Of a stretch of DNA of 64,000 nucleotides, positions 1-64,000 are shown in pieces (position 1 is the stretch's first letter; every line of letters starts with the position of its first letter). The notes beneath the pieces were generated by a model, which saw nothing but the letters and a program-made list of their open reading frames with translations, had not been told where the DNA came from and searched no databases. Made by a program: the position numbers and the translations under genes. Source of the stretch: Polyangiales bacterium (GTDB lineage Bacteria > Myxococcota_A > Polyangia > Polyangiales > Ga0077539); assembly GCA_044229975.1 (NCBI GenBank), contig JBGARZ010000001.1, forward strand, positions 544,001 through 608,000, written 5' to 3'.

Positions 1-20
1 CGCAACGCGAGGCCACGCCG

Positions 21-1196
21 TCAGCGCGCCGCGAGCTGCTCACGGTATCCGCCAAGGTTGCGCAGAAGCTCTCGCATCGAGTCACCCGCAAACTTCTCCA
101 GCATGGCGTCGGCGAGCGTGAGGCACACCATGGCTTCGAGGACGACGCCCGCCGCGGGCACCGCACACACGTCACTGCGCTCGGTGTTGGCCGGCGACGG
201 TTCGTGGGTGAGAACGTTCACCGACCCCATGGGCCGACGCAGCGTCGAGATGGGCTTCATCGCGGCGCGCAGCACCACCGGTTCGCCGTTGGTCACGCCG
301 CCTTCCACGCCACCCGCGCGGTTGCTCGTCCTCGCGTACGCACCCTCGCGGTGCTCGATGGCGTCGTGCACGGCCGACCCGCGCAGCGACGCCGCGGCCC
401 ACCCCTCGCCCAGCTCCACGGCCTTGATCGCCTGCACCGACATCGCAGCCTGCGCGAGCCGTCCGTCGAGCCGACGGTCCCACTGCGCGTAGCTGCCGAG
501 GCCCACCACGACGCCCACCGCCGCGACCTCGATCACCCCGCCCAGCGTGTCGCCCGCGTGCGACGTCGCCAGGATCTCCGCCCGCATCGCCGCCTCCGCC
601 GCTTCGTCGAGCACGCGCAGCGACGACGCCTCCAGCCGATCGGCCAGCTCACCGTCCGGCACCCACGCGCGCGCATCGGCCTCCGCCCCATCGCGAACGC
701 TCCCGATGGACACCACCCGCGAGCGCACCACCACACCGCACGCCGCGAGGAGCTTGCGCGCCACCGCCCCGCACGCCACGCGCGCCGCCGTCTCCCGCGC
801 GCTCGCTCGTTCGAGCACATCGCGCACGTCGTGGCGGTCGTACTTGAGCAGCCCCGCGAGGTCGGCGTGTCCGGGCCGCGGCGTGGTCACCGGCTCGGGC
901 GGCGACACGAAGGGCTCTGGTCCCATGCGCCCCTGCCAGTTGGCGTAGTCGCGGTTGTCGATGCGGAGCGCGATGGGCGAGCCGAGGGTCTCTCCGCCGC
1001 GAACACCCGCGTCGAGGCGCGCGGTGTCGTGCTCGATCTTCATGCGACCGCCGCGGCCGTAGCCGCGCTGCCGACGAGCGAGGTCGCGGTCGACGTCGGC
1101 GGCGACGAGCGCGAGGCCCGCCGGGACGCCGTCGATGAGCGCCAGGAGCGACGGGCCGTGGGACTCGCCCGCGGTGGTCCAGCGAAGGTGGGTCAT
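21..1196 (-). CDS. aroC: chorismate synthase
   Basis: N-terminal TAGESHG, plus RPGHAD, ERASARETAARVA, NRAGGVEGG and MKPISTL motifs; directly downstream of pilQ. Confidence 0.97.
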   Translation of the reverse strand: MTHLRWTTAGESHGPSLLALIDGVPAGLALVAADVDRDLARRQRGYGRGGRMKIEHDTARLDAGVRGGETLGSPIALRIDNRDYANWQGRMGPEPFVSPPEPVTTPRPGHADLAGLLKYDRHDVRDVLERASARETAARVACGAVARKLLAACGVVVRSRVVSIGSVRDGAEADARAWVPDGELADRLEASSLRVLDEAAEAAMRAEILATSHAGDTLGGVIEVAAVGVVVGLGSYAQWDRRLDGRLAQAAMSVQAIKAVELGEGWAAASLRGSAVHDAIEHREGAYARTSNRAGGVEGGVTNGEPVVLRAAMKPISTLRRPMGSVNVLTHEPSPANTERSDVCAVPAAGVVLEAMVCLTLADAMLEKFAGDSMRELLRNLGGYREQLAAR

Positions 1197-1256
1197 CAGG
1201 GCTGTAGGGGGAGGATAGAGAGGCGGAGGCGGGGGAGAGTCAACCGTCGGGGCGGT

Positions 1257-2837
1257 TCAGCGCCCGAGGGACTCTGCGCGGTTCACGATGCGGGGCGTGA
1301 TGAAGATGAGCAGCTCGGTGCGGCGGTCGCTCTGGCGGCGGCGCTGGAAGAGCACGCCGAGGATCGGGATGTCGCCGAGCAGCGGGACGCCTTCCACGTT
1401 GCGACCGGTGTTGCGGGTGTAGATGCCGCCGATGACCGCGGTGCGCCCGTCCTGGATGAGCAGGTCGGTCTCGGCCTCGCGGCGCAGAATCGTGGGGTCA
1501 CCACGCGCGCCGGTGTTGTTGAAGTCCGGCTCGTCGCGGTTGACGCGAACGTGCAGCGAGATCGACCCGTCGGCCGTGACGTGCGGACGCACGCGGAGCT
1601 GGAGCTTGGCCTCCTGGAAGGCCGTCTGGATACCGGCGGCGCTCACCTGCGAGTAGGGGATGAGGGTTCCCTGCGCGATGGTCGCCTCGCGGTTGTCGAG
1701 GGTCAGGATGCGCGGCGAGCTCACGATGCGGAGCACGCCGGTGCTCTCGGCGGCCGAGAGGCGCACGTTGAGGTTGAGCGCGCGGCCGATGGAGCCGAGC
1801 GTGAAGCCGAGCGCACCACCGGAGCCACCGCCGGTCGCGGCCGGAAGGTTCACCGCGAAGTTGGGGTTGGTCACGCGGGCTTGCGTGGCCGACAGACCGC
1901 CCGTCGGGGAGTTCACGTCGCTCGCGCCGCCGACGACCGCGATGTCGCTCGGGAAGCTGAGGCCCGTGGGGTTGCCGGTCGCGGCGAGGAAGCCGAGATC
2001 ACCGCCCCACTGGATGCCGACGTCGCGCGAGAAGGTGCTCGTGGCCTCGACGATGCGCGCCTCGACGAGCACCTGCGGGGTCTGCGTGTCGAGCGAGCGA
2101 ACGAGCTGCTCGACCTGGTTGAGCGAGCCCGCCACGTCGCGGACGATGAGCATGTTGGTGCGCTCGTCGACCGAGAGGGTGCCGCGGGAGGTGAGCAGCT
2201 CGCGAGCGCGAGGAGCGACCTCGCCGCCGAGGGCGTAGCTCACCGGGATGAGCCGCGTCTCGAGGGGTTCGAGGGCGATGTTCTGCTTGGCGCGCTCGAT
2301 GGCGAGCTCGCGCTCCTTGTCGAGCACCGACTGCGGCGCGATGCGGATGATGTTTCCGTCGCGCTGCATGCCGAGCGAGCGGGCCGCGAGGATCACCTCC
2401 AACGCACGGTCCCAGGGGACGTTGTGCATGCGGATGGTGACGTTGCCGGCCACGTCGTCGGAGGTGACGATGTTGACGTTGCCGACCTCCGCGAGGAGGC
2501 GCAGCACGTTGTGGATGTCCGCATCGCGCAGGTCGATGTCGATGCGACGCCCGGTGCCCGGGGTCTGCCCCCGCGCTCCGTTGATCTGCATCGGGACGGT
2601 GGAGAGGAACCCCGCCTCGTCAGCCTGCGCCCCCGCGACGACCTCCGCGGACTCGCGCGCCACCACTCGGGAGGCTGGGCGAATCGGCGGCGGACCGTCC
2701 GACGGCAGCTGCTGCGCTGCGGAAGTGCGCGGCGCTACGAGCGCAGCGACGAGCATGAAAAGGGGCCCGGCGAAGCGCCACGGGAGCGCGCGTGCTTGCC
2801 GGGGGCCATCAGACCGCTTGGTACGGAGCCGGTTCAT
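1257..2837 (-). CDS. pilQ: type IV pilus secretin PilQ, short form with no recognisable AMIN domains
   Basis: IDIDLRDADIHNVLRLLA, VPWDRAL, VDERTNMLIVRD, PQVLVEARIVEA, SSPRILTLDNREATIAQG, VPLLGDIPILGVLF and ELLIFITPRIV; ATG 2837 has GAGG about 6 nt upstream (track start is GTG 2849). Confidence 0.95.
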   Translation of the reverse strand: MNRLRTKRSDGPRQARALPWRFAGPLFMLVAALVAPRTSAAQQLPSDGPPPIRPASRVVARESAEVVAGAQADEAGFLSTVPMQINGARGQTPGTGRRIDIDLRDADIHNVLRLLAEVGNVNIVTSDDVAGNVTIRMHNVPWDRALEVILAARSLGMQRDGNIIRIAPQSVLDKERELAIERAKQNIALEPLETRLIPVSYALGGEVAPRARELLTSRGTLSVDERTNMLIVRDVAGSLNQVEQLVRSLDTQTPQVLVEARIVEATSTFSRDVGIQWGGDLGFLAATGNPTGLSFPSDIAVVGGASDVNSPTGGLSATQARVTNPNFAVNLPAATGGGSGGALGFTLGSIGRALNLNVRLSAAESTGVLRIVSSPRILTLDNREATIAQGTLIPYSQVSAAGIQTAFQEAKLQLRVRPHVTADGSISLHVRVNRDEPDFNNTGARGDPTILRREAETDLLIQDGRTAVIGGIYTRNTGRNVEGVPLLGDIPILGVLFQRRRQSDRRTELLIFITPRIVNRAESLGR

Positions 2838-2925
2838 CCAGGACCTCACTCAGGGTTCGCCCTGACGCTAACGGAGTCGCGCGGAGTAGCCCGCATTTCG
2901 TGCAAAAATTCTGCTTCTCGGAGCT

Positions 2926-3045
2926 CCGCACCGCCCTCCCCCGCGGGCGCAGCGGCCCCTCGGAGAGCCCACTTCCTGCGAGCAGGAAGGGGAGCTCTCT
3001 CTGGAGGACGATGCGGTTGATTCGCGGGAGAGGTGATGGGTGCGG
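2926..3045. other. ~120-nt imperfect inverted repeat (rod-like hairpin) between pilP and pilQ
   Basis: Nested pairings ccgcacc(2926-2932)/ggtgcgg(3039-3045), gagagc(2963-2968)/gctctc(2994-2999) and cttcctg(2972-2978)/caggaag(2983-2989). Confidence 0.6.
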
Positions 3046-3054
3046 TGGGGACGT

Positions 3055-3996
3055 TCAGCGCAGCGGCGACTCTCCGCCCGTCGTGACGATGGGCGGCGGG
3101 GTCGTCGGGAGCGGCACCAGCGTCGGCCCGGCGGGCGGAGCCGCGGGGGCCGGAGGCTGCTGCACGATCACCGTGGTGGTCGTGGTCGGCGGCTGTTGAC
3201 CGCCCTGGCCCGGGATGCCGCGCGCCTGACCCGGACCGGCCGAAGCCGACGGGACACTCGAGGGCAGGAAGCTCGGCGTCGGACCGCCCACACCCGGGAT
3301 GGGCATCCCGAGGGCGGAGCCCACCGACGGCGGGGGCTGCGACTGCGAGCTGGTGACGCCCGCGGACGTCATGGCCACCGCACGCTCGACGACCTGCGCG
3401 TTGGGGTTGAGCGGATCTTCGCGCTCGAAGACCACCTCGGCGGGGATCTCCGCGAGCACGCCATCGGGCGAGCGGCGGAGGCGAGCCGGGCTGATGCGCG
3501 CGACGCGCCAGTGCACGGCGTAGTCGGTGCGGCCCTCCTGGTTCGACCGGATGATCTCCTGTCGACCCACGTACATGCCGCGGCGGAGGATGGTCCCGGT
3601 GTTGGTCGGGTCCTTCACCATGGCGTACGGGCTGTCGGTGCCCAGCACGATGGCGACGAGGCGGAGCTCGTCGAGGGAGAAGCGCGGCAGCACCACGGCG
3701 CGTGAGTCCGTCGTCGTGATGATGTCGATGCGGTTGCTGAAGCGCCGGAACGGGTCGCGCACGCTCGGGCTCTCCACGAACGACTGGTCGGTCACCGCGA
3801 TGGCGGGGGGACCAGCGTCGGACTGGTTGGGCGAGCCCGGGGTCCGGCCGTTGCGGGCGTTGTTGCTCCCCGTGCGCGCGGTGCTGTTGGCCGCCGGAGG
3901 CGCCGGGGCCGGGGGTGGCGGCGGGTCGTCACACCCGGCCGCGCCGAGCGCGAGGCACAGGGCCCACGCCGCGTCACGTCGTTGCCAGCGCTTCAT
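3055..3996 (-). CDS. pilP: PilP pilus assembly lipoprotein with Pro-rich extensions
   Basis: Lipobox LGAAGC; RDPF, FSLDELRLVAIV and PYAMVKDP..GTILRRGMYVG match the PilP core; located between pilO and pilQ. Confidence 0.88.
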   Translation of the reverse strand: MKRWQRRDAAWALCLALGAAGCDDPPPPPAPAPPAANSTARTGSNNARNGRTPGSPNQSDAGPPAIAVTDQSFVESPSVRDPFRRFSNRIDIITTTDSRAVVLPRFSLDELRLVAIVLGTDSPYAMVKDPTNTGTILRRGMYVGRQEIIRSNQEGRTDYAVHWRVARISPARLRRSPDGVLAEIPAEVVFEREDPLNPNAQVVERAVAMTSAGVTSSQSQPPPSVGSALGMPIPGVGGPTPSFLPSSVPSASAGPGQARGIPGQGGQQPPTTTTTVIVQQPPAPAAPPAGPTLVPLPTTPPPIVTTGGESPLR

Positions 3997-4646
3997 CGCG
4001 CACCTCCGGGGGCCGCCGGGGCCGCAGCGCCAGCGGGACGGGCCGCGGCGGGGGCCGGGGTCACGACGCCGCGGAAGGTCGTCGCGAGCATGGTCGCCGA
4101 CAAGAGCATGTCGTGCGTGTTGGGGTCTTCCGTCGGGGTCGCCAGCTTGATGTTCTCCATGTTGATCACGCGGGGGAGCTGCGACACCGAGTGGAAGAAC
4201 CGCGCGAGCGAGAGGTAGGTGCCGTTGACCTGCATCTGCACCGGGATGCGCGCGAAGTAGCGCTCGACCCGCTCGTCCACCGGCTGGATGAGCCGGATGG
4301 AGAGGCCGCTCGCCTCCGCGAGCGCGTTGATGCTCCGCATGAACCCGGGGATGTCCGGGTCGTTGGGGAGCACGGACTCCAGCGACTGCGCGTGCACCCG
4401 CGCGCGGGCGAGCTCGGCCACGTCGGTGTTGTACCGACGCAGGTTCTGCTCCTCCCTCAACCGCGAGGCCGCGAGCTCGGTGCGACGGGCCTCCTGCTGG
4501 GCCTTGTCCTGCGCCAGCGGGTCATACAAGAGGAAGTAATACCCGGCGAGCACGCCGATGACCGCGATGACCCAGACGACGACGAGCACCACCGTCTGGT
4601 TGACGCCGCCGAGGCTGACGCCGCCGCCACTCTTCTTGGCTGCCAT
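3993..4646 (-). CDS. pilO: type IV pilus assembly protein PilO
   Basis: N-terminal TM, coiled coil, LPNDPDIPGF, FARIPVQMQVNGTY..LARFFHSVSQLPRVIN; synteny. Confidence 0.93.
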   Translation of the reverse strand: MAAKKSGGGVSLGGVNQTVVLVVVWVIAVIGVLAGYYFLLYDPLAQDKAQQEARRTELAASRLREEQNLRRYNTDVAELARARVHAQSLESVLPNDPDIPGFMRSINALAEASGLSIRLIQPVDERVERYFARIPVQMQVNGTYLSLARFFHSVSQLPRVINMENIKLATPTEDPNTHDMLLSATMLATTFRGVVTPAPAAARPAGAAAPAAPGGAR

Positions 4647-4647
4647 G

Positions 4648-5298
4648 TCAGTACCTCACCCGGGCGCTGATGGTGAACTGCTGCACCGGCAGGCCGTTGG
4701 TCGCCGTCATCGCAGCAGCGCGCTCCAGGCGAACGTTCTGGAAGTAGAGGCTGAGCTGCATCCTGCGCATGGCCTCACCGACGTCGTCGGCGGTGCGGCC
4801 CTCGCCCTGGATCTTCACGTTGCGGTTCTCCTCGTCAAAGGCCGTGAGCCAGAGACGCTTGGTGTCCCAGGTCGCGCTCCAGAGCTGGTCGCGCAGGCCG
4901 CGGGCTCGGAGCGACTCGACCACCGTGGGGTCGGCCGTCGGCGCGCCGCCCGTGGTGAGGATGTGCGAGATCTCCAACAGCATGGAGGTGGGGCCCGTGC
5001 GGGCCGCCTGGAGCTGCTGGATCGCCTCTTCGCGGCGGTGGATCTCGGCGAGCTCGTCGAGGATCTTCTGGTGATCCGCGACGCGGCCCTTGATGGCGTC
5101 GATCTCGCTCGACGTCCGGCTGTTGGCCGAGCGGATCGCATCCACCTCGCTCGCCTGCGACGTGTGGAACAGGAAGAGCCCGCTGAGCAGCAGCACCAGC
5201 GACCCGATGACGCCGACCAGCAACAGGTTCGGGATGCCACCCGCGAAGCCCGACGGCTTGGTGGTGGCCCTGTCTGGCAGTAGGTTGATTTTCAACAT
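4648..5298 (-). CDS. pilN: type IV pilus assembly protein PilN
   Basis: N-terminal KINLLP PilM-binding motif, TM, coiled coil, LWLT; synteny. Confidence 0.93.
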   Translation of the reverse strand: MLKINLLPDRATTKPSGFAGGIPNLLLVGVIGSLVLLLSGLFLFHTSQASEVDAIRSANSRTSSEIDAIKGRVADHQKILDELAEIHRREEAIQQLQAARTGPTSMLLEISHILTTGGAPTADPTVVESLRARGLRDQLWSATWDTKRLWLTAFDEENRNVKIQGEGRTADDVGEAMRRMQLSLYFQNVRLERAAAMTATNGLPVQQFTISARVRY

Positions 5299-5312
5299 CG
5301 TCGTGGGTCCTC

Positions 5313-6383
5313 TTAGGCCTTCTCGCGGTCCTTGCGCAGGGCGAGACCGATCGACACGGCCACCTGCGCGCGGTGGAGGTTCAGGAGATCACCGTTGACC
5401 TCCTTCAGGTCGACGGCGATGTCTCGGAAGGGATCCAACAACTCGACGGGCGCTTTCGTCCTGCGCTCGATGGCGGCGCCCACCTCGGGGATGTTCGCCG
5501 TGCCGCCCGAGATGTAGATGCGCGAGATCTCGCGCTCGCCGCTGGTGGCCAGGTAGAAGTCGAGCGAGCGGAGAATCTCGCCCGAGAGCCCCTCGCACAC
5601 CTGCCGCACGATCTGCGGCACCTCGTTGGGCACCACCGAGCGACCCGTCGCTGCGCCCTGGAGCACCGCGCCGGTCTTGTACGTCTCGGCCTCCTCGTAG
5701 GAGATCCCGAGGCGCTTCTGGATCTCCTCGGTGATCGCGTTGCCGCCGTTGATGATGTTGCGGGTGAAGGCCGGAATGCCCTGCGACAGGATGTTGATGG
5801 TGGTGAGCGTCGCGCCGATGTTGATCAGCGCGATGGTCCCCTCCTTCGGCAGCCCGTAGTTCACCTCGAAGGTGTTCTGGACGGTGAACGCGTCGACGTC
5901 GATCACGACGGGCTTCAGCTTCGCCTCGCGGGCGACCTGCGCGGTGTCGTTGATCTCGTCCTTCTTCGCCGCGACGAGGAGCACGTCCATCTGCCCCTGC
6001 TCGCTGCGGCTGCGGAGCACCTCGTAGTCGATCTGTACGTCCTTGATGTCGTACGGGATCTGCTGCTCGGCCTCCCAGTCGATCTGCTCGTCGAGCTCGG
6101 CGGCGCTCATCAAGGGCAGCGTGATGCGCTTGATGATCACCGCGTGACCCGACACCGCGAGCGCCACTTCGCGGCGCTTGATCTTGAGCTGCGTGAAGAG
6201 GCTGTTGAGCCCCTCGAGCACCGCCGCGGTGTTCATCACGTGCCCGTCCACGATCGTCTGCGGTGGCAACGGGTGATACCCGAAGCGCACCAGAGTCCGC
6301 TTACCGCGCACCTCCTTGAGCTGGCAGACCTTGATGGAGCTCGAACCGATGTCGACGCCGACGAGATAGTTGCCTTCGGCCAT
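5313..6383 (-). CDS. pilM: type IV pilus assembly protein PilM (actin/FtsA-like)
   Basis: VGVDIGSSSIK, EAEQQIPY, VLLVAAKK, INIGAT, RSLDFY, ISGGTA, IGLALR; ATG 6383 preceded by AAGGA. Confidence 0.96.
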   Translation of the reverse strand: MAEGNYLVGVDIGSSSIKVCQLKEVRGKRTLVRFGYHPLPPQTIVDGHVMNTAAVLEGLNSLFTQLKIKRREVALAVSGHAVIIKRITLPLMSAAELDEQIDWEAEQQIPYDIKDVQIDYEVLRSRSEQGQMDVLLVAAKKDEINDTAQVAREAKLKPVVIDVDAFTVQNTFEVNYGLPKEGTIALINIGATLTTINILSQGIPAFTRNIINGGNAITEEIQKRLGISYEEAETYKTGAVLQGAATGRSVVPNEVPQIVRQVCEGLSGEILRSLDFYLATSGEREISRIYISGGTANIPEVGAAIERRTKAPVELLDPFRDIAVDLKEVNGDLLNLHRAQVAVSIGLALRKDREKA

Positions 6384-6496
6384 CCGCGTTCCTTGAAGCA
6401 GCGCCGTGGGGTGGACGCTGATCCAAGCCATTCAACCACCCGCGCGTCTCGCGGGTCAAAACTTGATCCGAGAGCGCGGGCGAATCGCGGAGAGCT

Positions 6497-7012
6497 CTAC
6501 CGCCTGGCGCCCTTCGACGAAGACCCCTTGGCCGGGACCTCTTCCTCGTCTTCGCCCACGTCGATGTCCTCCAGCCGGGCGACGCGCACCTTGGCCGTCG
6601 ACGCGTCGTCGCCCTTGCCGTCGTTGTCGAGCTCGATGAGCGACGCGTAGACCACCGCCAGCATCGGGGCGAGCACGATGGGCTGCTGCACCAGCCGGTC
6701 AGGCGCGGTGAGGGAGGGGTGAAGCGCGGTGAGGTCGATGCCCTTCAAGGTGAGGAAGGCGCTCGCCAACGCGTAGAGCCCGCAGCCCACGGCGATGCCG
6801 AATACACCACGGAGTAAAGCTTCGATCCACGCGCCCGGCTTCCACAGCGCCTTGCCCGCGACGGCTCCGGTCACGGCGCCGAGGAGGCCGTAGAAGACGT
6901 AGGCGAACCCACCGAACAACGGCCCACGGTGAAGGACGATGGACATGAGCGCCCCCAGACCGCCGCCGACGACGATGCCCTTGAGGACTCCAACGAGCAG
7001 GCGCTTGAGCAT
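6497..7012 (-). CDS. hypothetical membrane protein (~4 TM) with charged C-terminal tail
   Basis: Four hydrophobic Gly-rich segments; co-oriented with and just upstream of pilM. Confidence 0.75.
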   Translation of the reverse strand: MLKRLLVGVLKGIVVGGGLGALMSIVLHRGPLFGGFAYVFYGLLGAVTGAVAGKALWKPGAWIEALLRGVFGIAVGCGLYALASAFLTLKGIDLTALHPSLTAPDRLVQQPIVLAPMLAVVYASLIELDNDGKGDDASTAKVRVARLEDIDVGEDEEEVPAKGSSSKGARR

Positions 7013-7093
7013 GGGGTGAGGGCGAGGCTGCCATGCGTGTTCCGCAGCGGCAACCGCCCTGACGCGGGGCGAGAGCGATGGATGGAGAGGGCG

Positions 7094-9646
7094 TCAGAAG
7101 CTGGGCGCGGCGCCGGTCGGGACGAGCTGCGCGGCCACGATGCCCTGCGCGTCGACGCCGTCGATGCGGAGCGAGAAGAGCGCTTCGAGGTGGACCCCGT
7201 CGCCCGCGGGGCGGGCCTCGGAGATGCCGACGACACGACACGTCCCGTCACCGAGGCGGGCGGTCTCGATGAGGAGCGGGCGCGACGCCGCGAGGCGGAC
7301 GAGCGCCTGCGGGTTGGTGATCCAGTCGGAGGACGCCCCCTCGCCCGCGACGCGGAGGAGACCCGCGTGGGCGCCCGGCGCGTCGACCGCGGCGAAGATG
7401 CCCTCGGCGCCCGTCACCAGGTGATGCAACACCGCGCGCGCCGTGGAGGGTGTGGTCTCGCCGAAGACGAGTCGGTGTGGCCGCATGCGGACGGCCGCGT
7501 CGACCGCCGCCGCGCTGTCGCCCTCGGCGTGCAGCACCGCGGCGTCGCGACGCACCCGCCCGAGCTCGTCACGGGCCTCGACGATGGCGATGCGATCGGT
7601 GCCCGGCAGGGCAGCGACCAGCGCCGCGAGCAGCGTGGTGCGACCGGAGCCGGCGCCGCCGACCACGAGAACGTTGCGCCGCGATTGGATCGCGTGGTGG
7701 ATGAGCGGCAGCGCGTTGGGGGACACCGTGCCGCGCGCCGCGAGGTCATTGAGCGTCGAGGCGCGCACGGGCGCACGCTCGACGGAGGCAACCGGACCGT
7801 TGATGGCGACCGGGGGAAAGACCGCCACGAGCCGCGCGCCGTCGCGCAGGGTGGTCTCGATGGCCGGGCGACCGCCGCGGTCGATGCCGTTCGCTCGTAG
7901 CAGCCGGTCGATGCCTTCGGCGGCGGCCGATGGCGAGGAGAAGCAGTAGCCCGACGGGCCGACGAGCCCGCTGCGCCCGACGGAGACGACGCCCGTCGAC
8001 TCGACGATGATCGTGGTGATCTCGCCGTCCTCGATGAGGGTGTCGAAGGGCCCGGCGCCGGCGATCTCGGCGAGCGCGTCGCGCGTGAGGCGCTCGGGGG
8101 TCACGCCGTTGGGGAGGTTGGGCAGGCTCCGGGCGGCCTGCTCGACGGTCGGACGCAACCGGGCGCGCGCGACCTCGTCGCCCACGGCGGACTCGGCCCC
8201 GCGACTGCGAGCGCCGCGCACGACCTGGGCGAGGAGTTCCTGGTACTCGTCGGGGGCGTGGGTCGAGGGGCGCACCGTCGATCGCGGCGCCGGGGCGGCC
8301 ATCATCGGTGACGGCGGGGTGCCGCCCGGAATGGAAGTCGGCTCGAGCGGGCGCGCCATCGCGACGGCGGCGGCCACGTCGGGCTGCCGCGTGGGCTCGT
8401 CGAGGTTGGGCGCCATCGGGATCACCTCACGCTGCTGAGGCATCTCCGCGGTGCTGGGCATGCTCATCGGGCTGAGCGGCGGTGCCGATGGACCACCCAT
8501 GGGCGGCATCGGTTGCGCGCTGAACTGCGGCGCCGGTCCGCCGAAGGAGGGCGCTGCTCCAAAGGAAGGCGGAGGGCCACCGAGCGAGGGAGGCATTCCA
8601 CCCATGGACGGCGGAGGACCACCCATCGGAGGACCGCCCAACGACGGCGGAGGGCCGCCCAACGAAGGCGGAGGGCCACCCAACGAAGGCGGAGGACCGC
8701 CCAACGAAGGCGGAGGACCGCCCAACGAAGGCGGAGGGCCACCCAACGAAGGCGGAGGGCCACCCAACGACGGCGGAGGACCGCCCAACGACGGCGGAGG
8801 GCCACCCATCGGAGGGCCACCCATCGGAGGACCACCCAACGAAGGCGGAGGACCGCCCATCGGAGCGCCGCCCAACGAGGGACCGCCCATTGGAGGACCG
8901 CCCATCGGCGAGCCCCCCAACGAGGGCGGTGGGCCACCATCGAGCGAACTGCGTCCTCCGATCGGAGGCATTCCGCCGCCCGTCGGGCCAGGCCGGAGCG
9001 GAGGAGGAGCGCCCATCCCCGGAGCGGACTGACCGCCCGGGCCCATCATCGTGCCGCGGATGGGAGCGCCGCCACCGAGCGGGGCCGTCGCGCGCGGCTC
9101 GGGAGGACCACCCATGCCCATGGGCGCCGGACCAGGCATCGAGCCCGGCGAAGAAGGCCGCCCCGGACCGAGCGGACTACCGCCACCCGGGCGACCACCA
9201 CCCAGGGGAGGCGGCCCGAAGCCGCCTGCGCGCGGAGGCTCTGGGGTCTCGGGCTGATCGTCGTAGCCCTCGTCGATTCCACCACCGGGCGGCGGGCCCG
9301 CGTCGACGTCGCCGCCCTCGTAGTTGTCGCCCGCGTCGTCCATGGCGCCGGCCATGTCGCCCATGTCGACGGTCACCACGAAGTCGCCGATATAGATCTT
9401 GTCGCCGGGGCGAATCACCGACGGCGTCGTGATGCGACGGCCGTTGAGATAGGTGCCATTGGTGCTCTTCAGGTCGGCGACGAAGAAGCGCCCCTCCCGG
9501 CGAAACACCTGCGAATGACGCTTGGAGACGTTGCCCTTCGGCAGCACGATGTCGTTTCCAGGGACGCGGCCCACGGTGACCTCGTCCTTGTCGAACTCCA
9601 TCCGCTTGGGCGTCCCCCCCTTCTCCGTCACGTTCAGCGTCAGCAT
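7094..9646 (-). CDS. FHA domain + Gly/Pro-rich linker + degenerate TadA/CpaF-family ATPase domain
   Basis: FHA motifs VGR, VSKRHS, DLKSTNGT; C-terminal CpaF-like GAGPFDTLIED, LRDGARLVAVFPPVA, NVLVVGGAGSGRTTLL, MRPHRLVFGE; ATG 9646 follows GAGGAG, and the longer track start overlaps truB. Confidence 0.85.
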   Translation of the reverse strand: MLTLNVTEKGGTPKRMEFDKDEVTVGRVPGNDIVLPKGNVSKRHSQVFRREGRFFVADLKSTNGTYLNGRRITTPSVIRPGDKIYIGDFVVTVDMGDMAGAMDDAGDNYEGGDVDAGPPPGGGIDEGYDDQPETPEPPRAGGFGPPPLGGGRPGGGSPLGPGRPSSPGSMPGPAPMGMGGPPEPRATAPLGGGAPIRGTMMGPGGQSAPGMGAPPPLRPGPTGGGMPPIGGRSSLDGGPPPSLGGSPMGGPPMGGPSLGGAPMGGPPPSLGGPPMGGPPMGGPPPSLGGPPPSLGGPPPSLGGPPPSLGGPPPSLGGPPPSLGGPPPSLGGPPPSLGGPPMGGPPPSMGGMPPSLGGPPPSFGAAPSFGGPAPQFSAQPMPPMGGPSAPPLSPMSMPSTAEMPQQREVIPMAPNLDEPTRQPDVAAAVAMARPLEPTSIPGGTPPSPMMAAPAPRSTVRPSTHAPDEYQELLAQVVRGARSRGAESAVGDEVARARLRPTVEQAARSLPNLPNGVTPERLTRDALAEIAGAGPFDTLIEDGEITTIIVESTGVVSVGRSGLVGPSGYCFSSPSAAAEGIDRLLRANGIDRGGRPAIETTLRDGARLVAVFPPVAINGPVASVERAPVRASTLNDLAARGTVSPNALPLIHHAIQSRRNVLVVGGAGSGRTTLLAALVAALPGTDRIAIVEARDELGRVRRDAAVLHAEGDSAAAVDAAVRMRPHRLVFGETTPSTARAVLHHLVTGAEGIFAAVDAPGAHAGLLRVAGEGASSDWITNPQALVRLAASRPLLIETARLGDGTCRVVGISEARPAGDGVHLEALFSLRIDGVDAQGIVAAQLVPTGAAPSF
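8560..8945 (-). repeat. in-frame tandem repeat (21-bp unit encoding GGPPPSL, plus GGPPM variants)
   Basis: Repeated cccaacga(a/c)ggcggagg(g/a)cc(a/g) units on the + strand. Confidence 0.9.
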
Positions 9647-9698
9647 CGCGGCAACTCGCTCCTCGCGGGCATCGTAACCGATTCCTCTCCGTGAATGC

Positions 9699-10631
9699 CT
9701 AGCAACTTGGCGACGCCGCCGAGATGCCTCGCAACACGCGAAGCACACCGTCGCTGCGACCGCCCACGCACACCGGCGCACCCGACGGATCAAACACCAG
9801 ACAAGTCCCCTCGCCCTCCGCCGCCACCGGCCGACCGAAGCGCAGCGCCCGCGCGACCTCCGCGTCGACCGTCACCGTCGACATCCAGCGCGACGCGCTC
9901 GACCAACCCTCCACCGCGGCGCGCACCCGATCACGCGTCTCCGCATCACCGCGCGCCGCCGCGAGCAGCTGCGCGCCGTCGAGCGCCCCGTCGAGCGTAA
10001 ACGCCCCAGACCGCGTACGTCGCAGCGCCGAGAGGTGCCCTCGCGTGCCGAGCGCGAGCGCAAGATCACGCGCGAGCGAGCGCACGTAGAAGCCCTTGCT
10101 CACCGCCACGCGCAGCGAGCACCACGGCGGGTCGAGCGACACCTCCAACAGTTCGGCCTCGCGCAGCGTCACTTCGCGCGCCTCGGGCACCACCACCTCG
10201 CCGCGACGCACCCGCGCGTGCATCGCCTCGCCGTCGACCTTGATGGCGCTCACCGCTGGCGGCACCTGGTGGATGGTTCCGCGCATGGCTTCGAGCGCTG
10301 CCGCGATGGCTTCGCGCGTGGGTGCCGCGGTGCCTTCCGGGGCGCGCTCGGTGACGACGCCGTCGGCGTCGAGGCTGTCGGTCTCGGCGCCAAAGGACAC
10401 CGTCGCGTCGTAGGCCTTGTCGTCGGCCGAGAGGTGCGACGAGAGCTTCGTCGCCTCGCCCAGCATCAACACCATCACCCCGGTGGCCATCGGGTCGAGC
10501 GTCCCCGCGTGGCCCACCTCGCGCTGACCCAGCACCCGACGCGCCGCCGCGACGAGGTCGTGCGACGTCGGGCCGCGGGGCTTGTCCACCCGCAGCACCC
10601 CGTCCACCGGCGCGCCTCGGGTGCGCCCCAA
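9699..10631 (-). CDS. truB: tRNA pseudouridine(55) synthase
   Basis: VDKPRGPTSHD, VGHAGTLDPMATG, QVPPAVSAIK, SKGFYVRSLARD, LRRTRSG. Confidence 0.96.
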   Translation of the reverse strand: MGRTRGAPVDGVLRVDKPRGPTSHDLVAAARRVLGQREVGHAGTLDPMATGVMVLMLGEATKLSSHLSADDKAYDATVSFGAETDSLDADGVVTERAPEGTAAPTREAIAAALEAMRGTIHQVPPAVSAIKVDGEAMHARVRRGEVVVPEAREVTLREAELLEVSLDPPWCSLRVAVSKGFYVRSLARDLALALGTRGHLSALRRTRSGAFTLDGALDGAQLLAAARGDAETRDRVRAAVEGWSSASRWMSTVTVDAEVARALRFGRPVAAEGEGTCLVFDPSGAPVCVGGRSDGVLRVLRGISAASPSC

Positions 10632-10634
10632 CGT

Positions 10635-11066
10635 TCAGCCCGTGCCGTCGGATGAGGGCTTCTCGTCGGTCGCGGGCTTCGCCGCGGCGGACTTGAGCTC
10701 CTCGCCCACCTCGCGCAGCACCGCGTCGAGCCGCATGGCGTCGTCGCGGCTCGCGTCGAGGGAGAAGTGCAGCTCCGGCGCGTGCCGGAGGTTGAGCCGC
10801 GGTGCGAGCTTCGAGCGCAACATCGACGACAGCTTGTCCAGGCGCCGCCCGGCGACCTTCGCGCGGCGGCCGCCCGGATCGTCGCCCATCATCACGAAGC
10901 CCACCTGCGCCTGCGACACGTCGTCGGAGACGTGCGTCCCCGTGATGACGATGCCCTCCAGCCGCGGGTCGCGGAGCTCTTGCGAGAGCATCACCGCGAG
11001 CTCCTGTGTCACGCGCGAGCCCACCCGCGCCGCCCGGTGGCTCGCGTCAGCCTTCTTCGCTACCAC
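10635..11066 (-). CDS. rbfA: ribosome-binding factor A
   Basis: RAARV, LRDPRL, LRHAPELHFSLD; operon position. Confidence 0.92.
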   Translation of the reverse strand: MVAKKADASHRAARVGSRVTQELAVMLSQELRDPRLEGIVITGTHVSDDVSQAQVGFVMMGDDPGGRRAKVAGRRLDKLSSMLRSKLAPRLNLRHAPELHFSLDASRDDAMRLDAVLREVGEELKSAAAKPATDEKPSSDGTG

Positions 11067-11424
11067 CGAACTTCTCCATCAGCCCGGAGGCGTCGTCCAT
11101 CTCGTTGCCGCCCGCGAGCGCCTCGTCGTCGGGGTGCACCGTGATGACCACCTCGCGGCCCGTCACCAGCGCCTCGCCCGCCACCGCCGACGCCACCGCC
11201 GCGGTCACCTTGTCCAGCACCTCGCTCACATGACCGCGCTCCGTCGACACGGCCGAGACCGCCAGCGTCGCGACCTGCCAGCGCTCCTGATCGCCGACCT
11301 CGGCGATGGAGACGTTGAAGCGCGCGCGGACGCGGTCGGCCGCGCGGCGGACCACCGCCCGACGCTCCTTGAGCGAGTGCGCCGCGGGCAGATGGAGCCG
11401 CAGCCGGAGCAGACCGATCACCAT
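11047..11424 (-). CDS. ylxP: DUF503 (YlxP-like) protein
   Basis: HSLKERRAVV and RFNVSIAEVGDQERWQ motifs; lies between infB and rbfA. Confidence 0.88.
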   Translation of the reverse strand: MVIGLLRLRLHLPAAHSLKERRAVVRRAADRVRARFNVSIAEVGDQERWQVATLAVSAVSTERGHVSEVLDKVTAAVASAVAGEALVTGREVVITVHPDDEALAGGNEMDDASGLMEKFGGSEEG

Positions 11425-11431
11425 CGCCGAT

Positions 11432-11926
11432 CTACTCCGCGCGCCACTGGACGCGCAGCCCGCCGTCGCACTCCACCGCCGCCTTGAGGGCGTCGCGGAG
11501 CCCGCGGAGCATCACCGCCGCGAGGAGCTCGGGCTGCACCTCGCGCTCCTCCTCCGAGGGCTCGCGCTTGCCGTTGAGCACCTCGAGCACCGACGCCGCG
11601 TCGACCTTGCGGCGCTGCTTCAGCTCGAACTCCTCGGCCACCACGCGAGCGATGTAGGCGGCGACGGCGGCCCGTTGCTCCTTGCGGAGCGCGTTGGCCA
11701 CCCGCACCGCCATCTTCTTGCAGCGCACCGGCGAGAAGCGCCCGGAGCGCGGCCCGCGGGCGGACCACTCCCACGGGCGTCCGGAGACCTCCGTGACGGC
11801 GGCCATCACCGCCTCGAAGGGGTCTCTCCCCTCCCAGGCGAAATCCCACGACCCCGGCAGCTCGTCGCCGTCTTCGTCCAGGATCTGAAAGCGCGTCGCG
11901 CCGGACATCCGAACCTGCATCGCCAC
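11432..11926 (-). CDS. hypothetical protein inserted in the infB-rbfA operon
   Basis: Fills the gap between infB (28 bp) and ylxP (7 bp) on the same strand; globular-looking composition; no motif recognised. Confidence 0.65.
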   Translation of the reverse strand: MAMQVRMSGATRFQILDEDGDELPGSWDFAWEGRDPFEAVMAAVTEVSGRPWEWSARGPRSGRFSPVRCKKMAVRVANALRKEQRAAVAAYIARVVAEEFELKQRRKVDAASVLEVLNGKREPSEEEREVQPELLAAVMLRGLRDALKAAVECDGGLRVQWRAE

Positions 11927-11954
11927 GACCCTCTCGCTCGCCTCGCGGTCCCCC

Positions 11955-14723
11955 TCAGAGGCGCGCGGCGACCTCCTCGAGCTCGTACACCACGATCACG
12001 TCGGCCGCCTTGATCTCCGGCGTCGGTTCCAGGGAGATGCCGCACTCGAAGCCCGAGGCGACCTCCTTGACGTCGTCCTTGATGCGCCGGAGCGAGCCGA
12101 TCTTGCCCGACCACACCTCGGAGCCACCGCGCATGAGCCGCGCGAGCGCGTTGCGCTTCACGGACCCGGTCGTGACCATGCAGCCCGCCACGACGCCGGT
12201 CTTGGTGATGTTGAACACCTGCCGGACCTCCGCCTCGCCCAGGGCCTTCTCCTTGAAGGTCGGCTTGAGCTGGCCGAGCATGAGCGCCTTCACGTCATCC
12301 ACGGCCTCGTAGATGATCGAGTAGAACTTCAGCGCCACGCGCGCCTCGTCGGCCGCCGCCTGCGCCTTGCCGGCCGGGCGCACGTTGAAGCCGATGATGG
12401 TCGCGTTGGAGGCCGACGCGAGCTGCACGTCGGTCTCGGTGATCGCGCCCACCGCGCCGTGAATCACCGTCACCTTGACCTTGTCCGTGCTGAGCGAGGT
12501 GAGCGCCTTCTTCAAGCCCTCCACCGCACCCTGCGCGTCGGCCTTCACGACGATGTTGAGGTTGATCTGCGCCGCGCCGCCCGCGATCGCGTTCTGGATC
12601 TGCGCCTCCAGGGTCTGCCGCATCGGCGACTCGACCGTGCGCTTGGTGAGCATCTTGATCTGCTCGGCCACCTCCTGCGCCTTGCGCAGGTCGGCCGCCA
12701 CGTAGAGCTTGTCGCCCGCCGAGGGCACCTCGCTCAGACCCACGATCTCTACCGGCGTGCTGGGGCCCGCCTTGTCGATCGCCTTGCCGCGGTCGTCGTA
12801 CATCGCGCGGACGCGGCCGTACGTGCTGCCCACGAGCACCGCGTCGCCGTTGCGCAGGACGCCCTGCTGCACCAGCAGGCGCGCCACCGGGCCGCGGCCC
12901 TTGTCGAGCTTCGCCTCGAACACCGTGCCCACCGCGGGGCGCTTCGGGTCGGCCGTGAGCTCCAGGAGCTCGTTCTGGTTGGCGAGGTTCTCCAGGAGGT
13001 CTTCGATGCCGGTGCGCGCCTTCGCGCTCACCTTCACCACCAGCACCTCGCCGCCGTCGCGCTCGGTGATCACGTCGTACTGGAGAAGCTGGTTGAGCAC
13101 CTTGTCGGGGTCAGCGTCAGCCTTGTCCATCTTGTTGAGCGCGATCACCAGCGGCACCTTGGCCGCCTTCGCGTGGTTGATCGCCTCGATGGTCGTCGGC
13201 ATCACGCCGTCGTCCGCCGCGACCACCAGCACCGCGACGTCGGTGAGCTGCGCGCCGCGCGAGCGCAGCGACGTAAACGCCTCGTGGCCCGGCGTGTCGA
13301 AGAAGACCACCATGCCCTTCGGCGTGCTGACCCGGTACGCGCGCACCTCCTGCGTGATGCCGCCGGCCTCGCCGTCCGCCACGCGCAATCCGAGGATGGC
13401 GTCGAGGAGCGTCGTCTTGCCGTGGTCGACGTGGCCCATCACCGTGACCACCGGGGCGCGGGCCACCGGGGGCGACGGCTCGAAGGTCGCGAGCGCCTTC
13501 TGCACCACCGCGTCGAGGTTGAGGGCGACGTCCTCGACCGAGTACGAGAACTCGTTCGCGAGGATCTTCGCGGTGTCCGAGTCCAGGGTCGAGTTGATGT
13601 TCTTCCCCTTCTCACCCATCTGGATGAGCTTCATCAGGACGTCGGTGGCCTTCAGGCTCATCCGGCGCGCGAGCTCCTGGAGGGAGATCTGCGCCTCGAT
13701 CTTGATGACCTTCTTGTGCTGCGACATCTCCGTGAGGAGCTGGGTCTTGTTGGTCCGCAGCGGCGTCATCGACGGGAAGCGGGTGCCGCCCGGCCCGACC
13801 TTGTTGGGGAACATCCCCGGACGACCCGTCCCCATCGGGGGACGACGCGAGTTGATCGCGCTAGGCAGCGGTGGCTTCACCTCGACCCAGGCGCCGCCGG
13901 GTCGGTTGCCCATCGGCCGCACGCTCGACGGCGCGGGCTTCGTGGCCTCGTAGACCACCGTGCGCGAGATCGGATCCCAGCGCGCGATGCCACTCTTCGG
14001 CTGCGCGTTGGGCGGCGGAACGCTCGGGCGCGCCGACGGCTCCACCTTCGCTTCGACGACGGGCGAGGGCTCGGGCGCAGGCGCGGGCTCCGGCGCGACC
14101 GGCAACGGCGTCGGCTTCGCGGGCTCCTCGACCATGGCCTCGACGACCGGCGCCGCGGCAGCGACGGGGGCGACGGGCTCTTCGACCTTCGCCTCGACGG
14201 TGACGACCGCGGGCGGCGGGGCAACCGGCGCGGGCGGCGCGACGGGCTCTTCGATCTTCGCTTCGACCACCGCGGGGGCGACGGGCGGCTCGACCGCCAC
14301 CGGCGCTTCGACCTTCGCCTCGACCGCTACGGGCGTGGCGGCGACGGGCTCTTCCACCTTCGCCTCGACCGCCACCGGAGCGGCGACGACGGGCTCTTCC
14401 ACCTTCGCCTCGACGCGGGCAGGCGGAGCGACCACCACGGGGGGCGCCTCGACGACGCGAGCCACCGGCCGGGGCGCCGGCTTCGGCGCGGGCGGGGGCT
14501 CCACGCGCTTCAACTTCTTCACGCCGGGGGCGACCTCGACCTCGACGAACTGCGCCTGCTTCTCACGGAGCAACGACGTCCGGATCTGGTCGATGTAGGC
14601 GCCATCGACCTTGGACATCTTGTTCTTCACTTCGATGCCGAGCGCGCGGATCTTCAGGAGGACGGCGTCCGCATCCATCTTGAGATCGTCCGCGATCTCA
14701 TAAACCTTGACCGTACCCTGCAT
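11955..14723 (-). CDS. infB: translation initiation factor IF-2
   Basis: KVYEIA N-terminus, VMGHVDHGKTTLLD, EAGGITQ, DTPGHEAF, NKMD, GFECG; ATG 14723 overlaps the stop of the upstream gene (TGATG). Confidence 0.97.
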   Translation of the reverse strand: MQGTVKVYEIADDLKMDADAVLLKIRALGIEVKNKMSKVDGAYIDQIRTSLLREKQAQFVEVEVAPGVKKLKRVEPPPAPKPAPRPVARVVEAPPVVVAPPARVEAKVEEPVVAAPVAVEAKVEEPVAATPVAVEAKVEAPVAVEPPVAPAVVEAKIEEPVAPPAPVAPPPAVVTVEAKVEEPVAPVAAAAPVVEAMVEEPAKPTPLPVAPEPAPAPEPSPVVEAKVEPSARPSVPPPNAQPKSGIARWDPISRTVVYEATKPAPSSVRPMGNRPGGAWVEVKPPLPSAINSRRPPMGTGRPGMFPNKVGPGGTRFPSMTPLRTNKTQLLTEMSQHKKVIKIEAQISLQELARRMSLKATDVLMKLIQMGEKGKNINSTLDSDTAKILANEFSYSVEDVALNLDAVVQKALATFEPSPPVARAPVVTVMGHVDHGKTTLLDAILGLRVADGEAGGITQEVRAYRVSTPKGMVVFFDTPGHEAFTSLRSRGAQLTDVAVLVVAADDGVMPTTIEAINHAKAAKVPLVIALNKMDKADADPDKVLNQLLQYDVITERDGGEVLVVKVSAKARTGIEDLLENLANQNELLELTADPKRPAVGTVFEAKLDKGRGPVARLLVQQGVLRNGDAVLVGSTYGRVRAMYDDRGKAIDKAGPSTPVEIVGLSEVPSAGDKLYVAADLRKAQEVAEQIKMLTKRTVESPMRQTLEAQIQNAIAGGAAQINLNIVVKADAQGAVEGLKKALTSLSTDKVKVTVIHGAVGAITETDVQLASASNATIIGFNVRPAGKAQAAADEARVALKFYSIIYEAVDDVKALMLGQLKPTFKEKALGEAEVRQVFNITKTGVVAGCMVTTGSVKRNALARLMRGGSEVWSGKIGSLRRIKDDVKEVASGFECGISLEPTPEIKAADVIVVYELEEVAARL
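14040..14420 (-). repeat. degenerate in-frame repeats (VEAKVEEPVA..P) in the IF-2 N-terminal linker
   Basis: About seven copies of VEAK(V/I)E-like motifs in the translation. Confidence 0.7.
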
Positions 14724-15313
14724 CAGTCCTCCAGTGCCCCAAGGCGTTCGACCGTCGTGGCGAGCTCCGCCGCGATGCGCGCTTCCCGAACCGCCAGGAG
14801 AGAGACCTCCCCGCGGTTGAGCAGCGCGCCGTAATCCTGCTTCGTTCCGTAAGAGGCCGACCGGCGCGCCCCCTCCGCGATGGACCGCGCGCCGTTGCCC
14901 GCGTCCGTCGCCACCAACACCAGATGCGCGTGGCCGTGCGCCACCGCCGCGTCCGTCGCCTCGGCCCCGATGGCCAGCGACTTCGTGCGCGACGCCACCA
15001 GCAGCAGCGACGTCACCCGCTGCGCCATCGCCGCCCGCAGCTCGGTGAGCAGCGCCGCCGCGTCGAGGCTGCGCTGCACATCCACCTTCAGCGACCGCTC
15101 GGCCGCGTGGCGCTTCACCATCGTCGCCACGCACGCCTTCGTGGGGTGCACCCACGCCCCGCGACCGCTCTTCACGGCGCGCGGGTCGAGGGCGACGCCC
15201 CCGTCGAGGCCCGCGACGACGCGCACGAGCTCGTCACGCTCCCCGCGCTGCCGACAGGCGACGCAGGTGCGCTCGGGAGACCTCGTCTTCGCTTCGTCCA
15301 CGGACCCCATCAC
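14723..15313 (-). CDS. ylxR: YlxR (DUF448) fused to an L7Ae/YlxQ-like RNA-binding domain
   Basis: PERTCVACR..ELVRVV..GRGAWV (YlxR); SLLLVASR..LAIG..LVLVATDA..G+KQDYGALLNR (L7Ae-like); between nusA and infB. Confidence 0.85.
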   Translation of the reverse strand: MMGSVDEAKTRSPERTCVACRQRGERDELVRVVAGLDGGVALDPRAVKSGRGAWVHPTKACVATMVKRHAAERSLKVDVQRSLDAAALLTELRAAMAQRVTSLLLVASRTKSLAIGAEATDAAVAHGHAHLVLVATDAGNGARSIAEGARRSASYGTKQDYGALLNRGEVSLLAVREARIAAELATTVERLGALED

Positions 15314-15317
15314 GGTT

Positions 15318-16976
15318 CTATCCCTCCGCCCCTTCGGCGCTCTCGGCCCGCAGGGCCTGCCGCGCCTCGTCGATGACCTTCTGCTCCGAGCTCAGGAAGG
15401 TCTGCGCCCCGAGCTTGATCTGCCGCACCTTGCGGAGACCGAGGCCCGTGTCGCGCAGCAGCGCGTCTTCCTGCGTGCCGTGGAGCTGCTCCACGGTGGT
15501 GATGTTGGTCGCGGTGAGCAGGTTGATGGTGTGCTCGCCGACGCCGCGCACGAAGAGCAGGCGCTCGCGCTCGCTCAGGGGCTCGGTGCGCCGTGACGCC
15601 TCGCGGATGCGCTTCTGCCGCAACTCTTCCATCGCCGTCTCGGCCGACGACTTGATGCGGTCGGCGTTTTCCGCGCCGCCGAGGCCCGGGATGCCCGCGA
15701 GCTCGTCGCCGGCCGCCTCGGCGACCTCTTCGAGCGAGCGGAACCCGAGCTTGTACATGGTCTGCGCCAGGCTCGGCGTGACCCCCGCGATGAGGGAGAG
15801 CGCGTTGATCGACTCCTCCTCCATCTGCTTGAACTTGCTCTCCGAGATGATGTCGAGCTTCCACCCGGTGAGCTGCGACGCGAGCCGGACGTTTTGCCCC
15901 TTGCGGCCGATGGCCAGCGAGAGCTTCTCGTCGGACACCACCAGCTCCATCGCGTGGTCGGCCTCGTTGACCAGCACGCGGGAGATCTCCGCCGGCGCGA
16001 TGGCGTTGCACACGTAGCGGGCCGGGTCGCGCTCGTAGGGGACGATGTCGATGCGCTCGCCGCGGAGCTCTTGCACCACGGCCTGCACGCGCGAGCCCTT
16101 CACACCGACGCACGCGCCCACCGGGTCGACGTCGAGGTCGCGCGAGCTCACCGCGATCTTGCTGCGCACGCCGGGCTCACGCGCCGCGGCGACGATCTTC
16201 ACGATGCCCTCGTAGATCTCCGGGACCTCGGCCTCGAAGAGCTTGATGAGCAGGCCCACGTCGCCGCGCGAGAGCAGCACCTGCGGGCCCTTGGCCTCGC
16301 GGTCGATGTCCTTCACGAAGGCCACGATGCGCTCGCCGGGGCGGTAGCTCTCGCGCGGAACCTGGTCCTTCGCGCGCAGGATCGCCTCGGTGCGCCCGAG
16401 GTCGACGATGATGTCGTTGCGCTCGAAGCGGCGGAAGATGCCGGTGATGATCTCGCCCTTGCGGTCCTTGTACTCGTTGAACACCAGCTCGCGCTCGGCG
16501 TCGCGCACGCGCTGGATGATCACCTGCTTGGCCGCCTGCGCCGCGATGCGGCCGAATCCCTTGCGGAGCGTCGACAGCTTGAGCACGTCGCCCCACTTGG
16601 CCTCCTGCTCGGCCGCCTTGCGCTCGTCCTCGGTGCGATAGAACACCTGGAAGGCGAGCTGCTCGCCCACCTGCGCGTCGGGGTCCATGTTGCGCGCCGT
16701 GTCGAGGGGAATCTCCTGGTCGGGCTGCGTGACCGTGTCCACCACCGTCATGTGCTGGTAGAGGTCCACCGCGCCCTCGCGCTCGCTGTAGCGAGCCACG
16801 AGCTCGCGCGTGCCGCCGAGGTGCTTGCGCGCCGCCGACAGGATCGCGCTCTCCAGGGTCGCCACGAGCACGGATCGCTCGATGCCCTTGTCCTTGGCCA
16901 CCTGGTCGAGCGTGTTGCTCAGGTTGAGCGTCTGCTGCGCGGGGGCCTGGGGTGCTGCTTGCTGCTTGGTCGCCAT
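15318..16976 (-). CDS. nusA: transcription termination/antitermination factor NusA
   Basis: [56 protein letters not shown]-terminal HhH repeats. Confidence 0.97.
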
Positions 16977-16982
16977 GTCCGT

Positions 16983-17609
16983 TTACCTTCCAGCCTCGGA
17001 CGCCTTCATCGCGCCCTCGGCCTTCGCGCCGCCGCCCGTCTCCGGTGGTCGAGGCGCCCTGGGGCCCTTCCCCGGCTTCGCCGGCTTGGGGGCCTTGATC
17101 TCCAACAACCGAGCGCGGGACACCTGTCGGCGAGGGATCGCTACCTCGGTACCACCGACGGACACCCGCACGACATATCCCTGATCAGCGTCGGCGGTGC
17201 CGACGATGGGGCCCTCGAAGGACGTGCGCCCGTCGAGCGGACCGCGCGTCCGGATCTTCACCAGCAGACCCACGAAGCGGTCGAAGTCCGCCCGCTTCTG
17301 CACCGGGCGCTCGAAGCCCGGCGAGCTCACCTCGAGGTCGTACGCCCCCTCGATGGTGTCGGCCTCGTCGAGCTTCGCCGAGACCTCCTTGCTCACGAGC
17401 GCGCAGAGATCCGCCGTCATCCGAGGTTGAGCCTCCGTCGGCAGCGTCCGGGGGTCGCTCCCCGGAAGGTCGACGTAGAGGCGCAGCACACCGCGGCCTG
17501 GACCCTGGAGCCATTCCAGGGCCACGAGCTCCGTGCCGTGAAGTTCGGCAAGGGGTTCGATCTCTCCGCGGAGCTGTTCAACATCGACGCGCACGCACTC
17601 TCCGTTCAC
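16983..17609 (-). CDS. rimP: ribosome maturation factor RimP
   Basis: VLRLYVD, DLCALVSKEVSAKLD, YDLEVSSPGFERP; first gene of the nusA operon; start codon uncertain. Confidence 0.93.
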   Translation of the reverse strand: MNGECVRVDVEQLRGEIEPLAELHGTELVALEWLQGPGRGVLRLYVDLPGSDPRTLPTEAQPRMTADLCALVSKEVSAKLDEADTIEGAYDLEVSSPGFERPVQKRADFDRFVGLLVKIRTRGPLDGRTSFEGPIVGTADADQGYVVRVSVGGTEVAIPRRQVSRARLLEIKAPKPAKPGKGPRAPRPPETGGGAKAEGAMKASEAGR

Positions 17610-17869
17610 CCGCTCCGGGGCCCGAACGGTCGCGCGACCAGCGCCGTCTGCTGACGGATCTCGTCGCCCGCCCCACCTCTGTCACCCGGCGCCTCTCCCG
17701 CAGTGAGGGAGGAGGTTGAGGGGTTTCAGGAGCGGAGCATCGGCGAGGTTAGTGATCCGAGAGAGTCGGACTCACCAGCCTGAGTCACGGGATGAGCGTG
17801 AAACAGCACCGATGGTCCTGCGGGGGGGCACCCGGATGGGAGAAAGAAACATCCCCGAGGACGGCGCGC

Positions 17870-17898
17870 TAACTATCACTCTCCAACAAAGAGAGCAA
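17870..17898 (-). promoter_or_regulatory. candidate sigma70 promoter for the rimP-nusA operon
   Basis: Minus strand TTGCTC-N17-TAGTTA with TGn before the -10, in a locally AT-richer patch; -10 is imperfect. Confidence 0.3.
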
Positions 17899-17919
17899 GC
17901 ACGCCGTCGAGCAGAAGCT

Positions 17920-19464
17920 CTATGGGGTCGCCGGGGCGGCAGCCGCCGGAGCGGAGGCGGGAGCAGCGGCGTCACCGTCGGCCACGATGCGGAACTCCAC
18001 GCGCCGGTTGGCGGCGCGGGCGCGCGCGGTGGTGCCCGGGGTGACGGGCCGCGTCTCGCCGAAGCCGGTGGAGACGAGGCGGTCGGCGGCGATGCCGTGG
18101 CCCGTGAGCCAGGTGACGACGCTCGCGGCGCGGCGGCGCGAGAGGTCGAGGTTGGCGGCCTCTTCACCCACGTCGTCGGTGTGACCTTCGACGGAGACGT
18201 GACGAATCTCCGGCGTCGCGGTGAGCGCGTCGGCGACGGCAGTGAGCACCGGGAAGCTGGTGGCCAGCACCACGTCGCGGTTGGGCGCGAAGAACACCGG
18301 GCGGTTGATGCGAATCTGCCCGCCGCCCACCTGCACGAGGCCGGGGCAGCCGTTGCGGTTGGGGTCGGCGCTGGGCGCGCCGGGACGGTCGGGGCAGTGG
18401 TCGGTGGCGTCGGGCACGGTGTCGCCGTCGCGGTCGGGCGCCGGGCAGCCCGCGCGGGCCGGGTCGGCGTGCAGGCCCGTGGGCTCGGTCGGGCACTGGT
18501 CGGCGTGGTCGAGCACGCCGTCGCGGTCGCCGTCGCCATCGGGGCAGCCCGCGCGATCGGGGTTGGGGTGCTCGCCCGCGGGCACGTCGACGCAGAGGTC
18601 TTGCGGGTCGAGCACGCCGTCGTGGTCGGTGTCGGGGATGGGGCAGCCGCGGCGGGCCTCGTCGGGGTGGGCGCCCTGGGGGACGCTCACACACTGGTCG
18701 TCGGGGTCGAAGACGCCGTCGTCGTCGGTGTCGGCCGCGGGGCAGCCGCGACGCGCGGGGTCGGGGTGCTCGCCCGCGGGGACGTCGGCGCAGAGGTCGT
18801 CGGCGTCGAGCACGCCGTCGTGGTCGCGGTCGGGCGGCGGCGGCGCGACGCGCGGCGGGTCGGACACGCCGCGGAAGGCCAGGGTGAGGCCCGCGTGCCA
18901 GTACGAGGAGTCGGGCGAGTCGTGGTTGAGGGAGAGGTTGGGCTGCGCGACGCCGATGCCCGACGCCGAGGGGCGAGCGTCGAAGATGTAGCCGAAGCGA
19001 CCGTAGGGGCCGAAGGAGACACCCTGGGTCACCTGGAACTCGAAGCCGAGGCCCGCGTCGAGCCCGGGCGAGGTGACGGTGCCGGGGAGCGAGGCGCCTG
19101 CGTTGCCGTCGATCCAGAGGCGGCCGACGGAGCCGAGCATGGGCTCGAAGCGCAGACCGGCGTTGACGTTGATGAGGCCGAAGTCGCCGCCGAGATCGGA
19201 CGAGCGGAGGAAGCGCCCGAAGGCGCCACCGAGCTGGATGGCGAGCGGCGTCGAGAACAGGTTGATCGCGATGCGCGCCGTGCCGACGACCAGCGCCGTG
19301 TCGGTGTTGACGTCGTCGTGGTTGAAGTCGCGGATGGTGGTGCCGCCGCCCGCTTCGAGCCGGAAGGTCCACGGTTGTAGCGTCTGGGCCGCGGCGGTGG
19401 AGGGGAGCGCTGACAGCGCGAGGCTGGCAAGCGCGGCGCACGAGAGCAGGGCGGGGCGTCGCAT
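17920..19464 (-). CDS. OmpA-family outer-membrane protein: signal peptide, small beta-barrel, five TSP3-like Ca-binding repeats, C-terminal OmpA peptidoglycan-binding domain
   Basis: AAAQ signal cleavage site; 33-aa DxDxDGVxDxxDxC...GCP repeats; VEGHTD, NLDLSRRRAASV, GFGETRP, NRRVEF. Confidence 0.92.
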   Translation of the reverse strand: MRRPALLSCAALASLALSALPSTAAAQTLQPWTFRLEAGGGTTIRDFNHDDVNTDTALVVGTARIAINLFSTPLAIQLGGAFGRFLRSSDLGGDFGLINVNAGLRFEPMLGSVGRLWIDGNAGASLPGTVTSPGLDAGLGFEFQVTQGVSFGPYGRFGYIFDARPSASGIGVAQPNLSLNHDSPDSSYWHAGLTLAFRGVSDPPRVAPPPPDRDHDGVLDADDLCADVPAGEHPDPARRGCPAADTDDDGVFDPDDQCVSVPQGAHPDEARRGCPIPDTDHDGVLDPQDLCVDVPAGEHPNPDRAGCPDGDGDRDGVLDHADQCPTEPTGLHADPARAGCPAPDRDGDTVPDATDHCPDRPGAPSADPNRNGCPGLVQVGGGQIRINRPVFFAPNRDVVLATSFPVLTAVADALTATPEIRHVSVEGHTDDVGEEAANLDLSRRRAASVVTWLTGHGIAADRLVSTGFGETRPVTPGTTARARAANRRVEFRIVADGDAAAPASAPAAAAPATP

Positions 19465-19547
19465 GGTGGGGCGCGTGGGTACCACCCTTCGCGCGACGGC
19501 GGAAGGGTCGGTCGCGGACTCCCACCGTAGGAAAACCTCAGCGCGCG

Positions 19548-19574
19548 GGAACCACCGCGATACTTCGTCCCGTC
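19548..19574 (+). promoter_or_regulatory. candidate ECF-type autoregulatory promoter
   Basis: GGAAC-N18-CGTC ending 12 nt before the ECF sigma ATG at 19587; spacer slightly longer than typical. Confidence 0.3.
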
Positions 19575-19586
19575 CATGGTCCCGAC

Positions 19587-20279
19587 ATGAGCGACGACGT
19601 CGAGGAGGGGGAGGGCCACCTCCCAGAGGACACCCCGTGGCCAGACGCGCGTGCTTGCGTCGACCCGCCAGCAGGAGCATCACCGACGCCGCAGTCGATG
19701 AGCACGGAGCGGTCAGCGCGCGATCACGCCGCCTTTGAAGAGCGTGTGCGCCCCCACATGAGCCGGGTGTACCGCTACTGCGTCGGCCTCTCGGGTGACC
19801 GCGACGCGGCCGCCGACGTCTTCCAGGAGACCCTGGTGTCCGCGTGGAGGCACTTCGACTCGTACGAGGGTCGGGCCGACCTCGGGGCGTGGCTGTGCGG
19901 CATCGCGCGCAACCAGTTTCTCGACGCGCGGCGCACGGAGGTCCGCCGACGCGGCATCTTCGGGCGCGTGGTCGACGCCTGGCAGAGCTTCCTCGGGGTC
20001 GACGACCACGACGAGCTCGCGGGCCCGCTGCGGGTCGTCATCGAACACGAGGAGATCGACACCCTGCTCGCGTGCCTCCAGGAGCTGTCCGAGGAGTTTC
20101 GCTCCGCCGTGCTGCTCTGCGACGTCGAGGGCCTCTCCTACGAGGCCGCCGCCACCGCCCTCGGCGTCCCCGTCGGCACCGTGAAGAGCCGCCAGGCGCG
20201 CGGCCGCACCAAGCTCCGCGCGGCCCTCGAAGCCCGCAACGAATCCCCCAAGGTCCACTCGACGAAGGTGACGCAATGA
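19587..20279 (+). CDS. ECF-type RNA polymerase sigma factor
   Basis: AADVFQET..AWR..FDSY..AWLCGIARN (region 2); LSEEFRSAVLL..EGLSYEAAATALGVPVGTVKSR (region 4). Confidence 0.93.
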   Translation: MSDDVEEGEGHLPEDTPWPDARACVDPPAGASPTPQSMSTERSARDHAAFEERVRPHMSRVYRYCVGLSGDRDAAADVFQETLVSAWRHFDSYEGRADLGAWLCGIARNQFLDARRTEVRRRGIFGRVVDAWQSFLGVDDHDELAGPLRVVIEHEEIDTLLACLQELSEEFRSAVLLCDVEGLSYEAAATALGVPVGTVKSRQARGRTKLRAALEARNESPKVHSTKVTQ

Positions 20280-20878
20280 GTACACGAGACGACCGACCGG
20301 GGGCCGATCTCCTCGACAGCTCCCTCCAGGCGCTGCGCTCCGTCGAGGTGCCCGAGGCCCTCGTCCGAAGGGCCTTCGCCAACCTCGACGCCCCCAAGCG
20401 ACCGCGGCCCCCGGTGCGGCGCGCGGCGTGGTTCACCGCGATGCTCTACCTCGCCCCGGTCGCGGCCACCGCCACCGGCGCGGCGCTCCTGCTCGCCCGC
20501 CCCGTCGCCCCCATCGCCTCGGCGACGAGGGAGTTCACCCACGCCCGCGAGATCGCCCTCGAGCTGCCGCACCTCGGCGACGCCGTGGCCGAGCTCGCGC
20601 TCACCACCCACCACCACACCGACGACGCCCACGTGCGCGTGGAGGTGCCCGAAGGCATCGCGCTGCACCTCGACGCCGACACCCGACCGTCCGCCTGCGC
20701 CCAGCAGAGCTGTGTCCACCACTGGCGCACGGGGGCTCCGCCGCATCGCAACCCGCTCCAGGTGGTGGTGTCCGAACCCGGCCGCTACGTCATCCACGTC
20801 ACGCACGTCTCGCCCACGGCGCGCGTCCACGAGCGCTTCATCGTGCTCGCGCGCCGCCGCGTCGTCCCCGCCGCCTGA
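20276..20878 (+). CDS. putative anti-sigma factor: short N-terminal domain, one hydrophobic segment, His-rich C-terminal domain
   Basis: ATGA overlap with the ECF sigma stop; hydrophobic AWFTAMLYLAPVAATATGAALLLA; 13 His and a CxxxxC in the C-terminal ~110 aa. Confidence 0.65.
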   Translation: MSTRDDRPGADLLDSSLQALRSVEVPEALVRRAFANLDAPKRPRPPVRRAAWFTAMLYLAPVAATATGAALLLARPVAPIASATREFTHAREIALELPHLGDAVAELALTTHHHTDDAHVRVEVPEGIALHLDADTRPSACAQQSCVHHWRTGAPPHRNPLQVVVSEPGRYVIHVTHVSPTARVHERFIVLARRRVVPAA

Positions 20879-20904
20879 CCCGCCTCAGGGTACGGGACGC
20901 TGCG

Positions 20905-22284
<1,380 letters not shown>

Positions 22285-22335
22285 TCTACACGGCTCGCCG
22301 AACGCTTTGTTCGTGATGGGCTATGGTCGCGACGG

Positions 22336-22791
22336 ATGTCCACCAACCCCGAAGCAAACCACCCGCGCAGCACCGTCCACATCCGCGTCAACTATGCCGA
22401 CGTCGACCGCATGGGGCTGCTCCACCACAGCGTCTACCTGAAGTACCTGGAGCGCTCGCGGGAGGAGTTCATCCGGCGGCGGGGTGGGGCCTACGCGGCG
22501 CTCGAAGACGCGGGTGTGCTCATCGTCGTGGTCGAGGCCGCGCTCCGGTATCGGCGACCGGCGCGCTTCGACGACGTGCTGGCCGTGACGCTGGAGCTCA
22601 CCGACATCGGGGCCGCGTCCATCCGCATCGGGTACGAGCTGCGGAAGGTCGGAGAGGACGAGCTCGTGGCGACGGCGACCACGAAGCACGCGCTCATGAA
22701 CCGCGAGGGCAAGCTGTTGCGGGTGACGCCGGAGGTGCGCGCGATGCTGACGGGGGACGAGGTGGTGTCCCGCGACGGGGAGATCGGGTAG
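22336..22791 (+). CDS. acyl-CoA thioesterase, YbgC/FadM hot-dog family
   Basis: RVNYADVDRMGLLHHSVYLKYLERSR and YRRPARFDD motifs. Confidence 0.88.
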   Translation: MSTNPEANHPRSTVHIRVNYADVDRMGLLHHSVYLKYLERSREEFIRRRGGAYAALEDAGVLIVVVEAALRYRRPARFDDVLAVTLELTDIGAASIRIGYELRKVGEDELVATATTKHALMNREGKLLRVTPEVRAMLTGDEVVSRDGEIG

Positions 22792-22864
22792 GCGGGCGTC
22801 GACCGTCTGCCGTTGCATTCCCTTCGGCGACCGCTCTACCTTGCGCGCTCCACCGGAGGATCTG

Positions 22865-24625
22865 ATGCGCACCTCGCGACTCGCCACCCGTCTCACCCTC
22901 GTCGCCACCCTGTGCCTGGGGGGTGCTTCCCTCCTCGGCTGCGAGAACGAAAACGAGCCCGCCACCTGGGTCGGCAAGCTCGGCGACACCAGCAAGCGCC
23001 CGGCGGCCATGCGTCGCCTGCGGCAGATGTTCGAGTCGAAGCTCGCCACCACCACGCCGCCCAACAACCTGCGCGACCCGGCCGTCGTCGCCTTCCTCAA
23101 CACCGTCATCCCGCCGGTCAACGACGCCTTCGTCGGGCACCGCGACGAGATCGCCGTCCGCAAGGAGGCCATCGAGATCCTGGCGGCCAGCAACGACGCG
23201 CGCGCCATCCCGGCCCTGCTCAACGCGCTGGAGTTCAGCCCCGGCAACAGCGAGAGCGAGCAGATCGCCCTGCGCGCCGCCCAGGCCCTCAAGCTGATGA
23301 GCCCCACGGGCAACGCCCAGGTGGCCCAGCGGCTCCTCGCCACCATCGACCGCGCCTCGGGCAACTCGGGCGCCGCCCCGGCCATCCGCGAGTCGGTCAT
23401 CCAGGCGCTCGGCGCCATGCACGAGCCCACCGCCGTCGACGTGCTCGTGCGCACCCTCCAGAAGCCCATCGCCGAGCAGGAGATTCGCACCGCGCGCGCC
23501 GCCGCCGACGCCCTCGGGGAGATCGGCCGAGCCGTGCCCACGGCCGCCACGCAGCCCGTGGTCGACGCCCTCATCTACGGCCTCTACCTCAACGTCCGCC
23601 GCGCCAACGCCTTCAACAACTGCGCGCGCGCCCTCACCCGCCTCGGCGCCGCCGCCTCGGTGCCGCGCCTCATCGCCACCATCGACAACCAGAACCCCCT
23701 GGTCTCCACCCTCATCACGTCGTTTGCGTCGGTCCCGAACATGCCGCAGGTGCCGCCGGGGTTGCAGCAGTCGACGGCCATCGACGTGCTCCGCAACTTC
23801 GCCGACCGCTCGGCGGTCCCCTCGCTCATCACCCTGCTCCGCAACCGCGAGACCGTCGCCAACGTGCGCGGCGCCGCGGCCGAGACCCTCGGGTACACGG
23901 GCCTCGCGCTCCCGGCCGACGCCCCGGAGCGCGCGCAGATCTTCGAGGCGCTCTCCACCACCTTCAACGAGGGCACGCCCGGCGGCGAGGACGACATGGC
24001 CCCCACCGTCGCCCCGGCGCTGGTGCTCCTGGGCGACACCCGCACCGTCCCCCTCATGGTGCGGCGCCTCAGCACCCCGCAGATGAGCGCGCGCGACGCC
24101 GTGCCCTACCGCCTCGGGCTGCTCATGCCGCTCGCCAGCGCGGTGCGCCACGACACCTTCGCGCAGTTCGACCAGCTCGCCACGCGCGCCCAGGCCGACC
24201 TCGACGCCCTCCTCGCCGCCAACCCCGACGCGAGCGACGAGATCCGCCCGGTGGTGACGCAGCTCGCCACCATCCGGCAGGTGGCCTCGGTCGCCCACGA
24301 CTGCAACGACGGCGACCTCGCCTGCTACCGCGAGCGCCTCACCAACCCCGAGAAAAACGTCGTCCGCAAGGCCGCCTACATGATCGCGTGGACCCTCAGC
24401 GAAAACCCCGCCGCGCGCCAGGCGCTGCTCGCCCAGGCCAACAACCCCGACCCCCTCGTGCGCCGCTCCATCCACGTGGCGCTCGACGCGCTCTCGCCCC
24501 ACGGCTGCACCGAGTGCTCCACCCGTCTGGAGCAGATCATCACCGAAGAGCGCGGCCAGGAGAGCAAGTCGCTCATGCACCTCGAAGCGCAGATGCTCAT
24601 CGCGCGCCTCGCCAACCGCCACTGA
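22865..24625 (+). CDS. HEAT-repeat lipoprotein
   Basis: GGAGGA RBS; lipobox SLLGC; repeats such as VRKEAIEIL..AIPAL, IRESVIQALG..AVDVL, VRGAAAETLG, VRKAAY. Confidence 0.85.
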   Translation: MRTSRLATRLTLVATLCLGGASLLGCENENEPATWVGKLGDTSKRPAAMRRLRQMFESKLATTTPPNNLRDPAVVAFLNTVIPPVNDAFVGHRDEIAVRKEAIEILAASNDARAIPALLNALEFSPGNSESEQIALRAAQALKLMSPTGNAQVAQRLLATIDRASGNSGAAPAIRESVIQALGAMHEPTAVDVLVRTLQKPIAEQEIRTARAAADALGEIGRAVPTAATQPVVDALIYGLYLNVRRANAFNNCARALTRLGAAASVPRLIATIDNQNPLVSTLITSFASVPNMPQVPPGLQQSTAIDVLRNFADRSAVPSLITLLRNRETVANVRGAAAETLGYTGLALPADAPERAQIFEALSTTFNEGTPGGEDDMAPTVAPALVLLGDTRTVPLMVRRLSTPQMSARDAVPYRLGLLMPLASAVRHDTFAQFDQLATRAQADLDALLAANPDASDEIRPVVTQLATIRQVASVAHDCNDGDLACYRERLTNPEKNVVRKAAYMIAWTLSENPAARQALLAQANNPDPLVRRSIHVALDALSPHGCTECSTRLEQIITEERGQESKSLMHLEAQMLIARLANRH

Positions 24626-24677
24626 GGTTGCGCCGGGCCGTCGGGGCGTCGTAGGCACCCTGACCGACGGCCCTCTG

Positions 24678-25694
24678 ATGCAACCATCCCTCACCGACCC
24701 GGCCACGCTCGTCCGACGCTGGCGCCTCCCCGCATCCTCGCTCCCCGACGTCACCGCGGCCTCGGAGCGCTTCGCCCTCAAGGTCACCGAGCACCTCGCC
24801 CGTCGACTCGAATCACTCGGGCCCGAGCACCCGCTGGTGCGTCAGTTTCTCCCGTCGGCCGATGAGCTCGTCGAGCGCGAGGGCTTCGTCAGCGACCCGG
24901 TGGGCGACGCCCATGTGCAGCGCTCCCCGGGGCTGCTCCAGAAGTACCAGGGCCGCGCCCTCGTCGTGGCGACCGCCGCGTGCCCCGTGCACTGCCGCTA
25001 CTGCTTCCGCCGCGAGTACCCCTACGCCGACGGCAGCGCGGTCAACCACTGGCCCGGCGTGCTCGCCACCCTGCGCGGCGACACCTCCATCACCGAGGTC
25101 ATCCTGAGCGGCGGCGACCCGCTGTCGCTGTCCAACACCGTCCTCGCCCGCATGGTGGGCGACCTCGAATCCATCCCGAGCGTCACCCGGCTGCGCATCC
25201 ACACGCGCTTCCCCACGACGGGCCCGGCGCGCGTCGACGATGAGCTCTTGCGGCTGTTGGGGGGTACTCGCTTCGCGCCCGTCGTGGTGGTGCTGCACGT
25301 CAACCACGCCGACGAGCTCGACGACGAGGTGCGCGCCGCCGTGCGCCGACTGCGATCGACGGGCGCGGTGCTGCTCTGCCAGTCGGTGCTGCTCCGCGGC
25401 GTCAACGACTCGGCCGAGGCGCTCGCGGCGCTCAGCGAGGCGCTCGGCTCGATGGGGGTGGTGCCGTACTACCTGCACCTGCTCGATCGGGTGCGCGGCG
25501 CGGGGCACTTCGAGGTTCCGGAGGCGGAGGCCGTGGCGTTGGTGCGGGCGCTCACCGATCGGCTGCCGGGGTACCTCGTGCCGAAGCTGGTGCGCGAGGT
25601 GGCGGGGGAGCGCGCGAAGTCGGGTGTGCCACTGCATGGCGCGGCGGACGGGGAAGAAGCCGCAAGGGCGCAAGGGTCGCAAGGCGAACGGTAG
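24678..25694 (+). CDS. epmB: radical SAM lysine 2,3-aminomutase, EpmB/YjeK type
   Basis: PGLLQKYQGRAL, CPVHCRYCFRR, EVILSGGDPL, LRIHTR, QSVLLRGVND, PYYLHLLD, LPGYLVPKLVRE; 338 aa. Confidence 0.85.
   Translation: MQPSLTDPATLVRRWRLPASSLPDVTAASERFALKVTEHLARRLESLGPEHPLVRQFLPSADELVEREGFVSDPVGDAHVQRSPGLLQKYQGRALVVATAACPVHCRYCFRREYPYADGSAVNHWPGVLATLRGDTSITEVILSGGDPLSLSNTVLARMVGDLESIPSVTRLRIHTRFPTTGPARVDDELLRLLGGTRFAPVVVVLHVNHADELDDEVRAAVRRLRSTGAVLLCQSVLLRGVNDSAEALAALSEALGSMGVVPYYLHLLDRVRGAGHFEVPEAEAVALVRALTDRLPGYLVPKLVREVAGERAKSGVPLHGAADGEEAARAQGSQGER
25661..25684 (+). repeat. dispersed 24-bp repeat, copy 1 (cgcaagggcgcaagggtcgcaagg)
   Basis: Identical to 58359-58382. Confidence 0.85.
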
Positions 25695-25709
25695 AAGGGG
25701 CCCAGGGGC

Positions 25710-26051
25710 TTGGAAGCGGGAGAGTTCATCGCGGTCGACGTCGAGCCGGGTGCCGCCTCGGAGGAAGGCGTGTCCATGCGCTTCAAGCGGGCTGGCGAGT
25801 CGCGCCCGGTGGGCGCCATCACCTTCGAGTCCGAGGACGGCGTCGACGGGTGGTGGGCGGTGCGCGCGGTGTCGAGTGCCGATGGGGCCGAGACCGGGGA
25901 CGCCCGCGCGGTGCAGGTCGACGACTCCAGCGACGGGCTTTGCTGGCTCATCGTGGGAGGCGCCCACGGCCTCGTGCTCACCCACCGCGAGCGGGGCGTC
26001 GAGGAGCGGGCGCCCTACCTGCTGCTCTCGCTGCGTACGGCGATGGAGTAG
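25710..26051 (+). CDS. hypothetical acidic protein
   Basis: Fills the gap between epmB and the next gene, co-oriented; TTG start. Confidence 0.6.
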   Translation: MEAGEFIAVDVEPGAASEEGVSMRFKRAGESRPVGAITFESEDGVDGWWAVRAVSSADGAETGDARAVQVDDSSDGLCWLIVGGAHGLVLTHRERGVEERAPYLLLSLRTAME

Positions 26052-26103
26052 CGGGGAGAAATTCGTCCACCCGTGAGCGGGCGGAGGCGCTTAGAATCGC
26101 GGC

Positions 26104-28227
26104 GTGGCTGGACGTGACGACGCGCGCGGCGAGGCGGTGGAAGCCTTCCTCTCGAAGACCCTCCTGCTGCGGGAGTGTGAGGCCGCGGTCATCGCCAAGG
26201 TCGCGCCGCACCTCGTGGTGAGCGAGCACCCGGCGGGCACCACGCTCGTGCGCGCAGGATCACCCTCCGACGGCATCTCGCTGCTGCGACGCGGGCGCGC
26301 GACGGCCTCGCTCGTCCACGCCATGACCGGCGCCAGCACCCCGTTGGAGACGCTCAACCCGGGCGATCACTTCGGCGACGTGGGCGCCCTCACCCGCGCG
26401 GCCCACGCCTACACCGTCGTCGCCGACGAGGGCTGCGTGGTCATGCGGATGAAGCCCGAGCTCGTCGAGGCGCTGCTCACGCGCGTTCCGCAGTTCTCCC
26501 TCGCGCTCGCGCGGCGGCTCGCCACCCGAACGGTGCAGCTCGGCGCCATCACCCTGCGTGCTTCGTCGGCCGCGACGCCCTCCGCGGTGCGCGCCCCGAC
26601 GCCCGCCCTCGGCGTCGATGCTCCGCGGCGCCCCGCCCCGGTGTCCGCCGTCGGGGCGAGCGCCGACGTCGGGTCGGGGGTGATTCCCTTCGTGGAGGTC
26701 AGCGACTTCGACCCGTCGCCCAAGGTCGTGGGGATGCTGCCCGCGAAGCTCATCCTCCAACACCGCGCCATGCCGCTGCGGCTCCAGGGCAACAAGCTCC
26801 TCGTGGGCATGGTGCTGCCCCGCAACGCCGCTGCGCTGGCCGACCTCCGGCGCGTGCTGCACACCGTCGACTTCGAGGTGGCGGCCGTCTCGCTCGAAGA
26901 CTTCGCCCACGCGGTGCTGCGCTACAAGGTCGACACCCCGCGCGGCCCCGAGAGCGCCCGCGACGCGCTGGTGGTGGTGTCGCCCGACTCGCTCTCCTTC
27001 GACGCGTCCGACAGCGAGCGCGAGCCCGACAAGGTCGCGCGCGTGGTGGGCGACGAGGTGGTGCGCGCCGTCAACCGCATCATCGCCGCGGGCCTCACCC
27101 GCGAGGCGTCGGACATCCACATCGAGCCCGAGGCGTCGGGCGTGAAGGTGCGCTTCCGCGTGCACGGGATGCTGCACGAGTGGTCGGAGGTCCCGCCGCC
27201 GTCGTTTGCGCGGGGCATCGCGGCGCGGCTCAAGGTGCTGTCCGGGCTCGACATCACCAACACGCGCACACCCCAGGACGGGCGCATCGGCCTCGCGTCC
27301 GGGGCGCGCGAGCTCGACCTGCGCATCTCGACCCTGCCCAGCAGCCGCGGCGAGAAGGTGGTGCTGCGGGTGTTCGAGGGCGCCGGGATGATGCGCCCGC
27401 TGGAGCAGATCTTCACCGACCCGGGCGCGCTCAACGCCGTGCGCAAGGCGCTGCAACGGCCGCACGGGGCCATCATCGTCGCGGGGGCCACCGGGTCGGG
27501 CAAGAGCTCGTCGCTCTACTCGATGCTCAACGAGCGACGCCGCACGCGCCCCGACACCAACGTGATGCTCATCGAAGACCCCATCGAGTACCGGCTCCAG
27601 GGGGTCACGCAGGTGCAGATCAACGCCAACGCGGGCCTCGGCTTCGCGCAGGTGCTGCGCGCGGCGCTGCGGCAGGACCCCGACGTCATCGCGGTGGGCG
27701 AGACGCGCGACGCGGACACGGCGCACATGGCGCTGGAGGCCGCGATGACGGGCCACCTGGTGCTGACGTCCACGCACGCCAACGACGTGACGTCGGTGCT
27801 GCAGCGCCTGGAGAGCCTCGGCTGCGGTCGAACGCTCGTCGCCGAGGCGCTCTCCTTCGTGCTGGTGCAGCGGCTCGCGCGGCGGCTGTGCAGCAACTGC
27901 GTGCGGCTCGATCAGGTGCCGCCCGCGCTGATGGAAAACCTCGTGGCGCGGCGGCTGGTCGACCGGGGGAGCCAGGTTCCGTTGCCGCGTCCGGTGGGGT
28001 GCGACCTGTGCCAGCAGACGGGCTATCAGGGGCGCATGCCGGTGGTGGAGTGGTGGCAGGTCAACGCCGACGCGAGGGACGCGCTCATCGCGGGCGCGGC
28101 GCCCACCGAGGTGTTGAAGGCGGCGGCCGAGGCGAAGGTGTTTCAGTCCTTCGGGAGCACGGCGGCGTACCTGATGGCGCGCAAGCTCCTGGGTACGAGC
28201 GAGGCGCTCATGGCGGTCGCAGGCTGA
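26104..28227 (+). CDS. cyclic-nucleotide-binding-fold domain fused to a PilB/GspE-family ATPase
   Basis: cNMP fold (PAGTTLVRAG..G..LNPGDHFGD); T2SSE N-domain (AMPLRLQGNKLLVGM); ASDIHIEP, PQDGR, GATGSGKS, IEDPIEY, RQDPDVIAVGETRD, TGHLVLTSTHAN, CxxC...CxxC. Confidence 0.9.
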   Translation: MAGRDDARGEAVEAFLSKTLLLRECEAAVIAKVAPHLVVSEHPAGTTLVRAGSPSDGISLLRRGRATASLVHAMTGASTPLETLNPGDHFGDVGALTRAAHAYTVVADEGCVVMRMKPELVEALLTRVPQFSLALARRLATRTVQLGAITLRASSAATPSAVRAPTPALGVDAPRRPAPVSAVGASADVGSGVIPFVEVSDFDPSPKVVGMLPAKLILQHRAMPLRLQGNKLLVGMVLPRNAAALADLRRVLHTVDFEVAAVSLEDFAHAVLRYKVDTPRGPESARDALVVVSPDSLSFDASDSEREPDKVARVVGDEVVRAVNRIIAAGLTREASDIHIEPEASGVKVRFRVHGMLHEWSEVPPPSFARGIAARLKVLSGLDITNTRTPQDGRIGLASGARELDLRISTLPSSRGEKVVLRVFEGAGMMRPLEQIFTDPGALNAVRKALQRPHGAIIVAGATGSGKSSSLYSMLNERRRTRPDTNVMLIEDPIEYRLQGVTQVQINANAGLGFAQVLRAALRQDPDVIAVGETRDADTAHMALEAAMTGHLVLTSTHANDVTSVLQRLESLGCGRTLVAEALSFVLVQRLARRLCSNCVRLDQVPPALMENLVARRLVDRGSQVPLPRPVGCDLCQQTGYQGRMPVVEWWQVNADARDALIAGAAPTEVLKAAAEAKVFQSFGSTAAYLMARKLLGTSEALMAVAG

Positions 28228-28234
28228 GGGGCCA

Positions 28235-31150
28235 ATGGACAATCCGATCGTCGTAGCGGTGCTGCTCGCGGTGGTGGTGGGCCTCGTCGTGGTGCTGCAA
28301 CGGCAGCGCGCGGCGAAGGCGAAGTCGGCGCGGGGCGAGGTCGACGGGATGGCCGCGCTGCTCGACAAGGGGCAGTACGCCGAGGCGGCGCAGCTCGCGA
28401 TCCGCAACGACCGCTTCGCCGAGGCGGTCGACCTGTACCTCCGCGCCAACGACCCGGCCCGCGCGGCGCAGGTCGCGTCGCGCATGGGCAACCTGCGGCA
28501 GGCGGGCGAGCTCTACGAGCGGGCGGGCGACAGCGAGCGCGCGGCGCTGAGCTACGACAAGGCGGGCATGGCCGACCGGGCCAGGGCGCTGCGCGGCGCC
28601 ACCGCGGCGACGACGACGACCGAGGGCGACGCGAAGGCGCGGGCGCGCGACGCAGAGGGCCGCTACCACGCGCTGCGGGCGAAGGCGGCGGGCGACCCGA
28701 CGCGGACCTTCGAGGTGCAGCAGGCGGCGCAGGGCGCGGCCGAAGAGCTGTTGGCCGTCGGTGAAGTGACGCGCGCGGCGGAGCTGTACCGCGAGGCCGA
28801 CATGATCGACGAGGCGGTGCACCTCTACGTCAACGTGCTCGGAACGCCCGGCGCAGCGGCTCCGCTGGTGGCGGCGCGCGGGTTTCATGAGCGCGCGGCC
28901 GAGCTCTACGAGCTGGCCGGGCAGGGCGAGCGGGCGGCGGTCATCTGGGCCGACGCCGCGCGCAAGAGCCCCGACTCGGACAAGCTGCTCGATCGGGTCG
29001 AGGCGCTCTCGCTCGCGGTGGCCAACACGCTGCTGCGGGAGCTCATCGCGACGCGGCCGCTCAGCAAGACGACGGCGCCGCTGCACTACCGCTACGGCAC
29101 CGTGCTGGAGAAGGCCGGCGAGGTGGACCGGGCCATCGAGGTGTTCATGGCGCTCCAGGGGAGCGTGGCCGGGTACCGCGACGTGGAGAAGCGGGTGCGT
29201 CGGCTGGCGCGCGGCGAGGGTGTCTCCATGAAGGCGCCGGGGGTGCCGAGAGACCTGGTGTCGACCGGCAAGCACAACTTCGCGGTGCCCCAGAACACGG
29301 AGGGAGGCATCGGGCGCGAGGACGCGTCGCGGATGGTGCGCGAGGCGACGAAGGCCGCCGCCGCGAGGGCGAGGCGAGCGAGCAGCCTGCCGCCGCCCGC
29401 GGAGCCCAGGAGCCCGCCGCAGCAGGTGGTGCACATCACGCAGGTGGTGATCCAGGGGAGGCCCGGGCACCCCGATCGACCGCTCGCGCGGGGTCTGGAG
29501 GACAGCCCCATCGGGCTCGGCGCGCTCTACGACGACGCGGTGCGCGCGGCGAAGGAGGGGCCGTCCATCGAGTCGCTCCAGGGAATGGTCGGCGACCGGC
29601 CGTGCGACCTCGGCAACATCGAGGTGTTCTATCGACTGGGTCTGGCGGCGCTGGCGTCGGGCGACTGGTCGCGGGCGCAGTCGTGCTTCGCCGCGGTGGA
29701 GGAGGCGTCGCCGGGGTACCGCGACGCGGGCGCGCGGGTGTTGGAGCTCGCGGGCTGGCAGTCGATGCTGGCGCGCAAGATGTCGGTGGTGGGCGCGCGG
29801 AAGAACGAGGCGCTCGACGCGGCGACGAGCCGCTACGAGGTGAAGGGCGAGCTCGGTCGCGGCGGCATGGCGGTGGTGTACCGCGCGACGGACACGGTGC
29901 TCGGGCGCGAGGTGGCGCTGAAGTTCTTGTCGGAGGAGCTGAGCGCGCAGGGCGAGATGCGCGAGATGTTTCAGCGCGAGGCGCGCTCGGTGGCGCAGCT
30001 CAACCACCCCAACATCGTGACCATCCACGACAGCGGCGTGATCGAGGGGCGGATGTTCATGGCGATGGAGCTCGTCGAGGGGCGCACCGTCGACGCGGTC
30101 ATCGAGGCGGAGGGGAAGATCGCCGTCCTGGAGGCGCTGCGCGTCACGAAGCAGGTGCTGGAGGCGCTGGAGTTCGCGCACGAGCGGCAGTTCATCCACC
30201 GCGACATCAAGCCGTCCAACATGATGCGGAGCTCGGCGGGGACGGTGAAGCTCATGGACTTCGGGCTCGCGAAGTCCGTCACCCAGGGCAACAAGAGCTC
30301 GATGATCGCGGGGACGCCCGCGTACATGCCGCCCGAGCAGTTCATCGGCGTGGGCGTCGACCTGCGCAGCGACCTCTTCGCGGTGGGCGCGACGCTCTAC
30401 GAGATGCTCACCGGCGTCCTCCCCTTCGAGGGCATGGACCGCAAGAAGCGCCCGCGGCCGCCGCGCGAGATCACGCCGGGCGTGCCCGAGATGATCGACA
30501 AGATGATCTTGCAGGCGCTCGACTTCGACCCCGACAAGCGCTTCCAGAGCGCGGCGGAGTTCCTGGTTCCCATCAAGCGGGTGATCTTCGCGGTGGACAA
30601 GGCCACGCGCGGCAGCCCGATGCCCGAGCCCAGCTCTCCGCCGGAGACCCTCTCGGCAGCCCTCGCGGCGGTGCTCTCGGAGACCTCCGTGCGCCCGCTG
30701 GCGGAGACGCGCGTCGACGTCCCGAAGAAGTCAGCGCCCTCCACCGAAGAGACCGTCGCGGTCATTGAGACGAAGGCCGACCCGATCGCGGACCCGATCG
30801 CCGACGCGGCCGCCGTCGCCTCCGCGGAGACCCTGCTGGGCATCCCCGTCGAAGCACCTGCGCCGCCTGTCGACACCGTCGTCGAAGCGCCGACCGAGTC
30901 TGCGGCGCCCGTCGTCGAGGCGCCGACCGAGACCATCGTCGAAGCGGCGCCTCCCGTGCAGTCGCTCGTCAGCACTCCGGCGGCGGCCGATGGTTTCATC
31001 GAGTTCGGCGCGCCCCTCACGCCTCCGCCCGCGGCCGCTCCCGACGCACCCGCCGCGCTGAAGGAGACCGTCGCGTACGACCCCTTCGAGGGCATCGACG
31101 AGGCCGACCGGATGCCGCCGACGGTTCCGCCGAAGACGCCGGAGGCGTGA
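28235..31150 (+). CDS. membrane-anchored Ser/Thr kinase with TPR-like helical repeats
   Basis: N-terminal TM; repeated AAELY/AGELY helices; LGRGGMAVVY, VALK, HRDIKPSN, DFG, YMPPE; acidic Pro-rich tail; starts 7 bp after the ATPase gene. Confidence 0.92.
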   Translation: MDNPIVVAVLLAVVVGLVVVLQRQRAAKAKSARGEVDGMAALLDKGQYAEAAQLAIRNDRFAEAVDLYLRANDPARAAQVASRMGNLRQAGELYERAGDSERAALSYDKAGMADRARALRGATAATTTTEGDAKARARDAEGRYHALRAKAAGDPTRTFEVQQAAQGAAEELLAVGEVTRAAELYREADMIDEAVHLYVNVLGTPGAAAPLVAARGFHERAAELYELAGQGERAAVIWADAARKSPDSDKLLDRVEALSLAVANTLLRELIATRPLSKTTAPLHYRYGTVLEKAGEVDRAIEVFMALQGSVAGYRDVEKRVRRLARGEGVSMKAPGVPRDLVSTGKHNFAVPQNTEGGIGREDASRMVREATKAAAARARRASSLPPPAEPRSPPQQVVHITQVVIQGRPGHPDRPLARGLEDSPIGLGALYDDAVRAAKEGPSIESLQGMVGDRPCDLGNIEVFYRLGLAALASGDWSRAQSCFAAVEEASPGYRDAGARVLELAGWQSMLARKMSVVGARKNEALDAATSRYEVKGELGRGGMAVVYRATDTVLGREVALKFLSEELSAQGEMREMFQREARSVAQLNHPNIVTIHDSGVIEGRMFMAMELVEGRTVDAVIEAEGKIAVLEALRVTKQVLEALEFAHERQFIHRDIKPSNMMRSSAGTVKLMDFGLAKSVTQGNKSSMIAGTPAYMPPEQFIGVGVDLRSDLFAVGATLYEMLTGVLPFEGMDRKKRPRPPREITPGVPEMIDKMILQALDFDPDKRFQSAAEFLVPIKRVIFAVDKATRGSPMPEPSSPPETLSAALAAVLSETSVRPLAETRVDVPKKSAPSTEETVAVIETKADPIADPIADAAAVASAETLLGIPVEAPAPPVDTVVEAPTESAAPVVEAPTETIVEAAPPVQSLVSTPAAADGFIEFGAPLTPPPAAAPDAPAALKETVAYDPFEGIDEADRMPPTVPPKTPEA

Positions 31151-31178
31151 GCGGCGCTTCGGTGCTAGCGAGACGGCC

Positions 31179-33011
31179 GTGTCAGGTCAGCCCGAGAGCG
31201 TAGGTCCGCGCGAGGTGGTCTTCGGCTGGCGCGACCGGATGCGGGCCGCGCCCGAGGTCGGGCTCAACGCGTGGCGAGCGCTGGGCCTCGTCGCGCAGGC
31301 CGATCGGGGATTGCTCGCGCGGCTCGTCGCGGGGCAGCTCCTCGATGCGGCGCTCACCGTGGCCATCACCGCGGTGGGCCCGAAGATCATCGACGCCATC
31401 GTCGGTCACGCCTCGCGGGCGGCGCTCACCTGGGTCGCGCTCGAGCTCCTCCTCGTGCTCGCCCGCACCGGCACCACCCAATGGAACACCTACACCGGCG
31501 TGATGCTCCGCTCTCGCCTGGGGCTCCACGTCAACCTGCTGATCCTGCGTAAATCCGCCAACGTCTCGTATCCGCACTTCGAAGACCCGACCTTCATCAA
31601 CCAGCTCACGCAGGCCCGCCGCGAGGCGACTGCGCGCCCCGTCGACCTCGTCAACCAGACCCTCGCGGTGCTGCGCAACACCGTCACCCTCACGGGCTAC
31701 GCCGCGCTCCTGTGGTCGCTCGGGCCGTGGGCCTTCGTGGTGCTCGTGCTCACCGGTCTGCCGCCGTTCTTGTCGGAGACGCGCCACGGCCGCGAGCTCT
31801 TCGCGCTCCAACGCGCGCGCACGCAGCGCAACCGCCAGGGCAACTACCTGGAGACGACCCTCACCACCGAGAGCACGGTGAAGGAGGTGAAGCTCCTCGG
31901 GCTCTCGCAGTGGATCATCGAGCGCTACCGGGTCCTCCACGAGGGCTTCCACGCCGAGGAGAAGGCGCTCCACGGACGACGCGCGCGCTGGTCCGTTGGG
32001 CTGTCGTTGCTGTCGTCGGGGGCGTTCTATCTCGCGTACGTGGCCATCGTGCGCGACGCCCTCTCCGGGGCCATCACCCTCGGCGCGATGACCCTCTACC
32101 TCATGGTGTTTCGCCAGGGTCAGACCGCCATGCAGGGCGCGCTCACCGGGGTCGCGCGCATCTACGAAGACAACCTCTTCATGGCCAACCTCTTCGACTT
32201 CCTCGGTCTGCCCGACGACGAGCCCGACGCCCCGCCCGCCACCGACGTCGACACCGCGCGCCCCCCTGAGGTGCGCTTCGACCACGTCTCCTTCCGCTAC
32301 CCCGGCGCCACGCGCGACGCGCTCACGGACGTCTCGCTCACCCTGCGGCCCGGCGAGACCGTCGCCCTCGTCGGCCGCAACGGCGCCGGCAAGAGCACGC
32401 TGGTGAAGCTGCTCACGGGGCTGCACAGCCCGACGTCGGGGCGCATCCTGCTGGACGGCGTCGACCTCGCCACGGTTCCTGCGGCGACGTACCGCGCGCG
32501 GCTCGCGGTGGTGCTCCAGGACTTCGCGCGCTTTCAGTTCAGCGTGGCCGACAACGTGGGCGTCGGGTGGCTGCCCGCGCTCGACGATCGTTCGTCCATC
32601 GAACGATCGGTGCGCGACGCGGGCGCAGAGGCGTTGGTGTCGAAGCTCCCGCAGGGCGTGGACACGCCGCTCGGTCGGGCCTTCGGCGGCGACGACCTCT
32701 CGGTGGGGCAGTGGCAGCGGGTGGCGCTGGCGCGGGCGTTCATGCGGCGCAGCGGGTTGTTGCTGCTCGACGAGCCCACGGCGGCGCTCGACGCGGAGGC
32801 CGAGGCGGAGGTCTTCGAGCGGCTCCAGGCGCTCAAGGCGACGCGCACGGCGGTGCTCATCACGCATCGCTTCTCGACGGTTCGCATGGCCGACCGCATC
32901 GTCGTGGTGGACGGCGGGCGCGTCACCGAGGAGGGCCCCCACGCCGACCTCATCGCCCGCGGCGGAACCTACGCTTCCCTCTTCAACCTCCAGGCAGAAG
33001 GCTACCGATGA
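31179..33011 (+). CDS. ABC exporter (fused permease + ATPase)
   Basis: TM domain, GRNGAGKS, signature LSVGQWQR, LLLLDEPT, ITHR. Confidence 0.93.
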   Translation: MSGQPESVGPREVVFGWRDRMRAAPEVGLNAWRALGLVAQADRGLLARLVAGQLLDAALTVAITAVGPKIIDAIVGHASRAALTWVALELLLVLARTGTTQWNTYTGVMLRSRLGLHVNLLILRKSANVSYPHFEDPTFINQLTQARREATARPVDLVNQTLAVLRNTVTLTGYAALLWSLGPWAFVVLVLTGLPPFLSETRHGRELFALQRARTQRNRQGNYLETTLTTESTVKEVKLLGLSQWIIERYRVLHEGFHAEEKALHGRRARWSVGLSLLSSGAFYLAYVAIVRDALSGAITLGAMTLYLMVFRQGQTAMQGALTGVARIYEDNLFMANLFDFLGLPDDEPDAPPATDVDTARPPEVRFDHVSFRYPGATRDALTDVSLTLRPGETVALVGRNGAGKSTLVKLLTGLHSPTSGRILLDGVDLATVPAATYRARLAVVLQDFARFQFSVADNVGVGWLPALDDRSSIERSVRDAGAEALVSKLPQGVDTPLGRAFGGDDLSVGQWQRVALARAFMRRSGLLLLDEPTAALDAEAEAEVFERLQALKATRTAVLITHRFSTVRMADRIVVVDGGRVTEEGPHADLIARGGTYASLFNLQAEGYR

Positions 33012-33415
33012 TCGACCCAAAGGTGGTGACCCCCTACGAGCAGCTCGGCGGCGAGGAGAAGGTGCGCGACATCGCGCGGCGCTTCTACGACGCCATGGAG
33101 ACCCACGAGCCCGCGCTCGCGGCGGTGCACCGGCTGACCGCGGAGGGGAAGGTCCACCCCGACGCGCGCGAGAACTTCGCCCTCTTCTTCATCGGCTGGC
33201 TCGGCGGCCCGCAGACCTACGTCGAGCGGCACGGCCACCCGCGGCTGCGCATGCGCCACGCGAAGGTCGCCGTGACGACCGCGATGCGCGACGCGTGGAT
33301 GCGCGCAATGGGCCGGGCGCTCGACGAGTGCGAGGTGCGCGGAGAGATTCGCGGGTTTCTGGAGCAGCGGCTGGGTGAGGTCGCGGACTTCATGCGCAAC
33401 ACGCCCGACGGCTGA
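33008..33415 (+). CDS. group II truncated hemoglobin
   Basis: YEQLGGEEKV..RFYD, GWLGGPQTY, HGHPRLRMRH, RDAW; ATGA overlap with the ABC exporter. Confidence 0.92.
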   Translation: MIDPKVVTPYEQLGGEEKVRDIARRFYDAMETHEPALAAVHRLTAEGKVHPDARENFALFFIGWLGGPQTYVERHGHPRLRMRHAKVAVTTAMRDAWMRAMGRALDECEVRGEIRGFLEQRLGEVADFMRNTPDG

Positions 33416-33471
33416 AGGAGTGGCTCGCCGTCGGGGCGCGGCGGCGTGGCGTCGATGACCCGAGGGGTGTT

Positions 33472-33972
33472 CTAGAGCTTGCCAAGGCCGCGCAGGAGCG
33501 AGTACCCGCCGAGCACGAGCGCGATGACGCTGACGACGATCGCGCGCGTGGGGCGCGGCGTGGTCCGCATGGCCAGCGCGAGGGCCAAGGCGCCCACCAG
33601 CATCGCGACGGGGCCGCCGAACAGCGCGACGGGGTCGGAGTGCGTGCGCACCGCGGCGGGGTCGACGGTGATCGCGACCTCGCCCGTGTTGGCCTCGGTG
33701 ACCGCTGTCGTACGGATGAAGAACAGCCGCATCGACTCCTCGCGCCGGATTCCGTGCGGAGCGGTCCAGATGGTGAGCGACTGACCGAACGCGAGGGGCA
33801 GGAGCGCGACGATGAGCGCCACCACCGAGGGCGGCGAGAGCTTCTTCGATCCGGCAGCGGCGAACGCACTCGCACACCTTGCGCAGGCCGGACCTTCGCT
33901 CGAATAGCCCGATGTGCCCGCCGGTGCCGCGTCGCCGCACACCGAACATTGGATCGTCTCCACAACACTCAT
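33472..33972 (-). CDS. hypothetical membrane protein with N-terminal zinc-ribbon-like CxxC...CxxC
   Basis: CSVC and CARC followed by about three hydrophobic segments; GGAGGT RBS upstream. Confidence 0.7.
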   Translation of the reverse strand: MSVVETIQCSVCGDAAPAGTSGYSSEGPACARCASAFAAAGSKKLSPPSVVALIVALLPLAFGQSLTIWTAPHGIRREESMRLFFIRTTAVTEANTGEVAITVDPAAVRTHSDPVALFGGPVAMLVGALALALAMRTTPRPTRAIVVSVIALVLGGYSLLRGLGKL

Positions 33973-34159
33973 TGATCACCTCCGACCCGTGGATACGCAG
34001 CGGCGGGGCGTCCACGAACAGAACCCTTCTGAATCGATCTGAGCTGGCCACGGCGTGGGCTTCGTGCCCGACGTCGACACGGCGGGCGACTCAGGGCGTC
34101 GCGTTGCAGCGGGGGGAGCAACCCAGGCCGCCTGGGTGGGCTTGGTCGCCGACGCCGGC

Positions 34160-34690
34160 CTACTGGCCGAAGACGTACGTCGCGACGCCGAGTGATACCG
34201 AGGCCCACCAGTCGTTGGGCTCGGACGCCAGGCGGACGTCGTAGCCAACCTGACCGTGCAGCACCAGGCCGACGCCGCCGCCAGCGCCGTGCTGCCCGAC
34301 GCCCGCGCTCTGCGAACGCACGATCACGTAGGTGCCGAGGTCAAGGTAGGGGCTCGCCAGGCCAAACACGAAGGCGCCCTGGTTCGACTCCAACGAGAAG
34401 ACGCGGAGACCGAGGCCCAGAAACGGCGCGACCGGGGTCGACGGCACCGCGCCGCGCACGGACAACGACGGCGCGACCTGCACGAGCCCCGCGCCGAAGC
34501 GCCCGTGAAGGTTCATGCTCCCGCCGACGGGGAGCGCGCCGAAGCGCCCGCCGTACTCGACGTCCAGCACGCCCTGTGGGCCCTGCTGGCGGCCCGACAG
34601 CGAGGTCGCCACGCCCCCGCTCGCGTGGAGCCACGCCGCGCAGCCCGGAAGCGCCATGAACCAGACCCCCAGCCACAGCCCACGTCGCAT
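34160..34690 (-). CDS. putative lipoprotein / small outer-membrane beta-barrel
   Basis: Lipobox-like ALPGC; alternating aromatic/Gly beta-strand pattern; GGAG before ATG 34690. Confidence 0.6.
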   Translation of the reverse strand: MRRGLWLGVWFMALPGCAAWLHASGGVATSLSGRQQGPQGVLDVEYGGRFGALPVGGSMNLHGRFGAGLVQVAPSLSVRGAVPSTPVAPFLGLGLRVFSLESNQGAFVFGLASPYLDLGTYVIVRSQSAGVGQHGAGGGVGLVLHGQVGYDVRLASEPNDWWASVSLGVATYVFGQ

Positions 34691-34783
34691 GACTCCAGCC
34701 CTCCAGGTGAAAGCGGCGCGCGTTTCAACGACGGCGTTCCAGGCGCGCGGCTGGTGGTGCCGTCGGCGGTCCGGTGAAGGCAC

Positions 34784-36013
34784 TCAGTGATCCGCGTAGA
34801 CGCAGCGAACGCCCAGGTCGACCTGCCTGGTCAAGATCGAGTTGATGTACCAGCGCGACGCGGCGTGGAGCTGCGCGCCCTGCGAGTGGAGACCCGGGCC
34901 GCGAAACACCGACGAGCGGTACGTGTCCGTCGCCTTCATCCGCTGACACAACGGATCGCGCTGCGAGAGCGACGCCCAGCACCAGGTGTCCGGGTCGGCG
35001 CCGGGCGGCTGATAGTGTTGAAAACTATCCAACGTGAACTCCAGCACGTTGCCACCGAGGCCGGAGATCCCGCCCACCTCGTCGGCCTCCTCGACGGGCA
35101 GCGTGTACGGCCCGACCCCATCCCGCGTCCAGCATCCCAGCACCCACGCCGTCGCGCACGACACGCCCGTCCGCCGCGCGCCCCATGCGTAGGGGCGCGG
35201 CGAGGGCAGGCCCGCGACCGCGCGGATGCGGGTGAGGTACTCCCACTCGGCCTCGGTCGGGAGGCGCCCGCCCTCGTACGCGCAGAAGCGCACCGCGCTC
35301 ACCCAGTCGATGTAGTGGATCGGGTGGGCATCACGGGCGCCCTCACGGGCCGTGAAGTTCGAAGCCTCGGCCGCGACGAGCTCGCCCGCGGTGATGGAGC
35401 CCGGGAGGTCGCCGATGCGCTCGGCGCGAACACAGTCCGGCATGTAGACCTCCGGCGGCGGACGCCAGCCCCGCTCCCACGCGCGGAGGAAGCGGCGAAA
35501 GCGCCCGACGGAGGCTTCGTAGCGGTCGACCCGCATGGGGCTGACCACGATGTCGGGCTGCACCGGTCGCGATCCGATGTTGGTGACGCCGGGCGAGAAC
35601 TCGGGGTTCGCCTCGCCGAGCGTGAAGGTCGCGCCCGGCACCGAGACGACGCCGCAACCGGCCGGGCTCGTCCCGCCCTCGTGACAGGTCGTCTGCACCG
35701 GCACTTCGTCCCCGCCGCGGTTGCGCGAGACCACCGTGCATCGCTGGTAAGCGCGCGGGCCGAGGCCGAGGTCGTCGACGGCCGTCGCGTCGACGGTCGT
35801 GCCGTCGGGGGTCGCGTCGCTCGTCGCCACGTCACTGGAGACCTGCGCGCTCGCCGCGTCGGTCGCGCGGGCAGCGTCGACCTCGATGAAGACCCGGCTG
35901 GCATAACATCCACCCGACGCGGCGAAGGGCATCGACGCGAGCACCCGCAGGAGCCCCGCGCTCACCCGGCGGCGCCTCCCCCGCGCACCATCGTCCATGG
36001 CGAGCGGGCGCAT
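34784..36013 (-). CDS. secreted FGE-sulfatase (SUMF1/PvdO-like) domain protein
   Basis: VPGATFTLG, VDRYEASVGRF, HPI..IDW..A..FC..EGGRLPTEAEWEY, GLGGNVLEF, GVRC; start uncertain. Confidence 0.85.
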   Translation of the reverse strand: MRPLAMDDGARGRRRRVSAGLLRVLASMPFAASGGCYASRVFIEVDAARATDAASAQVSSDVATSDATPDGTTVDATAVDDLGLGPRAYQRCTVVSRNRGGDEVPVQTTCHEGGTSPAGCGVVSVPGATFTLGEANPEFSPGVTNIGSRPVQPDIVVSPMRVDRYEASVGRFRRFLRAWERGWRPPPEVYMPDCVRAERIGDLPGSITAGELVAAEASNFTAREGARDAHPIHYIDWVSAVRFCAYEGGRLPTEAEWEYLTRIRAVAGLPSPRPYAWGARRTGVSCATAWVLGCWTRDGVGPYTLPVEEADEVGGISGLGGNVLEFTLDSFQHYQPPGADPDTWCWASLSQRDPLCQRMKATDTYRSSVFRGPGLHSQGAQLHAASRWYINSILTRQVDLGVRCVYADH

Positions 36014-36017
36014 CGGA

Positions 36018-37058
36018 CTAGAACCGCCCCTCGACGATGACCGCCCCCGCCGTGGCGGAGACGACGGCTCGCACCGTCGGCGCGGACGGCGCCCGGAGCG
36101 CCCAGAGCAGCGCACCCAGCACCGCCGTCCCACCGACGGCCACGCCGACGATCGCCGCCGGATGCAGGACGTCGTTGCCGAGGTTGGCGTCGACGAGGGC
36201 CGCGGCGTCGGGGCACGCAAGCGCGTCGCCGTCGGTCCAGACGCAGCTCTTCACGGCCTGGTCGCGGGCGTAGAAGATCAGCGGACTGAGGGCTAGCAGC
36301 ACGAGCCCTCCCGCGCCGAGGACGATCGCGCCCGTCGGAGCGCCCCGGCGCGGCAGGGTGCTCGTGGACGTGAGTGGCGGTCGAGCCGCTGGTGCCGCGA
36401 CCACGGGTTCGGGCGGCGGAGGCTCGGGTGACGCCTGGTCCGACCGCGCGACCTCGGGTGTTGGCGCGACCTCGGGCGCGAGGGTGATGGTCTCGGGGCG
36501 CACCTCGCCACCGACCAGGGTGACCTCGACCGTCTGCGGCGCGAACCCCGGGAGCTGCGCCACCACGCGGTGCGCGCCCGGGGTGAGCGCCACGACGCCG
36601 CAGGGGACGGGCTCCGCGCCATCGACGCTGATGCGCGTCGCCGACGGGGTGCAGCGCACGGCGAGCGCGGCGACGCGGGGGCGCAGCCGGGCCTGGAGCA
36701 ACCGGCAGTTCTGCGCGACGACCGGCTCGGCGCGCTCGACCTGCGCGGCGAGCAGGCAGCGCTCGACGTTGCCGAGCGCCTCGACCGCGCGACCGAGCGC
36801 GACCTGCGACTCGGCGATGAAGAGCAGGAGCGAGGCGCTGGACTGGATCTGGAGGGCCGACGTGGCGAGCCCGAGCGCGGAGGCGTGGTCGCCTCGCGAC
36901 TGCGCCCGCCGCGCGCGGTCGATGAGCAGTCGGCGCGCCGCGAACTCGCTCGGCACCTGCGCATCGACGCGCGCGGTGCCGAGGAGGAGGCCGAGGACCC
37001 CGGAGAGCAGGGCCCGGCGGGGCGTGGGAAGCCGATGGTCTGGTCGGGTGCCGCGCAC
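36018..37058 (-). CDS. TPR + PEGA domain exported protein with C-terminal hydrophobic segments
   Basis: Signal peptide, TPR-like helices, PEGA (TRISVDG..LTPGAHRVVAQLPGF), Pro linker, two hydrophobic segments, terminal EGRF. Confidence 0.8.
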   Translation of the reverse strand: MRGTRPDHRLPTPRRALLSGVLGLLLGTARVDAQVPSEFAARRLLIDRARRAQSRGDHASALGLATSALQIQSSASLLLFIAESQVALGRAVEALGNVERCLLAAQVERAEPVVAQNCRLLQARLRPRVAALAVRCTPSATRISVDGAEPVPCGVVALTPGAHRVVAQLPGFAPQTVEVTLVGGEVRPETITLAPEVAPTPEVARSDQASPEPPPPEPVVAAPAARPPLTSTSTLPRRGAPTGAIVLGAGGLVLLALSPLIFYARDQAVKSCVWTDGDALACPDAAALVDANLGNDVLHPAAIVGVAVGGTAVLGALLWALRAPSAPTVRAVVSATAGAVIVEGRF

Positions 37059-37123
37059 AGGAGGCGAGCGAGTGTAGAGCCCTTCGATCGCCCATCGTCA
37101 ACACGGCGCCGCACCACCGACGC

Positions 37124-39244
37124 TCAGCGAAGGTTCACGCGCTGGAGGAGCACCTGCGTGCCGGCCTGGAACATCATCGCCTCCAGCCGCACCGGGTCGT
37201 CGCAGGTAGTGACGGTGGCCTGGTCGAGCCATGTGTTGCTCATCACTGGATTGAACGCGTGCGCACGAATAGCCGTGAGTGTCGCGAAGGTCGGCGTGAC
37301 CGGCGTGACGGTGAGGGGGTACGGCATCACCCGCATGGCACCGGTGCCTCCGGGGAGCGCGAGCGTGTCGTCGATGCCCTGGTACCAGCGGCCCCAGAAG
37401 TGGTTGGGGTTGAGTCCGCCGGGCGTCTGCTGGTGGAGCACGACGAGTCCCGCGCTGGTGGGGTAGACGCCCGTGATGTAGTCCGCGACGATCTCTTCGG
37501 CGCCGCGACCTCCGTAGTACATCGAGGCCCAGTTGAAGGCCCCGGATGTCGGGTTGAGGCTCAGCAGCAGGCCATCACCGCTGCTCGTGTCGAAGCCCGT
37601 CACCGCGGTGCGACCGGCGAAGATGGCCTGCCCGTCGTGGAGGGCGACGGTCATGGTGTTGTTGCGGTCGCCGGCGCCCGCTTGCCAGGTGCGCGCCCAG
37701 ACGAGCGACCCGTCTGCCGCGGAGAGGCGCGCGCCGACGAAGGCCGTGGTGGCGCCGCGCACGTTGACCGCCGCGAGGACGCCGTCGCCGGCGACCGCGA
37801 GGCCCCTCACGTTGGAACCGAAGACCCCGAGCGAGCGCATCCACGCGACGGTGGGCGTCGCGCCGTTGACGCCGTTGAGGCGCGCGACGAAGGGGGCGTT
37901 GTCGCCGATGCCGCCGATGTATGCGGCGCCGTCGGCGCCGACGACCAGCGATCCGACGCGGTGCGGGGTCCCGGTGCTCGTGATGGTGTGGGCCCAGATC
38001 ACCGTCCCGTCGGACTTGTTCACGGCCGAGACGAAGAAGCGGTTGTCCTCCGTCGAGCCGGCGACGATCACGCGGTCGGCGAGCGTCGCATCGACGGCCT
38101 GACCGCGCAGACCCTCGCGCACGAGCGTCGGGTTGGGTGACGCGCCTGCGTTGAGACCGACCGACCACACGGGCGCGCCGGTGCGCGAGTCGACCTTCAT
38201 CAACGCCGACTGGAAGACCGTGTTGGCGTTGTCGAGCGACCTGTCGAACGAGAGGTAGAGCGCCCCGGTGGAGTCGATGTCGAGCGAATCGGGGTTGCCG
38301 CCGACCTCGCCGTTGTTTCCGATGTCACGCGCGCTCTGGATGTACGGCTCGTTGAGCTCACGGACCCACCCGAGGCTGCCGTCGGCATTCACGCGCGCCA
38401 GGGCGACGTTGAGGCTGAAGCGGTCGCTCCACTGGTTGACGTTGAGGTTGAAGTACATGTTTCCCGCGGCGTCCGCGACGACGGCGCCGGGCGCGGCGCT
38501 GTTCGACCCGGCGACGTTGCTCCGCGCAAACACGCGCTCGAGCCCGTTGGAGACGTTGGGGCTGAGCGCGAGGTTGTCGCGCCCGCGGGCAGCCACGATC
38601 ACCGAGTGGCGCTGACCGCCCGCGTACCGGACCGTGAAGCGCGCGTTGCGAGGGCCCGAGGCGATCGGGATGAAGTGCAGCCCGACCGAGGTGCTGGCGT
38701 TGGGAGCCAGCGCCTGGGGCGTGAAGGTGTACGGCACGCGAGAGGTGCGCCCCGGCTGCGTAAACGCCCACTCGTGCGCGTCGGTCGGCGACACCGGCTC
38801 CAGGCTGATGGACTCGACCATCACCGGCGCGGCGCTCGTGTTGACGATGCTGAGCGTGACGGTTCCCATGCTCCACGGAGGCACGCCGTCGAGCACGGTC
38901 TCCGTGTAGGTGCCCTCGTTCGCGATGACGCGGGCACCCATTCCTCGCACCTCGATGGGAGCGGCCGCGGGCACGTCCACCGCCGCGGGCACGTCCACCG
39001 CCGCGGGCACGTCCACCACCGCGGGTACGTCCACCGCCGCGGGCATGTCCACCGCCGCGGGCATGTCCACCGCCGCGGGCACGTCCACCGCCGCGGGCAT
39101 GTCCACCGCCGCGGGCGCGTCGACCCTTGGAACAGCGGCGTCCACGGGGGTGGCGGCGTCCATCCCCGCGCTCCCTCCTCCGCAGCCCGCGCCCCCTGCG
39201 CTCACGAGCGTTCCAACGATCAGCCAGCGAGTCGACTTGTTCAT
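37124..39244 (-). CDS. lipoprotein with repeat linker, Ig-like domain and beta-propeller
   Basis: AAGGAG RBS, lipobox-like GAGC, VD(V/M)PAA repeats, Ig-like segment (LSIVNTS..LAPNASTSVGLHFIP), PQQ-like blades (DGSLGW, TGAPVW, DGTVIW, DGSLVW). Confidence 0.82.
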   Translation of the reverse strand: MNKSTRWLIVGTLVSAGGAGCGGGSAGMDAATPVDAAVPRVDAPAAVDMPAAVDVPAAVDMPAAVDMPAAVDVPAVVDVPAAVDVPAAVDVPAAAPIEVRGMGARVIANEGTYTETVLDGVPPWSMGTVTLSIVNTSAAPVMVESISLEPVSPTDAHEWAFTQPGRTSRVPYTFTPQALAPNASTSVGLHFIPIASGPRNARFTVRYAGGQRHSVIVAARGRDNLALSPNVSNGLERVFARSNVAGSNSAAPGAVVADAAGNMYFNLNVNQWSDRFSLNVALARVNADGSLGWVRELNEPYIQSARDIGNNGEVGGNPDSLDIDSTGALYLSFDRSLDNANTVFQSALMKVDSRTGAPVWSVGLNAGASPNPTLVREGLRGQAVDATLADRVIVAGSTEDNRFFVSAVNKSDGTVIWAHTITSTGTPHRVGSLVVGADGAAYIGGIGDNAPFVARLNGVNGATPTVAWMRSLGVFGSNVRGLAVAGDGVLAAVNVRGATTAFVGARLSAADGSLVWARTWQAGAGDRNNTMTVALHDGQAIFAGRTAVTGFDTSSGDGLLLSLNPTSGAFNWASMYYGGRGAEEIVADYITGVYPTSAGLVVLHQQTPGGLNPNHFWGRWYQGIDDTLALPGGTGAMRVMPYPLTVTPVTPTFATLTAIRAHAFNPVMSNTWLDQATVTTCDDPVRLEAMMFQAGTQVLLQRVNLR
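38962..39125 (-). repeat. in-frame 18-bp tandem repeat, about nine copies, encoding VD(V/M)PAA
   Basis: Near-perfect ccgcgggca(c/t)gtccaccg units. Confidence 0.92.
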
Positions 39245-39442
39245 GTCATGCGCTCCTTGCGAGGGTCGCGTCACTGGTGGTGCGCCGACGTGCCGCGCTG
39301 GGCACCGGCGACGAAGGGTTGGAGCCACCAGGCCGACCTCGTTGCGGACGGAGTATTCGAACGTCCCGCCGCGCCCCTCCATTGAAGCGCTCTGAACTGA
39401 TCTGAAGCGCCCGTCGACGGAGGCACGTGATAGTGTCGCGAG

Positions 39443-40576
39443 GTGACATCGGGCCCCGAAGCTCCGCGAAGCGCTTCGCTCCGTCACGGTCAGGCGCCGA
39501 TGCACGGCTCGGTCATCGCCGAGAGGTTTCGTCTCACCGCGCCGCTCGGTGAGGGCGCGACAGGCGAGGTGTGGCGGGCAGACGACCTGTGCGGCGGCGC
39601 CGCGGCGGTGAAGCTGCTGCGCGGCGAGCTGACCTACGACGCCGGCACCGCGCGACGGTTCGCCCGCGAGTCTCGCACGTTGCAGCGCCTGTCCCACCAG
39701 CACCTGCCGGTCATCCTCGACGCGGGCGAGGACGCCCTGACGGGGCGATGCTTCATCGCGCTGGCGTACGTGGAGGCCGAGACCCTCCGGGCTGTGATCC
39801 AGCGCGAGGCGCCCATGACCTGGGACGCCGCCGCGGCGATCATGCTGCCCGTGATGTCCGCGCTGTCCGCGGCGCACGCCGCCGGGGTGATACACCGCGA
39901 TGTCAAACCCGAGAACGTCTTGGTGCAGTGGGATGGCCCCGCGCCGCGCCCCCTCCTGATCGATTTCGGGCTCTGCAAGCACATCAACGGGGGCGGGTCG
40001 CTCCAGACGCGCTCCGGGGTGCTCCTCGGGACTCCGGCCTACATGGCCCCGGAGCAGGCGGCGGGCGAGCGCGATGTCGACGTCCGCGCGGACGTCTGGG
40101 CCGCGGGGGCGGTCTGGTTCGAGCTCCTGACGGGGACGACGCCCTTCGTCGACGCGCTCCCGGGGCGCCTGCTCGCCCGGGTGATCTCCGACGAGCCCCC
40201 GTCCCTCGCCGAGAGTCGGCCCGACCTCCCGCGCGCGCGCTGCGAGGCCATCGACCGCGCCATCGCCCGCGATCGAGCGCGTCGCTTCGAGTCGGTCGAT
40301 GCCTTCGCCAGCGCCCTCCTCGCGTCGCCGACGCGACGCGGCCGGCGCCCGTCGGCGCTCGCGCACGCGGCCCTCGTTGCCACGTTGCTTCCCGCGCACA
40401 CGCCGCCGTCGCCGCCGCCGACCTGGGAGCTTCGCGCGCGACCGTCCCCCATCGCGACACCGCCTCTCCCGGCAGCGTCGCCGGTCGCCGAGCCACCCGC
40501 GCCGCTCGCCGAGCCGCCGAGGGCTCCGCGGCGGCCGGTCCATCCGGTGCGCATCCGCCCCTATCACGTGCTCTGA
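39443..40576 (+). CDS. Hanks-type Ser/Thr protein kinase with Pro-rich tail
   Basis: LGEGATGEVW, AVK, HRDVKPEN, DFG, YMAPEQ, DVW; alternative ATG at 39500. Confidence 0.93.
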   Translation: MTSGPEAPRSASLRHGQAPMHGSVIAERFRLTAPLGEGATGEVWRADDLCGGAAAVKLLRGELTYDAGTARRFARESRTLQRLSHQHLPVILDAGEDALTGRCFIALAYVEAETLRAVIQREAPMTWDAAAAIMLPVMSALSAAHAAGVIHRDVKPENVLVQWDGPAPRPLLIDFGLCKHINGGGSLQTRSGVLLGTPAYMAPEQAAGERDVDVRADVWAAGAVWFELLTGTTPFVDALPGRLLARVISDEPPSLAESRPDLPRARCEAIDRAIARDRARRFESVDAFASALLASPTRRGRRPSALAHAALVATLLPAHTPPSPPPTWELRARPSPIATPPLPAASPVAEPPAPLAEPPRAPRRPVHPVRIRPYHVL

Positions 40577-40604
40577 CGCGCGCGACGCCGACGCCAGACG
40601 TCGG

Positions 40605-41519
40605 TCAGAGTTCAGCGGCCACGGCGACCACGGTGATCTTCGAGCGCACGAGGCAGTACCCCTCCTCGCGCCGGACAAGCACGTCCCGCAGGCCGAGGCG
40701 TCGGAGCGTCGCGACGGCGGCGTACACCCGCGCCGCGCCGGACTCCGCGACGAGGCGAGCCCCCGGCCAGATCTCCGCGGTGAGCGCGGGCACGTCCACG
40801 GGGTGCTCGCTTCGCAGCAGGGCCCGCAGCAGGCGCATGAGGACCGGACGCGGGAGCAGGTCGACGAGCTCTCCCTCGGGCGTGGTCACCCACCGCGCGT
40901 CCGAGGCGATGCCCCATCGATCGCAGGGCGGAGGCGCGGCGACGGGGCGGGGCGCATCGAGGCGCTCCGCCATCAGCGCCTCGACGTCGGGCTCGACCGG
41001 GAGGGCGCGGATCCACGCCGCGATGCCTTCGGGCGGCAGGCGCTCGGAGGCGAGCACGAGCTCCGCGAACGCGTGGGCCGAGGGCGGTGGTCGCGTCAGC
41101 TCCCGGAGGGCGCTCGCGAGGAGGGATGCACGGCGTGCGAGGGGAGCGTCGACGGAGTGCTCCACGAGGACGACGAATCCCCCGACCCGGAGCGCGTCGC
41201 GCTCCTCGAGGCGCACCGAGGTCACGCGGTCACGGTTGCGCCAGACACCGTTGCGCGAACCCTGATCTGCCAGCCAGGCAGCGCCCTGCAGGTCAGCGAC
41301 GATGCGGAGGTGCCGTCGGGAGACGCGCTCGTCGACCGGGACGGCGCCGAAGCTCCCGCCGTCTCGCTGGAGCGCGAGCGTGCTGCCCGCGACGAGTGAC
41401 CGCGGCGCCGGGACGATCCACTCCCGGTCATGGTGGGCGAGGGTAACCACCCACGGGGCCGTCCCGTCCCGGGCGCCGCCTTCGGGCAGGGTCGTGGTGT
41501 TGAGGCGTTCGTGCTTCAT
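40605..41519 (-). CDS. FHA domain + C-terminal winged-helix DNA-binding protein
   Basis: VSRRH and DQGSRNG (FHA); LLRALL..PV....LTAEIWPG..RVYAAVATLRR..GYCL (OmpR/PhoB-like wHTH). Confidence 0.78.
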   Translation of the reverse strand: MKHERLNTTTLPEGGARDGTAPWVVTLAHHDREWIVPAPRSLVAGSTLALQRDGGSFGAVPVDERVSRRHLRIVADLQGAAWLADQGSRNGVWRNRDRVTSVRLEERDALRVGGFVVLVEHSVDAPLARRASLLASALRELTRPPPSAHAFAELVLASERLPPEGIAAWIRALPVEPDVEALMAERLDAPRPVAAPPPCDRWGIASDARWVTTPEGELVDLLPRPVLMRLLRALLRSEHPVDVPALTAEIWPGARLVAESGAARVYAAVATLRRLGLRDVLVRREEGYCLVRSKITVVAVAAEL

Positions 41520-41687
41520 GCGACCGCGCGAGGCGACGTAGTTGGCTGCGTTGTCGTGGTCACCCGACCGCCCGACCACCCGCGAGCGTCATGGTGTCAC
41601 CACCTCGCAAACAACTGAAGCCTCCTGAATTCATCTGATGGCAGCGGATCGCCGCCCGCGCCGTCGCCGGCGGCTGGTGGTTGGCCC

Positions 41688-44327
41688 TCAGCGCAGGCGG
41701 TTGGCGACCAGATCGGCGCCGAAGTCGGTGATGACCGTGCGACCGGGATCGGGCGACGTCGTCGATGACAGCGGGCAGTTGCTGCCTTCGAGCTGCGGAA
41801 CCCACGTGCCAGCCAGAGAGCACCGCGTCGGGAGCACCGAGACGCGCACGCGCCCCATGCCGCCGGCGCCGCCGCTGAAGCCCGACGAGGGACCCACCGG
41901 TCGACCACCCACGCCGCCCACGGTGTCGACGACCCCATCGATGACGACCACCGGCGAGACGATGGCGATGGCGCCGCCCGAGCCGCCGCCGCCCGCACCG
42001 CCGCCCCCCTGCTGACCGCCCACCGTGTGGAACACCACCGCGTTGCCGCCCGCGCCGCCGCGTACGAGGAGCGCGCCGGATGCCGCCACCCGGATGGCCG
42101 TCGCGCTGGCGAGCCGCAGCGCGCCGCCGCCGCCACCACCACCCGCGCCGCCCGACACGCCCGCCTGGGCGCAGCGCACCTCGGTGGCGCCATCGAACAC
42201 CGACGCCCCGTAGCCGCCACCGCCGCCGCCGCCGGAGCCCACGCGGAAGGTCGTGATCATGAACGGATCGACCGCCGCGAAGTACCCGATGCTCCCGCCG
42301 CCGCCACCGCCGCCACCGCGATTGGGTGCCGCCGTGAGGCCCGCCTGCCCGTTGTAGAACGTCGCGCCCGCCGCCACGCGAACGTTGCCCGGGTTGCCAC
42401 CGCCCTGCACCGGTGTCGACGCACCGCCCGATGACGTGGTCCCCGAACCGTCGCCGCCGCCCGCCCCCGAGTCGGCCGCGTTGCCGAAGCCACCGCCACC
42501 CGCCCCGCCGCCGAAGCCACCGCCACCACCACCACCGCCGCCCGCTTCGATGATCGTCGGCCCTACCGCGCCGCCGCCCGCTCCGCCGCCGAAGGACGAG
42601 CCCGTCCCGCACGCCCCCCACACGTGGCGCGCGTCGCTGCCGGCAGTCCCCTGCCCGCTCGCGCCCGGCGCCCGGCACGTCCCCGCGAGGCCGTTGGGCG
42701 CCGCGACGGCGACGCCGGTGTCCCCTCCCCCGCCGTTGCCGCCCTCGCAGCGCAGGTCGGTGCGCGCGTTGTCGCCGCCCCGACCGCCCGAGAGATCGAT
42801 GGTCCCGAGCACCTCGATGGGACCGCGCGCGCGCAGATCGAGCACGCCCGGCGCCCTCACCCGCAGCGTCGCGCCCGCGGCGATGCGCACCGACGCGTAG
42901 CGGTACGTTCCGCTGCTGACGGTGGTGTCGGTGGTCACCACGAGCGCCTCGGTGCTGTCCATGTTGCCGTAGGGGAAATCCCGCGCGACGCCGTTGAGGC
43001 ACACCTGCGTCGCGCCGAGTCGGTTGCCGCAGGAGCCGCAGTGGTCGGGGCTGGTGCGGAGGTCCTGCTCGCAGCCGTTGGCGGGCATGGCGTCGCAGTC
43101 GCCGTAGCCCGCCGCGCAGGTCTGCACGCAGGCGCCGCGCGCGCACGACGTGGTCGCGTTGGCGCCGCTCGGGCAGGCGGTCGCGCACGCGCCGCAGTGG
43201 TTGGTCGACGTGAGCACGTCGACCTCGCACCCGTTGGACGCGAGCCCGTCGCAGTCGGCGTAGCCGGGCAGGCACATGCTGTAACCGCAGCGGTTGGACA
43301 CGCAGGCCGCGGCGACGATGTGGAGCGCGGTGTCGGCGCTGCACGCGTTGCCGCACGCGCCGCAGTGGTTGACCGTGGTGAGCGCGACCTCGCAGCCGTC
43401 GCCGGGGTTGTTGTTGCAGTCCGCGCGCCCCGCCGCGCACGCCGTCACGGCGCAGACGCCGCCGGCGCACTGGGTCGCGCCGACGCCCTCGCGGACGGGA
43501 CACGCGAAGCCGCACGACCCGCAGTGGGCGGCCGTGGCGAAGGTGTCGGTCTCGCAGCCGTCCGCGGCGCTGCCGTTGCAGTCGCCGTAGCCCGTGTCGC
43601 AGGCACCGAACGCACACGCGCCTGCCATGCACCGACCGCTCGCGTGGCGGAAGGCGCAGTCGCCGTCGCTGCGGCACGCTAGCGAGACCGCGACGTCGGG
43701 CGACACCTGATCCGCCGCGACATCGGGCGTCGTCGGCACGTCGGGCATCGCCGGCACGTCCATCGCGACCGGCACATCGGGCATCGCCTGCACGTCCGTC
43801 GCGACCGGCACATCGGGCATCGCCTGCACGTCCGTGGAAGCACCGCCGTCGGGCGCCCCCTGCCCTGCGTCGGTGGCGACCCCGCCGTCTTCGGGCGCCT
43901 GTCCGCCGAGGGCGCGCTGCTGCTCGACGGAGATGGGCGTCGCGCAGAGAAGCTCCGGGGTCTGACACGTCCCCGCCCCGAGGGTCGCGCAGGCGTTGTC
44001 GTCGGCGCAGCGCCACCAGCAGGCGCTGGCCGCGCACACCGAACCGCGCGGACAGCTCACGTCCGACGCGCACTCCGACGGGCCGGAGAGCGGCAAGCAC
44101 ACGCGCTTGCGCGGGTCGTCGGCGGGCGCGCAGACCGTGCCCATGGCGCAGTCGCGGTCGCTGCGGCACTGCACCCGGCAGCGGCGAGCCGAGCACACCA
44201 GCGGGCTCACGCAGTCGTCGTTGAAGAGGCACTCGTCACCGAGAACCTTCTTGTCCGAGCAGCCCGCGGCCACCATCAAGACGACCCCGCACCACCACGC
44301 ACGCCCCACAAACGCCCCGTTGTGCAT
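41688..44327 (-). CDS. Cys-rich repeat lipoprotein with C-terminal poly-Gly domain
   Basis: Lipobox AAGC; four CxxGxxDCxxxxxxGCE...HCGxC repeats; C-terminal third with many GGGGGG runs. Confidence 0.85.
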   Translation of the reverse strand: MHNGAFVGRAWWCGVVLMVAAGCSDKKVLGDECLFNDDCVSPLVCSARRCRVQCRSDRDCAMGTVCAPADDPRKRVCLPLSGPSECASDVSCPRGSVCAASACWWRCADDNACATLGAGTCQTPELLCATPISVEQQRALGGQAPEDGGVATDAGQGAPDGGASTDVQAMPDVPVATDVQAMPDVPVAMDVPAMPDVPTTPDVAADQVSPDVAVSLACRSDGDCAFRHASGRCMAGACAFGACDTGYGDCNGSAADGCETDTFATAAHCGSCGFACPVREGVGATQCAGGVCAVTACAAGRADCNNNPGDGCEVALTTVNHCGACGNACSADTALHIVAAACVSNRCGYSMCLPGYADCDGLASNGCEVDVLTSTNHCGACATACPSGANATTSCARGACVQTCAAGYGDCDAMPANGCEQDLRTSPDHCGSCGNRLGATQVCLNGVARDFPYGNMDSTEALVVTTDTTVSSGTYRYASVRIAAGATLRVRAPGVLDLRARGPIEVLGTIDLSGGRGGDNARTDLRCEGGNGGGGDTGVAVAAPNGLAGTCRAPGASGQGTAGSDARHVWGACGTGSSFGGGAGGGAVGPTIIEAGGGGGGGGGFGGGAGGGGFGNAADSGAGGGDGSGTTSSGGASTPVQGGGNPGNVRVAAGATFYNGQAGLTAAPNRGGGGGGGGSIGYFAAVDPFMITTFRVGSGGGGGGGYGASVFDGATEVRCAQAGVSGGAGGGGGGGALRLASATAIRVAASGALLVRGGAGGNAVVFHTVGGQQGGGGAGGGGSGGAIAIVSPVVVIDGVVDTVGGVGGRPVGPSSGFSGGAGGMGRVRVSVLPTRCSLAGTWVPQLEGSNCPLSSTTSPDPGRTVITDFGADLVANRLR
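43722..43835 (-). repeat. in-frame 36-bp repeat encoding DVQAMPDVPVA(T/M)
   Basis: gcgaccggcacatcgggcatcgcctgcacgtccgt repeated, plus a degenerate copy. Confidence 0.8.
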
Positions 44328-44445
44328 CCGCGGTTTGTATCCCGTTCGGCCGCGCGGTGTCGACGACCCGCGCGCGCCGCTGGCCCAACCGCGTCGTCTG
44401 TGGTGACGTGGCTCCCCCTCCAGACAGCCCGCAGGACCGTCGACG

Positions 44446-45477
44446 ATGTTCAGGACCCGCTTCGTGGTGATGATGGCGTTTGCGCTCGGCTGCTCGCCGA
44501 CCCCTCGCCGCGCCCGCTACGTCGCCCCTCCCACCGCGCTGGTCGAGCCCGCGCCGCTGCCCGCACCGACCGCACCGACGGCGCCGCCGCGGAGGCTCTA
44601 CGACCACGTGGTGATCGTCAGCTTCGACGGCATGCGCCCCGACGCCATGGCGCAGGCCGACGCGCCCGCGCTGCACCGCCTCGCCGCCGCGGGTGCGTCG
44701 GCGCAAAACGCGCGCACCATCGACATGTCCTCCACGCTGCCGGCGCACTCCTCGATGCTCACCGGCGTCGACGTCGACGTGCACGGGATGGACTTCGACG
44801 AGCACCGCCCCGAGCGCGGCTTCGTACGGGCCCCCACCATCTTCCAGGAGGCGCGGCGGGCGGGCTTCGCGTCGGCGATGTTCGTGTCGAAGTCCAAGCT
44901 CCGGCACATCGCGCTGCCGCAGTCGCTCGACGTGTACGCGCAGCCCAGCCACCAGTGCGGCGGCGTCGCCCGCGAGGCCGCGCGCTACCTCGCCACCGCG
45001 CCCGCGGGCATCACCTTCGTCCACTTCGGCGAGCCCGACGTGGCCGGTCACCACCGCGGCTGGATGGGCCCCGAGTACCTCACCGGCATCGCCCGCGCCG
45101 ACCGCTGCCTCGACGTGGTGCTGCGCGGCATCGCCTCACGCACCGACCGCACGTTGCTCATCGTCTCGGCCGACCACGGCGGCCACGGCTTCCATCACGG
45201 AACGCTCGACCCGCGCGACCTCCAGATCCCCTGGATCGCCGTCGGCCCGTCGGTTCGCCCGGGTCCCTTCGCGACGCCGGTGCGCACCACCGACACCGCC
45301 GCGACGGCCCTCCGCGCGCTGCTCATCCCTCCGCCGGCGGGCATCGTCGGCCGCCCCGTGGAGGAGGTGCTCGACGCCTCGGTGATCGCGAGCCCATCCG
45401 CGACGCCCGCTGCGGCGCCCGAGGTCGTCCCTACTCGCAGGCACCGTCCGCGGCGCGCCCCGCGGGATCGACGATGA
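44446..45477 (+). CDS. alkaline phosphatase superfamily lipoprotein (NPP/phosphodiesterase-like)
   Basis: Lipobox ALGC; SFDGMRPD, STLPAHSSMLTG, PDVAGH, SADHGG. Confidence 0.88.
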   Translation: MFRTRFVVMMAFALGCSPTPRRARYVAPPTALVEPAPLPAPTAPTAPPRRLYDHVVIVSFDGMRPDAMAQADAPALHRLAAAGASAQNARTIDMSSTLPAHSSMLTGVDVDVHGMDFDEHRPERGFVRAPTIFQEARRAGFASAMFVSKSKLRHIALPQSLDVYAQPSHQCGGVAREAARYLATAPAGITFVHFGEPDVAGHHRGWMGPEYLTGIARADRCLDVVLRGIASRTDRTLLIVSADHGGHGFHHGTLDPRDLQIPWIAVGPSVRPGPFATPVRTTDTAATALRALLIPPPAGIVGRPVEEVLDASVIASPSATPAAAPEVVPTRRHRPRRAPRDRR

Positions 45478-47650
45478 CGCCCCGCCCGGTGCGCTGGAGC
45501 GTCTGCGCGAAGCACCCGTACTGAACCTTCACCGCGTCGAGCTGCGTGAAGATCGCGTGCGGGTCGTACACGCCGTCGCCCTCGTACTGAACCACCGCGC
45601 TGGTGATGGTCGCAGGGGGCGTTCCGCGCATGAGGTTGCCGGTGATGGGGTACGGCGCGAGGCCCATGCGCGCGTCGAGGGTGAGCGAGCGCTGCATGCC
45701 GGGCCACACCTCCGCGCCGCCCTGCGGGTGACCGTAGGCGAGCGCGATCTCATCGAAGGTGCTGGTGGAGAAGTACGAGTCCCCACGACCGACCGGAACA
45801 TACGCCGACACGGGCGTCTTCCCCGGCAGCGGATCGCGCGAGATGCGCGACACGTACGCGATGGGATCGACCGGCTCCCAGAGTGTTTGCAGCAGCCCCA
45901 TGGCCGGGTGGACGAAGCTGAGCGAGCGGCCCTGGAGGAGGGTTCCGATGAGGGAGCCGACGCCGGGGATGATCTGCGACTCGAAGATGAAGCGCGACCA
46001 GTGCCCGCCGCCGCCGGTGGGGATGGCGCCGCGCACGCGAGGCTCGGTCGCGGCGAGGAAGTGCGTGTACATCCCGCCCATGGACTGCCCCATCACCACG
46101 AGCTGCGCGGTGTCGAAGCGCGCCTCGGTGGTGCCCGCGGGGAGCGTCGCGCCCGTGCACGCGGCGACGGTTGCGGCGGGGATGCGGAGGCGACCGAGCG
46201 CTTCGAGGAGGAGGCGCTGCTCGAAGAGCCCCTGGCGGAAGGTGTCGCGCATCGCCGCGAGGTTGGTGAGGTTGAGGTACGCGAAGCCCGACGCGCCGGG
46301 CAGACGCTCGGGGTTCACCGGAAGCGCCGAGCCGACGACCGCGAAGCCGCGCGGTGCGAGGTGGTACGCGGGGCCCTGGTCGGCGGTGTAGCAACCCACC
46401 ATGCCGTTGAAGGTGTCGGGGCGGTTGTAGTAGCTCGAACGCGCTCCGGCGCAGGGGTTGGCGGCGCCGCGGGGGGTCCAGGTTCCGCGCGAGACGGGCT
46501 CGTCGCTATAGCCACCGGAGCCGTGGAGCATCTGCACCAACGGGTACCCCTCGGCGGGCATCGCGCTGCGCGGGAGGGTGATGACGACGGGGACGCGCGC
46601 GTAGTTGGCGGGGCTCGTGTAGGTCGTGGTCATGGGAACGCCGTCGGCCCCCACGCGCATCAACCCGTCGGTGTTGAAGGGCGGCGCGCCAAACTGAAAC
46701 TGCGGCATGGTCACCGTCGCGCGCAGCTCGCAGTAGCGCGGGTGCACGGTAGGCGTGTCGCCCGGCGCGAGCGCGAGACCGTCGACCGTGACGTCGAAGC
46801 GGTCGACCACGCGATCGCCGAGGCGGGCCGTCTCGGCCACCACATCGCCGGTCGTGAACACCGTGGCCGCGACCACCGTGCTGGCGTCGATGTTGGCGGT
46901 GCGCAGCGTCTCCCAGAGCGGCGCGTAGAGGGTAGCCGCGGCGGCTGCGCGTCGACCCGACGGGGTGCGCCCGGCGCGGAGGTCGGCGAGCGCGGCGCTG
47001 GCCTCGACGGGGCGATCGCTGGCGTCGCGCAAGGCGCTGGTGAGCACGAAGGCGTAGGTGCGCGCGCCGTGGAGCACGAAGCCCGGATAGGGCGCGACGG
47101 CGAGGGTGTTGACGGGCGTGTAGCCGTCTTCGACGAGGGAAGAGGCGACCGTGGGGATGAGCCGTCCGCGCTCGGGCGAGGTGGGGTCGACGTCGATCAG
47201 CAGCACGGGTGAGGTGGCCGCGGCGGGGATGGCGTCGGTGAGCGCGCGGGGGGCGAGCGGACCGTCGAAGCGAAACCACGCGACGGGGACGACGGGGAAG
47301 CCGACGCGGTCTTGGGCGACGGCGGCGGCGGCGCGGAGGAGACCCGCGGTGGCGGGGATGGGCATCCCGGCGAAGTCGGGCCCGTTGGTGGCCGTGCGGC
47401 GCAGGTCCGAGGGGAAGGGCAGGTCGTAGAAGCGGGCTGGCTGGGTGGTGTCGGCGTCGAGGTCGAAGAGGGCGCGCGCCGGTCCCTGGTTTACGTCCTC
47501 GGGTAAGACGTCCTGGGCGGACGCGTCGGTGAAGGCAGCCGCGTCGCCCGCGTCGACGCTCGGAGCCGCGTCTGTGGGTGGTGTTGGCGTGGGGTCGGAG
47601 CAGCCGAGACCGAGGGAGGCCGAGAGCAACACCAGGGGAAGAGAGCGCAT
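45431..47650 (-). CDS. lipoprotein alpha/beta-hydrolase (lipase/esterase-like)
   Basis: Lipobox LGLGC; PFPSD N-domain; MLHGSGG oxyanion region; nucleophile elbow GQSMGG; candidate D (GRGDSY) and H (DPHA). Confidence 0.8.
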   Translation of the reverse strand: MRSLPLVLLSASLGLGCSDPTPTPPTDAAPSVDAGDAAAFTDASAQDVLPEDVNQGPARALFDLDADTTQPARFYDLPFPSDLRRTATNGPDFAGMPIPATAGLLRAAAAVAQDRVGFPVVPVAWFRFDGPLAPRALTDAIPAAATSPVLLIDVDPTSPERGRLIPTVASSLVEDGYTPVNTLAVAPYPGFVLHGARTYAFVLTSALRDASDRPVEASAALADLRAGRTPSGRRAAAAATLYAPLWETLRTANIDASTVVAATVFTTGDVVAETARLGDRVVDRFDVTVDGLALAPGDTPTVHPRYCELRATVTMPQFQFGAPPFNTDGLMRVGADGVPMTTTYTSPANYARVPVVITLPRSAMPAEGYPLVQMLHGSGGYSDEPVSRGTWTPRGAANPCAGARSSYYNRPDTFNGMVGCYTADQGPAYHLAPRGFAVVGSALPVNPERLPGASGFAYLNLTNLAAMRDTFRQGLFEQRLLLEALGRLRIPAATVAACTGATLPAGTTEARFDTAQLVVMGQSMGGMYTHFLAATEPRVRGAIPTGGGGHWSRFIFESQIIPGVGSLIGTLLQGRSLSFVHPAMGLLQTLWEPVDPIAYVSRISRDPLPGKTPVSAYVPVGRGDSYFSTSTFDEIALAYGHPQGGAEVWPGMQRSLTLDARMGLAPYPITGNLMRGTPPATITSAVVQYEGDGVYDPHAIFTQLDAVKVQYGCFAQTLQRTGRGVIVDPAGRAADGACE

Positions 47651-47837
47651 CGCGGCGGATCTTCAGCACTCGCCGAGGCGTGCGGCAACCGTGGTCTCGG
47701 CGGCGCACCGGCCGGCGAACGACAGCGCACCCACTGGCATTGGACGGCTCCGGCTCAAGGGTGCTACCCCAGCGGCTCCCCGGCGACTGACACGTCAGTT
47801 CAGCCGCTCGCTTGCCGGGAATCGCTGGAGGTTGTGG

Positions 47838-51440
<3,603 letters not shown>

Positions 51441-51460
51441 GTCTGGAGAGGAGCGACACG

Positions 51461-53398
<1,938 letters not shown>

Positions 53399-53402
53399 TC
53401 CA

Positions 53403-55172
53403 CTACTCGGGAGCGGACTCTTCGTCCTGCTGGAAGATCCGCTCCAGCTCCTCGGCGTACTTCTTCGTCGACTCGATGAGCGCCTTCTCGTCGTCGCGGT
53501 GCACGAACACCTCGCGCACCATCTTCTCGTCGTAGCGGCCGAACTTCTTCACCGTCGACCGCGCCTCGGCGTGCGTCACCCCGAGCTCCTCCAGCGTCGC
53601 CCGCGCCGCGTCCAGGCTCCCCGCGAAGGTCTCGCGGATGACCGACTGCACCCCGGCAGCCAGCAGCGCGTACGCGTGCTGGCGGTTGCGGGCGCGCGCG
53701 ACCACACGCAGATGGGGGAAGTTCGCCTGCACCGTCTTGAGCGCCCGCATCGACGCCTCGAAGTCGTCGATGGCCAGCACGAAGACCGACGCCCGCTCGG
53801 CGCCCGCCGCGCGCAGCAGGTCGACCCGCGACGCGTCGCCGTAGTGGATCTTGTTGCCGAAGCGCCGCACGAAATCGACGTGCGTCGCGCTCGCGTCGAG
53901 GGCCGTGAAGGTGATGCGCTTGATGCGCAGCACGCGGGCCACCACCTGACCGAAGCGGCCGAAGCCCGCGATGATCACCCGGCTGCCATCGTCCTCGATG
54001 GTGTCGAACGCTCGCGGCGCCGCGCCCGCGTCGAGCCGGCGAAACGCCGCGTCGCGCAACTTGAACAGCAGCGGCGTGAGCACCATCGACAGCGTCACGA
54101 CCACCACCAGCAGCTCGCCCGTCGGGCGGTCGATGACGTGCGCGGCCTCCGCCACCGTGAAGATCACGAACGCGAACTCACCACCCTGCGAGAGCGCCGC
54201 GCCGAGGCTCACCCGTGCGCGCGGCGGGAGCTTCGCGACGCGACCGAGACCCGCGAGCACGAGGCCCTTGAGGGCGACGAGTCCCACCGCGAGGCCGACG
54301 ACGAGAAACGGGCGCGACGTGAGCACCCGGAGGTTGGCCGACATCCCAACGGCCATGAAGAAGAGCCCGAGGAGCAGTCCCTTGAAGGGTTCGATGTTGG
54401 CTTCGAGCTCGTGGCGGTACTCCGAGTCGGCCAGCAGCACGCCCGCGATGAAAGCCCCGAGGGCCATGGAGAGACCGACGGCGTGCATCACCATCGAGGT
54501 CGCGACGACCACGAGGAGCGCCGAAGCGGTGGAGAGGTCGTGGCTGTGCGCGTTGGCGACGACGCGGAAGGCCGGGCGCAAGAGCAGGCGACCCGCGATG
54601 ACCAGCGCGGCGATGACCGCGACGACGAGCGCTACCTGGAGCAGCGGGCTGCGGGTCGACGGCGTCGACGACACACCAAGGAGGGGGATGAGCGCGAGCG
54701 CCGGGATGGCCGCGACGTCCTGAAACAACAGGATCGAGAAGGCGGTGCGACCGTGGGCGGTGGCGAGCTCGTTCTTCTCGCCGAGGAGCTGGGTGGCGAA
54801 GGCCGTCGAGGACATCGCGAGGCCCACGCCGATGGCGACCGCCGCGGCCGGGTGCGCGCCGAGGGCGATGGAGACCACGCCGACGAGCAGCGCCGTGACG
54901 CCGACCTGGGCGCTGCCGAGGCCGAACACCGCGTGGCGCATCTTCCAGAGACGACTGGGTTCTAGCTCCAGGCCGATGACGAAGAGGAGGAGCACCACGC
55001 CGAACTCGGCGAAGTGCAGGGTCTCGTGCACGTCGCCCACGAGGCCGAGGCCCGACGGGCCGATGAGCGCGCCCGCGACGAGGTACCCGAGCACCGAGCC
55101 GAGGCCGAGGCGCTGGAAGAGCGTCACCGCGACGACCGCGGCCGCGAGGAAGATGGCGGATGTGCTGAGCAT
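53403..55172 (-). CDS. kefC: KefB/KefC-type CPA2 K+/H+ antiporter with KTN domain
   Basis: LGSVLGYLVAG, AEFGVV, SSTA, FQD, SEYRHELE..IEPFKGLLLGLFF, QGGEFAFV, IIAGFGRFGQ, YGDA; kefB versus kefC not resolved. Confidence 0.88.
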   Translation of the reverse strand: MLSTSAIFLAAAVVAVTLFQRLGLGSVLGYLVAGALIGPSGLGLVGDVHETLHFAEFGVVLLLFVIGLELEPSRLWKMRHAVFGLGSAQVGVTALLVGVVSIALGAHPAAAVAIGVGLAMSSTAFATQLLGEKNELATAHGRTAFSILLFQDVAAIPALALIPLLGVSSTPSTRSPLLQVALVVAVIAALVIAGRLLLRPAFRVVANAHSHDLSTASALLVVVATSMVMHAVGLSMALGAFIAGVLLADSEYRHELEANIEPFKGLLLGLFFMAVGMSANLRVLTSRPFLVVGLAVGLVALKGLVLAGLGRVAKLPPRARVSLGAALSQGGEFAFVIFTVAEAAHVIDRPTGELLVVVVTLSMVLTPLLFKLRDAAFRRLDAGAAPRAFDTIEDDGSRVIIAGFGRFGQVVARVLRIKRITFTALDASATHVDFVRRFGNKIHYGDASRVDLLRAAGAERASVFVLAIDDFEASMRALKTVQANFPHLRVVARARNRQHAYALLAAGVQSVIRETFAGSLDAARATLEELGVTHAEARSTVKKFGRYDEKMVREVFVHRDDEKALIESTKKYAEELERIFQQDEESAPE

Positions 55173-55191
55173 GGGGAGGGCGGTGGACAGG

Positions 55192-57930
55192 TCAGCGCTG
55201 GCCGAAGCCGCCGCGGAGCTCGAAGCGCTGGCGGGTCTGCGTCAGCGCCGGCGAGCGGATGCCGAGCTGCGCGCCCACCGGGAGCCCGTAGGTTCCCAGC
55301 GACGCGGGGATGGCGAAGGAGGGGATGGGGATGGTCGGCAGCGCGTCGTTGAGCGAGCGCGTGACGTAGGTCTGCAGGAGCATCGTGGCGGCCGCCGAGA
55401 GCGCCGCGCGGTCGCTCGCGGTGATGGACTCGCTGCTCACCGAGACATGGGTCTCGTCGAGGGTGATGGAGCCGAAGCGGAGCGAGTCGCCCATCAGCGT
55501 CACCGCGCCCGAAGCGCGCGCGCCGATGGACACCTGGAAGGGAGCGGCTCCGCCCGGCACCGTGAACGCCACCTCCAGCGCGCCGAGGTCGAGGTTCACC
55601 CGGCCGTCGTCGCGCAGAAACGCCACCGGCGGGAGCAGGCCCGTCACCGTCAGCGTGGAGCCCATCGGGAGCTCGGAGGAGAGCGCCGAGGCGTTGAGCG
55701 TCGCGTTGAGCCAGGCGCCGCGCCACAGGGCGTGCAGGGCCTGGTTGAGCACCGCGACGTGGATGGCCACCGTGGCCGGCGAGGTGACCCCGGGCTCGCC
55801 CGAGTCGTTGGGCGGGAGCGCCACGCCGAGCGACGCACGGGCGTTGGTGGGAGTGGAGGTGGAGAGCAGCGTGCCGAGCCCGAAGAGCAGGCGCGACGAG
55901 GAGGGCGAGAGCGCCGAGATGTTGACCCCGAAGCGCAGCGGGGTGCTGCCGCTGCCGTCGAGGCGCGGGACGTCGAAGGATGCCCCGAGGCTCGACACGT
56001 CGAGGCCCGAGAAGACCCCGTCGAGCGTGCTCGCGAAGCTGTTGGTGACGTAGTTGCGGAGCTGGGTGGAGACGATGTCGCGGACGGTTCCGTTGGCGAG
56101 GCTCACGACGAGGTCGACGATGAAGCCGGTGATGCCCGAGAAGTCCGTGGAGATGCGGCCCACCGAGGTCGACACGGAGCCCGCGCGGACGGTGGCGTGG
56201 GGGCGCCCGCCCGAGAGCGAGAGGTCGATGATGAGGCCCACGTCGAGCGAGGCGACGTTGACCCAGCCGCTGGTGCTGAAGGTCCCGCCGACGTTGAGGC
56301 GCACCCGGACGTTTTCGAAGCGCACGTTGGCGCGCAGCCCGCCGTCGACCAGGGTGAGCGACGTGGTGTTGGGCCCGTTGAGCTCGCTGCGCTCGTAGTC
56401 GACCGACGAGCGCAGGATGCACGCGCAGCCGACGAACGGTGCGCACACCTCCTGGTCGCACGAGCTGCGCTTGAGGGGGTTGGCGGCGAGCAGCGCCGCG
56501 TGGAGCTGGTCACGCAACCCCTGGCTGTTGATGACGCGCTGGAGCACGTCGTCGATGGAGGTGATCGGGGTGACCGGGTCGCCGTCGTCCACGGCGTCCT
56601 GCCGCAGGAGGAGCTGCACGCTGTTGCCGAAGGCCGACGCCTCGGGGTTGTAGCGGTCGCTCGCGAGGAAGGCGCAGGTGCGGGAGTTCTCCTGACCGTT
56701 GGTGTCGGTGGAGACGATGTCGACGAAGTTGATGCCCCAGCGCGCGGGGATGGCGGTCGTCGCGCTGCCGTCGGCGCCGACGGTCACTGCGGTGCCGTTG
56801 ATGGTCGCGCTGCGCACCCCGGAGGTGTCGGTCAGACGAACGCCGAAGGTCACCATGCTCCCCGGCGCGGCGTTGACCATCGACCCGTGCGCGGGACCAT
56901 TGCAGTCGATGGCCGGGCCGCTGGAGTCGACCACGAAGGAGGTGGTCTGCGTGAGGTCGACGCCGCCCTCCGTCATCCCGGTGACGTGCACCGTGATCGT
57001 GTAGTTGCCCTCGCGGTCGTAGGTGAACACTGCCCCCGTGGTGGCGCTCGCCGCGGGCGCGCTCGCGTAGGTGAGCGGCGCGTCGGGGATGACGTTGCCG
57101 TAGCGATCGGAGACCAGCGCGCGGATCTCCACCGCGGCGCCGCGCGCGTACAGGGGCATGTCGGGCACCCGGCTGATGGACAGCGTCGCGGGGAGCGACG
57201 GGGTCACGGTGAGCGACGCGCCAGTGCCGGTCGCGCCGGCCACCACGCAGCTCGCGGTGTACATGCCCGCGCGCTCGACCTGCGCCGCGAGCCCGGTGAC
57301 GGTCGCGCCCATGCCCGCGGGGTCGAGGCGCAGCGTCGGGGCGGCGTCGGGGATGGCGTTGCCGAAGGCGTCGGTGACCGCGCAGGTGGCCGTGGCCGTC
57401 TCGCCCGCGGCCATGGTCGAGCGGTCGAGCGTGGTGGTCACGCGCGCCGGGACGCCCACCGTGATGCGCACCGTGGAGGGAGTCGCGTCGGTGAACCCGA
57501 GGGTCGGAAACGAGCAGGCCACGGTGACGTCGCCGACGCGCGCGGCGATGGGACGACCCGCCATGTCCTGCACGGAGTCGGCGGGCGCGAAGGTGACGGT
57601 CGGGACGAGGCCGCCGGGGGTCGGCACCAGCACGCCCGCGGCATCGCGAAGGGTGCAGATGACGTCGATGACATCGCCCGCGCGCACGGTCGTAGGCGCG
57701 GCGGTCTCGACGGCGACGGGGACCGCGGGGGGCATCTGGACGTCGGGCGCAACGTCGGGGATCGCGGGCTTGTCGGGCGTGACGCCCGCATCGGCGACGT
57801 CATCGGCGGCGTCCATGGTCTCGCCCGCGTCGGGCGCGCGACCGCCGACTACCGAGAGGCCGGTGCCGCACGCAGCGAGCAGGGCGGAGAGGAGCGAAGC
57901 GAGGAGCACGAGGCCGAAGCGCGACTGCAT
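55192..57930 (-). CDS. large lipoprotein: Ig-like repeats + possible BPI/LBP (TULIP)-like C-terminal domain
   Basis: Lipobox LAAC; Thr/Val-rich Ig-like units (VTDAFGN, VSDRYGN, STDTNG); C-terminal ~430 aa with long beta strands and amphipathic helices (fold is an inference). Confidence 0.75.
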   Translation of the reverse strand: MQSRFGLVLLASLLSALLAACGTGLSVVGGRAPDAGETMDAADDVADAGVTPDKPAIPDVAPDVQMPPAVPVAVETAAPTTVRAGDVIDVICTLRDAAGVLVPTPGGLVPTVTFAPADSVQDMAGRPIAARVGDVTVACSFPTLGFTDATPSTVRITVGVPARVTTTLDRSTMAAGETATATCAVTDAFGNAIPDAAPTLRLDPAGMGATVTGLAAQVERAGMYTASCVVAGATGTGASLTVTPSLPATLSISRVPDMPLYARGAAVEIRALVSDRYGNVIPDAPLTYASAPAASATTGAVFTYDREGNYTITVHVTGMTEGGVDLTQTTSFVVDSSGPAIDCNGPAHGSMVNAAPGSMVTFGVRLTDTSGVRSATINGTAVTVGADGSATTAIPARWGINFVDIVSTDTNGQENSRTCAFLASDRYNPEASAFGNSVQLLLRQDAVDDGDPVTPITSIDDVLQRVINSQGLRDQLHAALLAANPLKRSSCDQEVCAPFVGCACILRSSVDYERSELNGPNTTSLTLVDGGLRANVRFENVRVRLNVGGTFSTSGWVNVASLDVGLIIDLSLSGGRPHATVRAGSVSTSVGRISTDFSGITGFIVDLVVSLANGTVRDIVSTQLRNYVTNSFASTLDGVFSGLDVSSLGASFDVPRLDGSGSTPLRFGVNISALSPSSSRLLFGLGTLLSTSTPTNARASLGVALPPNDSGEPGVTSPATVAIHVAVLNQALHALWRGAWLNATLNASALSSELPMGSTLTVTGLLPPVAFLRDDGRVNLDLGALEVAFTVPGGAAPFQVSIGARASGAVTLMGDSLRFGSITLDETHVSVSSESITASDRAALSAAATMLLQTYVTRSLNDALPTIPIPSFAIPASLGTYGLPVGAQLGIRSPALTQTRQRFELRGGFGQR

Positions 57931-58025
57931 CCCCGTCGCCTACAACGGAAGTGCCGCGTGAACAAAGCCTCGCCCCGCGGTGGTCAGGAGCTCTCGTCGC
58001 GCGCCCGGCAAACGCGGGCCCCGCG

Positions 58026-58055
58026 TTGACGCGCTCTTTGGCGCCGCACTACGGT
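58026..58055 (+). promoter_or_regulatory. candidate sigma70 promoter for the riboswitch leader
   Basis: TTGACG-N18-TACGGT ending just before the aptamer. Confidence 0.45.
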
Positions 58056-58061
58056 CGTCCC

Positions 58062-58246
58062 TGCGTTGGTGATCGGGCGAGTGCCCGGTCTTAATAGGGA
58101 ACCCGGTGAGAATCCGGGGCTGCCCCGCAGCGGTAAGCGAGAACGAACCCCGCCTCCTAACACTGGCCTCCGGGCCGGGAAGTGGTGGGTAGTAGGAACC
58201 CGGTTTCAACGCCGGAGTGCTCGCGAGTCCGAAGACCTGCCGACGT
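58062..58246 (+). ncRNA. cobalamin (AdoCbl/B12) riboswitch
   Basis: Hallmarks in order: GGT, AATAGGGAA (58093), CCGGTGAGAATCCGG, CTGCCCCGCAGCGGTAA, CACTG (58161), GGGAAG (58177), B12 box AGTCCGAAGACCTGCC (58226-58241); P1 cgttggt/gccgacg. Confidence 0.96.
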
Positions 58247-58358
58247 CCGACCGCGGGAGACATCCGCCGGTCGGTTCGCCCTGAGACCTCGTGGGAGGGT
58301 TTCGGAGGGAGACAGGTCGAGACCGGGCGTGAGCGCCGTCGGTGGGAGGAGAATTGGT

Positions 58359-58487
58359 CGCAAGGGCGCAAGGGTCGCAAGGGAGAAGGAGAAGGCTCGG
58401 AGTGGGTCAGGTGGTGGTTGTGGGTGGCGAGGATGAGCGCATCGAGCACTCTGCTGCCCAGCCCATCATGTCCTTGCGACCCTTGCG
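58359..58487. repeat. 24-bp repeat copy 2 with a perfect 16-bp inverted partner
   Basis: 58359-58382 is identical to 25661-25684; cgcaagggtcgcaagg (58367-58382) is the exact reverse complement of ccttgcgacccttgcg (58472-58487). Confidence 0.85.
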
Positions 58488-59667
58488 TCCGGGCGGCTCA
58501 TTCGTCCGCAGCGCCGCGCTGCTCGTGGCGCTCGCCGGGTGCGGCGAGACGCCGCCGACCGCGATTCCATCGGGCCCGCTCCGTCACTCGCTCACGGCCG
58601 CGACTGCGCCCGCGCGGGTGATCGCCATCGGCACCAACTACATCTCGGGCACGGCCTGGTCGGTCAGCGCGAACGGCGCGTCGAGCCCGCTGCCGCTCGG
58701 TGCGACGGGCGACACGGTGGTGCGGCCGTTGGGGGATGTCCTCGCGGTGCTCAACCGTGTGCCGGGCGTGAGCGACAACATCACGCTCCTCGAAGAGCGC
58801 GACGGCGCCCTCGCGCTTGCGGCCCAGATCCCGTTGGTTCGTGACGACGAGCGCTCGACCTCCGCCTACGCCAATCCCCACGACGTCATCGCCCTCGACG
58901 CCAACACCCTCCTCGTCGCGCGTTGGAACCTCCCCTCCCTCGCGGTCGTCGACGTCGCGCTGGGCACCATCACACGCACCATCGACCTCTCGCCCTACCG
59001 AGGCACCGCGCCGCTCCCCAACGCCGATGCGATGTACCGCGTGGGCGACCGCATCTACGTCTCGCTCCAGCGCCTCGACGACGTCATTCGCCCCACCCAG
59101 AACGGGATGGTCGTTCAGCTCGACGCGGGCACCCTCGCGGTCACTGCGACGATCGAGCTGCCCTTCGTAAACCCCGTTGGCCGCTTTCAACCAGTGGGGC
59201 AAGGGAGGGCGCGACTTGCCGCGGTGGGTTGGTACGAGCGCGGTGGAGACGCGGGCATCGTGGAGCTCGACCTGCGCGGCGACGCACCGGCTGTGCAGGT
59301 GGTCGTGCGCGACGAAGACCTGCCCGCGAACGTGCGCGGCAACATCGACGGACTCGCGCTGATCGACGAGGACTTGATGGTGCTCAAGGTCGCGGGCGAG
59401 CGCCGACCGAACATGGACATCGACGTGCTTCGGGTGCTCCGCTACGACCGGCGGACTCGGGCGGTGCGCGTGCTCGTCGAGCGCCGCCTCTGGAGCGGCG
59501 CCGCGCCGGTGGTGCTCGGGAGCACGGTGTTTGTGGGCGACCCGGGCGAGACGGCGGGCTACCGGGGCGCCGGTGTGCGCCGCTTCACCCTGGCGGGCGA
59601 CCCCATGGGGAGCGAAGCGGCGGTGGGCGTCGAGATGTTTCCGTACGACCTGCAAGCGGCGCCGTAG
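58468..59667 (+). CDS. riboswitch-controlled beta-propeller lipoprotein (YncE/BtuG-like)
   Basis: Lipobox LAGC; blade motifs NPHDVIAL..LLVARW..LAVVD..ITRTIDL, GDRIYVSLQRL, VVQLDAGTLAVTATIEL..NP; start uncertain (ATG 58468 or TTG 58483). Confidence 0.8.
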   Translation: MSLRPLRPGGSFVRSAALLVALAGCGETPPTAIPSGPLRHSLTAATAPARVIAIGTNYISGTAWSVSANGASSPLPLGATGDTVVRPLGDVLAVLNRVPGVSDNITLLEERDGALALAAQIPLVRDDERSTSAYANPHDVIALDANTLLVARWNLPSLAVVDVALGTITRTIDLSPYRGTAPLPNADAMYRVGDRIYVSLQRLDDVIRPTQNGMVVQLDAGTLAVTATIELPFVNPVGRFQPVGQGRARLAAVGWYERGGDAGIVELDLRGDAPAVQVVVRDEDLPANVRGNIDGLALIDEDLMVLKVAGERRPNMDIDVLRVLRYDRRTRAVRVLVERRLWSGAAPVVLGSTVFVGDPGETAGYRGAGVRRFTLAGDPMGSEAAVGVEMFPYDLQAAP

Positions 59668-59668
59668 G

Positions 59669-60538
59669 ATGGCGACCATGACCGACCCCAACGCACGACA
59701 GATCGCCGAATGGAACGGCAACAGCGGCGAGCGCTGGGTCGCCAACCAGGGGCGACTCGACCTCATGCTCTCCGCCTTCGGTGACGCCGCACTGCGAGCG
59801 GCCGCGGCGCTCCCCGGCGAGGTGGTTCTCGACGTGGGCTGCGGCGCCGGCACGAGCACCCTCGCGCTCGCACGAGCCGTGGCGCCAACGGGTCGCGTGG
59901 TCGGCCTCGACGTCTCCGCACCCCTCGTCGAGCGCGCAGGCCAACGGGCGCGCGAGCAGGGTGTCGCCGCGGAGTTCAGGCTCGGTGACGCCAGCCGGGT
60001 CGAGGTGCCCGTCCGGTCGTTCGATCTCTTGTTTTCGCGCTTCGGGGTGATGTTCTTCGACGACCCGGTGCGTGCCTTCGAGCACCTGCGCGCGGCGCTC
60101 AAGCCAAACGGGCGACTGGCCTTCGTGTGCTGGCGCACGGCCCGCGAAAACGACTGGGTGAGCTTGCCCGTGGGCGCCGTTCGCGACCTGGTCGACGTCC
60201 CGAAGACGGACCCCGAGGCTCCCGGTCCCTTCGCCTTCGGTGACGGCGCTCGCGTCGCCCGCATCCTCACCGACGCGGGCTTCCGCGACGTCGCGGTCGC
60301 GCCCTTCGACCACCGCCTCGTCTTCGGCCGCGGCGCGACGCGCGACGCCGCGATCGACGACGCCGTCGAGCACTCCTTCCAGGTCGGCCCGTTGCAGCGA
60401 CTGCTCGCCGATCAGCCCGACGATGTTCGCACGCGCGCCACCGCCGCGGTCCGCGCCGCCTTCGCCCGGCGCGCCGAGCCCGACGGCGTCGTCATCGACA
60501 GCGCCGCCTGGATCGTCACCGCGCGCGCTGCCGCGTAG
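59669..60538 (+). CDS. class I SAM-dependent methyltransferase
   Basis: VLDVGCGAG, VVGLDVS, GDA, SRFGVMFF, PGPFAF; 1 bp after the lipoprotein stop. Confidence 0.92.
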   Translation: MATMTDPNARQIAEWNGNSGERWVANQGRLDLMLSAFGDAALRAAAALPGEVVLDVGCGAGTSTLALARAVAPTGRVVGLDVSAPLVERAGQRAREQGVAAEFRLGDASRVEVPVRSFDLLFSRFGVMFFDDPVRAFEHLRAALKPNGRLAFVCWRTARENDWVSLPVGAVRDLVDVPKTDPEAPGPFAFGDGARVARILTDAGFRDVAVAPFDHRLVFGRGATRDAAIDDAVEHSFQVGPLQRLLADQPDDVRTRATAAVRAAFARRAEPDGVVIDSAAWIVTARAAA

Positions 60539-61111
60539 TCACCCGACGCTGGCCCGGTACATCACGTCGGTACGCAACACGTACTTCCGCCCGCCGGTCA
60601 CCGCCGCGCCCTCGTGCAGCACCGGGTGCTGGAAGAACAGCGCCGAGCCCGCCCTCGGCGTCACCGTCAGCACGTCCCGATCGCGCGGGAAGAAGCGCGT
60701 CTCGCCGCCGTCGCACCCGTCGTTGAGGTAGTAGATCAACGTCAGCAGGCTGCGCTCGCCGCTCATGCGCTCGAAGTGACCGTCGCGGTGCTTCGCGAAG
60801 TACTCGCCGGGGTCGTAGCGGTACAGCCGGAAGCGCTCGTTGAGCCCCACCGCCACCCGCCCATCGAGCACCGGAGGAACCCTCCGTTCGACCGCCTCCC
60901 ACAGCTTCGCCGCCGCTGCGACGTCGTCGATGATGACCCGCGTGTTGTTGCGAATCTCCGGCGCCATCACCGGGCCCCACGACGTCGTGATGGGCGCGAC
61001 CTCGTAGCCCACGGCCTCGCCGCGGGCGATCCACGCGGCGCACTCTTCGGGCGTGAGCAGGTCGTGGTCGACCCAGATCACACCCGGCAGGACGTCGTCG
61101 CGCGTCACCAC
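60539..61111 (-). CDS. 2OG-Fe(II) oxygenase, prolyl-4-hydroxylase-like
   Basis: LLTPEEC, NERFRLYRY, HxD (KHRDG), YLND..GGET, LHEG, KYVLRTD. Confidence 0.92.
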   Translation of the reverse strand: MVTRDDVLPGVIWVDHDLLTPEECAAWIARGEAVGYEVAPITTSWGPVMAPEIRNNTRVIIDDVAAAAKLWEAVERRVPPVLDGRVAVGLNERFRLYRYDPGEYFAKHRDGHFERMSGERSLLTLIYYLNDGCDGGETRFFPRDRDVLTVTPRAGSALFFQHPVLHEGAAVTGGRKYVLRTDVMYRASVG

Positions 61112-61115
61112 GCGA

Positions 61116-63749
61116 TCACCGCTGCTTGCGCCGCAGCGCCCACACGCCGAGGCCCATGAAGAGCATCAGGCCCAGCTTCGGCGCCGCGTCGGGGGTCGCG
61201 CCCACGTGGCAGCCGCAGCCGTCGCCGCTCAGCGTCACCACGCTCGTCGGCGCGCCCTCCACGCACACGCGCCCCTCGCCGCAGCGGGTGAGCCCGTCGG
61301 TGCGGTCGGCGCACTGCGCGTCGGTGAGGCAGCCCACGCAGGTCCCTGCCGCGTCGCCCATGCGGTAGCAGAAGGGCGTCGGCTGCGCGCAGTCGAGGTC
61401 GCGGAAGCAACCGTTGGCGCACACGCCCGGCCGCGTCGGATCATCCGAGCTGCACGACATGCCCGCAGGGCAGCCGTTGTGCCCGTCGCCCGGCCAGCAG
61501 CCCGCGCGGCACCGGCGCGCCGTCGGGTCGCAGATGCGCCCGGACTCTGGGCCCCCGCAGTCGGCGTCGCGCTCGCAGCCGCAGCGCGAGGCGCCCGCGT
61601 CCGACACGCAGGCCGTTCCGTCGGGGCTCGTCGTGCACGCGGGCGACGCAGGCCCCGGAACACACGCCACGCAGCGGTTGTTGGGGTCGTCGCAGATGGG
61701 CGTCGCGCCGCGGCACGCCATCGAGCTGGCCGTGGTGCACTGCACGCAACGACCGACGCTCCGGCCCGCGGTGGCGCAGGCGGGCGTCGGGTCGAGGCAG
61801 TCGGTGGCGCTCGTCGTCGAGCACGCGCGGCAGGTGCGCGAGGTGAGGTCGCAGATGGGCGTCGACCCGGCGCAGTCGCCGTTGGTGGTGCACCCGACGC
61901 AGCGGTTGACCGCGAGGTCGCACACGCGGCTCGTGCAGTTGGCGTTGGTGGTGCACTGCACGCAGCGGCCCGCGTTGGGGCCGAGGCCCGCGCAGATGGT
62001 GAGGCCGTCTTCGGTGCACTCGCCCGCGACGGCGGCGTTGCAGGGGCGGCAGGTGCGGGCCGTGGGGTCGCACACGGGGCGCGCCGGGTCGGTGCACTCG
62101 CGGCTGGTGAGGCAGGCCACGCAGGTGTGCGTGGTGGTCTCGCAGCGGGGAGTGGCGCCGCTGCACTGCGCGTCGGTGTTGCAGACGACACAACGACCGA
62201 TCTCGGCGCCCGCGGTGGCGCAGGCCGGGCGCGTCGGGTCGATGGCCGCGCACTGCGCGTCGGACGAGCACGCCACGCAGGTGCGGGTGGCGGCGTCGCA
62301 GACCGGGGCCGTCGGGCTGCGGGTGCAGTCCGCGGTGGTGTTGCAGAGGCAGACGCCCGCCGTGGTGTCGCAGATCGGCGCGGTGTTGGGGCAGTTGAGG
62401 TCGGCGCGGCCGGGGAGCGTCGGGTTGGTGCGGCCCGCGGCGGTCTCGCGCTGGTCGGGGAGGCAGTCATTGTCGGAGTCAGTGTCGAGGTAGTCGGGCG
62501 TCCCGTCGTTGTCGCTGTCGACGGTGCAGTCGCCCTCGTCGATGTCGCTCCAGCCGTCGCCGTCGGCGTCCGTGAGCGAGCCGCGCGCCAGCGTCTGGAA
62601 CGCGATCACCGGCATCATCTCGTCGCCATCGCCACGGAAGCGGAAGCGCATCGAGGTGGCCGCGTCGGCGACCACGGTGCGGAAGTCGTAGAGCTCGTCG
62701 TCGAGGCGCGGGAGCGCGGGGGCGCGCAGCACGTCGTCGCCGTCGAGGCCGACGGGAGAGCCCGCGGCGCGGCCGGGGCCGGGCTCGGTGCCGCCGAAGG
62801 TTCCCATGGTGCAGAGGCCGGCGGTGTCGGCGAAGCAGCCGTTGCCCGCGGGGACGGTGGGCCAGTCGTCGGCGCCGCCCGCCCGCGTGGTGAGCGAGAG
62901 GTCGTTGACGATGATCTCGCTCTCCTCTTCGGTGCAGGTGTCGCGCGACGGGTCGTTGGGCGCCGCGGGGTTGGGCCGACGGTTGAACTCCCACATCACG
63001 CCGACCGACGCCGCGAAGGGCTCGCCGCGCGGGAAGTCCCGCGGGCAGCGGTTGGCGACGGGGCCGGGGAGCGGCAGGGCCATGCTCTCGAAGCCGTTGG
63101 TGGCGCAGCCCTCGTAGACGACGACGTTGCGGCGCGGGCCGAAGTCGAGGTCGTACACGACTACGAGGAAGTGACCGCCGAACTGCACCAGACCGGGGCC
63201 TTCGCGGCGGGCGTCGTCGCCGCGCTCCTGCACGGTGACGCTGGTGGGCCCACCGCGGGAGGACGGGCCGACGGCGGCGCGGACGGGGGTGGTGACGTCG
63301 GTGATGAAGGTTCCCCAGTGGGCCGTGACGATGGGGGTGGGCGCGGTGCGCGAGTAGAAACGGGGCGCGCCCTGGAGGTTGCGGGTGACGGCCGAGGAGC
63401 CCTCACCGACGATGACCTGGCGGGGGCTCCCGGCGGGCCCGCCGGGGATGGACGGCGGGAAGGCCGGGGCCGACGCGAGGGGATAGAAGACCGTGACGCC
63501 CGAGTAGAGCCGCGCCCAGCGCACCCGACCGCCACGCGGAACCTGCACCGTGAACTGCCCGCGGGTGAACGCCGTCGGCGTGCTCGCCTCGCCCCAGGCG
63601 TCGGCCGTGACGCCGCCGCGGACGACCTCGCTGAAGGCCACCTGGAGGGTCTGCGCAGAGGCGCCGACCGGGAGGCCGAGGACGGAGAGGAGGGCGACGA
63701 GCGCGACGACGAGCGGATGGCGAAGGGAGGGGCTCACGAGGCGTGACAC
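61116..63749 (-). CDS. MYXO-CTERM cell-surface protein: N-terminal beta-domain, DxDxDG Ca-binding motifs, Cys-rich tandem repeats
   Basis: Signal peptide ASAQ; VPRGGRVRWARLY, TDVT and FLVVVY resemble DUF3344; DADGDG/DSDND; more than 10 Cys-rich repeats; C-terminal GCGC + TM + RRKQR. Confidence 0.88.
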   Translation of the reverse strand: MSRLVSPSLRHPLVVALVALLSVLGLPVGASAQTLQVAFSEVVRGGVTADAWGEASTPTAFTRGQFTVQVPRGGRVRWARLYSGVTVFYPLASAPAFPPSIPGGPAGSPRQVIVGEGSSAVTRNLQGAPRFYSRTAPTPIVTAHWGTFITDVTTPVRAAVGPSSRGGPTSVTVQERGDDARREGPGLVQFGGHFLVVVYDLDFGPRRNVVVYEGCATNGFESMALPLPGPVANRCPRDFPRGEPFAASVGVMWEFNRRPNPAAPNDPSRDTCTEEESEIIVNDLSLTTRAGGADDWPTVPAGNGCFADTAGLCTMGTFGGTEPGPGRAAGSPVGLDGDDVLRAPALPRLDDELYDFRTVVADAATSMRFRFRGDGDEMMPVIAFQTLARGSLTDADGDGWSDIDEGDCTVDSDNDGTPDYLDTDSDNDCLPDQRETAAGRTNPTLPGRADLNCPNTAPICDTTAGVCLCNTTADCTRSPTAPVCDAATRTCVACSSDAQCAAIDPTRPACATAGAEIGRCVVCNTDAQCSGATPRCETTTHTCVACLTSRECTDPARPVCDPTARTCRPCNAAVAGECTEDGLTICAGLGPNAGRCVQCTTNANCTSRVCDLAVNRCVGCTTNGDCAGSTPICDLTSRTCRACSTTSATDCLDPTPACATAGRSVGRCVQCTTASSMACRGATPICDDPNNRCVACVPGPASPACTTSPDGTACVSDAGASRCGCERDADCGGPESGRICDPTARRCRAGCWPGDGHNGCPAGMSCSSDDPTRPGVCANGCFRDLDCAQPTPFCYRMGDAAGTCVGCLTDAQCADRTDGLTRCGEGRVCVEGAPTSVVTLSGDGCGCHVGATPDAAPKLGLMLFMGLGVWALRRKQR

Positions 63750-63888
63750 CTAGACGAGTTTGCGCGGCGTGGCCAGACGGTCGGCGGGGCCGCGCATGGG
63801 GGTAGTGGCGCTCGACGACCGATGGGGGATTGGAGTAAGGGGCGTGCGCTCTCCTCCCTAATCCCCTGCGAAGACACCAGGTATCTCC

Positions 63889-64000
63889 ATGGCGCTCAAG
63901 GTCGCGATCGTCGGTCTGCCCAACGTCGGCAAGTCCACCCTGTTCAACGCGCTCACGCAGACGGCGCAGGCCCAGGCGGCCAACTACCCGTTCTGCACCA
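63889..64000 (+). CDS. ychF: redox-regulated ATPase YchF (5' part only, runs off the window)
   Basis: Not in the ORF track; translates to [37 protein letters not shown]. Confidence 0.93.

Follow-up and report, generated by a model that had tools for sequence, protein, structure and literature searches.

The closest described counterparts of the ATPase reported here are PilB, GspE and MshE. PilB (G. metallireducens 5TSH/5TSG, M. xanthus 3JC8 and T. thermophilus PilF 5OIU) combines an N1D–N2D–CTD layout with Walker A and B motifs, Asp and His boxes, arginine fingers, a tetracysteine motif and pore acids, and GspE (V. vulnificus 4PHT and V. cholerae EpsE 1P9W) is built on the same core with an N1 domain. 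According to the accessible sections of PMC11656802, the direct control described for PilB-type motors is exerted by c-di-GMP and protein cofactors, cAMP acts through transcription, and the N1D is the likely docking part for PilM/GspL. In the window (the whole 64,000-nucleotide stretch of DNA analysed), we found an ATPase that shares all of these elements and has GspE as its best Foldseek match. It differs from PilB in that a cyclic-nucleotide-binding (cNMP) fold replaces MshEN_N, in its lack of pilT–pilC linkage and in a score below the PilB equivalog TIGR02538 (390.3 against a cut-off of 675.65). It differs from GspE in lying outside a gsp operon and below TIGR02533 (370.5 against 630.25). 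Separate canonical pilB–pilT–pilC and gspC–D–E–F–G loci exist elsewhere in the genome. In a quick tree the ATPase forms its own clade, placed with neither PilB nor GspE, with deep branches poorly settled.

The ATPase gene is followed closely by a kinase gene:

26104..28227, + strand: gene P0001 for the cNMP-fold/MshEN_C/PilB–GspE-type ATPase, 707 aa, three Pfam domains
28228..28234, + strand: 7-bp gap, with a GAGGGG read off the sequence that overlaps the ATPase stop codon
28235..31150, + strand: gene P0002 for the TM/alpha-solenoid/TPR/Hanks Ser/Thr kinase, 971 aa

The first-pass annotation had placed the kinase gene 7 bp downstream of the ATPase, and both open reading frames are present with exactly this spacing. 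The GAGGGG over the stop codon and the short gap suggest that translation of the two genes is likely to be coupled. The kinase gene is single-copy in this genome, and a promoter and terminator scan gave no signal above chance.

The pair is conserved, as the reading in the annotation requires: the kinase gene lies directly 3′ of the ATPase gene in 31 of 49 relatives, and the intergenic distance falls between −1 and 50 bp in 29 of the 30 relatives listed. Basal branches of the ATPase clade carry the kinase (trees were a quick tree and FastTree), and in a sample of 151 genomes the kinase is present in all 13 ATPase-bearing relatives from family f1. The pairing is nevertheless not obligate. Against our main reading, the kinase is absent from 16 of the 49 relatives and from 14/14 loci of another class; one genome retains the kinase but no longer has the ATPase at the corresponding syntenic position (G039), one holds only a related kinase (G014) and one has both genes apart (G029). 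Occurrence of each gene without the other is what would be expected if the two were simply co-expressed and the kinase had other substrates. We consider this quite unlikely, because the two genes stay tightly coupled across 8 families in which the rest of the neighbourhood changes, and that the ATPase and the kinase form a functional pair appears very likely.

As they flank the pair within the genus only, EpmB, a HEAT protein, an ABC exporter and a globin were placed outside the module. An FHA pseudo-ATPase at 7–9.6 kb, previously suggested as a reader of the module, had to be discarded: its gene tracks taxonomy and not the module, being present in 19/20 cases in family f1, including 9 genomes without the ATPase, and not found at E ≤ 1e-45 in any of the 8 genomes outside f1 that have both genes as a pair. 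Beyond these genomes, a contig profile search with the full alignment drew mostly unrelated PilB/GspE proteins through generic PilB patterns, with only 4 of 80 loci matching from near the start of the cNMP region, and 6 of 15 loci from a metagenome search belong to the ATPase family, all of them close relatives. A cluster look-up for 10 distant ATPase homologues returned no cultured organism. The ATPase–kinase module occurs in uncultured myxobacteria.

The catalytic half of the ATPase contains the following features:

27058..28128, + strand: T2SSE ATPase core (N2D + CTD), PF00437 at residues 319–675, 340.9 bits
27202..27204, + strand: Ser367 in N2D, Ser in 31/31 kinase-linked versus 4/17 kinase-less ATPases
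27484..27507, + strand: Walker A GATGSGKS with final residue Ser468, Ser in 31/31 kinase-linked and Thr in 17/17 kinase-less ATPases
27574..27588, + strand: Asp box EDPIE, with E491, D492 and E495 in 121/121 homologues
27670..27717, + strand: Walker B RQDPDVIAVGE, catalytic E533 and pore-loop-1 acids D536/D538, aligned to G. metallireducens PilB E395, D398 and E400
27751..27777, + strand: His box GHLVLTSTH, with H551 and H558 in 120/121
27889..28011, + strand: tetracysteine zinc motif CxxC..CxxC at 596/599/633/636, with C596 and C599 in 120/121 and C633 and C636 in 121/121

The intact catalytic motifs and tetracysteine of the earlier description are confirmed, and they are nearly invariant across 121 homologues. 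The features of the PilB/GspE clade (Walker A, atypical Walker B, Asp and His boxes, two arginine fingers, tetracysteine, and N1D ahead of N2D) are all present, and checking against the residues named for PilT-like ATPases in PMC5424180 revealed that the PilB arginine fingers, Mg-binding Glu, catalytic Glu and pore acids are conserved. Pore loop 1 is acidic, with D536 in 120/121 and D/E538 in 110/121 homologues. Foldseek returned GspE 4pht, PilB 5tsh and PilF 5oiu as best matches of the core, and all three Pfam domains occur in 117 of 120 listed homologues.

The ATPase had been called an orphan, and none of the 77 loci examined contains pilC or gspF. The genome encodes 7 PilB/GspE-type ATPases versus 2 PilC/GspF genes, and each of five other carrier genomes tested has at least 2 PilC/GspF-type genes. 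Pilus or secretion genes lie near only 5 of the 77 loci, namely pilT (L121), a pilB cluster (L112), minor pilins (L174) and gspC/D (L169 and L181). We rejected the idea that neighbours tie the ATPase to one specific machine: these five loci point to different systems and, on a rough estimate, are not clearly above chance. The orphan state raises the alternative that the protein is a regulator instead of a productive motor, either a decoy that enters PilB/GspE hexamers or competes with them, or an independent ATP-driven switch within a kinase signalling complex that plays no part in filaments. The scores below both family cut-offs, a diverged C-terminal tail, a change of ERR to NTR at residues 386–388 in this genus (11/121) and a signalling scaffold as the sole constant partner would all fit. 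However, the catalytic, zinc and pore residues and the N1D are fully conserved, beyond what a decoy would need; orphan PilT paralogues work in trans in M. xanthus motility (available part of PMC13584747); and type IVa pilus genes are dispersed in these suborders (available part of PMC6060248). We regard a purely regulatory role as unlikely and think that the ATPase probably works on a type IVa pilus or type II secretion platform.

The N-terminal half of the ATPase departs from that of the described motors in its cNMP fold:

26131..26568, + strand: cyclic-nucleotide-binding fold with long C-helix, residues 10–155, Pfam PF00027, model pLDDT mostly >90
26326..26331, + strand: T75–G76 hairpin, putative phosphosite, with S/T75 in 31/31 and G76 in 31/31 kinase-linked ATPases
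26362..26424, + strand: phosphate-binding cassette in degenerate form, retaining G91 and D92 but with H101 where the arginine would be
26566..26676, + strand: disordered Pro/Ala-rich linker, residues 155–191, pLDDT <50
26680..26928, + strand: MshEN_C/T2SSE_N1 (N1D) subdomain, PF05157 at 194–275, the PilB/GspE part thought to dock on PilM/GspL

Three lines of evidence agree on the cNMP fold that had been read from the sequence: a Pfam cNMP_binding match at residues 42–126 (45.1 bits, cut-off 27.5), superposition of the modelled domain on a PKA CNB (VIA Z 18.6, rmsd 1.9 Å, 138 aligned) and GlxR/CRP/PKA-R as best Foldseek matches. The domain is not an RLG-type MshEN, as had also been stated: compared with V. 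cholerae MshE (5HTL), the c-di-GMP-binding RLG-motif subdomain is missing, with no RLGxxL motif in the ATPase, and the C-terminal subdomain superposes (N1D on 5htl_B residues 63–145, Z 13.8, rmsd 1.3 Å). Because this C-terminal subdomain is retained, only the c-di-GMP-binding half of MshEN has been replaced.

The cassette (FGDVGALTRAAHAYT) is non-canonical, in agreement with the first-pass annotation. The fold, the long C-helix and the cassette G-[ED] are common to CRP/GlxR and PKA-R CNBs, and the CNB β-barrel and cassette G-E (as G91–D92) of canonical cAMP/cGMP receptors are in place, but the whole ATPase clade lacks the arginine responsible for holding the cyclic phosphate. No arginine occurs at positions 100–102 in any of 121 homologues or 50 loci, and the residue at the arginine position varies (Q in 54, S in 36 and H in 27 of the 121, with N and P also seen), so that gating by cAMP is unlikely. 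The unusual cassette thus stands, whereas the proposal that a different ligand gates the motor is weakened; a docking domain that needs no ligand accounts for the missing arginine and its variable position equally well or better. Judged from these residues, the cNMP fold has probably ceased to bind a cyclic nucleotide. If the domain were instead a live sensor that gates the motor in response to some non-canonical ligand, be it a nucleoside, c-di-GMP or a metabolite, with the kinase as second input or downstream, a reading close to that of the first-pass annotation, this would explain why G91 and D/E92 are each kept in 118/121 homologues and why the domain persists in kinase-less lineages. CRP-fold domains do accept other ligands: Clp binds c-di-GMP, and the fold matches include structures titled as cAMP-independent trypanosome PKA-R, one of them in complex with inosine according to its title. 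However, the arginine position and its neighbours vary with no new invariant pocket residue, suggesting relaxed constraint, and genes for cyclases or phosphodiesterases do not recur as a cluster among the neighbours; such a sensor seems improbable to us. A trypanosome-type nucleoside pocket was not adopted, as position 94 is never acidic (G in 71, A in 28, S in 17).

The kinase is organized as follows:

28247..28297, + strand: one membrane anchor at the N-terminus with basic residues behind it, hydrophobic stretch 5–21
28415..29218, + strand: SNAP/TPR-like solenoid with AAELYExAG repeats and homology to the sister-clade partner
29477..29770, + strand: second conserved TPR block, TPR_2 at 463–494, from the alignment
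29834..30595, + strand: kinase domain with VAxK, alphaC Glu, HRD, DFG and GTP..PE intact, PF00069 168.6 bits
30617..31147, + strand: low-complexity acidic Pro/Ala tail, variable and not conserved in the alignment

K563, E582, D657, N662, DFG and E701 are invariant in 27/27 kinases, and the hallmarks of a Hanks-type Ser/Thr kinase, Gly loop included, are present, with one row carrying HCD instead of HRD. All 27 kinases show one N-terminal hydrophobic peak, followed by positive charge in 26, from which an N-out/C-in topology without a periplasmic sensor is predicted. The protein is not a PknB/Stk1 receptor kinase (294 against a cut-off of 450, no PASTA match and a single N-terminal anchor). Its regions include no evident sensor domain, which counts against our main reading. 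A predicted complex of ATPase residues 10–706 with kinase residues 33–328 scored 0.11 against a mark of 0.32 with controls that did not fold, and counts neither for nor against binding.

The solenoid links this module to a sister clade of ATPases, with which the clade described here groups (62 rows, SH-aLRT 96, quick tree). Sister-clade ATPases keep the cassette arginine in 11 of 13 and are adjoined in 8 of 13 loci by a TPR–cNMP partner, whose own cassette is without the arginine in 7/7. The kinase solenoid and the solenoid of this partner are homologous (HHalign probability 99.0, E 2.4e-18, 205 columns), and the conserved unit is therefore an ATPase with a solenoid partner, which is a further argument against mere co-expression. 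On cassette residues the sister clade is the better candidate for cAMP binding, and a sister-form motor with an intact cAMP/cGMP pocket motif is also encoded in this genome.

The earlier proposal that a kinase controls the motor gained a signal that tracks kinase presence, albeit from three losses only. Three losses of the kinase are seen, and in every one of them Ser468 gave way to Thr and the constraint on Ser367 was relaxed; among the 121 sites that do not vary in kinase-linked ATPases, these two, both serines, are the only ones to change in all three kinase-less lineages. Both are kept where the kinase lies elsewhere in the genome (L109 and L150), held-out kinase-less loci have Thr at 468 in 12 of 13 (the exception, L195, has S468 without a kinase), and the T75–G76 hairpin position is gapped in 10/17 kinase-less ATPases. 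Against this, a sister-clade row without this kinase has both serines (L177), and three independent events give a sign test p of 0.25, significance being out of reach at n = 3. At 468 the consensus residue of the family is Thr, and if the genes were only co-expressed, drift back to it would account for the pattern. T. thermophilus PilF natively has GKS, and Ser468 is thus not special in itself. That the kinase phosphorylates the ATPase is a proposition we slightly favour.

From all of this we tentatively propose that the two genes form a conserved module, with an accessory motor that is recruited and phosphorylated by its own kinase and a cNMP fold that is unliganded. The intact PilB/GspE-type ATPase, presumably hexameric, would act in trans on a type IV pilus or type II secretion platform already present in the cell, its retained N1D docking on PilM/GspL and its acidic pore on PilC/GspF. 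The membrane-anchored kinase would recruit the ATPase by binding through its helical-repeat solenoid and might switch it, in either direction, by phosphorylation at T75, S367 or S468. An ancestral cAMP-gated module may have exchanged its input for a kinase. More speculatively, Myxococcota could have a family of plug-in pilus or secretion motors, each with a solenoid adaptor: a sister form gated by cAMP/cGMP with a pseudo-cNMP adaptor, and the present form, ligand-free and switched by a kinase, possibly at the Walker A serine.

Myxobacteria encode hundreds of Ser/Thr kinases, and few of their substrates are known; a kinase whose candidate substrate is encoded beside it can therefore be tested directly in vitro. 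The module family offers two candidate control routes: in one the cAMP/cGMP pocket of the motor is intact, and in the other the motor is coupled to a dedicated Ser/Thr kinase and has three candidate residues. It also bears on why these genomes retain far more extension ATPases than platforms. If the proposed exchange is true, it would directly exemplify a motor that gave up second-messenger control in favour of control by a kinase.

In the literature covered, which comprised papers available without subscription, no N-terminal cNMP–PilB protein, no such kinase and no kinase-paired control of a motor is described. The nearest architecture is Desulfotalea psychrophila DP2226 (MshEN–T2SSE–cNMPbind), in which a cNMP domain is fused to T2SSE, listed as architecture only in Supplementary Table 4 of PMC5013675; unlike our ATPase, it carries the cNMP domain at its C-terminus and retains MshEN. 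In the accessible part of that table, no reference accompanies this architecture, and neither an N-terminal cNMP form nor a kinase partner is listed. The nearest regulatory parallel is MrpC/Pkn14 of M. xanthus, as presented in the available text of 10.1101/737593. MrpC is a transcription factor and not a motor, and the function of its phosphosites is not demonstrated there. Like the pair described here, however, MrpC/Pkn14 joins a cNMP-fold protein without known ligand to a Ser/Thr kinase, and phosphorylation of S55/T56 in the cNMP domain of MrpC by Pkn14 in vitro provides a precedent.

The ATPase and the kinase were both confirmed as open reading frames at the positions first claimed for them, 7 bp apart, with a GAGGGG motif overlapping the ATPase stop codon:

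26104-28227 (+), ATPase, 707 aa
28235-31150 (+), kinase, 971 aa, starting 7 bp after the ATPase

The Pfam matches over cut-off in the ATPase are cNMP_binding (residues 42-126), MshEN (194-275) and T2SSE (319-675). This architecture is the same in 117 of the best 120 homologues, the named ones being MAGs with the labels Polyangiales, Kofleriaceae, Myxococcales, Myxococcota or Deltaproteobacteria, which suggests that the genome is myxobacterial. Modelled with AlphaFold, residues 10-312 resemble the cNMP domains of PKA and CRP type (best Z 18.6, r.m.s.d. 1.9 Å, 138 residues aligned) and, in a separate match, a stretch of V. cholerae MshE, residues 63-145 (Z 13.8). As the first-pass annotation proposed, the N terminus is thus a cNMP fold and not an RLG-type MshEN. 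Together the two matches show that MshEN kept its docking half while another fold took the place of the half that binds c-di-GMP, a point absent from the first-pass annotation. The full set of ATPase motifs is intact, as had been claimed. Residue conservation was read from 121 ATPase sequences, with positions taken from the functional residues of G. metallireducens PilB named in PMC5424180 and from alignment to 5TSG. The arginine fingers R407 and R422 do not vary, nor does the Asp-box Glu (121/121 each); the catalytic Glu is conserved in 119/121, and the pore acids in 120/121 and 110/121. In samples of incomplete genomes, the ATPase is present at E ≤ 1e-125 in 18/151 genomes of the order, 38/401 of the class and 14/251 of another class; no cultured carrier was identified. 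Immediately upstream of the ATPase lies a 113-aa ORF (25710-26051, +) that has no Pfam or NCBIfam match and recurs only in locus L102, preceded by an ordinary EF-P beta-lysylation protein, EpmB (24678-25694, +; above the TIGR03821 cut-off).

Conservation of the gene pair, on which the original proposal depends, holds within limits. Of the 49 other members of the class found to carry the ATPase, all with loci retrieved, 31 have the kinase immediately downstream. These come from 8 families (the count takes in two contig-end-cut kinases, two kinases that are interrupted and an ATPase with a frameshift), and the intergenic gap is between -1 and 50 bp in 29 of 30 listed loci. The kinase was found nowhere in 16 of the 49 genomes at E ≤ 1e-8, and is next to the ATPase in none of 14 loci of the other class (one cut by a contig end; one genome searched whole). 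In the remaining two genomes, the kinase is on a different contig (G029), or the contig ends at the locus and part of a kinase is found elsewhere (G773). A relative with the window's genus and gene order, G039, has lost the ATPase and retained the kinase; the loss is clean, between epmB and the kinase (L122:7833-11675). Conservation of the pair's remaining neighbours ends at genus or subfamily. At its N terminus the kinase carries one hydrophobic anchor with basic residues behind it; it lacks an extracytoplasmic domain, and its catalytic set is intact in 27/27 aligned sequences. Genus g7 carries a second, N-terminally truncated solenoid-kinase copy (L127:7763-9757 and L128:321-2321), adjoining two genes that by eye resemble cNMP-domain proteins. 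In four of five kinase-less g15 genomes, a small DUF6812 protein, possibly a replacement partner, is directly upstream of the ATPase (L114:10557-11057; L115, L116, L166); a similar-looking 153-aa gene with no Pfam match precedes the sister-clade ATPase of L176.

Comparison of 31 kinase-linked with 17 kinase-less ATPases revealed residues that track the kinase. At Walker A position 468, all 31 kinase-linked sequences have Ser and all 17 kinase-less ones Thr; S367 is found in 31/31 against 4/17, and the T75-G76 hairpin is kept in 31/31 and gapped in 10/17. Among the 121 sites that do not vary across the kinase-linked ATPases, S367 and S468 alone are changed in all three kinase-less lineages. In 13 further loci, read after the prediction was fixed, the kinase is absent from all and position 468 is Thr in 12, the other having Ser468 within an altered Walker A; these loci form one lineage with L001, and independent losses remain three. 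With the trait columns removed, Thr468 accompanies all three (sign test p 0.25; n=3 cannot reach 0.05). A rough co-occurrence proxy, influenced by phylogeny and drawing in part on genomes already compared, agrees: 20/20 homologues matched to a kinase homologue by length of the longest contig have Ser468, and 0/19 Thr468 proteins on contigs of at least 7 kb were so matched. Ser at 468 is compatible with activity, because T. thermophilus PilF natively has GKS. The Ser signal is suggestive of ATPase–kinase co-evolution, short of proof of phosphorylation.

The phosphate-binding cassette, described at first as non-canonical, is indeed so: H101 stands where the arginine contacting the cyclic phosphate would be, Arg occurs at 100-102 in none of the homologues (0/121), and the site varies (Q in 54, S in 36, H in 27), with G91 and D/E92 retained in 118/121. 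CNB domains that lack the cassette arginine are unlikely to bind cAMP or cGMP. Since the arginine is absent in 121/121, binding of either by the ATPase is unlikely; a different ligand, as first proposed, may bind instead.

The window's genome encodes a second cNMP-MshEN_C-T2SSE protein (G000:C26:121822-123801; L081:8823-10802) with a canonical cassette, FGE..KQPRSAT, and no solenoid partner; relatives occur in 12/401 class genomes. On cassette sequence, it is the best candidate for a PilB-type motor gated directly by cAMP or cGMP. A quick maximum-likelihood tree was built from 96 ATPase cores (SH-aLRT supports, no bootstrap); in it the 49 rows lacking the arginine fall into a single clade (100), sister to 13 second-type rows (joint support 96), 11 of which keep the arginine. 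In 8 of these 13 loci (one contig-end cut), the ATPase is flanked by a 460-500-aa TPR/SNAP-like protein with a cNMP domain at its end, whose own cassette carries Thr or Ala in place of the arginine (7/7). These TPR/SNAP-solenoid plus cNMP partners are uncharacterised:

L174:6693-8138
L177:6640-8052
L179:10215-11591
L180:2929-4368
L181:3875-5302
L182:10024-11409
L184:244-1743

Homology links the partner's solenoid to the kinase's N-terminal one (probability 99.0, E 2.4e-18, 205 columns). What is conserved is therefore an ATPase with a solenoid partner, the partner's output domain varying with the cassette state of the ATPase. Both the ATPase–kinase pairing and this evolutionary swap have good support from the sequence comparisons. 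One sister-clade ATPase (L175:6213-8915, 900 aa) has about 250 extra C-terminal residues without a Pfam match. A cNMP-MshEN-T2SSE ATPase from an acidobacterium (L042:7893-10031), whose cassette is canonical, falls outside both Myxococcota clades in the tree, and the Atlas lists one cNMP+MshEN cluster that is commonest in Candidatus Hydrogenedentota (score 0.89; a lead only). The cNMP fusion may have had more than one origin.

The ATPase's orphan status was upheld, with no pilC or gspF homologue in any of 77 loci from both clades. Given this, and seven PilB/GspE-type ATPases against two PilC/GspF genes (plus one TadB/TadC-like pair) in the window's genome, any motor role is necessarily in trans; platform genes of PilC/GspF type are present in 5/5 other carriers tested. 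Five of the 77 loci are near pilus or secretion genes, and the systems differ. Single cases place the module beside pilT (L121:13234-14868), near a pilB-pilT-pilC cluster (L112:13699-19501), in line with three minor pilin genes (L174:4047-6522) and near gspC-gspD (L169:930-4776). Three more platform-less PilB/GspE-type ATPases in this genome (G000:C17:143256-145994, C17:148551-150878 and C11:334370-336517) have extra N-terminal domains, one GAF-like by eye, and form one clade. In the mechanism we propose, the kinase would recruit and phosphorylate the ATPase, which would act as a motor in trans; we give the three steps jointly slightly less than an even chance.

The first-pass annotation also suggested an FHA pseudo-ATPase (7094-9793, -) as reader of the module. 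This TadA-like protein (FHA, long Gly-Pro linker, ATPase; Walker A GSGRTT, Lys to Arg) shows 87-90% identity across most of the genus. The proposed link is unsupported: the protein occurs in 19/20 members of the window's family, nine without the ATPase, and at E ≤ 1e-45 in 0/18 genomes outside it, eight of which have the pair.

Compared with known systems, the ATPase shares the working anatomy of PilB/GspE, fails both the PilB and GspE equivalog tests, scoring well below each cut-off, and differs from the MshEN c-di-GMP receptor in failing the MshEN motif test. In the available part of Wang et al. 2016 (PMC5013675), the fusions listed include a C-terminal cNMP form (MshEN-T2SSE-cNMPbind, Desulfotalea DP2226) and GAF and REC forms; the domain form described here is not among them. 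The accessible text of a 2024 review of PilB control (PMC11656802) has cAMP working via Vfr transcription and mentions neither 'TPR' nor 'orphan', and that of a myxobacterial T4P survey (PMC6060248) does not mention 'cNMP'. A literature search found no published description of the ATPase–kinase module, and its ATPase is genuine and conserved, a variant of the PilB/GspE motor that has apparently not been described before.
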